64,000 nucleotides of DNA from Nitrosopumilus sp. (GTDB lineage Archaea; Thermoproteota; Nitrososphaeria; Nitrososphaerales; Nitrosopumilaceae): contig OZ245003.1 of the NCBI GenBank assembly GCA_965223425.1, positions 800,001-864,000 on the forward strand. The letters are read 5' to 3'. The position numbers were made by a program, and so were the translations under genes. Shown here in pieces: positions 1 through 64,000 of this stretch. The notes under the pieces were generated by a model. That model was not told the origin of the DNA. It did not search any database and was given only the letters and a program-made list of their open reading frames with translations. The first letter of the stretch is position 1; each line of letters starts with the position of its first letter.

Positions 1-442
1 ATAACTCACAAACCTGCACATTCACCCGGATGTCGCCACGGTTACAAAATTTACAAATCAAAACATCCGACATTCTGAAGAGCTGTTAAACTTATGACCT
101 TGGATATTTGGGGATTGAAAAGGACCCTCCAAAACAGACCAGCATTTTGCCATACAGAAAAAAGAAAGGAAAAAAGCTAACTGATTCTCAGAAAGAGCGG
201 AACAAATCTCAAGCTAAAATTAGAATCAGGATAGAGAGCATGTCATTGCACAAATCAAAAAATTCAGAATTGGTGCAGATACGTTTAGGAACAGATTGTG
301 TCGTTATGACACCATTAGCGAGATAGTTTGCGGAATTGTTAATTTCAAGATACGGTGGAAGCAAAAGCTTGCTGTGATTCCATAAAATCAAAAACTATCG
401 AGTGAAAGATGGGATTTTGATTGTAATTGCGCAACTCATCTA
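1..442 (+). pseudogene. IS5-family (ISL2/DDE_Tnp_4-like) transposase 3' remnant with element right end
   Basis: Frameshifted fragments read HSPGCRHGY..., GIEK...LPYRKKKGKKLT...RIRIE. Positions 74-442 are near-identical to 57005-57373. Confidence 0.8.
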
Positions 443-474
443 TAGTTAATAACCTGTATTTGCTGATAGAAAGT

Positions 475-687
475 GTGAGTCAGACGCATGACGATGCAAA
501 AATATTATACAAAGGCACTATTGAGGATGATTTGTTGATTATGGATGTTGAAGTTACAACAAAACCTACAAAAATAAATGAATCTGACAAGATATTTTCA
601 TTAGGAATTCCGGATAATGAATCCATAGAAGACTTTGAAGAAGATATGGAACAATTAACTCGTAATAGTAACAAAGACTTTGAGTGA
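475..687 (+). CDS. small acidic protein, putative antitoxin of the downstream PemK/MazF toxin
   Basis: The ORF-track start at 427 lies inside the IS end, so GTG at 475 is more plausible. Acidic C-terminus; stop overlaps the toxin start (GTGA). Confidence 0.5.
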   Translation: MSQTHDDAKILYKGTIEDDLLIMDVEVTTKPTKINESDKIFSLGIPDNESIEDFEEDMEQLTRNSNKDFE

Positions 688-1058
688 CAAAATTGATTGA
701 TCTGAATGATGTGCATCCAAAAGATATCATTTTAGCCGATCCGGAATATCCTGATCAAAAAGAGAGAAAAGTCAGGCCCTTGCTAGTAATTTCGAAATCC
801 CATTTTCAACAAAATTCTGGATACTGTGTTTGTGTTGGACTAACTTCTAATAAAAATAACGACCCCTATGCAATTCCATATGGGATGGAAGATGTTCGGA
901 TTGGAAGATTAAACCGTGATGGAAATATCATGTGCAAACGCTTCGTAACTTTGCGAAGTGATAAAGTTAAAGAGAAGATTGGAACACAAATCAAAGATGA
1001 AATTTACCAAAGAGTCATAGCAAAAATTGAGGATGAAATAATTGAAACACATCCATAA
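684..1058 (+). CDS. PemK/MazF-family endoribonuclease toxin
   Basis: DIILADPEYPDQKERKVRPLLVIS...CVGLTS matches the MazF/PemK pattern (K.RP.lViS, p/gLTS). Confidence 0.85.
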   Translation: MTKLIDLNDVHPKDIILADPEYPDQKERKVRPLLVISKSHFQQNSGYCVCVGLTSNKNNDPYAIPYGMEDVRIGRLNRDGNIMCKRFVTLRSDKVKEKIGTQIKDEIYQRVIAKIEDEIIETHP

Positions 1059-1092
1059 AAGAGTCCATTATGATGGAGATGGTGTATGAGCC

Positions 1093-1530
1093 ATGACAGA
1101 GAGTGGTACTCGTAATTCTTTTGAGATAATCAAAGAACCATGGAATCTGTATCAAATTTCTGATAATTCTTTTCTTAGGGCTAGAACTATACTCAAAAAA
1201 ATTGAACGGATTACAAATGATAATAAAAATATTTTTGGGATTGACGCACAAACTATAACTGCAGTTGATGTGGATTCTTCTTTGAGAGAAACTCCATCTG
1301 TAAAGCCTGTATCCAAACACGAACTAGAGAGGTATGTTGAAGAAGACGATATGAATTATGATACATTGTTTCAAGAAGCTACTCAATATAGGTTAGATGA
1401 TGGGACAAAAATCAAGATTTTCACTAGTATAACAAAAATATCTAGAACGAGCCTGAGAGATGCCAGAGGTGATCCTGTCTACAATACAATCTTTTCATCA
1501 GGTGTAAAGATAGAATCTCCTGATCAATAG
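1093..1530 (+). CDS. hypothetical protein with two internal repeats
   Basis: The halves resemble each other: FEIIKEPWNLYQISDNSFLR versus YDTLFQEATQYRLDDGTKIK. Confidence 0.7.
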   Translation: MTESGTRNSFEIIKEPWNLYQISDNSFLRARTILKKIERITNDNKNIFGIDAQTITAVDVDSSLRETPSVKPVSKHELERYVEEDDMNYDTLFQEATQYRLDDGTKIKIFTSITKISRTSLRDARGDPVYNTIFSSGVKIESPDQ

Positions 1531-1763
1531 TCAAGTCCTGATAAAAAATTATGTTTATCAGCTAGTGACAAAAAACTCCAACTAGAATATATAATTAGCA
1601 CCATAAAATCTTCAGTTCTATTGTACGGAAAGTCAGTCCGCCCAGAATTCGAAGAACGATAACGGACTATTTTAGACTGCATCGATCACGAAAAATCATG
1701 CAAAAAAGACTGACAGAACAGTCCAGGCAGTACCTGATCAGACAGCACAAGAATGGAGCAATG

Positions 1764-1964
1764 GGTTCTGGTAAATTCTAGTGATCTGATAGGGGTTGTC
1801 GCCAAATTCACATCAAGCTGCCACCACCACCACCACCACAACATTCCGCCTTGCGGCACAGAACCCACACCTCCCTGATCAATATGCGTGAAAAATTACC
1901 AAATTAGATCATTTGGTCGAATTTGGCGACAACCCCGATCTGATCACTCAAATTTACCAGAACC
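1764..1964. mobile_element. MITE (201 bp) with 46-bp imperfect TIRs starting GGTTCTGG
   Basis: 1764-1809 is the reverse complement of 1919-1964 with 4 mismatches. No clear TSD. Confidence 0.75.
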
Positions 1965-2219
1965 ACTTGCAGTTTCCGGGATGTTTGCCGGATCCTGTGT
2001 TTTTGTTGTTGGTTTTTCTAATTTTACTCGCTGTTTCATTTTATCAACCTCCATGTTGATCTGTTTTTTGTTGTTTGCAGTGTCCGCATGCTGTATTTTC
2101 TGAAAAAATATTTTCCTGAACTGTTTTTTTGCCTTGTCCCACATGTATGCAGGATTGGCATTTGGTTTGCGCCAATACAGAACGGGTTTGAACCATTTGT
2201 TCTGTCAGGAAAAAACGTT

Positions 2220-2491
2220 TCAGTCATTGCCGTATACTGACTTGTGGTCGCATACCCTGAGAAACTCTATCGTATCACTACTCCAGTCAATGTTGTATAT
2301 TACTCTGTATTTGTTTCCAATATTGTATGCAAATACCCTTTTGCCTTGTTTGTATCTCCCCAACCAGCCGGATTTTCAGAGTTTCTCAGTTCTTGTATTG
2401 CCTGATTTATCCTTTGCTTGGTTTGAGTGTCAAGGTTTTTGTATTGTTTTTTGAATTTGGTTTCTGTCTTGATTTCCCATCGGATTGCCAT
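2220..2491 (-). pseudogene. RelE/ParE-family toxin, frameshifted
   Basis: MAIRWEIKTETKFKKQYKNL...ENPA, then a shifted frame gives LGRYKQGKRVFAYNIGNKYRVIYNIDWSSDTIEFLRVCDHKSVY. Frameshift near 2363. Confidence 0.75.
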
Positions 2492-2493
2492 AC

Positions 2494-2625
2494 TTACTCG
2501 TTGAGCCACTTGATGAATTCATCTGAAGTTTTGAATGTTTTCTTGTCATCGTCATTTGCATAGAACTCATCAATATCTGCAATCTCTTCAGGAGTCAGAT
2601 CATCGGCTTGCTTTGTTTCATACAT
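2494..2625 (-). CDS. 43-aa acidic putative antitoxin (not in ORF track)
   Basis: Translates to MYETKQADDLTPEEIADIDEFYANDDDKKTFKTSDEFIKWLNE and ends 2 nt before the RelE start. Confidence 0.6.
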   Translation of the reverse strand: MYETKQADDLTPEEIADIDEFYANDDDKKTFKTSDEFIKWLNE

Positions 2626-2659
2626 GTCCTTTCTGTTTTCTGCATCCTAAAAAATGTTA

Positions 2660-2928
2660 GGAGTCAAGAATTCCTGCGAGTTCCCGCCTTATCTTCTTGA
2701 GTGCCTTTTTGTGCCTTCTTAGGCGCATAGTCCTGCGCGACTCCCAGGATTCTCCACGCGTCATGTATTATCTTGGCGGGGTGTTTTGTCATGGCATCGG
2801 AGATTATCAAGCGCGCCATACTGTAACAGGTTCTGGAAGATTTTGGTGATCAGATCACTAGAATTTACCAGAACCTCCAGAACCATGTCGCAGGAGATGT
2901 CGATTCAGATCGTATGAATCTTGACTCC
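2660..2928. mobile_element. degenerate small element (TIR GGAGTCAAGA) containing a 47-bp hairpin made of two MITE ends (2829-2875)
   Basis: 2660-2669 and 2919-2928 are inverted repeats. 2849-2875 is the exact reverse complement of 1764-1790. Confidence 0.5.
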
Positions 2929-2982
2929 CCTGTCTCTTAAAACCAGATTTGTCCAAGCCAATGACGATGCTTTAGAACAACC

Positions 2983-3441
2983 ATGCTATCTGATAACGGC
3001 TCGTGTTTTGTAGGACAAAACGGCAGGAAAAAAGCAAAAGAAAAGGGAACATGGGTGCCTACTCTCTTTGAGGAGGAACTGCTTGCGCGTGACATTATCC
3101 TGATAAACCCCAGGCCGTACCGCCCGCAAGGCCCATACGGGTACAGGGGTTGTTCCATCACCACAACTACGACGAGGTGGTTATCATGTGTTCAAACAAA
3201 CGGCAAATTGGAGTGCTTCCACAGGAGCCTAGAAGATAAGATATGGTACTATGACAGTCTGAGGGAATACGTTGACTTGCAATGAGAGAAGACTGCACTT
3301 TTCACTGGACATTGACAACTGTGAGACGCCGCTCATGGCCTTTAGAAACAAAAAAGTATCAGAAGCGATCAGGAAAGGTGATCCAAAATGGATGGAGAGG
3401 GATGCCGATGACTAGCGGATCGACTTTCCATATATATTACA
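2983..3441 (+). pseudogene. IS481-family transposase (rve core) remnant
   Basis: LSDNGSCF, RPYRPQ...TNGKLECFHRSLED, then a shifted frame gives RLHFSLDIDNCETP. The segment ends in ...ACA. Confidence 0.75.
3130..3195 (-). mobile_element. 66-bp IS110 left-end derivative inserted in frame, CAA/TTG repeated at both junctions
   Basis: The reverse complement matches 50533-50598 colinearly (first 33 nt identical, 7 mismatches in 66). It splits the PQ|TNGK motif. Confidence 0.75.
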
Positions 3442-3649
3442 AATAACAATAATTGCAGTTGCAATTGCACCTGCTAGAAACAAATTAACTTTCAATTCAT
3501 GATTTTTTGAAACACATTTCCAAATCATATCTTTGTCTATGGGTTCTTTTGTAATTGCTATTGCAAAACATCTAGCCTCACAAGGTTCTGTATGGCTAAT
3601 GCCTAGAATTTAGCTCTAGCTATTTAGCTATGCCTATTTTTCCTCATGT

Positions 3650-3660
3650 ATTTATAATAT
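3650..3660 (+). promoter_or_regulatory. TATA box of the suf operon (probably leaderless)
   Basis: TTTATAAT lies about 21-28 nt upstream of the sufB ATG. Confidence 0.45.
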
Positions 3661-3678
3661 AACGGGGTTATTTTCCTC

Positions 3679-5079
3679 ATGGCAACTGAAAACCTTGACA
3701 TGGACTATTCAAAATATGATTTTAAAGACTCTACAGAAATGTATGTTCACCTTAGCAAGAAAGGTCTGAGTAAGGAAACTGTAATTGGTATCAGTAAAAT
3801 GAAAGATGAGCCACAGTGGATGCTTGATTTTAGATTACGTTCTTATGAAATTTTTATGCAAAAACCAATGCCAACCTGGGGTGGAGATCTTAGCGTAATT
3901 GACTTCCAAAATATTTACTATTATGCAAAAGCATCTGAGAAGACAGAAAAGAACTGGGATGATGTTCCAGAGGATGTCAAAAACACTTTTGATAAACTTG
4001 GAATTCCAGAAGCTGAAAAGAAATTCTTAGCAGGTGTCGGTGCACAATACGAATCTGAGGTTGTGTATCACAATTTGAGAGAAGACCTGCAAAAACAAGG
4101 CGTCTTGTTTTTAGATACTGACTCAGCTCTAAAGGAACAGCCCGAAATTTTTAAGAAATATTTTGGTAAGATTATTCCTCCAGAGGATAACAAATTTGCG
4201 GCGCTAAACAGTGCAGTATGGAGTGGCGGCTCATTCATCTATGTTCCGCCGGGCGTCAAAGTTGACATGCCACTGCAAGCATACTTTAGAATTAACGCAG
4301 AAAACATTGGCCAATTTGAAAGAACGCTGATCATTGTAGATGAAGGTGCAGAAGTGCATTACATTGAAGGATGTACTGCCCCTGTTTACTCTTCGGAATC
4401 ACTTCATTCTGCCGTTGTAGAACTAGTTGCACATAAAGATGCAAAATTAAGATACACAACTATTCAAAACTGGAGTAACGATGTTTACAATCTTGTAACC
4501 AAACGTGCCTATGCATATGAAGGCGCAGCAGTCGAATGGATTGATGGAAACATTGGAAGCAAGCTAACCATGAAATATCCTGGCGTCTATCTTATGGGCG
4601 AAAGGGCATATGGTGAGACACTGTCTATTGCCTTTGCAGGTAAAGGACAACACCAAGATACGGGCGCAAAAATGGTTCATCTTGCACCAAACACCACGTC
4701 AAAGATTACCTCAAAGTCAGTTAGCAGACTAGATGGACGTTCCACTTACAGAGGATTAATCAATGTAGCAAAAGGCGCCACAAATGTAAAATCCACTGTA
4801 AGATGCGATGCATTGCTCTTAGATGACACGTCAAAGACTGACACCTATCCATACATGGAAATCAATCAAGAAGACGCGACAATCACCCATGAAGCAACAG
4901 TTGGCAAGATTGGCGATGAGCAAATCTTCTATCTCATGAGCAGAGGATTTAACGAAGAAGAGGCATTATCGTTAATTGTAAATGGCTTCATGGAGCCATT
5001 CACAAAAGAATTGCCAATGGAATATGCCGTTGAATTAAACAGACTCATCAAGCTGGAAATGGATGATTCAGTGGGATAG
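3679..5079 (+). CDS. sufB: Fe-S cluster assembly protein SufB
   Basis: [57 protein letters not shown]. Confidence 0.97.
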
Positions 5080-5104
5080 ACTCCCAATCTCATTTTGATT
5101 AACA

Positions 5105-6505
5105 ATGTCTCAAGAAACCCTGTCAAAACTTGATAAAAGCCACATCGATGAGATCTCTTCGTCAAGAAACGAACCTGGTTGGCTAAAAGACTACAGAACT
5201 GATTCCCTATCTGTATATGATAGCCTTCCAATCGAGATGTCTCCTCTTTACAACAAATACACCGATGCAAAAAAGATGGATCCTGAAAAAGTCTCCTTAT
5301 CTACATCAACTACAGAAACAGTCCCGAGTTTTCTTGAGAAAAGGCTGGGCGAGCTAGAAAATGAGATGTGCATTATTCAAATCGGAACCAACATACACAA
5401 AATCAACATCTCTGATGAGCTGAAATCCCAAGGGCTCGTAGTCTCTTCCATATCTGATGCAATTCAAAACAATCCTGAACTTGTAAAAAAGGCACTTGAA
5501 TCTTCAAATTCAAAAGATGACAAGTTTACAGCATTAAACAATGCTGCCTTTAACTCAGGAATGTTTATCCACATTCCACGTAATCTTGTAGTTGACAAAC
5601 CAATCCATCTCTTGACATGCCTGTCTGAGGACGGCCTTTCCACAATTTCCAGAAACGTAATTTTTGCTGATGAGAGCAGCAAAGCTACGATTGTACAGGA
5701 ACTGTATTCCCCAAATACTGATTCACAACAGGCATATCTTGAATTGCTGCATACCAATCTTGCAGCAAATGCGCAATTGGATATTACTACTTTACAAATG
5801 ATGGATCAGCATGCAGTAAACTTTTCAACAAGACGAACAGACTTGGCACAAGATGCCAAAGTAAACTGGTATTCTGGGCTGTTTGGCTCCATGCTGTCCA
5901 GATACAAGATTGATTATTTCTTGAACAGCCCCGGTGCATCATCCAATGACTCTGAAGTAATCTTTGGAAATAACGATCAATCGTTTGATATTCAAACTAA
6001 CGTGAACCATGAAGATCGTGAAACGGAAGGAAGAGTAGTAGAAAAATCAATACTTCGAGACAAATCCAAATCCCTTTTCAAAGGAATGATTAGAATCAAA
6101 GAAAACGCATCAAAATCAAACTCATTTCTGTCTGGCCGCTCTATTCTTTTGGATAAAGATGCAAAATCTGACGCAATCCCCGGATTGGAGATTTTCACAA
6201 ATGACGTAAAGGCCACACATTCTGCATCTGTTGCCCAAATTGATGAAGAACAGATCTTCTATCTCAACAGCAGATGTCTTAGTCATGAAGAGGCTGAAAG
6301 AACAATTGTTGAGGGCTTCTTAGAGCCACTTTCTAGAAAAATGTCTTTTCAGGTACGAGCTTGGATTGCATATCTTATTGAATCTAAATGGGACAACCGC
6401 GAACTGACAATCAACACTGATGAGGAATTAGCAAAATTAGTTGAAGTTGAAGAGACACGCTATAACGAAGACTCTGAAATCGAGCAGCACTACAAGTATC
6501 GGTGA
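5105..6505 (+). CDS. sufD: Fe-S cluster assembly protein SufD
   Basis: SufBD fold motifs FKGMIRI, PGLEIFTNDVKATHSASV, IDEEQIFYL; follows sufB. Confidence 0.92.
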   Translation: MSQETLSKLDKSHIDEISSSRNEPGWLKDYRTDSLSVYDSLPIEMSPLYNKYTDAKKMDPEKVSLSTSTTETVPSFLEKRLGELENEMCIIQIGTNIHKINISDELKSQGLVVSSISDAIQNNPELVKKALESSNSKDDKFTALNNAAFNSGMFIHIPRNLVVDKPIHLLTCLSEDGLSTISRNVIFADESSKATIVQELYSPNTDSQQAYLELLHTNLAANAQLDITTLQMMDQHAVNFSTRRTDLAQDAKVNWYSGLFGSMLSRYKIDYFLNSPGASSNDSEVIFGNNDQSFDIQTNVNHEDRETEGRVVEKSILRDKSKSLFKGMIRIKENASKSNSFLSGRSILLDKDAKSDAIPGLEIFTNDVKATHSASVAQIDEEQIFYLNSRCLSHEEAERTIVEGFLEPLSRKMSFQVRAWIAYLIESKWDNRELTINTDEELAKLVEVEETRYNEDSEIEQHYKYR

Positions 6506-6819
6506 TCTTTCTGGCTGAATGGATAAAGGCTTGCAGTCTAGAGCAGGTAAAAGAAGGCCAACTTTTTGGTTTTACACACGATGAAAAGAGAATCCTCATA
6601 GCTAATCTCAAAGGAAAAATTCATGCCACTGATCTTATTTGTACTCACGCTGATGCAGATCTTTCCACTGGGTTTCTCAGTGAAGAGGGCATAAGATGTC
6701 CATTGCATCTCTCTGTTTTTAACTTGGAGAATGGAAAGCCGCAGAATCTTCCAGCTGAAACACCTCTTACAGTATACAATGTTAAAATAGACGACAAGGA
6801 AATTTACGTGGAGATTTAA
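6502..6819 (+). CDS. Rieske [2Fe-2S] ferredoxin
   Basis: CTH...CPLH Rieske motifs. Confidence 0.92.
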   Translation: MIFLAEWIKACSLEQVKEGQLFGFTHDEKRILIANLKGKIHATDLICTHADADLSTGFLSEEGIRCPLHLSVFNLENGKPQNLPAETPLTVYNVKIDDKEIYVEI

Positions 6820-6822
6820 GAC

Positions 6823-8067
6823 ATGCAAAGCACGCAATCTATTTTTGAAAATCTGAAAAAAGACTTTCCAATACTGCAAAGAACCGTAAGGGATAACAAA
6901 CCCCTTGTTTACCTTGATAATGCATCTACAACACAAAAACCAAACCAGGTTATTGACTCCATTAGTGCTTATTATCGAAACTGTAATGCTAACATTCACC
7001 GAGCAGTTTATGCCCTAGCTGAAGAGGCCACTGAGGCATATGAAAAAACCCGTGACAAAACTGCAAATTTTGTCAACATCAAAGACAGGCGGGAAATTAT
7101 CTTTGTTAGGGGAACTACTGAGGCAATCAATCTTGTTGCGTATGCGTGGGGAAGACCCCACATCAAAGAAGGCGACATTGTTGTGACTACTGAATATGAA
7201 CATCACAGCAACATTGTACCGTGGCAGCTTCTCACTCAAGAGAAGGGTGCAAAATTAGAATACATTGGAATGGATGATAACGGGGAGTTAATTTTAGATG
7301 ATCTTGACAAATATCTTGCGACAGGCAAAGTCAAACTCGTAACCTTTAGTTTAATGTCAAATGTTCTTGGAACGATTACGGACGCTGCCAAAATTATTGA
7401 AAAATGCAAAGCAGCAGGCGTTCTGACTTTGGTTGACGGTGCTCAGGCAGTTCCTCACATGAGAGTTGATCTTGAAGAACTGGGATGCGACTTTTTCGCA
7501 TTTTCTGGGCATAAAATGCTAGGCCCGACAGGAATTGGTGTTTTGTGGGTTAGAAAACCAGTCTTAGAAACTATGAGTCCGTTTCATGGCGGCGGTGACA
7601 TGATTAGAGAGGTCCACAAGTATGAGACCACTTGGAATGATTTGCCATACAAATTTGAAGCAGGAACCCCCAATATTGCTGATGTCGTAGGACTTGGCGC
7701 TGCCATTGACTATCTTGCAAACATTGGAATGGAAAATGTCCGGGAACATGAAATTGAATTAACAAAATATGCCATAGACAAACTATCTAAAGTCAAGGGG
7801 CTCCACATCTATGGCACAAAGGATCTTTCAAAACGTGGTGGCGTAATTTCATTTAATTTCGCAGATGTTCATCCTCATGATGTCGCACAGATTATTGACG
7901 AAGAGGGAATCGCGGTTCGTTCTGGTCACCATTGTGCACAGGTGTTGATGGAACGGCTAAACGTTGCTGCAACATCAAGGGCTAGTTTTTACATTTACAA
8001 TACTAAGGAAGATGTTGATGTTCTGATCAATTCATTAAACACCGTGGCAAGGGTGTTCAAATTATGA
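6823..8067 (+). CDS. sufS: cysteine desulfurase SufS (group II)
   Basis: YLDNASTTQKP, EHHSN, FSGHKMLGPTG, RSGHHCA. Confidence 0.96.
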   Translation: MQSTQSIFENLKKDFPILQRTVRDNKPLVYLDNASTTQKPNQVIDSISAYYRNCNANIHRAVYALAEEATEAYEKTRDKTANFVNIKDRREIIFVRGTTEAINLVAYAWGRPHIKEGDIVVTTEYEHHSNIVPWQLLTQEKGAKLEYIGMDDNGELILDDLDKYLATGKVKLVTFSLMSNVLGTITDAAKIIEKCKAAGVLTLVDGAQAVPHMRVDLEELGCDFFAFSGHKMLGPTGIGVLWVRKPVLETMSPFHGGGDMIREVHKYETTWNDLPYKFEAGTPNIADVVGLGAAIDYLANIGMENVREHEIELTKYAIDKLSKVKGLHIYGTKDLSKRGGVISFNFADVHPHDVAQIIDEEGIAVRSGHHCAQVLMERLNVAATSRASFYIYNTKEDVDVLINSLNTVARVFKL

Positions 8068-8507
8068 GTGGCAATGCTGACATTTATCATGAAATGATTG
8101 TTGATTATTCAAGAAATCCTGTAAACTATGGAAAGATTGAAGATCATGATGTAACTTTCCATGATTCAAATCCACTGTGTGGTGACAGTATTGACATTGA
8201 TATGAAAATTGATGATGACAAAGTCACTGATATCAAATTCCATGGAAAAGGATGCGCAATTTGCATGGCTTGCTCTTCTGTTTTAACTGAAATAACAAAA
8301 GGCAAAAATCTTGAAGAGGTAAGAAACTTGGAAAAAAACGACGTATTAAGTGAATTAGGCCTTGAGCATCTCCAAGCTGTTCGAATAAAATGTGCCCTGC
8401 TGTCTCTCAAAGTACTCAAATCTGCCCTTTACACCTATCTTGGAAAACATTTGAAAGATTCCCAAGATGTGGACAAACTAAAAGAAGAGGCAGCAAACCT
8501 GTACTAG
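8064..8507 (+). CDS. sufU: SufU/IscU-type scaffold
   Basis: NPLCGD, GCAIC, RIKCALL. Confidence 0.88.
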   Translation: MSGNADIYHEMIVDYSRNPVNYGKIEDHDVTFHDSNPLCGDSIDIDMKIDDDKVTDIKFHGKGCAICMACSSVLTEITKGKNLEEVRNLEKNDVLSELGLEHLQAVRIKCALLSLKVLKSALYTYLGKHLKDSQDVDKLKEEAANLY

Positions 8508-8508
8508 C

Positions 8509-8856
8509 ATGAGTGATTATACTCCTACAACTCCAGTTGCACTCCAAATCAGAAAAATAATTTTTGAAAAATTCAATGATGTTGATGCTAGATTTTCAAA
8601 TGACGAAATTTTTGACATACTAAAACAAACTGGCGACATTAATCCCTCCTGGATAGTTGATGACGTTGAGTCTTTTTTCAATGATATCTGTGATTCGGGT
8701 CTTGTAAGAAACATTGCACAGAACTTTACCACAATTTGGCTAAAGCTATTTGATCCTGTTGAAAAGCTTCACTGCAATGCTTGTAATCAAGATATCCATC
8801 TTGGAATCTCCGAAGAGAGGGCCTGTCCTAACCCTTCCTGTAAATCTTCTATTTAG
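8509..8856 (+). CDS. conserved hypothetical protein (wHTH-like with C-terminal Zn ribbon)
   Basis: CNAC...CPNPSC; co-oriented with the suf genes. Confidence 0.7.
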   Translation: MSDYTPTTPVALQIRKIIFEKFNDVDARFSNDEIFDILKQTGDINPSWIVDDVESFFNDICDSGLVRNIAQNFTTIWLKLFDPVEKLHCNACNQDIHLGISEERACPNPSCKSSI

Positions 8857-10075
8857 TTCTGTATTTTTTTGCAGTTTCTTCAAGTGCGTTAATCATTGGT
8901 AATTTCTCCCCTGTAAGATAAAGTACCAGTGCCCCTCCTGCAGTACTAATGTGGTTGATTTTGCCTGCTAGTCCTTGTTGCCTTAATGCTGTAGTCAAGT
9001 GTCCCCCGCTTACAATTGTTGTTGCCATCGAGTTTGCAACTGCTTCAAGTAATTCTTTTGTCCCATAGCTGAAATTTTCTTTTTCAAAAAATCCTGCAGG
9101 TCCGCTGATAAACACTGTTCCTGCGCCAGAAATTAGTTTTGAGTAATACTCTATGGTTTTTGGACCTAAATCAAAAATTTTATCCCCTTTGCCAATTTCT
9201 CTTACGTCCATTTCTACCCTTTCTCCATCCTTGTCAATTGCAATATCTACTGGCGTTGCAAAAACGTCTGGATATTCTCCAATCAAAGCATGTGCTTTAG
9301 ATACTACCTCCTCTTCTCTTTTTATGCCAAGAGAGGATTTGATCCTGGCTTGTGCACGCATAAACACATTTCCGATTAATCCAGTTAAGAGAATGTGATC
9401 TGCACGACCATTCTGAATCAATAATTTGATTGCTTCAAGCCTATCTGGTATTTTTGCGCCTCCCAGTACAATAACGTGCGGTGCCTTGGCAACAGTCATT
9501 ATCTCATCTAGGTTTTGAACCTCTCTTTGAACAATCCTCCCTGCACATGCTGGCAAGACTTGCGGAAATCCAATAATTGATGGATGTGATCTGTGTGCGC
9601 TTGGAAATGAATCCAATACACAAAGATCAAATAATTTGGATAGACGGCTGACCATAATTGTTTTGGCAGCATTTTCTGGTGAAAACTCGTAATTTTCTTC
9701 AGCGCATAATCGGAGATTGTCCAAAAGTAGAATATCCCCGTCTTCTAGACTCTTGATTGCGTTTTGTGCAGCCTCCCCAATTACGTCTTCTACATATTTT
9801 ATTTTTTTATTCATTAATTTTTCAAGAACTTTTGCATGTTTGTCCATTCCAGTATAGTCCTTATTTCCGACTCTGCCTTGGTGTGAAGCTATCACTACTC
9901 TTGCATCTTTTAGTGACTCTAAAGTTTCAACTGCCTCTTCAATCCTTTTTGTACCCAAAATTTCCATTGTCTCTGGATCAATTGGACAATTCATGTCAAT
10001 TCTCAGAAAAACAGTCTTACCCTTTAGGTCAAAATCGTCTAATGTGAGTGCCTTCACGCCCTTTCTATTATGCAC
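8849..10075 (-). CDS. pgk: phosphoglycerate kinase (archaeal type)
   Basis: RIDMNCP, SHQGR, LLDNLR, AHRSHPS, VLGGAK, HISTAGGA. Confidence 0.95.
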   Translation of the reverse strand: MHNRKGVKALTLDDFDLKGKTVFLRIDMNCPIDPETMEILGTKRIEEAVETLESLKDARVVIASHQGRVGNKDYTGMDKHAKVLEKLMNKKIKYVEDVIGEAAQNAIKSLEDGDILLLDNLRLCAEENYEFSPENAAKTIMVSRLSKLFDLCVLDSFPSAHRSHPSIIGFPQVLPACAGRIVQREVQNLDEIMTVAKAPHVIVLGGAKIPDRLEAIKLLIQNGRADHILLTGLIGNVFMRAQARIKSSLGIKREEEVVSKAHALIGEYPDVFATPVDIAIDKDGERVEMDVREIGKGDKIFDLGPKTIEYYSKLISGAGTVFISGPAGFFEKENFSYGTKELLEAVANSMATTIVSGGHLTTALRQQGLAGKINHISTAGGALVLYLTGEKLPMINALEETAKKYRTK

Positions 10076-10197
10076 TTGGTTAAATTCTTTGAGCCGATCA
10101 GAATTATTTTCCTAAATCTTAATTCTAAACAATGATTTACAGTTTGAAAATTATCTATTAACAAAAATTAAAAGCTACGCCCCTGAGGCTTAATTAA

Positions 10198-10866
10198 TTG
10201 CAAAATTGGATTTTTGATATTAGGTCGCGTTCTTTCGTATTGTTAGTAATTTTGTTTTTAGTTCTTACTGCTCTTGTGTATTACAAAGTAACTGAAAGTT
10301 TTGATCAAAGTGTCGTCTCTTTCTTTTCTCAAAATATTGGAAATCCGACACTTGATACCGTTATGCAGTATATCACAGAAAGCGGTGACGTCTTTAACAT
10401 GATGGCATTTGGAATTTTGATGTTGATCATTCCAAAAACCCGCAGAGTTGGAATTACCTTGATGATTCTAATTGTACTTTCAACTCTTCTTACTGGGTAC
10501 ATCAAATGCGGAGTTGATAGAGACAGACCTGATTTTGAGTATGAAGGCACACCATTCCCTATTGAAGTTAGCCGTGACACATACGCATTGTTTTGTGAAG
10601 GCAGTTTTGAGGCTTCATATCCTTCTGGCCATGCAGCCCGAGCTATAATATTTGGAGTAATTCTGGGTTATGCTCTTTCAGAACGATTTCCTAGAGGCGC
10701 GTATCTGTTATTGCTATATCCTGCAATGATCTCGATTAGCAGAATCTATGTCTTACAACATTATCCTATGGATGTCATTGGAGGCACCGTTATTGGAGTA
10801 ATGCTTGCTGGAGTAATGGCAAAGAGAACAAAACTTTACAAAATTTTTGATAAATCAAAAACCTAA
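10198..10866 (+). CDS. PAP2-family membrane phosphatase
   Basis: K...DRDRP, SYPSGH, SRIYVLQHYPMDV and TM segments. Confidence 0.9.
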   Translation: MQNWIFDIRSRSFVLLVILFLVLTALVYYKVTESFDQSVVSFFSQNIGNPTLDTVMQYITESGDVFNMMAFGILMLIIPKTRRVGITLMILIVLSTLLTGYIKCGVDRDRPDFEYEGTPFPIEVSRDTYALFCEGSFEASYPSGHAARAIIFGVILGYALSERFPRGAYLLLLYPAMISISRIYVLQHYPMDVIGGTVIGVMLAGVMAKRTKLYKIFDKSKT

Positions 10867-11166
10867 TTCTGTCAGTGCAGTGTTGCTTATCAAAACTATT
10901 GCATAATGTTCATCATCGTGATGATATGTCCAATATCTGACATCTCTGACTTCATTTTTTTGTCTTAACCCATGTGTTACTCCAGTTGTCACAGTGTATC
11001 CAATTCTTTTTGCAATTTTTGACTCTTTTGGCATCAAAACCCTGTATCCCCCTTTCTTGTTTTTAAACCCCAGGTTAACCATGTCCTCAACTGCATTTGA
11101 TGCGTCTTTTTCGTCTTTTAGTTCATATATTTTTGATATTGGCAAATCCCTTGGATGAAAATCCAT
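10855..11166 (-). CDS. conserved hypothetical protein
   Basis: Clean ATG ORF with host-like composition inside the core block. Confidence 0.7.
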   Translation of the reverse strand: MDFHPRDLPISKIYELKDEKDASNAVEDMVNLGFKNKKGGYRVLMPKESKIAKRIGYTVTTGVTHGLRQKNEVRDVRYWTYHHDDEHYAIVLISNTALTELGF

Positions 11167-11290
11167 ACTTTTAATGAGATCTCTTAGCTAATATTTTTTA
11201 AAAAATGATTTCGGCGATCAAGATTAGTTAATTTTCTTAACTGGTAAGTCAACTACTGATTATATCTATAATTTAACCGATTCGTTTGTT

Positions 11291-12232
11291 TTGATTGAAT
11301 CGTTGGCATCATTAGAAAAACTAGTAGTTCAACTACGACACAAAAAGCAAGAAGCAACAAAGCTTAGAAAAAAAACTGAAAAACAGCTAAAAGAAGTCCG
11401 TTCTACCGAAAGACGTTCTTCTTCTGGTTTGAATACCATATCCAGAAAAATAGAATCTGAGCGCGACGATGTTTCTGATGTATCGACTGCTCTAAATCAA
11501 AAAAATTCGCAACTCGAAAGTATTGAAAGATTGGTAGCAGCAGCACAAGCCCGCTTAACCCGAGAAAAAGAGACAGTAGAGCAGGCAGAACAAGAAATTG
11601 AATTTGCTGAAAATCCTGAAGAAAAACAGAATGCCGAAATTAGGTTGCGTTCCTTAAATGATCATATCCAAGAATTAATCTCTGAAATCAAAAGTAGACA
11701 AAAAACCGCTAAAAAAATTGCAGAAGATGTTGCTAAATTTGATGATATCAAATCAAAGATTTCCTCAAAAATAAAAAAACAATCACAATCAAAGCCATCA
11801 TTACGTGAGACGATGAATACTAGTCACAAGGCTGCTGAGAAATTTGTCAAACGACTAGAATCAAAAACAAGGGCAGAGGAATCTGCAAAAAAAGCATTAG
11901 ACAAAGTATCTGCACAATTCCAAGAACTATTGGATAAAAAACGTGAGGCTGCTAAAAAGGCAGCAGCAGCTAAAAAGATAGCTGCTAAGAGAAAGACGGC
12001 AAAACGTAAAGCCACTAAGAAAAAGGCAGCAGCAGCTAAAAAGATAGCTGCTAAGAGAAAGACGGCAAAACGTAAAGCCACTAAGAAAAAGGCAGCAGCA
12101 GCTAAAAAGAGACCAGCAAAGAAAAAGGCAGCAGCAGCTAAAAAGAGACCAGCAAAGAAAAAGGCAGCAGCAGCTAAAAAGAGACCAGCAAAGAAAAAGG
12201 CAGCAGCAGCTAAAAAGAAATCTAAACGATAA
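11291..12232 (+). CDS. coiled-coil protein with histone-H1-like Lys/Ala-rich tail
   Basis: Long heptad region followed by KKAAAAKK repeats. Confidence 0.8.
   Translation: MIESLASLEKLVVQLRHKKQEATKLRKKTEKQLKEVRSTERRSSSGLNTISRKIESERDDVSDVSTALNQKNSQLESIERLVAAAQARLTREKETVEQAEQEIEFAENPEEKQNAEIRLRSLNDHIQELISEIKSRQKTAKKIAEDVAKFDDIKSKISSKIKKQSQSKPSLRETMNTSHKAAEKFVKRLESKTRAEESAKKALDKVSAQFQELLDKKREAAKKAAAAKKIAAKRKTAKRKATKKKAAAAKKIAAKRKTAKRKATKKKAAAAKKRPAKKKAAAAKKRPAKKKAAAAKKRPAKKKAAAAKKKSKR
11953..12217 (+). repeat. coding tandem repeats: 66 bp x2 then 36 bp x3
   Basis: KKAAAAKKIAAKRKTAKRKATK x2 and KKAAAAKKRPAK x3, near-perfect at DNA level. Confidence 0.85.
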
Positions 12233-12300
12233 TCATTTAAAAAATAATTAACGTAAAGTTAATTCTTAAATTGGAAAAATAATTAAAATAATAATGGAAA

Positions 12301-12615
12301 TTATTGAGGATTAACTTCCATTTGACCAAATTTACCTTTTGTTAAGGATACTTCTCCTTTGAATTCGCTGGTATACCCATTTGTAATGACAACTACATCT
12401 CCAACATTTACTGTCTCAATGTCGTCACCCCACAATGTCAGTTTCATTTGGTCATCTTCTGTTTCGCCATCAGCTATTACTGCATCGCAGACCTCAACTG
12501 TTCCTCCACTTCTGAGACTTACAGTTCTTGGGTCTCCTTTGCTTTTAACATCGGCTTTTGCATTAATTCCACTTCGCATTTTTTTTACTTGTGAAATTGG
12601 TATGAATTCTGCCAT
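12301..12615 (-). CDS. single OB-fold ssDNA-binding protein
   Basis: KGDPRTV...DAVIADG...KLTLWGDD...VGDVVVITNGY...FKG. ATG at 12615 preferred over the track start at 12630. Confidence 0.85.
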   Translation of the reverse strand: MAEFIPISQVKKMRSGINAKADVKSKGDPRTVSLRSGGTVEVCDAVIADGETEDDQMKLTLWGDDIETVNVGDVVVITNGYTSEFKGEVSLTKGKFGQMEVNPQ

Positions 12616-12988
12616 GTGTCTTTGAATCAAATTTGCACGATTATAAGCTTTGTTAAAAATTTACACTGGTAAATCTCCGAGTGTTTTCAAAGGCCTGTTA
12701 AATTAGAGTGTTGGAGTGTTAAATTCAGTAGTTGGGATTGTACATTTTGGATAGCCCAAACTGATCATTTTGAGAGCAAAACACGATCAACCAGATCCAA
12801 ATACAAAGCATGTTCACCCACCTTGACTTGTGTAGAAAAGATGGGCAAACACACCAACAGAACCAAGATATCAAGGAATTTAAAATCTTCCAGTCCGCAC
12901 TGCGGCGTGTGGGATCCTAAAAGTAGTTCACCCCCCTGCTACTTGGTTTCATATTCCTCCTTGCCACAACACGCCCGGTGGTTAACAT

Positions 12989-14304
12989 CAGTAGATGGAA
13001 ATGTGCTCCTTTTGAGCCCAGCCAAAACACGTTGTCAGATACATCAACCATCTTCGAACATACCGATCTATTAGCAAGGTGCGCTTGCTCACCTATGTGC
13101 TACTAAAACAAAAAGACGGACAGGCGCACCGAAGAGAGATGGGAACAAGGCTACTTAATACCTTGTCAAGCATACTTGCCTCTGCAGGAATCGGGTTCTC
13201 CTCCAGGTACAACGCAAAATACGGCATGCGGCACCTGGTTGCGATGCTAGCTGAGATGTGCGCCTCAGGCACCACTGCCGAGGCTGCCGCAGCAAATCTT
13301 GAGGGCCACAAGGACATGCCGTCTGCCAGGTGGCTCCGCGACATGATAAAGACTGTCAGTAAGGACAATGCAGAAAAGGCCTGCAACGAGATGCTCAGAC
13401 GCACCGTAAGGATTGCAGGGAGAGGAGGGGAGGGGGGAATGGCCCGGGCAGGCCCCATGCTGGTGGCAATCGACAAGCACCTGATACCCAGACACGACAG
13501 GAACAACATGCTGCACCTGGTATACTCCAAAATAAAAGGCGGCACCAACAGGTTTGAGTGCTATGCCACAATGCAGGCAGTGGCCGGATCCATAAATGCC
13601 GTGCTTGACTGCGTTCCCGTCACCAGGGACTGCTCTGATGTCGATTTCGTGCGCAGGTTCGTCAATACGTTGCGCAAATGCCGGGTGAAGGCCAGGCTGC
13701 TGCTCATGGACCGCGAGTTTTACTCCACTGATGTCATGCTGGCACTAAACGAATCTCACAGCAAGTTCCTGATGCCTGCAGTCAAAAACGCCGGAATCAA
13801 GAGGGCCGTCACGGATTACCACAACGGCAGGATCGGGGCAGTCTCAAGGTATACGATGCGAAACAGCAAGAAGAGAGAGGTAACATTTACGCTGATCATC
13901 AGACCGTCCAAAAAGTACGATGATGCAGATGCGGCCGTGACAGACAGGTACGTAGTCTTTGCCACCAGCCTTCCTGCCAGACGCGTCATGATGGAGCTGT
14001 CAGTACTGCCAGACGAGTACAGGTACAGGTGGGGGATAGAGACGGGGTACCGGCAGGTCGAGCAGGTCCGGCCCAGGACATACAGCCGTGACCACCTGTT
14101 CCGGATGATGATGTTTTACGTCGCGTTGTTTGTGCACAACATGTGGGCCATAGAGCGGCACCGTGCTGCCGTGCCGCCGGGCAGGATGACATTAAGGATA
14201 GTGATCAGCGCAGCTGCTGCCGTGGCTGTTCTGCAGGAAACTGTGGGTGTTGGAGTGCCATACGATCCTGGAGGCCAGGGATAGGGACACATTTCCATGT
14301 ACTG
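12989..14304 (+). mobile_element. ISH3-family IS, apparently intact, 5-bp TSD AACAT
   Basis: TIR CAGTAGATGGAAATGTG / CACATTTCCATGTACTG. AACAT at 12984-12988 and 14305-14309. Confidence 0.92.
13079..14284 (+). CDS. ISH3-family (IS4 superfamily) DDE transposase
   Basis: VAIDKH, LMDREFY, YRYRWGIETGYR. Confidence 0.92.
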   Translation: MRLLTYVLLKQKDGQAHRREMGTRLLNTLSSILASAGIGFSSRYNAKYGMRHLVAMLAEMCASGTTAEAAAANLEGHKDMPSARWLRDMIKTVSKDNAEKACNEMLRRTVRIAGRGGEGGMARAGPMLVAIDKHLIPRHDRNNMLHLVYSKIKGGTNRFECYATMQAVAGSINAVLDCVPVTRDCSDVDFVRRFVNTLRKCRVKARLLLMDREFYSTDVMLALNESHSKFLMPAVKNAGIKRAVTDYHNGRIGAVSRYTMRNSKKREVTFTLIIRPSKKYDDADAAVTDRYVVFATSLPARRVMMELSVLPDEYRYRWGIETGYRQVEQVRPRTYSRDHLFRMMMFYVALFVHNMWAIERHRAAVPPGRMTLRIVISAAAAVAVLQETVGVGVPYDPGGQG

Positions 14305-14310
14305 AACATA

Positions 14311-14385
14311 GGTGTTGCATAACTTGGATTCTAGGCACGAAATTTACCCAACTTTTGACTGGCTTAGGCGTGTTATGCAACAAAC
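14311..14385 (-). mobile_element. 75-bp MITE of the IS5-family element at 36975-39315, TA flanks
   Basis: Ends TGTTGCATAAC / GTTATGCAACA. One end matches TTGTTGCATAACACGCCTAA at 36977. Confidence 0.7.
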
Positions 14386-15553
14386 TAGTGCTCAGGGCTT
14401 GTGTATTTTCCTAACCTTTTCTTCCAGACCCACACACCCTTGTTTCCAGTGACAGTAAGGTCGGTGCGCCTGTTCTTTATCGACCTTACATACTCGGAGA
14501 AGGGGTGAACTACTTTTTGTACAAGACAAAATACGAGTCAGGAACGTACAGGTTTGAGTCATACATGACATCCAAGATAGTGCAGGGCGGCAAGGAGGCC
14601 AACCTGTGCTTCAGTCCGGTCACCCGGGGTACATCCAACGGCGAGTTCGTGCGTAAAACCATCAAAAAGTGCTCCAAGCTGCACCTTGGAATCAATCTTT
14701 ACCTTCTTGACAGGGAGTTTTACGCAACAGACGTGATGCGGACTGTCAGATCGCTTCACAGGCATTTTATCATGCCGGCAAAAAAGAATGCCGGCATCAA
14801 GCGCGCCATTGTACAGCACGCCCAAGGAAAGCGCGGTGATGTCTCTAGGTACACCATAAAATCAGGATCCGAAAAGTTCACGTTCAACCTAGTTCTGATC
14901 AGGGATGACGCCAGGAAAAAAGACGGCACCATGTTTGACAGGTATCGCGCATTTGCAACGTCGCTGCCATGCGAGAATGAAAGGGACGTTGTCAAGTACA
15001 TCCCAGAACAGTACAAAAAACGGTGGGGAATTGAAACGGGGTACAGGTCTGCAAAGAGCATACGCCCGCACACTGCCAGCAGGAACCCCTCCGTACGGAT
15101 GCTTTTGTTTGTCTTGTCACTGGTGATAAACAACATCTGGATAGGCCTGCGTCGCACGGCGGGCAGAAAAGGCTATCATGTGACACTTGCCGGTGTTTTA
15201 AACAGGATGATCCACGCGTTTGTAACATGTGTGTATGCTAGGTGGCCACCGCCTATCGGGTGACTGGCGGGCTGTTCTGGAACGGTACAATCCCAACTAC
15301 TGTTTGAATTAAGGTAAACATGAAACGTGACAAGAGCATATCTAGACGATTCAGATGTGATGACTATTCTGGTATATGTCCATGAGAACATGATATAGAA
15401 AAAAGATCAGAAGCACGTCTTGACAAGATAATTCGGTTCATACAACAATCTTATCATAATGCTAGAACATAAGAAAAATCGCTTCGTTCCTGATATGATG
15501 GTGTTAGTTATGATCAGAAAGGGAACCCATGCATTTCCGACAGAATTTTTAAA

Positions 15554-16585
15554 TTGATGTGGTGTAAAGATTGCATGTTGAAGAAGACAGTAAAATTTAC
15601 TTTTATAGATCTCTTTGCAGGAATAGGTGGAATGCGAATTGCATTCGAATCTGTGGGGGGTAAGTGTGTATATTCTTCAGAATTAGACAAGTTTTCCAAA
15701 CATACTTACAAAACCAATTTTGGAGAAACACCTGACGGAGACATTACTCAGGTTGATGAAAATAGTATTCCAAATCATGACGTACTTGTGGCGGGATTCC
15801 CATGTCAACCATTTTCTATTGCAGGGGTAAGCCGCAAAAATTCCCTAGGTAAACCGCATGGATTCGAGGACAAGATACAGGGCACTATGTTTTTTCACAT
15901 ATGCAGAATTTTGCGAATCAAACGACCTTCTGCATTTGTTCTAGAAAATGTAAAAAATCTCAAATGCCACAACAATGGAAAAACATTTGACATAATTAAG
16001 ACAAAATTATCAGAGTTAGGATATGAAATACACGATAAAATAATGAATTCCGGTGGAGTTGTTCCACAAAAAAGAGATAGGTTGTTTCTAATAGGTCTAA
16101 AAAAGACTAAATTTTCTGCACAAAGTTTTGAATTTCCACATGTACCTGAAAATAATATGGTTTTGAAAGATATACTTGAGAAGAAAGTTGACAAAAAATA
16201 CACGCTTCCAAATGGAACATGGCGCGCTGTGCAACGTCACGCAAATCGTCACAAAAAAGCAGGAAATGGATTTGGATATAATCTTGCAGATGTTAACAAA
16301 CCTTCCAAAACTTTAACTGCTAGATATTATAAGGATGGGGCAGAAATATTGATAGGTCAGAAAAATAAAAACCCTAGAAAACTTACACCTAGAGAATGTG
16401 CCAGACTCATGGGTTTTCCAGAAGACTTTGATATTCCTGTGTCGGATAATCAAGCATACAAACAATTTGGGAATTCTGTTGTAGTTCCATTGGTCACAAC
16501 AATAGCATACAATTTATCAATTATCCTGACCAAACGTCCAATTCTCATAAAGTACACCAAAAGAAAAAGAAAGGCGGCAAGATAA
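15554..16585 (+). CDS. drmMII: DNA (cytosine-5)-methyltransferase, Dcm/EcoRII-like (DISARM class II DrmMII position)
   Basis: FAGIGG, GFPCQPFS, ENV, QKRDR, QFGNSV. The TRD segment TLTARYYKDGAEILI resembles Dcm (CCWGG). Confidence 0.9.
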   Translation: MMWCKDCMLKKTVKFTFIDLFAGIGGMRIAFESVGGKCVYSSELDKFSKHTYKTNFGETPDGDITQVDENSIPNHDVLVAGFPCQPFSIAGVSRKNSLGKPHGFEDKIQGTMFFHICRILRIKRPSAFVLENVKNLKCHNNGKTFDIIKTKLSELGYEIHDKIMNSGGVVPQKRDRLFLIGLKKTKFSAQSFEFPHVPENNMVLKDILEKKVDKKYTLPNGTWRAVQRHANRHKKAGNGFGYNLADVNKPSKTLTARYYKDGAEILIGQKNKNPRKLTPRECARLMGFPEDFDIPVSDNQAYKQFGNSVVVPLVTTIAYNLSIILTKRPILIKYTKRKRKAAR

Positions 16586-16586
16586 A

Positions 16587-19500
16587 TTGGATCTTTCAGA
16601 TCACAATGATCAAACCTTTGTATCTTGTAGTGGTTCTGTAAGATATCATATCATAAAATCCATGTTTCAAGATTTACTAGGGCCCAAAATGGGACCTGGA
16701 GAAATAATTGAAAATCCATACGATCAATACGTGCTAGGAATTTTAAAATCCAATTATATTGCTGTACAATCAGATCAAGAATTAGATCCATTCGATAAAA
16801 TAAATTATGGGAATGTAAAATCAGAAAAACAACTTGATTCCACTGACGATCCTGATGATGAATTTATTGTAGATGCGGATCTTAATCTTAAACAGGGAGC
16901 ACGCTCTATGGGATTATCGTTTGTGATTAAAGGTAAGGTTCCACGGATAAAAATTTGTTGCACATGGGGCCGTTATCAAAGAATAGATGGACTTCCAAGA
17001 TCAATATGGAAAAGAATTCCAAACTTTTTCATCTCCCAAATAATTGACGCCACAAACAACCAAATAATCAAACCAGAAGAAACTACTTTACAAAAATACA
17101 TTTCAAAGCAAGGAATAGAAATACACATTAGATCTTCACAGATTTCAATTCCAGAGAATAGTTGGAATGTATCTATATTTATTGTGAACAATACTCCGTT
17201 TAAAGAAAATCAGGAATTAGTTCATTATATATTCCAGCCACAGATACGTGTGTTGTGTGATGCAGAGACTGAAATCAAAGATTTAAAAAAACACCACACA
17301 TCATCAGATGTGCAAAAGGACGATCTACTCTTCTCGGACAAAACTGGTAAAGGACGTGGTCATCTGTGTGGGGCAGTATGGAGAGATATAGACCCCGAAT
17401 GTTATGACGAAAATGGCAAAAGTTTTTCTGATTTCTCTTGGCCAGATGCCACTTCTTCAAAAATACCAAAGGATGTAATCGAAGAATTCAAAAAGTCAGA
17501 CATAAGAACAGAATATCTTCCAGTTTATACTATCTTACAACCAGATCTTGGCAATTCAAATAATTTTAATGCATCAAGACTTGCCCAAATGTGGGAACCT
17601 AATGAAATCAAAAATTATCTGGGTGGCATTGTTAGAAGTTATAGAGAGTGGATCAATGACGAAAAGAAATCTATCAACAACTCTGAATCCACAAAACTCC
17701 AAGAGTATGCCAAAATGAATCTTGATGTTTGTGAAAAAACGGCTCAAAGAATAGAAGATGGAATAACTTTATTGTTGGATGATGAAAGAGCTCGTCTAGC
17801 GTTTTGTTTTATGAATCAGGTCATGTCTGACAAGAGAAGGTGGGACAATCGTAATGAAAAAGAGAGACAATCTCTACAATGGTATGAGTTTCAAATGGGA
17901 TTTATTCTTCAATCACTTACAGGTGTTTTGCCTGGCAATCAAGACAAAGGGACATGCGATGTATTATGGTTTCCAACAGGAGGTGGAAAAACTGAAGCAT
18001 ATATTGGAATAATGATCTTCACTTTCGCCTATAGAAGATTGTTTGACTTGGAAGAATTTCAAACTGACGGAGGAGTGTCTGTAATCTCAAGATATACGCT
18101 TAGACTGCTAACAATTCAGCAGTTTACTAGAACCATCAGTGCAATATTGGCAGCTGACGTACTTAGAATTAAGAACTGGAAGCCAGAATCTGCAGTTTTC
18201 AATGATCAAAATCTGATAAAAACGTATGAGACAGGAAGAATGTGGGGATCCAGCAGGTTTTCATTGGGAGTATGGATAGGTGATCTAACTCCAAATAAAT
18301 TTGAAAAACAGGGCACAAGGCACACTGACATATTAAATGCAGAAGGTATGCTACGAGCTGAATCTGTACGAAGACGGGAGTCACAGTCCACTGGAGAACC
18401 TGCCCAGATCATGGAATGTCCATGCTGTGGAAACATACTGGGAATGTCATCAAAAAAAGAATCAGGTATGGAAAATATGAAAAAAATCACATGGATTATT
18501 AAAACAGATAAAACTATAGAGGATTTGAAAGCAATACCAGATGCGAAATTCAACACTAGCATCATAAAACTAATGACAAAAAATGGTAGCGCCAAGGAAT
18601 TCTTTGAAATTAATTTAGATGCGGAGGGTATGCGATATGTGTGCTTTACTGCAAACATATGCAGTACTAGTGGAGGATCATTGACGGATAATAATATAGA
18701 CGAATGGTGGAAACATCATACGACTAGTGCGTTGGGATATACTGGAGGTGAAGATCCGCTCCAAAGCACTCGTGCATCTAGACCTGGATATTTTTTTCTA
18801 TACAGAGATGGAGAAAACCGCCCATATGATTTTGCAATACACTGCACTAACAGGGATTGTGAGATAAACAAGACAGAGTGGTTCGAAGATATTACTCCAG
18901 ATAGTGTATCGTCAATTGCACATCCATTCAAAAAACATAAAAAACCAAACCATTCAATATTCCCTCCCATTCCTGCATATATCATTGATGAGCAGATATA
19001 CTCTAGATGTCCCACAGTGGTAATAGCTACCGTGGACAAGTTTGCACGCCTTCCTTTTGAACCTCGTGCATCGGCTCTTTTTGGAAACGTAGATTATCAT
19101 GATAAATGGAAGGGATTCGGTCGTGGAAATCCTAATGACGGCAGTGGTAGGGATGTGAAAAAATTTCTGCCTCCGTCATTGTTCATACAGGACGAACTTC
19201 ATCTGATAGAAGGGCCTCTGGGCAGCATGGTGGGAATATATGAGATAGCCGTAGATATTTTATCCTCAAACGAACAGTTTACACCAAAGTATATTGCATC
19301 TACTGCAACAATTAAGGAAGCTGAAAGTCAGGTTGGAACAATATACCGGAGAAAGGTTAGAATTTTCCCACCCTTGGCAGTCTCATATGGCAATAATTAT
19401 TTTAGCACAATTGAGGAAGATCCATCATGTTTACGTGAGAGTTATGGTAGACTGTATATTGGAATACTTGCGCCCAAAGGGACACTTGTGGTACCTGTAA

Positions 19501-21035
19501 AAGTCTGGGCGTCAGTACTCAGTTCCGTACATAGAATCAAAAACAATCCTGAACTTTTTGGACTAGACGAGGAATATAAAAAATCAGCAAGTTCCGTAAC
19601 CTTCAAGGAATTTGTTGACGACAAAACCGATTGGTACAGTACTCTAGTAGGATATTTTAATGCACTCAAGGAGCTCTCTATTGCCCGCAACCTGTACAGC
19701 GGCGATATCCTACGAGATGTAAAAAGATCAAGCTCGCTCGTACTCTCATCTGTACAGCACAGAGGAATTGATAATAAAATAAAAACATCATTGCATTATG
19801 TTCCAATAGAGATCAATACGCGCATGTGTATTTTTGCAGTATCAGTATTCTGTGCAAATAGGAAAGGTAGTATTTCATTGGCTCTTTATGAAAACAACGA
19901 GTTAACAAACGAACCTGGAAAATTATTATCTGTGATGAGAAAAAATGATGAGAAAAAACAAGTCAAAGAAGATGAAAATGAATTTCTATTGGATGTTCCA
20001 ATAGATGTTTCCAAAGGCAAGATAATATGGGTTGCCTTATTTCCTTATTCAGATGATACACGCTTTCATTTGGGTGAAAGCAAGATAAAAAGCCGTACCG
20101 CTTCAATCAAACTTGGTGCAGAAACAATACAATTTCCAAAAGAACACCAAAAGTCTGAAGAGAGTAGTATAACCATCAAGATTGGATTAAAAACAGAACC
20201 AAGAAGTGTTGATGATGCGGGGGTAGTGGAATTATCAAGCTCTACTGAATCGCATGAATTACCCAACATCATGAAAAAGCTCGAAACACCTCATTCAGTA
20301 GACTGTCTTTTTACAACATCCATGTTTGGTACTGGAATGGATGTGGACAGATTGGGACTCATGGTTGTCATGGGGCAGCCAAAATCAACATCAAGTTATA
20401 TTCAGTCCACGGGACGAGTTGGAAGGAAATGTCCGGGTCTAGTTGTTACGTGGCTCAGAGCTGGTAGAGTCAGAGATCTTAGTCATTATGAGGATTTTAT
20501 AGGATATCATAGGGCAATACATCGTTATGTAGAACCAATAAGTGCAGCTCCTTTTTCAGAACAAACGATGGATCTTTGTACAGGACCTGTATCTGTTGCG
20601 GTACTAAGAAACGCAAGAAGCATATCTGGATCGAAGGTGCAAGAGCAATGGCGGGATCATGATAATGGTCCTCCGTTCATGAGACTGCATGAAAATGATG
20701 ATGAGATTCATACATTGAAAAAAATATTTTTAAAAAGATGTCTATCAGAAAACATCTCAGAAGCTAGACGAATTGATCCGAGCCAAGCAGAAAACATTAT
20801 TGAACGAAGCATAGGCAAGTGGCAGAGAACTTCCAAAAACATCTCACAAGAGGGAGATGAACTCGTTTACGACGAATCCACCATGAATAAAAAAGTCGAA
20901 AAAAATGTAGTTCTTGGCACTGTCCAGCATAATATAGCCGGAAAAAGCATAGTATACAAAAACACGAGATCATCTTTGCGTACAGTGGAATCAACTTTTA
21001 CTATTGGAGATGTGGGATGGGTAGAAGACAGTTAA
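16587..21035 (+). CDS. drmA: DISARM helicase DrmA-like (SF2)
   Basis: FPTGGGKTEAY, RYTLRLLTIQQ, TVDKFA, QDELHLIEGPLG, ASTAT, YIQSTGRVGR. Confidence 0.88.
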   Translation: MDLSDHNDQTFVSCSGSVRYHIIKSMFQDLLGPKMGPGEIIENPYDQYVLGILKSNYIAVQSDQELDPFDKINYGNVKSEKQLDSTDDPDDEFIVDADLNLKQGARSMGLSFVIKGKVPRIKICCTWGRYQRIDGLPRSIWKRIPNFFISQIIDATNNQIIKPEETTLQKYISKQGIEIHIRSSQISIPENSWNVSIFIVNNTPFKENQELVHYIFQPQIRVLCDAETEIKDLKKHHTSSDVQKDDLLFSDKTGKGRGHLCGAVWRDIDPECYDENGKSFSDFSWPDATSSKIPKDVIEEFKKSDIRTEYLPVYTILQPDLGNSNNFNASRLAQMWEPNEIKNYLGGIVRSYREWINDEKKSINNSESTKLQEYAKMNLDVCEKTAQRIEDGITLLLDDERARLAFCFMNQVMSDKRRWDNRNEKERQSLQWYEFQMGFILQSLTGVLPGNQDKGTCDVLWFPTGGGKTEAYIGIMIFTFAYRRLFDLEEFQTDGGVSVISRYTLRLLTIQQFTRTISAILAADVLRIKNWKPESAVFNDQNLIKTYETGRMWGSSRFSLGVWIGDLTPNKFEKQGTRHTDILNAEGMLRAESVRRRESQSTGEPAQIMECPCCGNILGMSSKKESGMENMKKITWIIKTDKTIEDLKAIPDAKFNTSIIKLMTKNGSAKEFFEINLDAEGMRYVCFTANICSTSGGSLTDNNIDEWWKHHTTSALGYTGGEDPLQSTRASRPGYFFLYRDGENRPYDFAIHCTNRDCEINKTEWFEDITPDSVSSIAHPFKKHKKPNHSIFPPIPAYIIDEQIYSRCPTVVIATVDKFARLPFEPRASALFGNVDYHDKWKGFGRGNPNDGSGRDVKKFLPPSLFIQDELHLIEGPLGSMVGIYEIAVDILSSNEQFTPKYIASTATIKEAESQVGTIYRRKVRIFPPLAVSYGNNYFSTIEEDPSCLRESYGRLYIGILAPKGTLVVPVKVWASVLSSVHRIKNNPELFGLDEEYKKSASSVTFKEFVDDKTDWYSTLVGYFNALKELSIARNLYSGDILRDVKRSSSLVLSSVQHRGIDNKIKTSLHYVPIEINTRMCIFAVSVFCANRKGSISLALYENNELTNEPGKLLSVMRKNDEKKQVKEDENEFLLDVPIDVSKGKIIWVALFPYSDDTRFHLGESKIKSRTASIKLGAETIQFPKEHQKSEESSITIKIGLKTEPRSVDDAGVVELSSSTESHELPNIMKKLETPHSVDCLFTTSMFGTGMDVDRLGLMVVMGQPKSTSSYIQSTGRVGRKCPGLVVTWLRAGRVRDLSHYEDFIGYHRAIHRYVEPISAAPFSEQTMDLCTGPVSVAVLRNARSISGSKVQEQWRDHDNGPPFMRLHENDDEIHTLKKIFLKRCLSENISEARRIDPSQAENIIERSIGKWQRTSKNISQEGDELVYDESTMNKKVEKNVVLGTVQHNIAGKSIVYKNTRSSLRTVESTFTIGDVGWVEDS

Positions 21036-31072: not shown

Positions 31073-32486
31073 TGGGCTTTACCTCCTCTTCTTCGCCTCT
31101 TTTCTTATACAATTCCTGCATGATCTCAACTGAATCCTCACGCCATTCCTTTGTCATCTCTTTTTTAATTCTGCCAAATATCTTGGCGTGCTGTCTTGCA
31201 CCTTGTGACTCAAATTCAACATTGAGAAGATTGCTGACTAGCTTGTAAGGAACCTTGTGATTCTCACATACCTTTTGCAATACCTCCTGTTCTGTCTCGC
31301 CAAAAGATCCAAGATCATCCTTTACTGACTCTAGCTTTATTCCAATTACATTCTCATAGATTTTGTATGCAGTGTTTTGCCAGTCTCCCTGCTCCATTCT
31401 CCAGATTCTCTGAATTTCATGAACTTCGTCTTGTGTTATTAATTCCATATCTGCATCAGGGCCATTCTTTTGAACTTCAAGCTGTCCACGCAAAAGTTTC
31501 GCTAAATACTGTTTTCTAAATTCCAATGTGTATGGTCCCGGCGTATAGTCGCTGCCGTCTTTTTTCAAATCCACTCTTCCAGATCGTCGGGTTATCTGTC
31601 GTATCTTTGGCCACTGTTCAGGATTCTGTGTTATCTTTAGCTCCTCGCGCAGCTCTACTAGCGTCTCCATCCATTCCTGACCGTTCTCAACTAGACTGTT
31701 CAATGATTTTTGTTTATCCACAACGGTACATGTCCAACAACCAAATCTTCCACTTCCACATGATGGAGTGCTAGTGTCAACTACCAAAGGACATTCACTT
31801 GCATTGGCATCCTGATATAACGCCAAAAGATCACGATTGTTTTCTCCCCAAGGATTTTTGTTTTGTAAAAGATAGTTCCATACATCCTGTGCGGTAAAAT
31901 CAACTAGTGGAGTATACACATAGGTCTGAGCAAACCTCTTATGATGAGAAAGCAGACTGTTTTCAATCTCTAATAAATTCATTGACTGCTGTCTTGTGGA
32001 GCTCTCACTTTTTCTAGTACCTAAAAGTACGATTACCTCACCATATTCAGATACTCGTTCCTTGATGAATCTGTCTGCATTGGCAATTTTGAGCATGTCC
32101 GTACACCATCGAAACATAGACGTTGGTGCAGGATAGCCAAGTCCGAGTATTCGCACCCAGAATGTATCAGATACCTTGGGTCTCAACAAATTAGTAGATA
32201 CTGGCAGGTGTGATTCTTTTGCAGCTTTTTCAATATTGGCAAGACTAGTCATGATTCTCTCTACAATCTGTGGAGATTCCACTAGGGTATCAGATGATAT
32301 CAGATAGATCTTTTTTTGCAGTTTTTCTTTTTCAAGCCCAGATAATGCATTCCATACAAGCTGCGCCATACAGGTAGAGTCTTTGCCTCCACTGTACCCC
32401 AGAATCCACGGTCTGCTATCGCCAAGGTATAACCCTCGAATCTCATCATAAATCTCCTTTAGTGATTTTTCATCAAAGACGCTCAT
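31047..32486 (-). CDS. dndC: DNA phosphorothioation sulfurtransferase DndC (PAPS reductase family)
   Basis: WILGYSGGKDS, DTLVESP, FRWCT, ECPLVVD, GRFGCWTCTVV. Confidence 0.95.
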   Translation of the reverse strand: MSVFDEKSLKEIYDEIRGLYLGDSRPWILGYSGGKDSTCMAQLVWNALSGLEKEKLQKKIYLISSDTLVESPQIVERIMTSLANIEKAAKESHLPVSTNLLRPKVSDTFWVRILGLGYPAPTSMFRWCTDMLKIANADRFIKERVSEYGEVIVLLGTRKSESSTRQQSMNLLEIENSLLSHHKRFAQTYVYTPLVDFTAQDVWNYLLQNKNPWGENNRDLLALYQDANASECPLVVDTSTPSCGSGRFGCWTCTVVDKQKSLNSLVENGQEWMETLVELREELKITQNPEQWPKIRQITRRSGRVDLKKDGSDYTPGPYTLEFRKQYLAKLLRGQLEVQKNGPDADMELITQDEVHEIQRIWRMEQGDWQNTAYKIYENVIGIKLESVKDDLGSFGETEQEVLQKVCENHKVPYKLVSNLLNVEFESQGARQHAKIFGRIKKEMTKEWREDSVEIMQELYKKRGEEEEVKPNAFKENNT

Positions 32487-34952
32487 TTACTTTCAAATCC
32501 CAACCTTGTTTTAGAAAGTTTTATTCCACAATTTTTTAATAAAATATTTGCACCGAGCTCTATACCCATAGTTGTCTTTACCATGCGCCCTCCTTGCAAC
32601 AAATTTCCTTCCCAAATAGGATTGCTTCTTGACCAATCCATTTCTCTAAGACTGGACAGCTTGTCTTTCCAAGTATCAGCATAATCTTGTAAAAGAACGC
32701 ATCCCATTATTCCAAGAGAATTTAGGGAGTTTGTATTACCATGAATGAATTCTTTTCTTACTTCATGTGGCGCAATTTTTTTATCAATTAACAACTTCCA
32801 TTCAGGAATAATCTTTGCTAACATGTTCCAAAACTCTTCAACTATTTTTTTTTGTTCTGGTGTAATCTTTTTTAATTTTTTACTTCCAAGCAGTCTCATT
32901 GTAGCGTCAGTTACTCCGTTTAATGTAAACACCTTGCTTGATCGATTAGATATTGTTGTATTTTCCAACTCTACTCTATTTTTAAAAATCTCAATACGCT
33001 TTACCATACCAACAATAAATTTAGAAAAATCATCTCGATGATCATATAAAATATTAAGTGACTTTGTTGGCTTTACAACATTTTTATTCAGATCGGAAAA
33101 CATCTGCTGGCTTCGCTCCAATCCGTTATCCTGGAAAAAAACTACTGAGATTGTCTCGTGACCTAATTCTGGTTTTTCTTTTAATGCCTCTTCAATTGCC
33201 TTTCTTCTATGTTGTCCGTCATTTATCAAAAGACGTGAATCCATGTTTATGTAAAGTCTGCCTAGCTTTCCTTCAGGGCCTAAATTCAATGATGGAATAA
33301 ATTTCATGGCACCGTCAACTGAGGCGGTAAGTGATGAAAATATGTAATTATCTGGATTATTCAGGATATAGTTTTTGAGCGCAGGTATTCTTGTCTCGCG
33401 CAAAGTTCGTTGTGCTCGAAGTTCTGCCGGAAGATCATATTCATTGAAGATAAACAATTTTGGGATGATTTTGAGGGGGCACATTGCCACATCAGTAGTT
33501 CCCAGATGTAGATTTGTGCCCAGATGTATGCTTGTGCCCAGATGCCGGTGCGTTACCGCATATTGCAATGCAAAGATCTAGATTAGGTTACGGTGTGCAA
33601 GGTGTCATGAGCAATCAAACACACGACGATCCGATCGCACACCAGTACAACATAGCATCAAACCAGTTTAAAATCTTGCGCTCGTCGTTTCAAAAGCTTG
33701 GCATGCCAATGTCTGAGAGGCACAACGCCGTATACGGATGCAATGACATACTGGACGTGCTAATCAGGGCGTCTGAGAGAAACACGTTTGTAGAATCCCT
33801 CGTACGGCGCAGCAGGCTTCAAGACACGGGCGCACGTACGCCTGATGCAGACCTGGTCATGTCTGCAGTCCGTGGCGTCGAACCGGCAGACGTGCAGGAC
33901 TGGTGTGCAAAGACATTGGCACGCACGGTACGGCACGCCGGCCGTGCAGGAATGCTGCAGGACATCGACGCCATTGCAATAGACGTTACGGACATACCAT
34001 ACCATGGGGAGCAGCTGCAGGAGCATACAAGAAAGTCGCGTCCAAGGGCAGGAACATCCACGTTTCTCTCGTATGTCGCAGTGCACGGAGTCGGCAGGGA
34101 CTCCTCGCAGATTGTCCTAGAGTCGAAGCTGCTGCCGGCAAAGGAGAAACTGGCCGATTTTATAGCCAAAACACGCACGAAAATCCTCAGAGGGGGCGCA
34201 CACTCAAAGACTGTGTTCCTGTACGACCGCGCCTTTTACAACGTTGACTGCATGACAGAGGCAGGAAAGGGCGGGTGCCGCTACATTATGCCTGTCATCA
34301 TGAACTCCAAGATCAAGAGGATAGTCAAGATGTACAAGGACGGAAAGGCAAGCCAGGTATCGCAGCAGTCAATGACCAACAAGGACGGCGTAACTGTGAC
34401 CTACAACCTTGTAATTGTCAAAAGAGACAGGAAGAAGAAGAAAAAGGAGGGGGAGGAGGAGGAAGAGAAGGAGCAATACATTGCATTTGCAACAAACATT
34501 CCCATCAGGAGTGCCAGAGCCATGACAGACATCATACCGGAGCAGTACCGCAAGAGATGGGGCATCGAGACGGGGTTTCGCGTCATAAAGAAAATCATGG
34601 GCAGGACATGCAGCAACTCCCTGGCTGTGAGGCTGCTGATGTTTTACCTGCCGCTGCTTCTGTACAACCTGTGGAGGATTGCCAGGTTCTGCCTTGATGC
34701 AGGAAAGAGGCACGGAAGAGTGTCTTCTGCGGGGGAAAAACTTACCATGGCGTTGTTTATCGTGTACATTACAGGCAGGAACGAGCTGTTTGTCAATGAT
34801 CGAGGCAAGTAGAGCCGGTGCCAGTTGCGGTTGCGGTAAATCTACATCTGGGAACTACTGACATAGAACTTGTGGCTTGCCTGAATTCCACGTATTGCAT
34901 CAAATCCGTATGTCTCACTACCTACTGATTGTTCGGTTTGTTCTTTACCCAT
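32483..34952 (-). pseudogene. dndB: DndB (DGQHR domain) split by an ISH3 insertion
   Basis: Removing 33493-34860 and one ACAT restores MGKEQ...FDAIRGIQASHKFYVAMCPLKIIPKLF...RAQR...NDGQHR...QQMFSDLN. Confidence 0.9.
33493..34860 (+). mobile_element. ISH3-family IS (transposase ORF 33514-34812), 4-bp TSD ACAT
   Basis: TIR CAGTAGTTCCCAGATGTAGATTT; AIDVT, YDRAFY, YRKRWGIETGFR. ACAT at 33489-33492 and 34861-34864. Confidence 0.93.
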
Positions 34953-34965
34953 ACTAACATTAGTT

Positions 34966-35019
34966 GGAAGTATGTTAAAAAGGTTAGGAAGTATGTTTTT
35001 TATATATTGGAAGTATGTT
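34966..35019 (-). promoter_or_regulatory. three phased GGAAGTATGTT repeats overlapping the dndB TATA box
   Basis: Exact 11-mers at 34966, 34987 and 35009. TATATAAA on the minus strand lies between copies 2 and 3. Confidence 0.65.
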
Positions 35020-35186
35020 TAAAATGCCTTTTTAAGCATCTCAAGGTTTGATTTAGATAGTTTCATTGTGAACATGTTTGCCTTTGGATGTTTGGCTCCT
35101 TTGACCATGGGATGAAAGACTATTTTGATATGATCTCCTTCTTTGGTAACAGTTGCTGGACGATCTCCAATTTTGATTTCAGTCAT
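35019..35186 (-). CDS. 55-aa small protein (not in ORF track), paralog of 58096-58263
   Basis: Translates to MTEIKIGDRPATVTKEGDHIKIVFHPMVKGAKHPKANMFTMKLSKSNLEMLKKAF. Confidence 0.7.
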   Translation of the reverse strand: MTEIKIGDRPATVTKEGDHIKIVFHPMVKGAKHPKANMFTMKLSKSNLEMLKKAF

Positions 35187-35270
35187 ACTTGCAGACTAGT
35201 CATTTTGCTTATTTAGTTTTCCAAATTCTACATGAAAAGGCTATTTTGATAAAAAAGAGGTTTTTGGGCT

Positions 35271-35430
35271 TGATTATTCCATGGGGGCTTGAATGTAAAA
35301 TTCTCAAAAATTATAAGCAAGCCAACATTATAGAATATGTCACGGTTCCCGTCCATGGGAGATGATTCGTCATCTCTCACCGGGAGTTTTTGATTAGATA
35401 ATTTCATGTGATTATTCCATGGGGGCTTGA
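35271..35430 (+). repeat. 22-bp perfect direct repeat x2 (TGATTATTCCATGGGGGCTTGA)
   Basis: Copies at 35271-35292 and 35409-35430. Confidence 0.85.
35340..35392 (+). ncRNA. candidate small hairpin RNA
   Basis: BRE/TATA-like AAAAATTATAAG at 35306-35317, a 9-bp stem with TTCG loop (35357-35378), an outer 6-bp stem, then a T-run. Confidence 0.4.
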
Positions 35431-35629
35431 TTCAAAAATTTTTCTTTAGAAAATTTTGATAGGTTAGGTTCTGGGCTCCGTCAGGAGCTCAAGTGATGTG
35501 GTACAAGGACTTCCGATAGGAAGTCCTGAGAGAAAGATGTTGAAGTGCTGAATCAGAGTTCGTTGAATTTATTTTTATGAGGTAAATGCGAAGGAAAAAT
35601 CATGTCATGGTGTGCGTAAAGAGTTTCAA

Positions 35630-35968
35630 GGTGCTGTCCAAATTGACTGATTTGGATCACATGTTCCGTGATTTTTGCGCAAAAACAGGCAAGACGGCGG
35701 TGCTGCCCATGCCAGAAGAATACCGGTGACACCATATCATCAGGTGCTGCCTTGTCCCAAAGAATGGCAAGCAGGAGTACAGCTTACGCTGGGAAAGCCC
35801 TCTCCGCATTACGGCAGTCTTATGCGGCCAGATTGTAGCAGATGCACTTTAGGACAAGCTGCAGCCTTCTCATGGATGCCGTCCTTGCACGGGCGACTGC
35901 GCCGAACCTCTCCTTCATGACAGAAAACGTGTTCTCCACCAGGCTGTACTGGCCGTAGGCCTTTGCAA
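35630..35968 (-). mobile_element. partial right end of the IS5-family element at 54707-55932
   Basis: Reverse-complement match to about 55600-55932, including the TIR GGTGCTGTCCAAATT. Confidence 0.8.
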
Positions 35969-36065
35969 GCCTCCTAAAAATAAGGCGAAATGATTGTCGT
36001 ACAGCAGAGACACTTGGTATGTGCCACCAATGTTATTAGTTACAACTCAAAGTTAACTCAGAATC

Positions 36066-36383
36066 ATGAGACTCCCCGTTAATGGCACACCGGAATTTGG
36101 AGAATTTTTTCAGTCGTTGAACAAGACAGAGAGGCTGTTCAAGGAACTAGACTCAATTTTAGAGACACTTGCAGAAAACCCCCGATTGGGAGATCTGATA
36201 AGATTTGAGATGATTCCAAAGTCACTCAAGAAAAAATATCCGGATCTTGCCAACTTGTTGCGAGTAAAGGTAAATGGGGATTGGCGGCTATTGTATACTT
36301 TGGTCGGATGGCCACAAAACAAAACAGTACATGTTTTGATGGCTATGCCTCACAAAGAATATGACAGATTGTTTGGTTATTGA
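36066..36383 (+). CDS. RelE/HigB-like putative toxin (archaeal type)
   Basis: LAENPRLGD, DWRLLYTL, HKEYDRLFGY. Confidence 0.65.
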   Translation: MRLPVNGTPEFGEFFQSLNKTERLFKELDSILETLAENPRLGDLIRFEMIPKSLKKKYPDLANLLRVKVNGDWRLLYTLVGWPQNKTVHVLMAMPHKEYDRLFGY

Positions 36384-36671
36384 TTATTTCAATGGAATTG
36401 AGTTCTTTTGTAAATCAACTAGTCCTGGCTTGCTTCTTGCAAATATCCAAAATACTGCACCGTTCTTGTCATATGATATTTTGTTTGATTCTTCTAAATA
36501 CACTAAAACTTTCTTGAAGGTGGCATGCTGTACACCACGTGGTAATGCGTTATACAGTTCTGTTACAGTTCTAAAATCGTGATTTGACTCTATTGTTTGC
36601 TCTATCATCTGTATCGTATCCAGATTTGGGCTATGTGCTTTCTTTGTTGCAACAACAGTATTTCCACTCAT
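36384..36671 (-). CDS. winged-helix protein, putative antitoxin/regulator
   Basis: HSPNLDTIQMIE...LP...VLVYLEESNKI...WIF; abuts the toxin stop tail-to-tail. Confidence 0.6.
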   Translation of the reverse strand: MSGNTVVATKKAHSPNLDTIQMIEQTIESNHDFRTVTELYNALPRGVQHATFKKVLVYLEESNKISYDKNGAVFWIFARSKPGLVDLQKNSIPLK

Positions 36672-36946
36672 ACAATGTAATGTACACTATTGTATATATA
36701 CATTATTGTATATGCAGTCTTCCCAGAAGTACTTCGTAGAGATTACCAAGAGGAGAAACTTTCTACTACAAAGAATCACACGCACCCATAATCTGTAGAA
36801 TCACGAATTACTGGTTACAGTTCAGAGGAAAACTTGGTACTTCAGTCTTCCCAGAAGTACCTCGAAAATAGTTCCTAAACAGTAACAGATCAATTAGGGC
36901 AGTCCCAGAAGGCCTTCATGCACCACCAAAAAGACCAACTGGGACG

Positions 36947-36972
36947 TGTGGGATCCTAAAAGTAGTTCACCC
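36947..36972. repeat. isolated IS481-type terminal repeat
   Basis: TGTGGGATCCTAAAAGTAGTTCACCC, identical to 12908-12933. Confidence 0.7.
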
Positions 36973-36974
36973 TA

Positions 36975-39315
36975 GCTTGTTGCATAACACGCCTAAAATC
37001 CACCACGCAGTTTAAACTGACCAACAAACACACATGTTTCTGACCGAAAAAGCTTTAGATCATGACAGCATGCTCCAAGTGTTGACCGATAATGCAAAGT
37101 ACGTACGGCGTGGTGCAGAGCTGGTAGTGCAGTACAACCCGGACTGGAGCTGCGAGGTAAGGCAGGCCAACTGCGGCAAGGAGGAGGGGGCCCAGTTCCA
37201 GTATGCAGACACCATGATCATATGACAGCCGCACTGAGAACCGCCCTCGGCGTTCCATTCAGGCAGCTGTCCGGGATGGCAGACAAGATGCTTGAGGGGC
37301 ACGACTCGCCGCACCATACCACGTGTGCAGAAGAATGGAGAAATTTGACATTAACATTCACGGCAACGCCATATACGTTCATGATGCATCCCGGCACGTA
37401 ACCCTGGTGGCCGATGCCACCGGACTCAGACAGTGGAACCGTGGAGAATGGATACGCGACAAGTGGAAGGTGGTGGTGCGCAAGGGATACATCAAGATGC
37501 ACCTGCCGGCAGATGCGGACACCGGCATGATACTGGCTGCCGTAGTCACAGACGACAGAACCGGCGACTCGCCGGTGCTGCAGGATCTGCCGGATCAGGC
37601 AGCAGCCGAACCGTTTGCCAAGGCCGGGAAGGACGATGCAAGAAAGAGGCCAAACATGCTTGCAGACGGAGTCTCTCCGCTTGCCGGTTCGGCAGGCGGC
37701 AGGGAAGAAGAAGAAGAAGTGCCAAGTGCCAGCCTGCTTGCCGACTGCGCGTACGCCTCCAAGAAAAACATGAATGCGTGCAGGAGGAAGGGCATCGAGC
37801 CGCTTGTGCCCCTCAAACCATGCTTTACTGAGAGCGGCATGGGCGATGACGGCAAGGCGTGGAACCGGGCCGTGAAAGAGCAGCTGGGAGGCAGCGCAGA
37901 CATGCACGTAGTGAATTGGATTAACAATCGGTCACAAAACAGACAACATTGTTTTATCACAAGATCTAGATCCCAGTGTATGGCAGAATCCGCATGAAAT
38001 ACAACGATTCTGCAATACCGGCAGACAGAAGGTTCCTGTCCGGCGTCTCCAGTGCGCGCCTGCGCAGCATGCAAAAAAAGGAGACAGATCCCAGGGCCGC
38101 AGCAAGGCTGCTGGCATATGCCATGCGCAAGGAGGGCATGTCCATACGCCGGATATGCATGGCCCTCAACAGGTCATATTCCACAGTACGGGGCTGGCTT
38201 GTGCGCGCCGCACAGCTTGGCACCTACGGCAGGTACGACATCAAAAATGAAGGCGCGCCAAACAAGCTCGATCCGGAACAGACAAAGCAGCTGCGCGCAG
38301 ACCTGCTGGCAGGCCCGCGCAGTTGCGGCTTTGAGTCCGGAGTGTGGACGGCACCGCTGCTGGCCGTACACATCAGAAAAAAGTTCGGCGTGCAGTATGC
38401 CACTGTCAGCATATATGACATACTGCACAGGATGGGCTTTTCGTGCAGAAAGCCGCGTCCAAAGCACCCAAGTCAGCCTCAGAATCAGAGAAAAAAGAGT
38501 TTAAAAAAAAAGCAGGGGAGATAATCCGGAGCCATCCAGACCATACGGTGGTTACAGTTGACGAGGCCTCCTTTATCATTGGGTGGAATACCAAGAACGG
38601 GTGGTACCTCAAGGGCAGGCCCGTCACCACTCCAGTCAGCCTGTCGCGCAAAAGGTTCTACTCGTTTGGGGCGCTGTACGACGGCGGCTTTGACTGCAGG
38701 TTCTATGCCAAGGCCGACAGCTACGGCTTTGTGGACATGCTCGGACACCTGCATCTCAAGCACGGCAAGATCATCGTCTTTCTTGATAACGCATCGTACC
38801 ACAAGTCAAAGATGGTCAATGATTTTGTCGACTCGTATGACGGCGACATAGTCCTTGTTTACTTGCCCGTGTACACCCCGGAGCTGAATACCACGGAGGG
38901 GCAGTGGAGGCTGTTAAGAAGGGCCACTGCAAACGTGATGTATGAAAGCACAAAGGTGATGAAGGAATCCATATGGACAATGCTGGATAGACGTGAGGTC
39001 AGGATAACAAGGATGAGCGGTTATTTATCCTAGTCACTACGTCAAGGGACTGACAGTGGAACAGAAAAAGGAGAACAGAAGATACTGGAAGTCGACTGTA
39101 GGGTACGGCAAAAGGTGGAGAATAGGGGCAATCATCTCCGCATTCAAGCGGATGTTCGGAGAGCATCTGCTCTCACGCAAATGGGAGAGCATGGTAAGAG
39201 AGGTAAGGATGAGGATTGCCATGTACAACCGGTGGGTGGCAGTAGCAATGTAGGGGAGCAGGTGCATGGATCCTGGGACGAACGGGATGTGGTCATGCCG
39301 AGTTATGCAACACAC
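36975..39315 (+). mobile_element. IS5-family element, transposase frameshifted and split by IS630
   Basis: TIR GCTTGTTGCATAAC / GTTATGCAACACAC with TA flanks; VADATGL, GEW, KMHL, LLADCAY, YGKRW.I...SAFKRMFGE. Confidence 0.8.
37909..39039 (+). mobile_element. IS630-family element (ORFs 37976-38524 and 38443-39033, -1 frameshift)
   Basis: HTH N-terminus; VDEAS, LDNASYH, YTPELNTTE. Ends TAGTGAATTGGATTAA / TTTATCCTAGTCACTA flanked by CG on both sides. Confidence 0.9.
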
Positions 39316-39319
39316 TATA

Positions 39320-39856
39320 GCATGCGCCTTTCCTGGGCTGCACGCAGTCATTGACGCATCAGAGCGGCAGATTCAAAGGCCCAAGAACAAGTCCAGGAGA
39401 AAGACACACTATTCGGGCAAAAAGAAGATGCATACGGTCAAGACACAGTACGTTGTAAACGCAGACGGCATGATTATGCACAGGACGCCGCACTCGCCTG
39501 GAAGCAGGCATGACTATTCTGTCTTCAAGTCAAAGTGCCCAAAACTTTCAGGAGATCTGAAAATCCTTGTGGATCTTGGATATCAGGGGATACGGAAGGA
39601 CTATCCGGAGCTTGACGTGTTGATCCCGTACAAGAAGCCAAGGGGCGGCAAGCTTGATGATGCGCAGAAGGAATTCAACCGGGAGCTGTCCAGAGCAAGG
39701 GTACCGGTGAGCATGTCATCTCAAGGATCAAGAAATTCGGCATAATGAGGGACAAGTTTAGGAACAGACTGTGCAGGTATGACTGCATCAATGCCATAAT
39801 CTGCGGCCTGATCAACTACAAGCTGAAGACGCGCGATTTTGTTGTGATACCATGAC
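39320..39856 (+). pseudogene. IS5-family (ISL2/DDE_Tnp_4) transposase 3' remnant
   Basis: IDASE...RPK...YSGKKKMHTVK, DLGYQG, FNRELSRARV; frameshift near 39710. Confidence 0.8.
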
Positions 39857-39893
39857 GTAACAAGGAATCAGTTTGGTGAAACGTCAGGTTTTG

Positions 39894-40730
39894 TTAGTAA
39901 TTACAGATCAGGTCTATTTTCGGAACGTCGGTGTTATCCACACCGGTCTGAAAATCCTTTTCTTCTTTCGATGACTGTTTCCATGCTTTTGCCTCTTCTA
40001 GATACTTGGTACAGTCGGTGCCATTCTCTATTATTTCACAGTCACCGTACTCGCCAACGTATGACCAGTATACTAGATCTGCATCATGCATCTCATATGG
40101 AGGTTTACCAAGCAGGGTTGCAGTCTCCTCAATCTCTAATATCTCCGGGGTCAGTACACTCATGTCGCCGAACATGTCTTGCAGGCTAGGCGTCGTTGCG
40201 TTGATCGGATACTCTGCTTCCAGATACGTGTGGAGTTTTTGCAGCGGTTCCAAGTCAGGTTGCTGGTATGTTCCGGCCAACTTGCGCTCGTGTATCACGA
40301 GTGCAGCTATTTTTTCCTTGACTACTACCGTGTCTGTCAGCACGTCAAAGTTGAACGACAACATCGTAAACCCATTTGCCTTTTCCAAATAGGGGTTGCC
40401 TTTACTGTACTCCAGCAGGTCGTTGAGATGGTTATAGGAACTCAGTGCTTGATCCAATCCACCAAAGTGCTCAATTACTGCAGGTGACATCTCATACGGT
40501 ATGAGATAATCGTCAAAGATCTTTCCTTCCTCAAGCGATATCTGCTTTAGATCGTTGATGGACAATTCTACTTGTAGTTCCTCGATGGACAATTCTACTT
40601 GTAGTTCCTCATTTTGGGCGTCTGCCGTGATTTGTGTTGTTAGTACGACACTGGCAGCAGCCATTGTGAGAACTATCCAGAATATTGTTTTATTCATGTT
40701 TAATGATTTTTGAAGGTTGGATATATACAT
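39894..40730 (-). CDS. secreted hypothetical protein, probably 3'-truncated
   Basis: Signal peptide (MNKTIFWIVLTMAAAS...), acidic, with a 27-bp tandem duplication (EELQVELSI x2). Confidence 0.65.
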   Translation of the reverse strand: MYISNLQKSLNMNKTIFWIVLTMAAASVVLTTQITADAQNEELQVELSIEELQVELSINDLKQISLEEGKIFDDYLIPYEMSPAVIEHFGGLDQALSSYNHLNDLLEYSKGNPYLEKANGFTMLSFNFDVLTDTVVVKEKIAALVIHERKLAGTYQQPDLEPLQKLHTYLEAEYPINATTPSLQDMFGDMSVLTPEILEIEETATLLGKPPYEMHDADLVYWSYVGEYGDCEIIENGTDCTKYLEEAKAWKQSSKEEKDFQTGVDNTDVPKIDLICNY

Positions 40731-40749
40731 TCATCTTCAAAGTGAAACA

Positions 40750-40835
40750 TGTGGGATATGAAAAGTAGTTTGTCCCCTATGAAACATCATGTTCCTCTCC
40801 TGTCTTCTCATCTATGACCGTTTGGCCTGCAGGCG
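40750..40835. repeat. IS481-type terminal segment
   Basis: Near-identical to 50442-50527. Confidence 0.75.
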
Positions 40836-41977
40836 TAGTAAGTACATAAAAAACCTGAACCATTTTGACAATTATTTTTGGCCAAAAGATCCAAGACAGG
40901 CCATACCGCACACACTGCATGTACAAACAAAAAAAGAGACAGGTTGCAAGGGGGGCAAAATTTCTGCCAAACACCGGCGTTGCAGACCTCAAAAGGGCAT
41001 ACAAAAAAGAGACCGATCCCAGAAGGCGCGACAGGCTGCTTGCGTACATGCAGCGCAAGGACGGCGTGCCGCTAGACAGGATTGGAAGGATGCTGGGAAG
41101 GCCCAAGTCCACCATATCTGCATGGCTCAACCGCGCACAGGACGAGGGAATACGCGCAAGGTTCGAGCGCAGCGGCAGGGGACGAAAGCACCTGATAGGC
41201 GGGCCGCAGGCAAGACAGCTTGCAGCAGACCTGGATGCGGGGCCAGAATCATGCGGCTTTGAGAGCAGCCTGTGGGATTCCAACCTGGTAAGGCTGCACA
41301 TCAAGAAAAAGTTCGGCGTGCAGTACAGCAAGACAGGCGCGCTGCAGCTGGTCAGGGAGATGGGCTTTTCGTGGAGCAAGGCGCGTCCAAAAAACCCAAG
41401 ATCAGCCTCAAAAAGAAAGCAAAAAGAGTTTCAGGAGCGGGCAAAAAAACTCGTTGCAGAAAAGTCGGCGCAGGGATACACCGTACTGGCCGGCGATGCA
41501 TCCTCGATTCAAAAGGCATCAAACAGGCCCGGCTACGGATGGAGAAGGCGCGGCAAGCGCGCCACATCCCCCTCTGTTTTGTCACGCGAAAGAAGATACA
41601 TCTTTGGAGCTTTGGCGGCAAACGCATTTTACTTTATGTTTTATGAAAAGTCAAACAGCGACAGCTTTTGCAACTTTTTGGAACGGGTTCACAAAAGATT
41701 CGGCAAGGTGCTGCTGTTTGTAGACAATGCGTCATATCACAAATCCAAAAAGGTAAAGGAGTTTCTGGAAAGATACAACGGCGAGATAGTTCTGGAGTAC
41801 CTGCTGCCGTACACGCCGGAGCTTAATCCCATTGAGATGCAGTGGAGGGTGATAAAACGGGTACTGTCTGCAAAGGTGTTTGGCACGCCAGGTGGGATGG
41901 AGCAGTCAGTACGCAAGCTGTTTGCCAGAAAGGAGATCCTGCCTGTGAAAATGTTCAATTATTTAATGTGCTAACTA
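40836..41977 (+). mobile_element. IS630-family element with single-ORF transposase (40865-41974)
   Basis: TIR TAGTAAGTACAT / ATGTGCTAACTA; GDAS, VDNASYH, YTPELNPIE. Confidence 0.9.
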
Positions 41978-41988
41978 CAGAACCATAT

Positions 41989-44609
41989 CAGCTAAGCGAA
42001 ATGTGTCCCAAGCCTGAGATCATGTCAGTAGTTCCCAGATGTAGATTTGTGCCTAGATGTAGGTTTATGCCCAGATGCCGGTGCGTTACCGCATAACTGC
42101 AATGCAAAGATCCAGATTAGGCTACGGCGTGCAATATGTCATGAAAGTCGAATTACAAGACGAACTGATCGCACGCCAGTACAATATAACATCAAACCGG
42201 TTTAAAATCCTGCGCTCGTCGTTTCAAAAGCTTGGCATGCCAATGTCTGAGAGGCACAACGCCGTATACGGATGCGGCGACATACTGGACGTGCTAATCA
42301 GGGCGTCTGAGAGAAACACGTTTGTAGAATCCCTCGTACGGCACAACAGGCTTCAAGACACGGGTGCACGTACGCCTGATGCAGACCTGGTCATGTCTGC
42401 AGTCCGTGGCGTCAAACCGGCAGACGTGCAGGCCTGGTGTGCAAGGACGCTGGCACGCACGGTGCGGCACGCCCGCCATACAGGAATGCTGCAGGACATC
42501 GACGCCATTGCAATAGACGTTACGGACATACCATACCATGGGGAGCAGCTGCAGGAGCATACAAGAAAGTCGCGTCCAAAGGCAGGAACATCCACGTTTC
42601 TCTCGTATGTCGCAGTGCACGGAGTCGGCAGGGACTCCTCGCAGATTGTCCTGGAATCGCAGCTGCTGCCGGCAAAGGAAAAACTGGCCGATTTTATAGC
42701 CAAAACACGCACGAAAATCCTCAGAGGGGGCGCACACTCAAAGACTGTGTTCCTGTACGACCGCGCCTTTTACAACGTTGACTGCATGACAGAGGCAGGA
42801 AAGGGCGGGTGCCGCTACATCATGCCTGTCATCATGAACTCCAAGATCAAGAGGACAGTCAAGATGTACAAGGACGGAAAGGCAAGCCAGGTATCGCAGC
42901 AGTCAATGACCAACAAAGACGGCGTAACTGTGACCTACAACCTTGTAATTGTCAAAAGAGACAGGAAGAAGAAGAAGAAAAAGGGGGAGGGGGAAGAGGA
43001 GGAAGAGGAGCAATACATTGCGTTTGCAACAAACATTCTCATCAGGAGCGCCAGAGCCATGACAGGCATCATACCGGAGCAGTACCGCAAGAGATGGGGC
43101 ATCGAGACGGGGTTTCGCGTCATAAAGGAGATCATGGGCAGGACATGCAGCAACTCCCTGTCTGTGAGGCTGCTGATGTTTTACCTGCCGCTGCTGCTGT
43201 ACAACCTGTGGAGGATTGCCAGGTTCTGCCTTGATGCGGGAAAGAGGCACGGAAGAGTGTCTTCTGCGGGAAAAAAACTCACCATGGCGTTGTTTATCGT
43301 GTACATTACAAGCAGAAACGAGTTGTTTGTCAATGATCGAGGCAAGTAGAACCGATGCCAGTTGCGGTTGCGGTAAATCTACATCTGGGAACTACTGATG
43401 TAGGCGGTTTGGACTGGCGTATGGGAAGTGATTCCAGCTGCACCTTAAACGTCAGCATGGTCATGACACTCTGCCTTTCAGTGCCATCAGAAAGCATTGC
43501 CCTGACAATCACCCATTCATTGTACAATACCAGAGAATGGTAAAAGTACAGCATCCGCGATTCCATGTCTGTGATCCGTGTCTTGGCCCCGCACTCCTCG
43601 ATTTTGCCGTACTCATCTTTATCCGCCATCTTTTGGCATAGACCTCGGTCCTGACTGCGGGATGGTTTGTTGCAAACCCGATGTATCTCTTTTCTGGGTC
43701 ATCAGAGTCTTTGGCCTTTTTCCTGTCAGTTATTATCATGGAATATTCAGCAGCAGAACCCAGGTTGTTTTTAATCACGTTCCCTGAGATTTTCCTTCTC
43801 TTCCCCTGTGCAAACTCTTGCAGGGCTGCCACCACGTTGTACGTATTCTTGCACGGCATCAGAAACTTTACGTTGTTTTCCTGCAGCCTGCTTATCGCAT
43901 CAACTGAGAAGAACTCACGGTCAAGCAACGCCAGGTGTATCCTGATGCCCCCATCCCTGCCATGGTTTTGAGGACGGCATCCACGTAATCAGGCACGGAT
44001 TCGAGCATCTTCAGGTATGATGCGGCAAGAACGATACGCATCTTGTCATTTACGCACTGGACTGTCATGTAACGCTCAAAGTATTTGGTTCCGTTCTTGT
44101 ATTTGGAACGTGTCAGCTCCGCCCCCGGTACCCTGTCATAGCGCGGTATGAGGTGCATATCGATTGCCATGTCCAGTCCTTTTTTTGGAAACCTGCCCAG
44201 TCTTTTGAGGGTTTCAAGATGCCTTGCTATCTTGTCTTCAAGCGTGTGCTGGATTGCATCCTGCTCAATTCCCTTGATTGCCGATGCAATCCACCTGTCA
44301 GACGGGGTATCGCAGCCTTTGCGCCTTTGCGCATCCGCCCACAGAAGAATCATGGTGGCAGCCTTTAGCATGCCGCAGTTCAGATCATCTGGTCCAAACG
44401 TTGCGTTGTACCTGTCTGATGTGTTGGCGCATGCAAGCATGTTTTTGGCGCCGTCTGCAACATCTTCATATATGCGTGGGTTGTTTAACAGTTCGCGGCT
44501 CTGTCTGGTTTTTTGTCTAAGCAACAAAAATCATGGGGTCGTACCCTCATTGATCTGTTTGCATTTTGTAGCCGATTTGGCCCGAATTAGAGCAGATTTC
44601 GCTTAGCTG
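41989..44609 (-). mobile_element. ISH3-family element with frameshifted transposase (about 43400-44527), hosting another ISH3
   Basis: 14-bp TIR CAGCTAAGCGAAAT / ATTTCGCTTAGCTG; AIDMH, LDREFF, YAKRW.I spread over three frames. Confidence 0.8.
42026..43397 (+). mobile_element. ISH3-family IS (second copy of 33493-34860; ORF 42075-43349), TSD ATGT
   Basis: Same TIR as the first copy. ATGT at 42022-42025 and 43398-43401. Confidence 0.92.
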
Positions 44610-44625
44610 ACTATCGGCGCGGCGC

Positions 44626-47600
44626 TCAGGGGAACAACACAGAGACCTCGTCTGAAAAGAGTTTTTGCTTTCCCAGCCTCTCAAAGACCTTGTAGGTGAC
44701 TGTTTTTCCGGCCCAGTCGTCCTGTATGGCATCCAGAGCAAAAGCGTCAAAGCGGGGCGAAAGGTCAGCCATCTCATAGCCTGCACCATCAACGGATCTC
44801 TCGACCCTGTACCTGTTCTCGCCTATGGAATTGGAGTCGTCCCAGCTCAGGAGGATCTTGCCGTTTACGATATTGACGCCTAGGTCTATCAGCGAATCAA
44901 AGGGCTTGCCGCCGGTAACTATACTGAAGACAGTCTGCGTCGAATCATCGCCCCTGACCCCGACCCTGACGTCATATGGAGTGTCGGGTTCCAGGTTCAC
45001 GAACCTGTACTCGTTGCCGCCTGCAACAATGTCTGCAAATTTCAGTCTGGGCGAGTCCGAAGGCGCTATCACTACCTTGTAGTCTGCAGCGTCATTCAGG
45101 GAGTCCCATCGCAGAAAGACAGAATCAGAGGAGACATCGGTAAAAGTCACAGAGACGCGACCTGCCGCAGAGACTGCTCTGGGATTATCAGAATCGTCTA
45201 ACACGGACAGGGCAGAGTCGGAATTGGGAACAGAGACGGAGATGGTCTGGGATGCGATATGGCGGAGTTGCTGGTTTAGCGTGCTAAAATGGTAGTAATA
45301 AGTGGCGCCTTGAACTATGTTGTGTGAATCAGCATAACTGTCCAAAGCAGCAGGCAGATAAAAGACAAAGTCGTAAGAAGAAGAATCGGGAGCAGAACTG
45401 CGTCTTAACTCGTAATTGGAGATGTGATCACTGTCGGCAACGTCCCAAGACAGGTCAACAGAGTCGGCAGTAGCTGCGGCGCGAAGGTTGAAGGATTCAG
45501 AAGACGCCTCGGTGGAATTTACAAAGACATAAAATATCGCAAAGGCAGAATTGCCCGAAGAGTCAGAAACAGAACAGAACACCAGGTTCGTGCCCAGCAG
45601 GAACAGTGATCCGGAAGCGGGGTCGCATGCGGGGGCAACGACGCCGTCAACCAGATCAAAGGCAGAAGGCAGGACATAGTCTACGACAAAGGAGGCGCCG
45701 GAACTAAAGAATTTAGAAAAATCAGACACGCCGCCCATTGCGGGAGGAACCCGGTCCAGCACGGTTACAGTCTGGTTTGCGCTGGCAGAGTTGCCCGAAC
45801 CGTCGGTGGCAGTCCACGTCACAACGGTGGTGCCAAGCGGGAACAATGCGGGTGCATTGTGCGTTATGGTGGGCGAGGGGTCTGCATCGTCAAAGGCAAA
45901 GGCCGTGCCGATGTTTACGTCAGTCAAAGTGCCGGTGGCCTCGACTACATAGTCGTCAGAGGGGACGATAACGGGAGGATACGTGTCTGTAGAATCAGAC
46001 AGTGAGACATCTACTGTAACACCAAAACTGGTACTGGCAGTATTTCCTGAATCGTCAGTTGCAGTGCAGATTACAGTCGTGGTGCCAAGGGCAAACACAG
46101 AGCCTGATTCTGGCGTGCACGAGACTTCAATGTCCGGATCCACGGTATCGGCAGCTGCAGGCGCATCAAAGGTTACGACGTGTGCGGTGCCTGGTTCAAA
46201 CAGTCGGGTGACATCACCGTGTGCAGATATCGTGGGGGGAGTAGTATCCCGTATGGTGACGCTTTGGGTGTCAGCAGCAGTATTTCCTGAATCGTCAGTT
46301 GCAGTCCAGGTGACTATGGTGGTGCCAAGAGGGAATGACGCAGGCGCATCATTGGTTACTGCGGGACTGGGATCCACGTTGTCAGTTGCAACGGCCTGCC
46401 CTATGTCCACTGCTGTAAGTGATCCTGCGGCCTCTGCCGTGATGTCTGGAGGAGCGGCAATCTCTGGCCTAACCGCATCCTGAATCGCACCAAGATTTAG
46501 CGTGATCGTCTGGGTGGCACTGGCAGAGTTGTTTGACGAGTCAGTGGCAGTCCAAGTTACGGTTGTAGTTCCTATTGGAAATGATGTTGGAGCATTATTG
46601 GTTATTGACGGGTGTGGGTCTACCAAGTCAGTAGCAGTTGCCGTACCGTAGTCGTCCCGGGCAAGTGCTGTAAGCGTGCCTGTTGCGTCAAAGGATGCAT
46701 CCGCTGGGACTGTGATCACCGGAGGAGTGGTGTCCCGTATTGTTACGGTCTGCATGGCAGCAGCAGAGTTGTTGGCGTCATCTGTGGCAGTCCAGGTTAT
46801 GGTCGTGACACCCAGCGAGAATCCGCCGGCAGGCGCATCATTGGTTATTGCGGGACTGGGATCCACGTTGTCAGTTGCAGTCGCGGCGCCGATGTCTACT
46901 TTGGTCAGGATGCCTGTAGCCTCACCTACAACGTCGTCCGGCACGGTGATTATAGGCGGTATGGTATCAGACAGCGGATCCCCACGCACCTCGTAATTGC
47001 CGATTTGCACTATCTCGCCTTCACTGCTGGTGGTCGCAACGAGCTTTAGCTTGACATCAGAATGGGCAAGATGGTCACCAAGATCAAAGTTGGTTACATA
47101 GTGCCAGTAGCCGTCGTCATAGTAGTCGCCTCCGTCCCATTCTGCTATTTCAGTCCAGGAATTTCCACCGTTTGTGGAAATCTCCAGAGATACGCCCTCA
47201 TTGCTACCCATGCCGGCAGAAGCGTAAAACCAGAAATTGAGATATGCAGACTCGTATCGCGATAGATTCATTGATTCAGATGCCATGGCGCACTTTATGC
47301 TACAGTCCTCAGAATATGCTATGGTGTAATTAAGAGCAGTCGCAAATGGCGGCAGAAGGCCAGCAACGGTCCTCAGATTGAATGATTCGTCACGCGATTG
47401 CGTCAGCGTCCACTTTGAGAGATCCATTTGGAAATCATCTTGCTGGATTGTTTGGGAGCCCTGCCTGTCGTATATGTCAAAGGCATAGCTTTGCGTCTGT
47501 CCCCTGAAGGATGCAACTGTGGGGGCGTAGTCAAAGACTACGATGGCATTGTTTTCGTACTCGTGGGTTCCAGATGCAGAAGCTGTGAAGAACAGCGTTT

Positions 47601-48759
47601 TGTGCGGGTCAGACCATTGGCGCTGCCAACTACAATCAGTAGAATTGATGGCACCGCAATCTAAACTCATCAAGGTGGCATAGTCGCCGGCATCGTTGAC
47701 AAAGGCGTGGGCATAGGGCACCGGTGCCGAATCAGATTTATATTCAGCTCGCGCATGGGCGCCGCCCAGCAGATGCCCGATCTGGTGGCCTACTACTAGT
47801 CCCATGTCACTTTCACGCTCACAATTTACATTGATAACAATAAATGCAGAATCAGCGTCGGCTTGAACCTGTTTTGCTTTTCCACACTCTACTTGATCGT
47901 TGTGATCAACATACAGAATCACGATGTCGGCATTGGTGGTATTACGTAAGGTGTGAGCATAATCCCCATTGTTATCATTTGTGGCAACCAATTTATCCAA
48001 ATCCGTAGCCAGATCATTAGATTCAGAAAAATCACGATCCCTGATGTTGCTAGTGTCTATTTCGTTTATTTCAATCGGCAGATCGTTATAATCAAACGCG
48101 TCGTTGGTTTTTTCAATTGCTATAAACGAGATTCTGTTAATGTTGACTTGACCATAGTTCTTGCTTGCATTATTGGTGTAAAAGAAGAGAACATCTATTG
48201 TGATTTTTTCACCGTCGCGAATCTGTTGCGGGATTTCAATATGCCGAGAAAGCGTCTGTAGGCTGGACTGTAACGCAAAAGAACCCGTCAATTCATCGGA
48301 TTGATGGTTGGATTCCGGCTGAACTTCCCAGTTTTGGCCGTACTGATTTGGATTCATTTTTTGAATCATATGGTCATCACCTGCCACAGTTATCACGTAA
48401 TTTTTACCGGGACCACTCATTTCCATGCGTATCATGCTGTCAATCACCGAGATGTAAACATAGCCGTTCTCGATTGTACCCACGTACACGTAATCTGTCT
48501 CGCTTCTCAAGCTGGTTCTCTCGTGCGTGATTTCTATGGTTTCGTCAAAGATACTCAGTTGCATCTTTGGTTGGTTTAGCGCATCCAAGTTGACATTTAC
48601 GTATGTTGCGTTGGAGACAGCAGGAGTAGTTATTTCAGGCGGTGCCCTGATGTCTGTCGGTATTTCCTCTACAAACTCGGGTATCTGTTGCGCAGATGAA
48701 TCCTGCATCAACATCACAAAAGCAGAGAGGGCAAGTACCAAAACTAGGATCTTAATCAT
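44626..48759 (-). CDS. large secreted/surface protein: reprolysin-like domain, beta-sandwich, six HYR domains, FN3-like domains
   Basis: Signal peptide; HQIGHLLGGAH and TLMS (Met-turn); repeated DT.PP...FP.GTT.VTWTATD.SGN. Confidence 0.85.
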   Translation of the reverse strand: MIKILVLVLALSAFVMLMQDSSAQQIPEFVEEIPTDIRAPPEITTPAVSNATYVNVNLDALNQPKMQLSIFDETIEITHERTSLRSETDYVYVGTIENGYVYISVIDSMIRMEMSGPGKNYVITVAGDDHMIQKMNPNQYGQNWEVQPESNHQSDELTGSFALQSSLQTLSRHIEIPQQIRDGEKITIDVLFFYTNNASKNYGQVNINRISFIAIEKTNDAFDYNDLPIEINEIDTSNIRDRDFSESNDLATDLDKLVATNDNNGDYAHTLRNTTNADIVILYVDHNDQVECGKAKQVQADADSAFIVINVNCERESDMGLVVGHQIGHLLGGAHARAEYKSDSAPVPYAHAFVNDAGDYATLMSLDCGAINSTDCSWQRQWSDPHKTLFFTASASGTHEYENNAIVVFDYAPTVASFRGQTQSYAFDIYDRQGSQTIQQDDFQMDLSKWTLTQSRDESFNLRTVAGLLPPFATALNYTIAYSEDCSIKCAMASESMNLSRYESAYLNFWFYASAGMGSNEGVSLEISTNGGNSWTEIAEWDGGDYYDDGYWHYVTNFDLGDHLAHSDVKLKLVATTSSEGEIVQIGNYEVRGDPLSDTIPPIITVPDDVVGEATGILTKVDIGAATATDNVDPSPAITNDAPAGGFSLGVTTITWTATDDANNSAAAMQTVTIRDTTPPVITVPADASFDATGTLTALARDDYGTATATDLVDPHPSITNNAPTSFPIGTTTVTWTATDSSNNSASATQTITLNLGAIQDAVRPEIAAPPDITAEAAGSLTAVDIGQAVATDNVDPSPAVTNDAPASFPLGTTIVTWTATDDSGNTAADTQSVTIRDTTPPTISAHGDVTRLFEPGTAHVVTFDAPAAADTVDPDIEVSCTPESGSVFALGTTTVICTATDDSGNTASTSFGVTVDVSLSDSTDTYPPVIVPSDDYVVEATGTLTDVNIGTAFAFDDADPSPTITHNAPALFPLGTTVVTWTATDGSGNSASANQTVTVLDRVPPAMGGVSDFSKFFSSGASFVVDYVLPSAFDLVDGVVAPACDPASGSLFLLGTNLVFCSVSDSSGNSAFAIFYVFVNSTEASSESFNLRAAATADSVDLSWDVADSDHISNYELRRSSAPDSSSYDFVFYLPAALDSYADSHNIVQGATYYYHFSTLNQQLRHIASQTISVSVPNSDSALSVLDDSDNPRAVSAAGRVSVTFTDVSSDSVFLRWDSLNDAADYKVVIAPSDSPRLKFADIVAGGNEYRFVNLEPDTPYDVRVGVRGDDSTQTVFSIVTGGKPFDSLIDLGVNIVNGKILLSWDDSNSIGENRYRVERSVDGAGYEMADLSPRFDAFALDAIQDDWAGKTVTYKVFERLGKQKLFSDEVSVLFP

Positions 48760-48960
48760 AATACTATCACAGGTAGAGAATGTTTATTATAGTTTTTTTG
48801 ATTGCAGCATCTGGCGATCAGCCGGATCGTTTTTCCTCATTAACTCCGCATTCTGACCGTTGTTTTTGGCGTACATCAGAGATAAAATGGAGATACAGCA
48901 ACAGAGATGAAGATACTTTTTCATTATTGCTTGATTATGTGTTAGTGGTGAATAATTGAG

Positions 48961-50271
48961 TCACCTAAAATATAATTTTTTTTCCAGTTTCCCCGTCTCG
49001 TCGTTGACGTAATAATGACCTGCATCGCCTTGCTTCTCTGCAAACAGTGGCTTTCCGGTTATCGCATCAATGGTGGCAAAATACGCAATAGACACATAGT
49101 CATCACTGGACCCCTTTATGGAAGGAGGAATCCAGCAGTATGTTACTTCGATTTTGTAAACTGGTCGGTCTAGTAGCATTTTTGTTATAAAAAATCCTCT
49201 CTCTCGGGGCTCATGGTTGTCTTTGCATCCAGTGTTGAGATACCTGTCATTTTCCAGCACATACTTGATGGCAGTAGCCTTGGCAGTTGCCATATCGACT
49301 GTGTCTATCTCGTCGAGGTTCTCATTCCAGTATCCAAAGTAGAAGCCGGTGAATCCACCGTAGAAATTGGCTGCAAAAGTATTAGTATACACAGTATTGC
49401 CGTTTAGAAGCTGGTAATACACGTGTCTGTAGTCGTGTGAGTAGTTTTCGAGATGGGGGTTGCCCATATACTGCGGATTCATTCCCATGTGTTCAAGAAA
49501 GTCATGTGCTGCCTGCTCGGCATCGTTTAGTTTTATCTGGTGCGGATATCCAAACGTGATTGAAACTCTATAACGATTGTCCACATACTTGTAGATGAAG
49601 ATATGTCCGGTTTCAGTAAAGTATGAGATTTTGTTGTGTGAGACGCGTTTTTCTACAATCTTGTCTCCGGTAAAACTCACGATCTTCTCTGCAAATGCGT
49701 CAGGATCATCTGGCGGCAGTTTGACGGCCGGAGGATACGTGATGTCCTGAGGTATCAGCTCCGACACTTTCTTGGATCCCATGACGTACGCAGGTTCCTC
49801 GCCGGATCCGGCACGGTTGAAGGTCGTGCATAAGTTTATGTGGACTTTGCAAATGGCGTATACAGGTTCCTCGTCGGCTCCTGTCTGGTTTTGCATGTCG
49901 GGAAGCTCTTGCATGTTTTCTGCTTCAAAAATCTGATCATCGCCTACGTTATGGTTAGTCTCCGGCATGTCGGGAAGCTCTTGCATGTTTTCTGCTTCTG
50001 CGGGCTGCTGGTTTCTGGGAACTGTGCCGTCTGTTTGTAAAAGCGTGACCCATCCGCGCTGCTCAAGCCTCTTGGCAGACGCTTCACTCACGCAGACAGG
50101 TGTGCCTCGCGACGATTCCATAAGTATCTTTGAATCCGAGCACTGCACCTGCTCAACTGGTGTGCCATCCCTGAACTGTTCGTATGGGGAGGACGTTGCC
50201 GGATCTGCAAGCGCAGGCATCATGCTCAATCCGAGTGCCAGAGCTGCCAATACCGGCGTCATCGCGTTCAT
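48961..50271 (-). CDS. secreted protein with thaumarchaeal-type N-terminal Cys motif
   Basis: Signal peptide; SPYEQ...C...PVCV...RLEQRGW; internal duplication EAENMQELPDM x2. Confidence 0.8.
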   Translation of the reverse strand: MNAMTPVLAALALGLSMMPALADPATSSPYEQFRDGTPVEQVQCSDSKILMESSRGTPVCVSEASAKRLEQRGWVTLLQTDGTVPRNQQPAEAENMQELPDMPETNHNVGDDQIFEAENMQELPDMQNQTGADEEPVYAICKVHINLCTTFNRAGSGEEPAYVMGSKKVSELIPQDITYPPAVKLPPDDPDAFAEKIVSFTGDKIVEKRVSHNKISYFTETGHIFIYKYVDNRYRVSITFGYPHQIKLNDAEQAAHDFLEHMGMNPQYMGNPHLENYSHDYRHVYYQLLNGNTVYTNTFAANFYGGFTGFYFGYWNENLDEIDTVDMATAKATAIKYVLENDRYLNTGCKDNHEPRERGFFITKMLLDRPVYKIEVTYCWIPPSIKGSSDDYVSIAYFATIDAITGKPLFAEKQGDAGHYYVNDETGKLEKKLYFR

Positions 50272-50532
50272 TGATCATGGATTGCATGTCAGAATAAAAG
50301 ACTGACTATTCTTCACACTGCTCCAAGCTCGGAACATTTCCAATTACTGCTCAATTAGGGACATGGAATCTACACTAATACGATAACGAATTATCAGTTC
50401 TGTACTTTTACTATAAGAACTAGTAGACTTTATTCATAATTTGTGGGATATGAAAAGTAGTTTGCCCCCTATGAAACATCATGTTCCTCTCCCGTCTTCT
50501 CATCTATGACCGTTTGGCCTGCAGGCGGCATC

Positions 50533-53042
50533 TTGAACACATGATAACCACCTCGTCGTAGTTGTAGTGATGAATCTACCCCTGTGTACGTATGGGCCAT
50601 GCGCCCTTGATCTTGAATGGGGCAGTCCGAGCTGCTGTGTGACTGGGCCTTGCGCCCTGATAGGTGTATGCAGCTTCCGATCCGTCAAAGATCCGAAAGA
50701 TGTGATAGAAAGGATGAGCAAAGGAACAATCAGCATAGGAATAGACATTGGAAAGAGAAAATGTGACGTATGCGTCATGGACGGGAAAGGAAAGGTTTTG
50801 CATACTGGCCAGTATCAAAACACCGTCTCAGATGCAGACAGATTCGCAGAACATGTGGCACTCAGGTATTCTGCCAGAAGATGTCAGGCAGCATGCGAGA
50901 CGACGGGCAACATGTGGAACATCACATACGGCGCCTTTGAGAGACATGGAATCGACATAAAGCTTGCCAACACCTACAAGATGGCAATAATTGCAAAGAC
51001 GGGAAAGAAGACAGACAAGATTGACGCACAAAAGATAGCAAGCGTATTGAGGATGGATTCAATACCAGAGTGTTATGTGCCGTCAGCTGACACAAGAGGA
51101 GTCCGGGCCATGGTCAGACAGAGGATCAGGACCGTAGTGACTAGGATAAATAACCGCTCATCCTTGTTATCCTGACCTCACGTCTATACAGCATTGTCCA
51201 TATGGATTCCTTCATCACCTTTGTGCTTTCATACATCACGTTTGCAGTGGCCCTTCTTAACAGCCTCCACTGCCCCTCCGTGGTATTCAGCTCCGGGGTG
51301 TACACGGGCAAGTAAACAAGGACTATGTCGCCGTCATACGAGTCGACAAAATCATTGACCATCTTTGACTTGTGGTACGATGCGTTATCAAGAAAGACGA
51401 TGATCTTGCCGTGCTTGAGATGCAGGTGTCCGAGCATGTCCACAAAGCTGTAGCTGTCGGCCTTGGCATAGAACCTGCAGTCAAAGCCGCCGTCGTACAG
51501 CGCCCCAAACGAGTAGAACCTTTTGCGCGACAGGCTGACTGGAGTGGTGACGGGCCTGCCCCTGGGGTACCACCCGTTCTTGGTATTCCACCCAATGATA
51601 AAGGAGGCCTCGTCAACTGTAACCACCGTATGGTCTGGATGACTCCGGATTATCTCCCCTGCTTTTTTTTAAACTTTTTTTTCTCTGATTCTGAGGCTGA
51701 CTTGGGTGCTTTGGACGCGGCTTTCTGCACGAAAAGCCCATCCTGTGCAGTATGTCATATATGCTGACAGTGGCATACTGCACGCCGAACTTTTTTCTGA
51801 TGTGTACGGCCAGCAGCGGTGCCGTCCACACTCCGGACTCAAAGCCGCAACTGCGCGGGCCTGCCAGCAGGTCTGCGCGCAGCTGTTCTATCTGTTCCGG
51901 ATCGAGCTTGTTTGGCGCGCCTTTGTTTTTGATGTCGTACCTGCCGCAGGTGCCAAGCTGTGCGGCGCGCACAAGCCAGTCCCGTACTGTAGAGTATGAC
52001 CTGTTGAGGGCCCTGCATATCTGGCGTATGGACATGCCCTCCTTGCGCATGGCATAGGCCAGCAGCCTTGCTGCGGCCCTGGGATCTGTCTCCTTTTTGT
52101 GCATGCTGCGCAGGCGCGCACTGGAGACGCCGGACAGGAACCTTCTGTCTGCCGGTATTACTATGGAATCGTTGTATTTCATGCGGATTCTGCCATACAC
52201 TGGGATCTAGATCTTGTGGTTGAATAATGTTGTCTGTTTTGTGAGCGATTGTTAATCCAATTCACTACGTACAGGACAGGACACGCGTGATAAACCGCGT
52301 CCACAGCCTGCTTGACAGATACGATGTGAAAATCGATGCCTCTGAGATGTATGCCATAAAGGCCGTAGAACAGATGGAGTCTGCAAGCCTGGGATCCGTA
52401 CATGACGAAATAGTACTGAGTCAGTGTGCCCGGCAGATAAGGAGCCTTACCGAGGAGATAAGACACATGGATGAACACCTGGAAAAGGAGGCATCGCTAA
52501 ACGAGGATGCAAAACTTCTTGCCAGCATGACTGGCATGGGAATCTACTCTGCACTGCTGCTTGCAGTCGAGATAGCCGACATTGTCAGATTCGAGACCCC
52601 AAAGAATCTCGTCTCATGGGCAGGCCTGTGTCCGGCGATACACCAGTCAGGCGACAAAAACTACATGGGCAGAATCAAAAAGCTTGACACCAACAGTCTG
52701 GTCAACTGGGTTATGTGCGAGGCTGCAAACACGGCGGTAATTCATGATACTAGAATGAAGGCAGTATACGAGTCTTCCAAGAGAAGACATGCAGGCAAGC
52801 ATGCACTTGCCATAGTGACTGTCGCCAACAAGATGATAACCATAGCGTGGCACATACTCAAGACCAGGACACCATACGAGTCCCGAAACGAGGGACTGTA
52901 CAAACGCAAGCTTGCCAAGATGGAAAAGGCACGCCAGAGGTGATTGGTATGTGTCATCCCACCAAATTATCTCTCCAGCGTTAGCTATAAATCTTGCACC
53001 GTACAAGTAGGCACGGATCGGAAATACAACTGGGATGCGTTG
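50533..53042 (+). mobile_element. IS110-family element, TTG at both junctions, recombinase (50714-52943) split by IS630
   Basis: IGIDIGK, ACETTG, KTDKIDA (DEDD); MTGMG, HQSG. The empty site CTTGCC is supported by the homolog at 12960-12988. Confidence 0.88.
51135..52267 (-). mobile_element. IS630-family element (second copy of 37909-39039), flanked by CG
   Basis: Near-identical sequence. An A8 run replaces A9 in the frameshift window, so this copy may be inactive. Confidence 0.9.
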
Positions 53043-53524
53043 CCGCAACACGCCCGGTGGTTAACATAGGTGCGCACAAAGGCCTGCGAAGGCGTCTCCA
53101 AGTCCTCAAAGTTCAATGACATGTGTGGCCTGCGATAGTTGTACCACTGCATGAACAGCCTATCGGATCACTCTTTCTCATCATGAACTCCTCAAATCCG
53201 TGCAGCTTGCGCTGTATCTTGCCGTGCAGCATGGAGCTTGACGTGATAACGGGCCTTGCAAACCTTGATCTGTTGTGGAATCGCAAGAAGAAACGGCCCA
53301 AGCCTGCATTCTGACCTTATAATGCTAGGGTGCATCAAGGCACGGAGATTCTGCGCATGATATTCTGATATGACTGTTTTTTCTGTCATGTTTGGCCGGT
53401 TTTTCTGTAATATGTCGTCCCCCAACGCTGCTATGTGTGGGTATGACATGATCATAATATGTTCATGTGTGATGTATGGATGGATTACGCATACGATCTA
53501 TTATAGACATCTTACCCTCCATGC

Positions 53525-54100
53525 ATGGAATTGGATTCTATAATTCTAGTAATCATAGGAATTATTACACCCATCATAATTGCATATCTGTTCAAATATC
53601 CCTTACAGCCAAATATTGAAAAAATCTTTGAAAAAAACAGAAATGAATCACTGGCAGGATTATTTCTCTTGATATACGAACACGATTCTAAATTCGAATA
53701 TTTTTATGAATTTTTTGAAAAAAGATTTTTTATACTAAACGATAATATTTCAAATTTTAAACTTACAAAACAAGAGATAACTGAGTTAGAGCAGGCATAT
53801 CAAAATTATAAAAATCCAGTTATAGATATTTTTAAAAAATTTGAAGAGTTGAAAAATTTGAGTAGTTTTGTAGGTTTGGATGTAATCAAATTATTCAAAT
53901 ATTATTTGGAAGTTTCATATTTTTACTGTGATGAATTATCTATGCAATTCAATGACACACATTATCTAAATGAACGAAAACAAGCTGCAATGAATCTTGT
54001 AACCATCATAAAAAAAGAAAATTCCCCTAAAAATGAATTTGAATTTTTAATTAATGAATTTATATCCAAATGGGAAAACAGGCTACCAGATAGGATATGA
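53525..54100 (+). CDS. very AT-rich hypothetical protein with N-terminal TM helix
   Basis: IILVIIGIITPIIIAYLF; clean 191-aa ORF. Confidence 0.65.
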   Translation: MELDSIILVIIGIITPIIIAYLFKYPLQPNIEKIFEKNRNESLAGLFLLIYEHDSKFEYFYEFFEKRFFILNDNISNFKLTKQEITELEQAYQNYKNPVIDIFKKFEELKNLSSFVGLDVIKLFKYYLEVSYFYCDELSMQFNDTHYLNERKQAAMNLVTIIKKENSPKNEFEFLINEFISKWENRLPDRI

Positions 54101-54189
54101 TCTAGCCTGCAATCTTTGCCAGTTTCTTCAATTCTTCTCGGGTCAAGATGGACAAAACAATCAAAACACTACTATGATATTCTCATTTA

Positions 54190-54378
54190 TTATTTGGAAG
54201 ATTGCCTTTTGAGCTCTTCTTCTACTGCATCCTTTATCTCGGATAGCAGATCCTCTGAATGAATTACCGTGGTTCTAAGTCCCATGATTATCTCGTGTGC
54301 CGTAAGCTCGGTATTTTTTACATGTGGTGCAAACGTATTCTTGAACGTCCTTTGTTTAGATGAATGTTGAATCATCAT
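54190..54378 (-). CDS. small protein, module gene B copy 3
   Basis: TFKNTFAPHVKN.EL..HEIIMGL...DL..EIKDAV.EEL, shared with 54418-54645 and 57460-57669. Confidence 0.75.
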   Translation of the reverse strand: MMIQHSSKQRTFKNTFAPHVKNTELTAHEIIMGLRTTVIHSEDLLSEIKDAVEEELKRQSSK

Positions 54379-54417
54379 TTCCCAATCTCCTATTAAACAA
54401 ACGAGGACAGCACACCA

Positions 54418-54645
54418 TCATATCTTGGCGCGTGTGGCGGGATCGCCCTTGCGCCGTTTGCCCTTTTTGATTCTTTCAAGCTCCTCGCTTACGGCATCCT
54501 GCACCTCCGGCGGGAGATCCTTAAAGTCAAGTGCGGTGGTTTTTAGCCCCAATATTATGGCATGAACCCCAAGCTCGCTGTTCTTCACGTCTGGCGCAAA
54601 CGTGTTCTTGAATGTCCTTTGCCTAGATGTATTCTGAAGTGCCAT
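54418..54645 (-). CDS. small protein, module gene B copy 2
   Basis: Paralog of the two other gene B copies. Confidence 0.75.
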   Translation of the reverse strand: MALQNTSRQRTFKNTFAPDVKNSELGVHAIILGLKTTALDFKDLPPEVQDAVSEELERIKKGKRRKGDPATRAKI

Positions 54646-54706
54646 CTCCCTGTATCCTCATTATGAATAGTTGGTCATACTGCTTTTTATGTTTTAGAGC
54701 CTTGGC
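54623..54706 (-). pseudogene. 3' remnant of module gene A, truncated by IS5
   Basis: AKALKHKKQYDQLFIMRIQGDGTSEYI* versus EKALKYKRRYGQLSIVVLKKNDPPRFI* of 57647-58099. Confidence 0.65.
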
Positions 54707-55932
54707 GGTGCTGTCCAAATTTTTCCCGGAAATTTCCAGAAAAGCTTATAGATCATGACGAAATCCTGCTGCAAGGCTTTTGGATCACGGGCTTGGCACC
54801 ACGTCAATGTCAAAACGACGAAAAAAGGGCAGGAAAAACGGACAGCATGACGCCCACGTCCGAAGGTACAGGATCCAGATGTGCCGGAACTATTCAGCAT
54901 ACGAGAAGAAGCGGAGGGGCGAGGGCAACAAGATAGTGACGAGGATCAAAAAACTCAAAGAAATGATCCCCGCCGTCTTGGAGGGCGCCTCCAAGGACGA
55001 GACATCGGCACTATTGTGCGTGCTGGACATGGTGTTCCGTAACCACTCGTACAGGGTTCACGTCACGTACATGGAACTGCACCCGGGTACGGTAAACGCC
55101 TACGGCCTAAAAAGGATTCCATCAAAATCGTCACTGCACAACATGGCAAAAGCGCTGTCAGGGAGGATCGAGCAGCTCGCAGGACTGCTTCTGGCACAGG
55201 CAGGAGACGACGCGCGCGGCACCGTCATAGGCGACTCGTCTGGGTTCTCCATCATGAATTACGCGGACTGGGAGGAGGCCAAGAAAGGACTCGTCTCAAG
55301 GCGCGAGTTTGACAAGCTGCACGTGCTGGTGGCCCCGCACGGCATGATATCTGCGTGCGAGGTGACGTACGGCAGAAAGCACGACTCGCCGGTGTTCTGC
55401 GACATGTACGGGAGGATCCCGCACGGCGACACCGGCGGCCACGTCCTGCTGGATGCGGCATACCTCTCAAGGAAGAACTGCCGTATCATTGCAGACAGCG
55501 GAAGGGAGCCGGTCATATGTCCCAAGAAGAACTCTGTTCCCAGGGGGTTTAACCCCATGGGAAAAATGCTTCGCTGGCACAGGGACGACCCGTGCGGGTT
55601 TGCAAAGGCCTACGGCCAGCGCAGCCTGGTGGAGAACACGTTTTCTGTCATGAAGGAGAGGTTCGGCGCAGTCGCCCGTGCAAGGACGGCATCCATGAGA
55701 AGGCTGCAGCTTGTCCTAAAGTGCATCTGCTACAACCTGGTCGCATAAGACTGCCGTAATGCGGAGAGGGCTTTCCCAGCGTAAGCTGTACTCCTGCTTG
55801 CCATTCTTTGGGACAAGGCACCTGATGACGGTGTCACCGGTATTCTTCTGGCATGGGCAGCACCGATGCTTGCCTGTTTTTGCGCAAAAATCACGAAACA
55901 TGTGATCGAAATCAGTCAATTTGGACAGCACC
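54707..55932 (+). mobile_element. IS5-family element (transposase 54780-55748)
   Basis: TIR GGTGCTGTCCAAATT; IGDSSGF, KLH, HDSPVF, LLDAAY, YGQRSLVENTFS. Confidence 0.9.
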
Positions 55933-55976
55933 GACTGAACAGAAAAGCTTATTGATCACCAGATCAGCTGCAAGCT

Positions 55977-56966
55977 GTGAACGAAGTACAGGCACTGACG
56001 GAGGCCATGCGTGCAGAGAAGAACATCAAGATTCGTGACAGGATGCCGGCAGTGCGCGGAGTCCTCATGGGACACTCTACGGCAGATCTTGCAGATATTG
56101 CCAACGTAGACCAACGCACAGTCCAGCTGTGGGTATGCAGGTTCAGAAAATATGGCGCAGATGGCCTCCGGGACGCGCCAGGAAGAGGCAAAAGCCCGGA
56201 CGTCTTGTACGCATTGATAGAAAAGCTGGCCGACAGGCTTTGCAAAAAGAACACGCCGACTCCGCGAAAGCTGCGCAACCAGATACGTCGCAAGACAAAC
56301 AGAAGATACAGCATGTCCAACATGCGCAGGATAATGCGCGTCTTTGGATTCTCCTGCAAGACATCCACGACAGTATACGGGAACAGTGCAGGCGCCGACG
56401 AGGTACGACGGTGGCAAAAAGACGCCTCAGCAGTCATTTCACGTGCAAAAAGGCGTGGATTCCGGATTGCGATACAGGACGAGTCGATATTCATAAGGAT
56501 CGGTGAGGACGGCAAGAGGCTGTGGTCGCGCATAGGCGATCCCGTGGAGATAGAAAGGTCAGGACGCAGGGACAAGACAGTCGTATACGGGGCGCTTGCA
56601 GATGACGGCACCAGACTGATGCGCCTGTATGACAAGTTTGACGGCCCTACGTTTGTGAGGTACCTGGCAGAGGCCCGCCGCAAGTGGGGCAAGGTGCTGC
56701 TGATAACGGACAATGCCGGCCAGCACAAGACGGCGGCGGCAAGAAAATACTTGGAGGATCACAAGGGAGAGATCGAGATACTCTACCTGCCTGTTGCCAC
56801 TCCGAAGCTTAGTGCCATCGAGGCGTTGTGGAAGCAGGCCAAGTACAGGCTGATCACGGCAGCACACTATGACACGCTTGAAGATCTCAAACACACAGTG
56901 TCAGAGTACTTTAGGACATGTTCCATTAAACTTGACATCTACAGGTATCTAGCTCGTTGTGTTTGA
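55977..56966 (+). CDS. IS630-family transposase (third type; element ends not resolved)
   Basis: HTH; IQDES, TDNAGQH, TPKLSAIE. Confidence 0.85.
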   Translation: MNEVQALTEAMRAEKNIKIRDRMPAVRGVLMGHSTADLADIANVDQRTVQLWVCRFRKYGADGLRDAPGRGKSPDVLYALIEKLADRLCKKNTPTPRKLRNQIRRKTNRRYSMSNMRRIMRVFGFSCKTSTTVYGNSAGADEVRRWQKDASAVISRAKRRGFRIAIQDESIFIRIGEDGKRLWSRIGDPVEIERSGRRDKTVVYGALADDGTRLMRLYDKFDGPTFVRYLAEARRKWGKVLLITDNAGQHKTAAARKYLEDHKGEIEILYLPVATPKLSAIEALWKQAKYRLITAAHYDTLEDLKHTVSEYFRTCSIKLDIYRYLARCV

Positions 56967-57004
56967 GGCGAAATTTTCAATGATCGCCACTCTAGCCTCT
57001 TACG

Positions 57005-57373
57005 TCTGAAGAGCTGTTAAACTTTTATGACCTTGGATATTTGGGGATTGAAAAGGACTTTCCAAAACAGACCAGCATTTTGCCATACAGAAAAAAGAAA
57101 GGAAGAAAGTTAACTGATTCTCAGAAAGAGTGGAACAAATCTCAAGCTAAAATTAGAATCAGGATAGAGCATGTCATTGCACAAATCAAAAAATTCAGAA
57201 TTAGCGCATATACATTTAGGAACAGATTGCGTCGTTATGACACCATTAGCGAGATAGTCTGCGGAATTGTTAATTTCAAGATACGGCAGAAGCAAAAGCT
57301 TGCTGTGATTCCATAAAACCAAAAACTATCGAGTGAAAGATGGGATTTTGATTGTAATTGCGCAACTCATCTA
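57005..57373 (+). pseudogene. IS5-family (ISL2) transposase 3' remnant
   Basis: DLGYLG...RIRIEHVIAQIKKFRI; matches 74-442. Confidence 0.8.
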
Positions 57374-57459
57374 ATGCATTTGATGAGGCCAACGCCAACT
57401 AGTCTCACGGTGGATTAGTCAGTGTTGAAGAATAAAGTGGAAAGTCGACACGGAAATTT

Positions 57460-57669
57460 TCATGGAGTGTTGTTTATATCGCCTTTTTGCACCGACTGTC
57501 TCCTGAGCTCGGCGGCAACAGCCTTTTGCACCTCCGGCGGCAGATCCTCGTGATGAAGCAGCGACACTCGCAGGCCCATTATCACGTCGTGTACGCTCAA
57601 AAAGTCGTTGTCCATATGCGGTGCAAACGTGTTCTTGAACGTCTGATTAGATGAATCTTGGAGGGTCAT
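57460..57669 (-). CDS. small protein, module gene B copy 1
   Basis: Paralog of the other gene B copies; overlaps gene A by 23 nt. Confidence 0.75.
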   Translation of the reverse strand: MTLQDSSNQTFKNTFAPHMDNDFLSVHDVIMGLRVSLLHHEDLPPEVQKAVAAELRRQSVQKGDINNTP

Positions 57670-58099
57670 TCTTTTTCAACACTACTATAGATAGTTGTCC
57701 ATACCTTCGTTTATACTTTAATGCCTTCTCACGCTCGATTCCGGAGATTGCCATGGTGATATCCCTGTATGTGATCCCGTTAATGTCAGTCCACTGGCCC
57801 AGCATTACGCCTGCTCCCTGTTTGCGAAACCTGACATACTCATTTCTAGTGTGCTCATCAAAGTCCTTCCTGTTGTTGGTGACAGAGATAAGGTAGACTG
57901 GCTGTCCACCATCTGTAAGTCTTTCAAAAAGTGTGTCCCTTTCGTCTGGCTTTGCCAGATCTATACAGGATCCAATGCTCGGATGATATGTTACGGATTT
58001 TGAACCGTGCTGCCGGATTGACTTTACTCCAGCATCGTACTCCCTGCCGTATTCGTGAGGATCGTGTTGTTGCTTGCGATCCAAATCTGGCTCACTCAC
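57647..58099 (-). CDS. hypothetical protein, module gene A (150 aa)
   Basis: Overlaps both neighbouring genes; paralogous 3' remnants at 54623-54706 and about 54356-54390. Confidence 0.75.
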   Translation of the reverse strand: MSEPDLDRKQQHDPHEYGREYDAGVKSIRQHGSKSVTYHPSIGSCIDLAKPDERDTLFERLTDGGQPVYLISVTNNRKDFDEHTRNEYVRFRKQGAGVMLGQWTDINGITYRDITMAISGIEREKALKYKRRYGQLSIVVLKKNDPPRFI

Positions 58100-58263
58100 G
58101 CTACAATCTTTGCAAGCTTTTTGAGTTCTTCTTTGGTCAATGTCAGCCTGAACAGCACTGCGTCTGGATTCTTTGCATTCTTGGCCTGCGGATAAAAACT
58201 AATCACAAACTTGGAGCCGTCCTTTTTTATCTCGTATGGCCTTCCGCCGATGGTATCTCGCAT
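58096..58263 (-). CDS. 55-aa small protein (not in ORF track), paralog of 35019-35186
   Basis: Translates to MRDTIGGRPYEIKKDGSKFVISFYPQAKNAKNPDAVLFRLTLTKEELKKLAKIVA; GTGA overlap with gene A. Confidence 0.7.
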   Translation of the reverse strand: MRDTIGGRPYEIKKDGSKFVISFYPQAKNAKNPDAVLFRLTLTKEELKKLAKIVA

Positions 58264-58317
58264 GATGATATGAAACAGGCGTGATTTATAGAGTTATTGT
58301 ATTATCTAAAATTTTAG

Positions 58318-59007
58318 TCAGATCTCCATTACTGTCACTGTATCGTTTTGATGTATGGCATAATGGTGTAATGTGGTATCAAGACAGATGTGGTATTTGT
58401 TTTGCCGTACCTCTGGTGCTCTGGTATGGCCAAATATCTGCCTGATTGCTGGAATGTCTGTAAACTCGTCATAGTCACACCATACGATTCCGCCGTTTTT
58501 GTGTGGACCACCGCGCGATATTCCGACCTGAAAGAATTTTTGCAGACGGTTCGCATCATCAATATGTCTTAGATCCTCAACTGACTGTACCATGAACTCT
58601 TTCAGACTCACAGTTCCATATTCCTCAAAGAACTGCCTGCTTACACCTGCATGGGTACAAAGATAGCTGCCAACATAGCAGTACGAAGTCATTTTCGTCC
58701 ACGGTATGTCATATGAATCTATGATGTATCTTTTGAACTCGGAGAATCCAGAGCAGTGAAATGCAGGATTGCCAGTCATGTAGTGCAGATCATGGTTTCC
58801 AACCAAGTGAACTCTGTCTTGCTGCTCCAGTGATGTGGCAAGCCATCTTGCAGTATTGTGAGTGTCCAAGGCCGTCTCGTAGAACGCATCAAAATAATCT
58901 CCCAGAAATACAGTCTTGTCCGGGGATTCCCTTTCTATGATGGATTCTGCAGTCTGGAATTTTGTGTGGATGTCCGGTATTATGAGGGTTTTAGCGTCGT
59001 GTGCCAT
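58318..59007 (-). CDS. calcineurin-like metallophosphoesterase
   Basis: PDIH, LGDYFD, VGNHD, THAG, FGHT. Confidence 0.9.
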   Translation of the reverse strand: MAHDAKTLIIPDIHTKFQTAESIIERESPDKTVFLGDYFDAFYETALDTHNTARWLATSLEQQDRVHLVGNHDLHYMTGNPAFHCSGFSEFKRYIIDSYDIPWTKMTSYCYVGSYLCTHAGVSRQFFEEYGTVSLKEFMVQSVEDLRHIDDANRLQKFFQVGISRGGPHKNGGIVWCDYDEFTDIPAIRQIFGHTRAPEVRQNKYHICLDTTLHHYAIHQNDTVTVMEI

Positions 59008-59058
59008 ACTTGGTATGATGCATGTATGAATTTGTGTCTAGCTTTGCCATGATAAATA

Positions 59059-64000: not shown

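Follow-up and report, generated by a model that had tools for sequence, protein, structure and literature searches.

IS630-family insertion sequences of Nitrosopumilus that appear to target and duplicate CG or pyrimidine–purine steps instead of TA

Introduction

IS630 of Shigella sonnei uses CTAG as its target. The IS630/Tc1/mariner superfamily is defined in part by insertion at TA with duplication of that TA (PMC2170065, PMC8533490). ISY100 of Synechocystis inserted 'almost exclusively' at TA (34 of 39 products) and moves by a cut-and-paste process in which the 3' ends are cut exactly and the 5' ends two bases inside (PMC2170065). Mos1 requires TA. In its strand-transfer complex, each strand has its position-1 purine flipped and trapped, and V214 provides the adenine-specific backbone contacts that hold the adenine (PMC5481204). 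Sailor elements (DD82E), which belong to the IS630-Tc1-mariner group, show 'TATA' in most elements (PMC8533490), and rare non-TA integrations of Sleeping Beauty make up only a small fraction and have an asymmetric consensus (PMC5801840).

Here we analysed 64,000 nt of Nitrosopumilus sp. (GCA_965223425.1, contig OZ245003.1, positions 800,001–864,000, forward strand), hereafter referred to as the window, together with copies and relatives of its IS630-family elements elsewhere. We found no paper describing such elements in the literature; ISfinder may already list them with their direct repeats.

Results

Two IS630-family elements interrupt or adjoin other repeats in the window (Table 1). The first, T1, is present in two copies that are 94–98% identical along their full length, and the second, T2, in a single copy. 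The stretch that matches the left flank of T2 (50442–50527) lies immediately to the left of the IS110-type element.

Table 1. Features of the window (positions within the 64,000 nt)
Feature	Position	Strand	Basis or remark
Left part of host IS broken by T1 copy A (DDE_Tnp_1, IS4/IS5 type)	36973..37908	+	Repeat extent
DDE_Tnp_1 domain (PF01609), host of T1 copy A	37323-37997		Pfam search
Left CG of T1 copy A target-site duplication (2 bp)	37907..37908	.	7 paralogous empty sites, one CG
T1 copy A, IS630 family, 1131 bp, ends TAGTGAATTGG...CCTAGTCACTA	37909..39039	+	Pfam HTH + DDE_3
T1 copy A transposase, frame split	37976-38524 and 38443-39033		NCBIfam NF033545 on each half
Right CG of T1 copy A duplication	39040..39041	.	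Junction reading
Right part of host IS of T1 copy A	39040..39320	+	Frame resumes ..VKGLTVEQKKE.. like paralog
Left flank of T2, 86 bp, CG at its end	40750..40835	+	98% identity to 50442-50527
T2 copy, IS630 family, 1142 bp, ends TAGTAAGTAC...GTGCTAACTA	40836..41977	+	NF033545 match
T2 transposase, intact frame	40865-41974	+	
Flanks of T2 (recombinant), of unrelated origin: CG on the left, CA on the right	40836..41977		Chimeric flanks
Right flank of T2, another repeated element without family assignment	41978..44610	.	Repeat match
DDE_Tnp_1 IS inserted in the right-flank repeat of T2	42025-43398		424-aa ORF, PF01609
IS110-family host (DEDD_Tnp_IS110 + Transposase_20) broken by T1 copy B	50532..53072	+	Pfam, repeat extent
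CG, one side of T1 copy B duplication	51133..51134	.	3 empty paralogs
T1 copy B, 1133 bp, opposite orientation to copy A, transposase frame split	51135..52267	-	
CG, other side of T1 copy B duplication	52268..52269	.	Junction reading
Empty TA in the window IS110 copy, GAGATG-TA-TGCCAT	52350..52351	.	
T3 copy, 5'-truncated, IS630-family type with canonical C-TA-G flanks	55933..56995	+	

We compared both elements with the traits of the IS630 family. Against the NCBIfam model NF033545 (cut-off 100 bits), T2 scored 191.7 bits and an intact T1 copy 207.7 bits, while the two halves of the split T1 window copy scored 93.5 and 101.1 bits. The transposases carry paired N-terminal helix-turn-helix domains (HTH_23/29/32/33) and a C-terminal RNase H-like DDE_3 domain (Pfam), and an AlphaFold transposase model (pLDDT 88.9) best matched the full-length Mos1 structures 4U7B, 5HOO and 3HOS (E ~1e-13), as well as the catalytic domains of SB and SETMAR. 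The spacing from the second D to the E, read from the motifs DNAxxH ... LNxxExxW, is 35 in T1, T2 and T7 and 34 in T4 and T6 (T3, T4, T6 and T7 being further IS630-family types); the first D of the triad was placed by alignment only. Genome-wide, T1 measures 1130–1134 bp and T2 1139–1161 bp, in keeping with the roughly 1.0–1.4 kb and short terminal inverted repeats of IS630 elements; the repeats begin with 5'-TAGT and are imperfect, ~22–24 of the first 44 bases matching, mostly within the first ~26. Both elements are flanked by a 2-bp target-site duplication, as judged from all 87 (T1) and 106 (T2) empty sites, and a TA was found at the junction in none of these sites. The transposase, size, inverted repeats and 2-bp stagger thus place T1 and T2 in the IS630 family, whose TA target they lack.

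The preliminary description of this DNA read both T1 copies as CG-[TA...TA]-CG, and the junctions proved to be exactly so: ...GACATGCA-CG/TAGTGAATTGG...CCTAGTCACTA/CG-TCAAGGGA for copy A and, for the inverted copy B, ...AGGAC-CG/TAGTGACTAGG...CAATTCACTA/CG-TACAGGAC (slashes mark the element ends). That a duplicated TA would leave a +4 frameshift in both hosts, as had been argued, follows from the sequence, and the companion claim that a duplicated CG restores both frames was borne out by intact paralogs of both hosts, which read straight through. An intact paralog of the DDE_Tnp_1 host (L111; frame 392–1198, 268 aa) crosses the T1 site as ..ADMHVKGRTAEQKKE.., and the intact IS110 paralog frame at the site of copy B reads ..RQRIRTVQDRTRVINRV.. 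(also read as ..RIRTVQDRTRVINRV..). Where uninterrupted hosts might have contained CGTACG, seven DDE_Tnp_1 and three IS110 paralogs hold a single CG without TA; likewise, the search for a TA-only duplication found none, in the canonical sense, among T1 or T2 copies.

Across the genome, CG stands on both sides of 18 of the 19 full T1 copies, and it accounts for 41 of the 44 dinucleotides flanking all T1 ends, compared with 3.1% of genome dinucleotides. At 87 empty paralogous sites, covering 10 copies, we observed one CG, no TA and a flank overlap of exactly 2. One T1 copy is flanked by CT/CT, and its empty site, located in T2 DNA, holds a single CT. A weaker preference, A-CG-B, was visible in the target logo, and the 18 matched full copies, all with CG, occupy 17 different target contexts.

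For T2, the claims that the window copy follows CG and that its empty homologous stretch lacks TA were both upheld: the element starts after GCAGGCG, and 50442–50527 continues as GCAGGCGGCA. T2 is, however, not CG-specific and takes any pyrimidine–purine (YR) step. Among the 27 full copies, 18 have identical flanks (CA 8, CG 5, TG 4 and TA 1), all in distinct target contexts (18/18), and YR dinucleotides flank T2 ends in 60 of 60 cases, compared with 23.6% of dinucleotides genome-wide. In every one of the 106 empty sites, which cover nine copies and hold one target copy each, the flank overlap is 2, and the target logo shows a weaker C-YR-G preference. The CA/CA and TG/TG pairs are direct, not inverted, repeats and therefore cannot belong to the inverted repeat. 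The enrichment of CG at T1 ends and of YR at T2 ends is far beyond chance. Judging from their flanking sequences, the nine T2 copies with mismatched flanks are recombinants whose flanks derive from unrelated DNA; in 10 of 10 copies with unequal flanks, the left and right flank paralogs continue differently. The window copy is among these nine, which accounts for the unmatched CA noted earlier at its right end, as its two flanks come from different repeats.

The empty sites of T1 and T2 are paralogs, that is, other copies of the host IS and not the same locus before insertion, and target preferences were read from resident copies. One attempt to obtain an empty allele from public runs returned nothing. 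Resident copies are survivors; selection could sharpen a preference, but it cannot create a 2-bp CG duplication. No excision footprint occurred among the paralogous sites, every overlap being exactly 2.

We further examined relatives of these elements. In the same genome, T4 (ends TAGTCT...CACTA) is flanked by TA/TA in 7/7 copies, and 16 empty sites contain a single TA. One T4 copy (C1:1872673-1873781) occupies, in another IS110 copy, the TA that is empty in the window IS110 copy (Table 1), and comparison with the empty site gave an overlap of 2 bp and a single TA. T6 has TA in 2/2 copies and T3 has C-TA-G in 3/3. Because T4 shares the TAGT ends of T1 and T2 yet duplicates TA, the terminal TA is the element's own, and target choice follows the transposase clade, in other Nitrosopumilaceae genomes as well. 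The preliminary suggestion of an IS630 subgroup with CG as both target and duplication holds for T1 here and for its relatives in other genomes: a relative 55% identical to T1 (record OZ243974.1) has CG/CG in 16/16 copies, genome G236 contains 2/2 CG/CG copies plus a truncated one with CG at its sole end, and genome G292 contains two CG/CG and one CT/CT copies. A T2-like element of genome G250 has two CG/CG, one TG/TG and one CT/CT copies, and YR duplication also occurs in T7, in which the flank position varies and matches as a direct repeat. Two Nostoc IS630 elements (L181 and L182) are bordered by TA, and the bases further out are unrelated. The transposase tree places the CG, YR, TA and 4-bp types in separate clades, the last being a further clade with TGCA-like 4-bp duplications confirmed by one orthologous empty site. 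Specificity is not absolute, as indicated by the CT/CT copies and by AA/AA in a TA-type relative. A GRPR-like motif, a candidate determinant, did not correlate with target type.

Repeated DNA makes up 20% of the chromosome and contains 36% of CG sites versus 14% of TA sites. At least one flank lies in repeated DNA for 14 of 19 T1 copies versus 3 of 7 copies of the TA-type T4. Survival of harmless insertions would yield the same picture. These numbers are consistent with the proposal that CG targeting steers T1 into GC-rich IS DNA.

We considered four other explanations. It is improbable that the enzymes have ordinary or relaxed specificity and that the CG/YR pattern is due to the host (DNA modification, chromatin or repair) or to survival in GC-rich repeats. 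Repeated DNA is indeed 2.2 times richer in CG than unique DNA (5.57% vs 2.48%), most surviving copies lie in repeats, and ISY100 occasionally uses non-TA sites (2/39 at AA/TT; PMC2170065). However, T4, T6 and T3 use TA at all their sites in the same cell line of descent, the pattern tracks transposase clades across several genomes, and the frequency of CG at T1 ends (41/44) exceeds even the 5.6% found within repeats.

A second explanation, to which we give very little credence, is the canonical one, in which the flanking TA is the duplication and an element starting with GTGA.. happens to hit CG-TA-CG or YR-TA-YR. Every copy has the form YR-TA-[...]-TA-YR, which in the absence of empty sites resembles TA duplication in a palindromic context, and the superfamily as a whole is described as duplicating TA (PMC2170065, PMC8533490). 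The empty sites refute it, as TA is missing from all of them (87 for T1 and 106 for T2) and the flank overlap is 2 throughout; moreover, TA duplication would shift both host frames by +4, whereas intact paralogs read through, and CA-TA-CA is not a palindromic target. Equally slight is the chance that CG is part of the element (ends CGTAG...CTACG), inserted without duplication or with a duplication that has decayed. BLAST alignments among T1 copies do extend across CG at both sides, but they do so because CG is invariant. The empty sites retain one CG, and removing CG...CG would delete two bases from the host and disrupt its reading frame; at the same position T2 and T7 vary (CA, TG, CG, TA) and match as direct repeats, and the empty site of the CT/CT copy of T1 has one CT. 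The empty sites, together with the variable direct repeats of T2, refute this explanation. Finally, the idea that segmental duplicates of a few original insertions led one CG event to be counted repeatedly is refuted by the 17 distinct T1 target contexts (and the 18 of T2) and has next to no probability: two T1 copies do share a site in two IS110 copies with identical 80-bp flanks (C1:2134104 and C1:851135), but they are only 97.7% alike and each is closer to another copy (99.4% and 98.3%).

Discussion

T1 and T2 are very probably IS630-family cut-and-paste insertion sequences that end in a TA of their own and cut CG (T1) or YR (T2 and T7), which repair then duplicates. The boundaries of the elements and the length and sequence of the duplication were observed directly, and the duplicated sequence tracks the transposase clade, not the host. 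Each of the two (~1.13–1.14 kb) codes for a single HTH-HTH-DDE transposase of DD35E type. In the mechanism that we propose, this enzyme would attach both 3' ends to the target at the 2-bp stagger usual in the family; with a cut at 5'-CG-3' (T1) or at 5'-pyrimidine-purine-3' (T2 and T7), gap repair would thereby duplicate CG or YR. Excision may proceed via double-strand breaks, by analogy with ISY100, and each subunit may read one strand as Y0-R1, after the 'bend, flip and trap' of Mos1. On such a reading, T2 would have lost discrimination between A and G (and T and C), and T1 would have gained C-G specificity. More broadly, we marginally favor a radiation of IS630/Tc1-mariner elements in Nitrosopumilaceae in which the enzyme reset both target and stagger, from TA to YR to strict CG, with TGCA-like 4-bp sites in other clades.

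T1 and T2 represent natural cases of altered target choice in a family that serves genome engineering, and a single genome contains these non-TA elements beside sisters that use TA. A comparative set for target determinants is available in relatives that use CG, YR or a 4-bp site while retaining the fold, the terminal sequences and the 2-bp stagger. If the interpretation is correct, the elements would constitute the first series of specificities found in nature for a superfamily whose TA rule passes as invariant, and comparison of close enzymes with shared TAGT ends could expose what sets the target and help to re-target vectors based on mariner and Sleeping Beauty. The Mos1 strand-transfer structure was put forward by its authors as a template for the redesign of target specificity (PMC5481204). 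In this AT-rich genome, CG targeting shifts the available sites toward GC-rich mobile DNA and may reduce the cost to the host. For annotation, tools that seek TA-flanked inverted repeats would place the ends of T1 and T2 two bases inward and miscall the duplication.

T1 and T2 resemble IS630 and ISY100 in transposase family, HTH-HTH-DDE architecture, size (~1.1 kb), short imperfect inverted repeats and 2-bp duplication, and presumably share the cut-and-paste chemistry of ISY100. Unlike IS630 and ISY100, T1 duplicates CG and T2 and T7 duplicate YR, and the outermost bases of the element are TA. T4, T6 and relatives in genomes G203 and G036 share TAGT-type ends, architecture and host with T1 and T2 and are DD34E or DD35E, but they duplicate TA and lie in separate clades of the transposase tree. 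Of the solved structures, that of Mos1 is the nearest over the full length, with a common 2-bp stagger but an identity of only 15–17%. Its flip-and-trap mode would fit a Y0-R1 reading of the T1 and T2 target strands, although Mos1 requires adenine, whereas T1 accepts guanine and T2 either purine. Sailor, like T1 and T2, departs from plain TA duplication but stays TA-based, with no CG or YR case reported (PMC8533490); the TA/TA pattern of T4 indicates that a Sailor-like logo can arise from TA duplication beside a terminal TA. Sleeping Beauty, which is of the Tc1 type, also breaks the TA rule, but only rarely, whereas T1 and T2 as a rule insert at sites other than TA.

IS630-family copies in the window and their hosts

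Each of the two T1 copies in the window, which represent one IS630-family type, reads CG-TAGTGA...TCACTA-CG and interrupts another insertion sequence. The preliminary description held that such elements duplicate CG and not TA, and reconstructed the reading frames of both hosts on that basis. In the uninterrupted paralogs, the 268-aa frame of the DDE_Tnp_1 host reads ..GGSADMHVKGRTAEQKKE.. and the frame of the IS110-type host reads ..VRQRIRTVQDRTRVINRVHSLL.., which match these reconstructions; if TA is taken as the duplication, 4 extra bases are left at each of the two host sites. The transposase frame of T1 is split in both window copies. The window copy of a second type, T2, has a frame of 369 codons with HTH domains and DDE_3, and the NCBIfam model for IS630 scores it at 191.7 bits (cut-off 100).

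In a stretch of nested mobile elements, this T2 copy adjoins a repeated element that has been assigned to no family and that itself contains a DDE_Tnp_1 insertion sequence; the latter has perfect inverted repeats of 24 bp and ~34 copies in the genome. A nearby 1377-aa frame, made of ~240-bp units (six repeats), contains five HYR domains and one fibronectin type III domain, together with a weak reprolysin-like metallopeptidase match at or below Pfam cut-offs; it is a large surface protein between mobile elements.

Coordinates of elements, hosts and associated features (window positions unless a genome or locus is named; G000 is the genome of the window, which occupies C1:800001-864000)
Feature	Position	Remarks
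T1 copy	37909-39039	Opposite orientation to the other window T1; 94-98% mutual identity
T1 copy	51135-52267
T2 copy	40836-41977	CG-TAGTAAGTAC...GCTAACTA-CA
Host 1, DDE_Tnp_1 (IS4/IS5-type) insertion sequence	36973-39320	Interrupted by T1
Host 2, IS110-type element	~50532-53072	Interrupted by T1
A run in T1 frame	38490-38510
A run in T1 frame	51655-51680
Nested mobile elements, with unassigned repeated element	41978-44610
DDE_Tnp_1 insertion sequence in the unassigned element	42025-43398
1377-aa frame	44626-48759	Minus strand
T4 empty site	52350-52351	In the window's own IS110 copy
T1 copy at the same CG of another IS110-type copy	G000:C1:2134104-2135235	Counterpart of window 51135-52267
Off-rule duplication	G000:C1:343387/345892	CT/CT
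Fifth copy of the G281 element	L195 1506-2797 (G281:C1:1217156-1218455)	TGCG-flanked
Empty ortholog of the fifth G281 copy	L204 ~1501-1504

Duplication of CG by T1 and of pyrimidine-purine dinucleotides by T2

A BLAST search of both elements against G000 gave, besides fragments, 19 full-length copies of T1 and 27 of T2. Because many of these copies lie inside other multi-copy insertion sequences, their uninterrupted paralogs could be used as empty sites. Full T1 copies were flanked by CG/CG in 18 of 19 cases, the remaining one being CA/CG. For 10 copies we compared 87 empty sites, and the flank overlap was exactly 2 in all, each site having one CG and lacking TA (87/87), which bears out the proposed CG duplication. 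Identical flanks were found in 18 of the 27 full T2 copies (CA 8, CG 5, TG 4 and TA 1), and the overlap was 2 in every one of 106 empty sites for 9 copies. Since CA/CA and TG/TG are direct, not inverted, repeats, they constitute a duplication and are not part of the terminal repeat. When all ends including fragments in G000 were counted, the flank was CG at 41 of 44 T1 ends, a pyrimidine-purine pair (YR) at 60 of 60 T2 ends, and CG or TG at 6 of 6 ends of a third type, T7; in this genome as a whole, CG makes up 3.1% and YR 23.6% of dinucleotides.

Base preferences around the targets are weak: T1 sites have A at -1 in 12/17 cases and never T, and never A at +1, while T2 sites have G at +1 in 17/18 and C at -1 in 10/18. 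One off-rule duplication in G000 is CT/CT, and its empty site has a single CT. The same CG in two IS110-type copies carries T1; this T1 pair is only 97.7% alike and each member has a closer relative elsewhere, which suggests that T1 entered a hot spot on two occasions, or that an old duplication was later altered by conversion. An empty allele of a unique T1 site was sought in Logan contigs of 4 of the 6 public runs (4 studies) that contain the stretch; these contigs end at the element ends and none spans the element.

Unequal flanks were observed in 10 copies (one T1 and nine T2, the window T2 among them). In each of the 10, the left flank has paralogs that run on into sequence unlike the right flank; the two sides thus come from different places, indicating recombination between copies or adjacent rearrangement. 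Recombinant flanks also account for the right junction of the window T2, which the preliminary description could not match. The CA/TG pairs are the outcome expected of inversion between two oppositely oriented copies. We had considered the mismatched T2 flanks as evidence against duplication, and dropped this reading since the flanks of those copies come from different places.

Assignment of the terminal TA to the element

G000 also contains further IS630-family types. T4 reads TA-TAGTCT...CACTA-TA in 7/7 copies, and each of 16 empty sites, covering 2 of the 7 copies, has a single TA, so that the inserted DNA itself starts and finishes with TA. The assignment of the terminal TA to the element, made earlier from the window copies, therefore holds. 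The TAGT end is common to T1, T2, T7 and T4, and only the two duplicated outer bases differ. On inspection of copies, T6 has TA flanks in 2/2 and T3 has C-TA-G flanks in 3/3; both look like canonical TA-duplicating types, and no empty sites were found for T3 or T6. The presence of TA-, YR- and CG-duplicating sisters within one host argues against a host cause.

Relatives in other genomes

In a class-level search, relatives were found in 38 of 300 other genomes (39 of 301 with G000), nearly all in the family of G000. We took 60 places from 15 genomes, and the ends were set by a near-identical partner for 48. Among CG types, full copies in G236 were CG/CG in 2/2, with CG at the sole end of a truncated copy, and G292 had two CG/CG copies and one off-rule CT/CT copy (L057). 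Among YR types, G250 had CG/CG in two copies, TG/TG in one and CT/CT in one (off-rule, L054); for the host site of a T2-like copy in G250, no paralog with the same sequence was found among the loci compared. A further YR element, on a named Nitrosopumilaceae record, has five copies with YR at 10/10 flanks, two of them with matched pairs. Named genome contigs were also scanned with a profile, loci overlapping the 60 fetched places being counted once; a T1 relative on OZ243974.1 (55% protein identity) was CG/CG in 16/16 copies. A T2-like element of OZ243974.1 had CG/CG in three copies and CA/CA, CA/TG and CA/AC in one each. In the same scan, two Nostoc IS630 copies showed the textbook pattern, with TA at either flank and no relation between the bases further out. 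A TA-type element in G036 (L082) has an off-rule AA/AA duplication.

In related genomes (L061-L099), other IS630-family clades have the same TAG-type ends, bordered by perfect direct repeats of 4 bases. Most of these repeats are TGCA, with (T)A-TGCR-T(A) as the surroundings, and nine are non-palindromic (TGCG, TGCT, TGGA, CACA, AGCA, TCCA, CGCA twice, and TGCG in the fifth copy of the G281 element). At the orthologous site of this fifth copy, G129 is unoccupied and reads CCTATA-TGCG-CATATC, with a flank overlap of exactly 4. A 4-bp duplication is thus verified by one empty site, and for the other copies the direct repeats suggest the same. An orthologous empty site was also sought for a TGGA-flanked element of G152; 3 of 71 genomes matched, all with element copies, and the flanks were found in none.

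The transposase tree comprised 33 rows (7 G000 types and 26 of 29 chosen locus representatives; three with frames <280 aa were left out) and placed the CG, YR, TA and 4-bp types in separate clades. Six of seven type-clades were starred or had 91-94% ultrafast bootstrap, the larger 4-bp group was weak (76/58), and the deep branching order was without resolution. Immediately ahead of the catalytic E, the sequence is TPQ(L/H)NP in every 4-bp-type transposase sampled and mostly TPELN in the TA, YR and CG types; this difference may reflect ancestry only, rather than cause. A GRPR/AT-hook-like motif was also considered as setting the flanking dinucleotide. GAPNK replaces GRPxK in the T1 clade; GAxCK, however, is found in TA-type elements (G203 and G036), and this candidate was rejected for want of correlation.

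A homolog search returned 72 proteins at E <= 1e-20, with an informative name on none, and scanning metagenome contigs with the T1 protein gave one weak locus from 40 candidate stretches. Close relatives of the T1 transposase (35-60% identity) occur on contigs labelled as Gammaproteobacteria, Latescibacterota and Poribacteria bins (L114, L148, L168), as would arise from binning errors or from transfer within one community.

Genomic composition and apparent recent activity

Repeated DNA makes up 20.4% of G000 chromosome C1 and has a GC content of 51%, compared with 38.7% elsewhere; the insertion-sequence load is thus strongly unlike its host in composition. Relative to the rest of the chromosome, CG is 2.2x denser and TA 1.6x rarer in repeats, so that 36% of CG sites and 14% of TA sites fall in repeats. 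At least one flank lies in repeated DNA in 14/19 T1, 19/27 T2 and 3/7 T4 copies. The earlier suggestion that a CG-targeting element is steered into GC-rich insertion-sequence DNA fits these numbers, and survival of harmless insertions instead of steering would give the same trend.

Genome-wide, the 354-codon frame is intact in 7 of 19 T1 copies, for example at G000:C1:2218007-2219138, and identity between copies is 97-100%; the T1 family therefore looks recently active. The T1 frame crosses 8 or 9 consecutive A, and non-intact copies are split at or near it, which could represent decay or a frameshift/slippage site for regulation.

Comparison with known transposases

The TA rule has been stated for the whole IS630/Tc1/mariner superfamily (PMC2170065, PMC8533490). 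Exceptions appear in the available text of these and other reports: TATA logos for Sailor (PMC8533490), rare non-TA events for Sleeping Beauty (PMC5801840) and 2/39 non-TA events for ISY100 (PMC2170065). A survey of thaumarchaeal mobile elements, in the portion available, names a single species with IS630 and has no information on targets (PMC6563490). We found no description of IS630-family elements with CG or YR duplication in the literature searched, ISfinder and TnPedia entries aside, and within these searches such duplication is not in print.

The nearest solved structure to the T1 structure model (pLDDT 88.9) was the full-length Mos1 transposase (E ~1e-13), and the model also resembles the catalytic domains of Sleeping Beauty and SETMAR. 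A sequence search of solved structures with the T1-clade profile gave a marginal match to the Sleeping Beauty catalytic domain alone (E 0.01). The ISY100 transposase alone is reported to excise via double-strand breaks and to insert, with a stagger of 2 bp, at TA (PMC2170065). The Mos1 strand-transfer complex, as described, has a flipped-out adenine beside each thymine that is attacked, and adenine-specific backbone contacts grip this adenine (PMC5481204). The TA of Mos1 and ISY100 and the targets of T1, T2 and T7 share the same geometry, 5'-Y-R-3' on both strands. By analogy, the T2 and T7 transposases would hold either of the two purines and accept either pyrimidine, and the T1 transposase would require C and G at its target. 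Pyrimidine-purine steps are the most deformable, and such a target would suit the bend-and-flip step.
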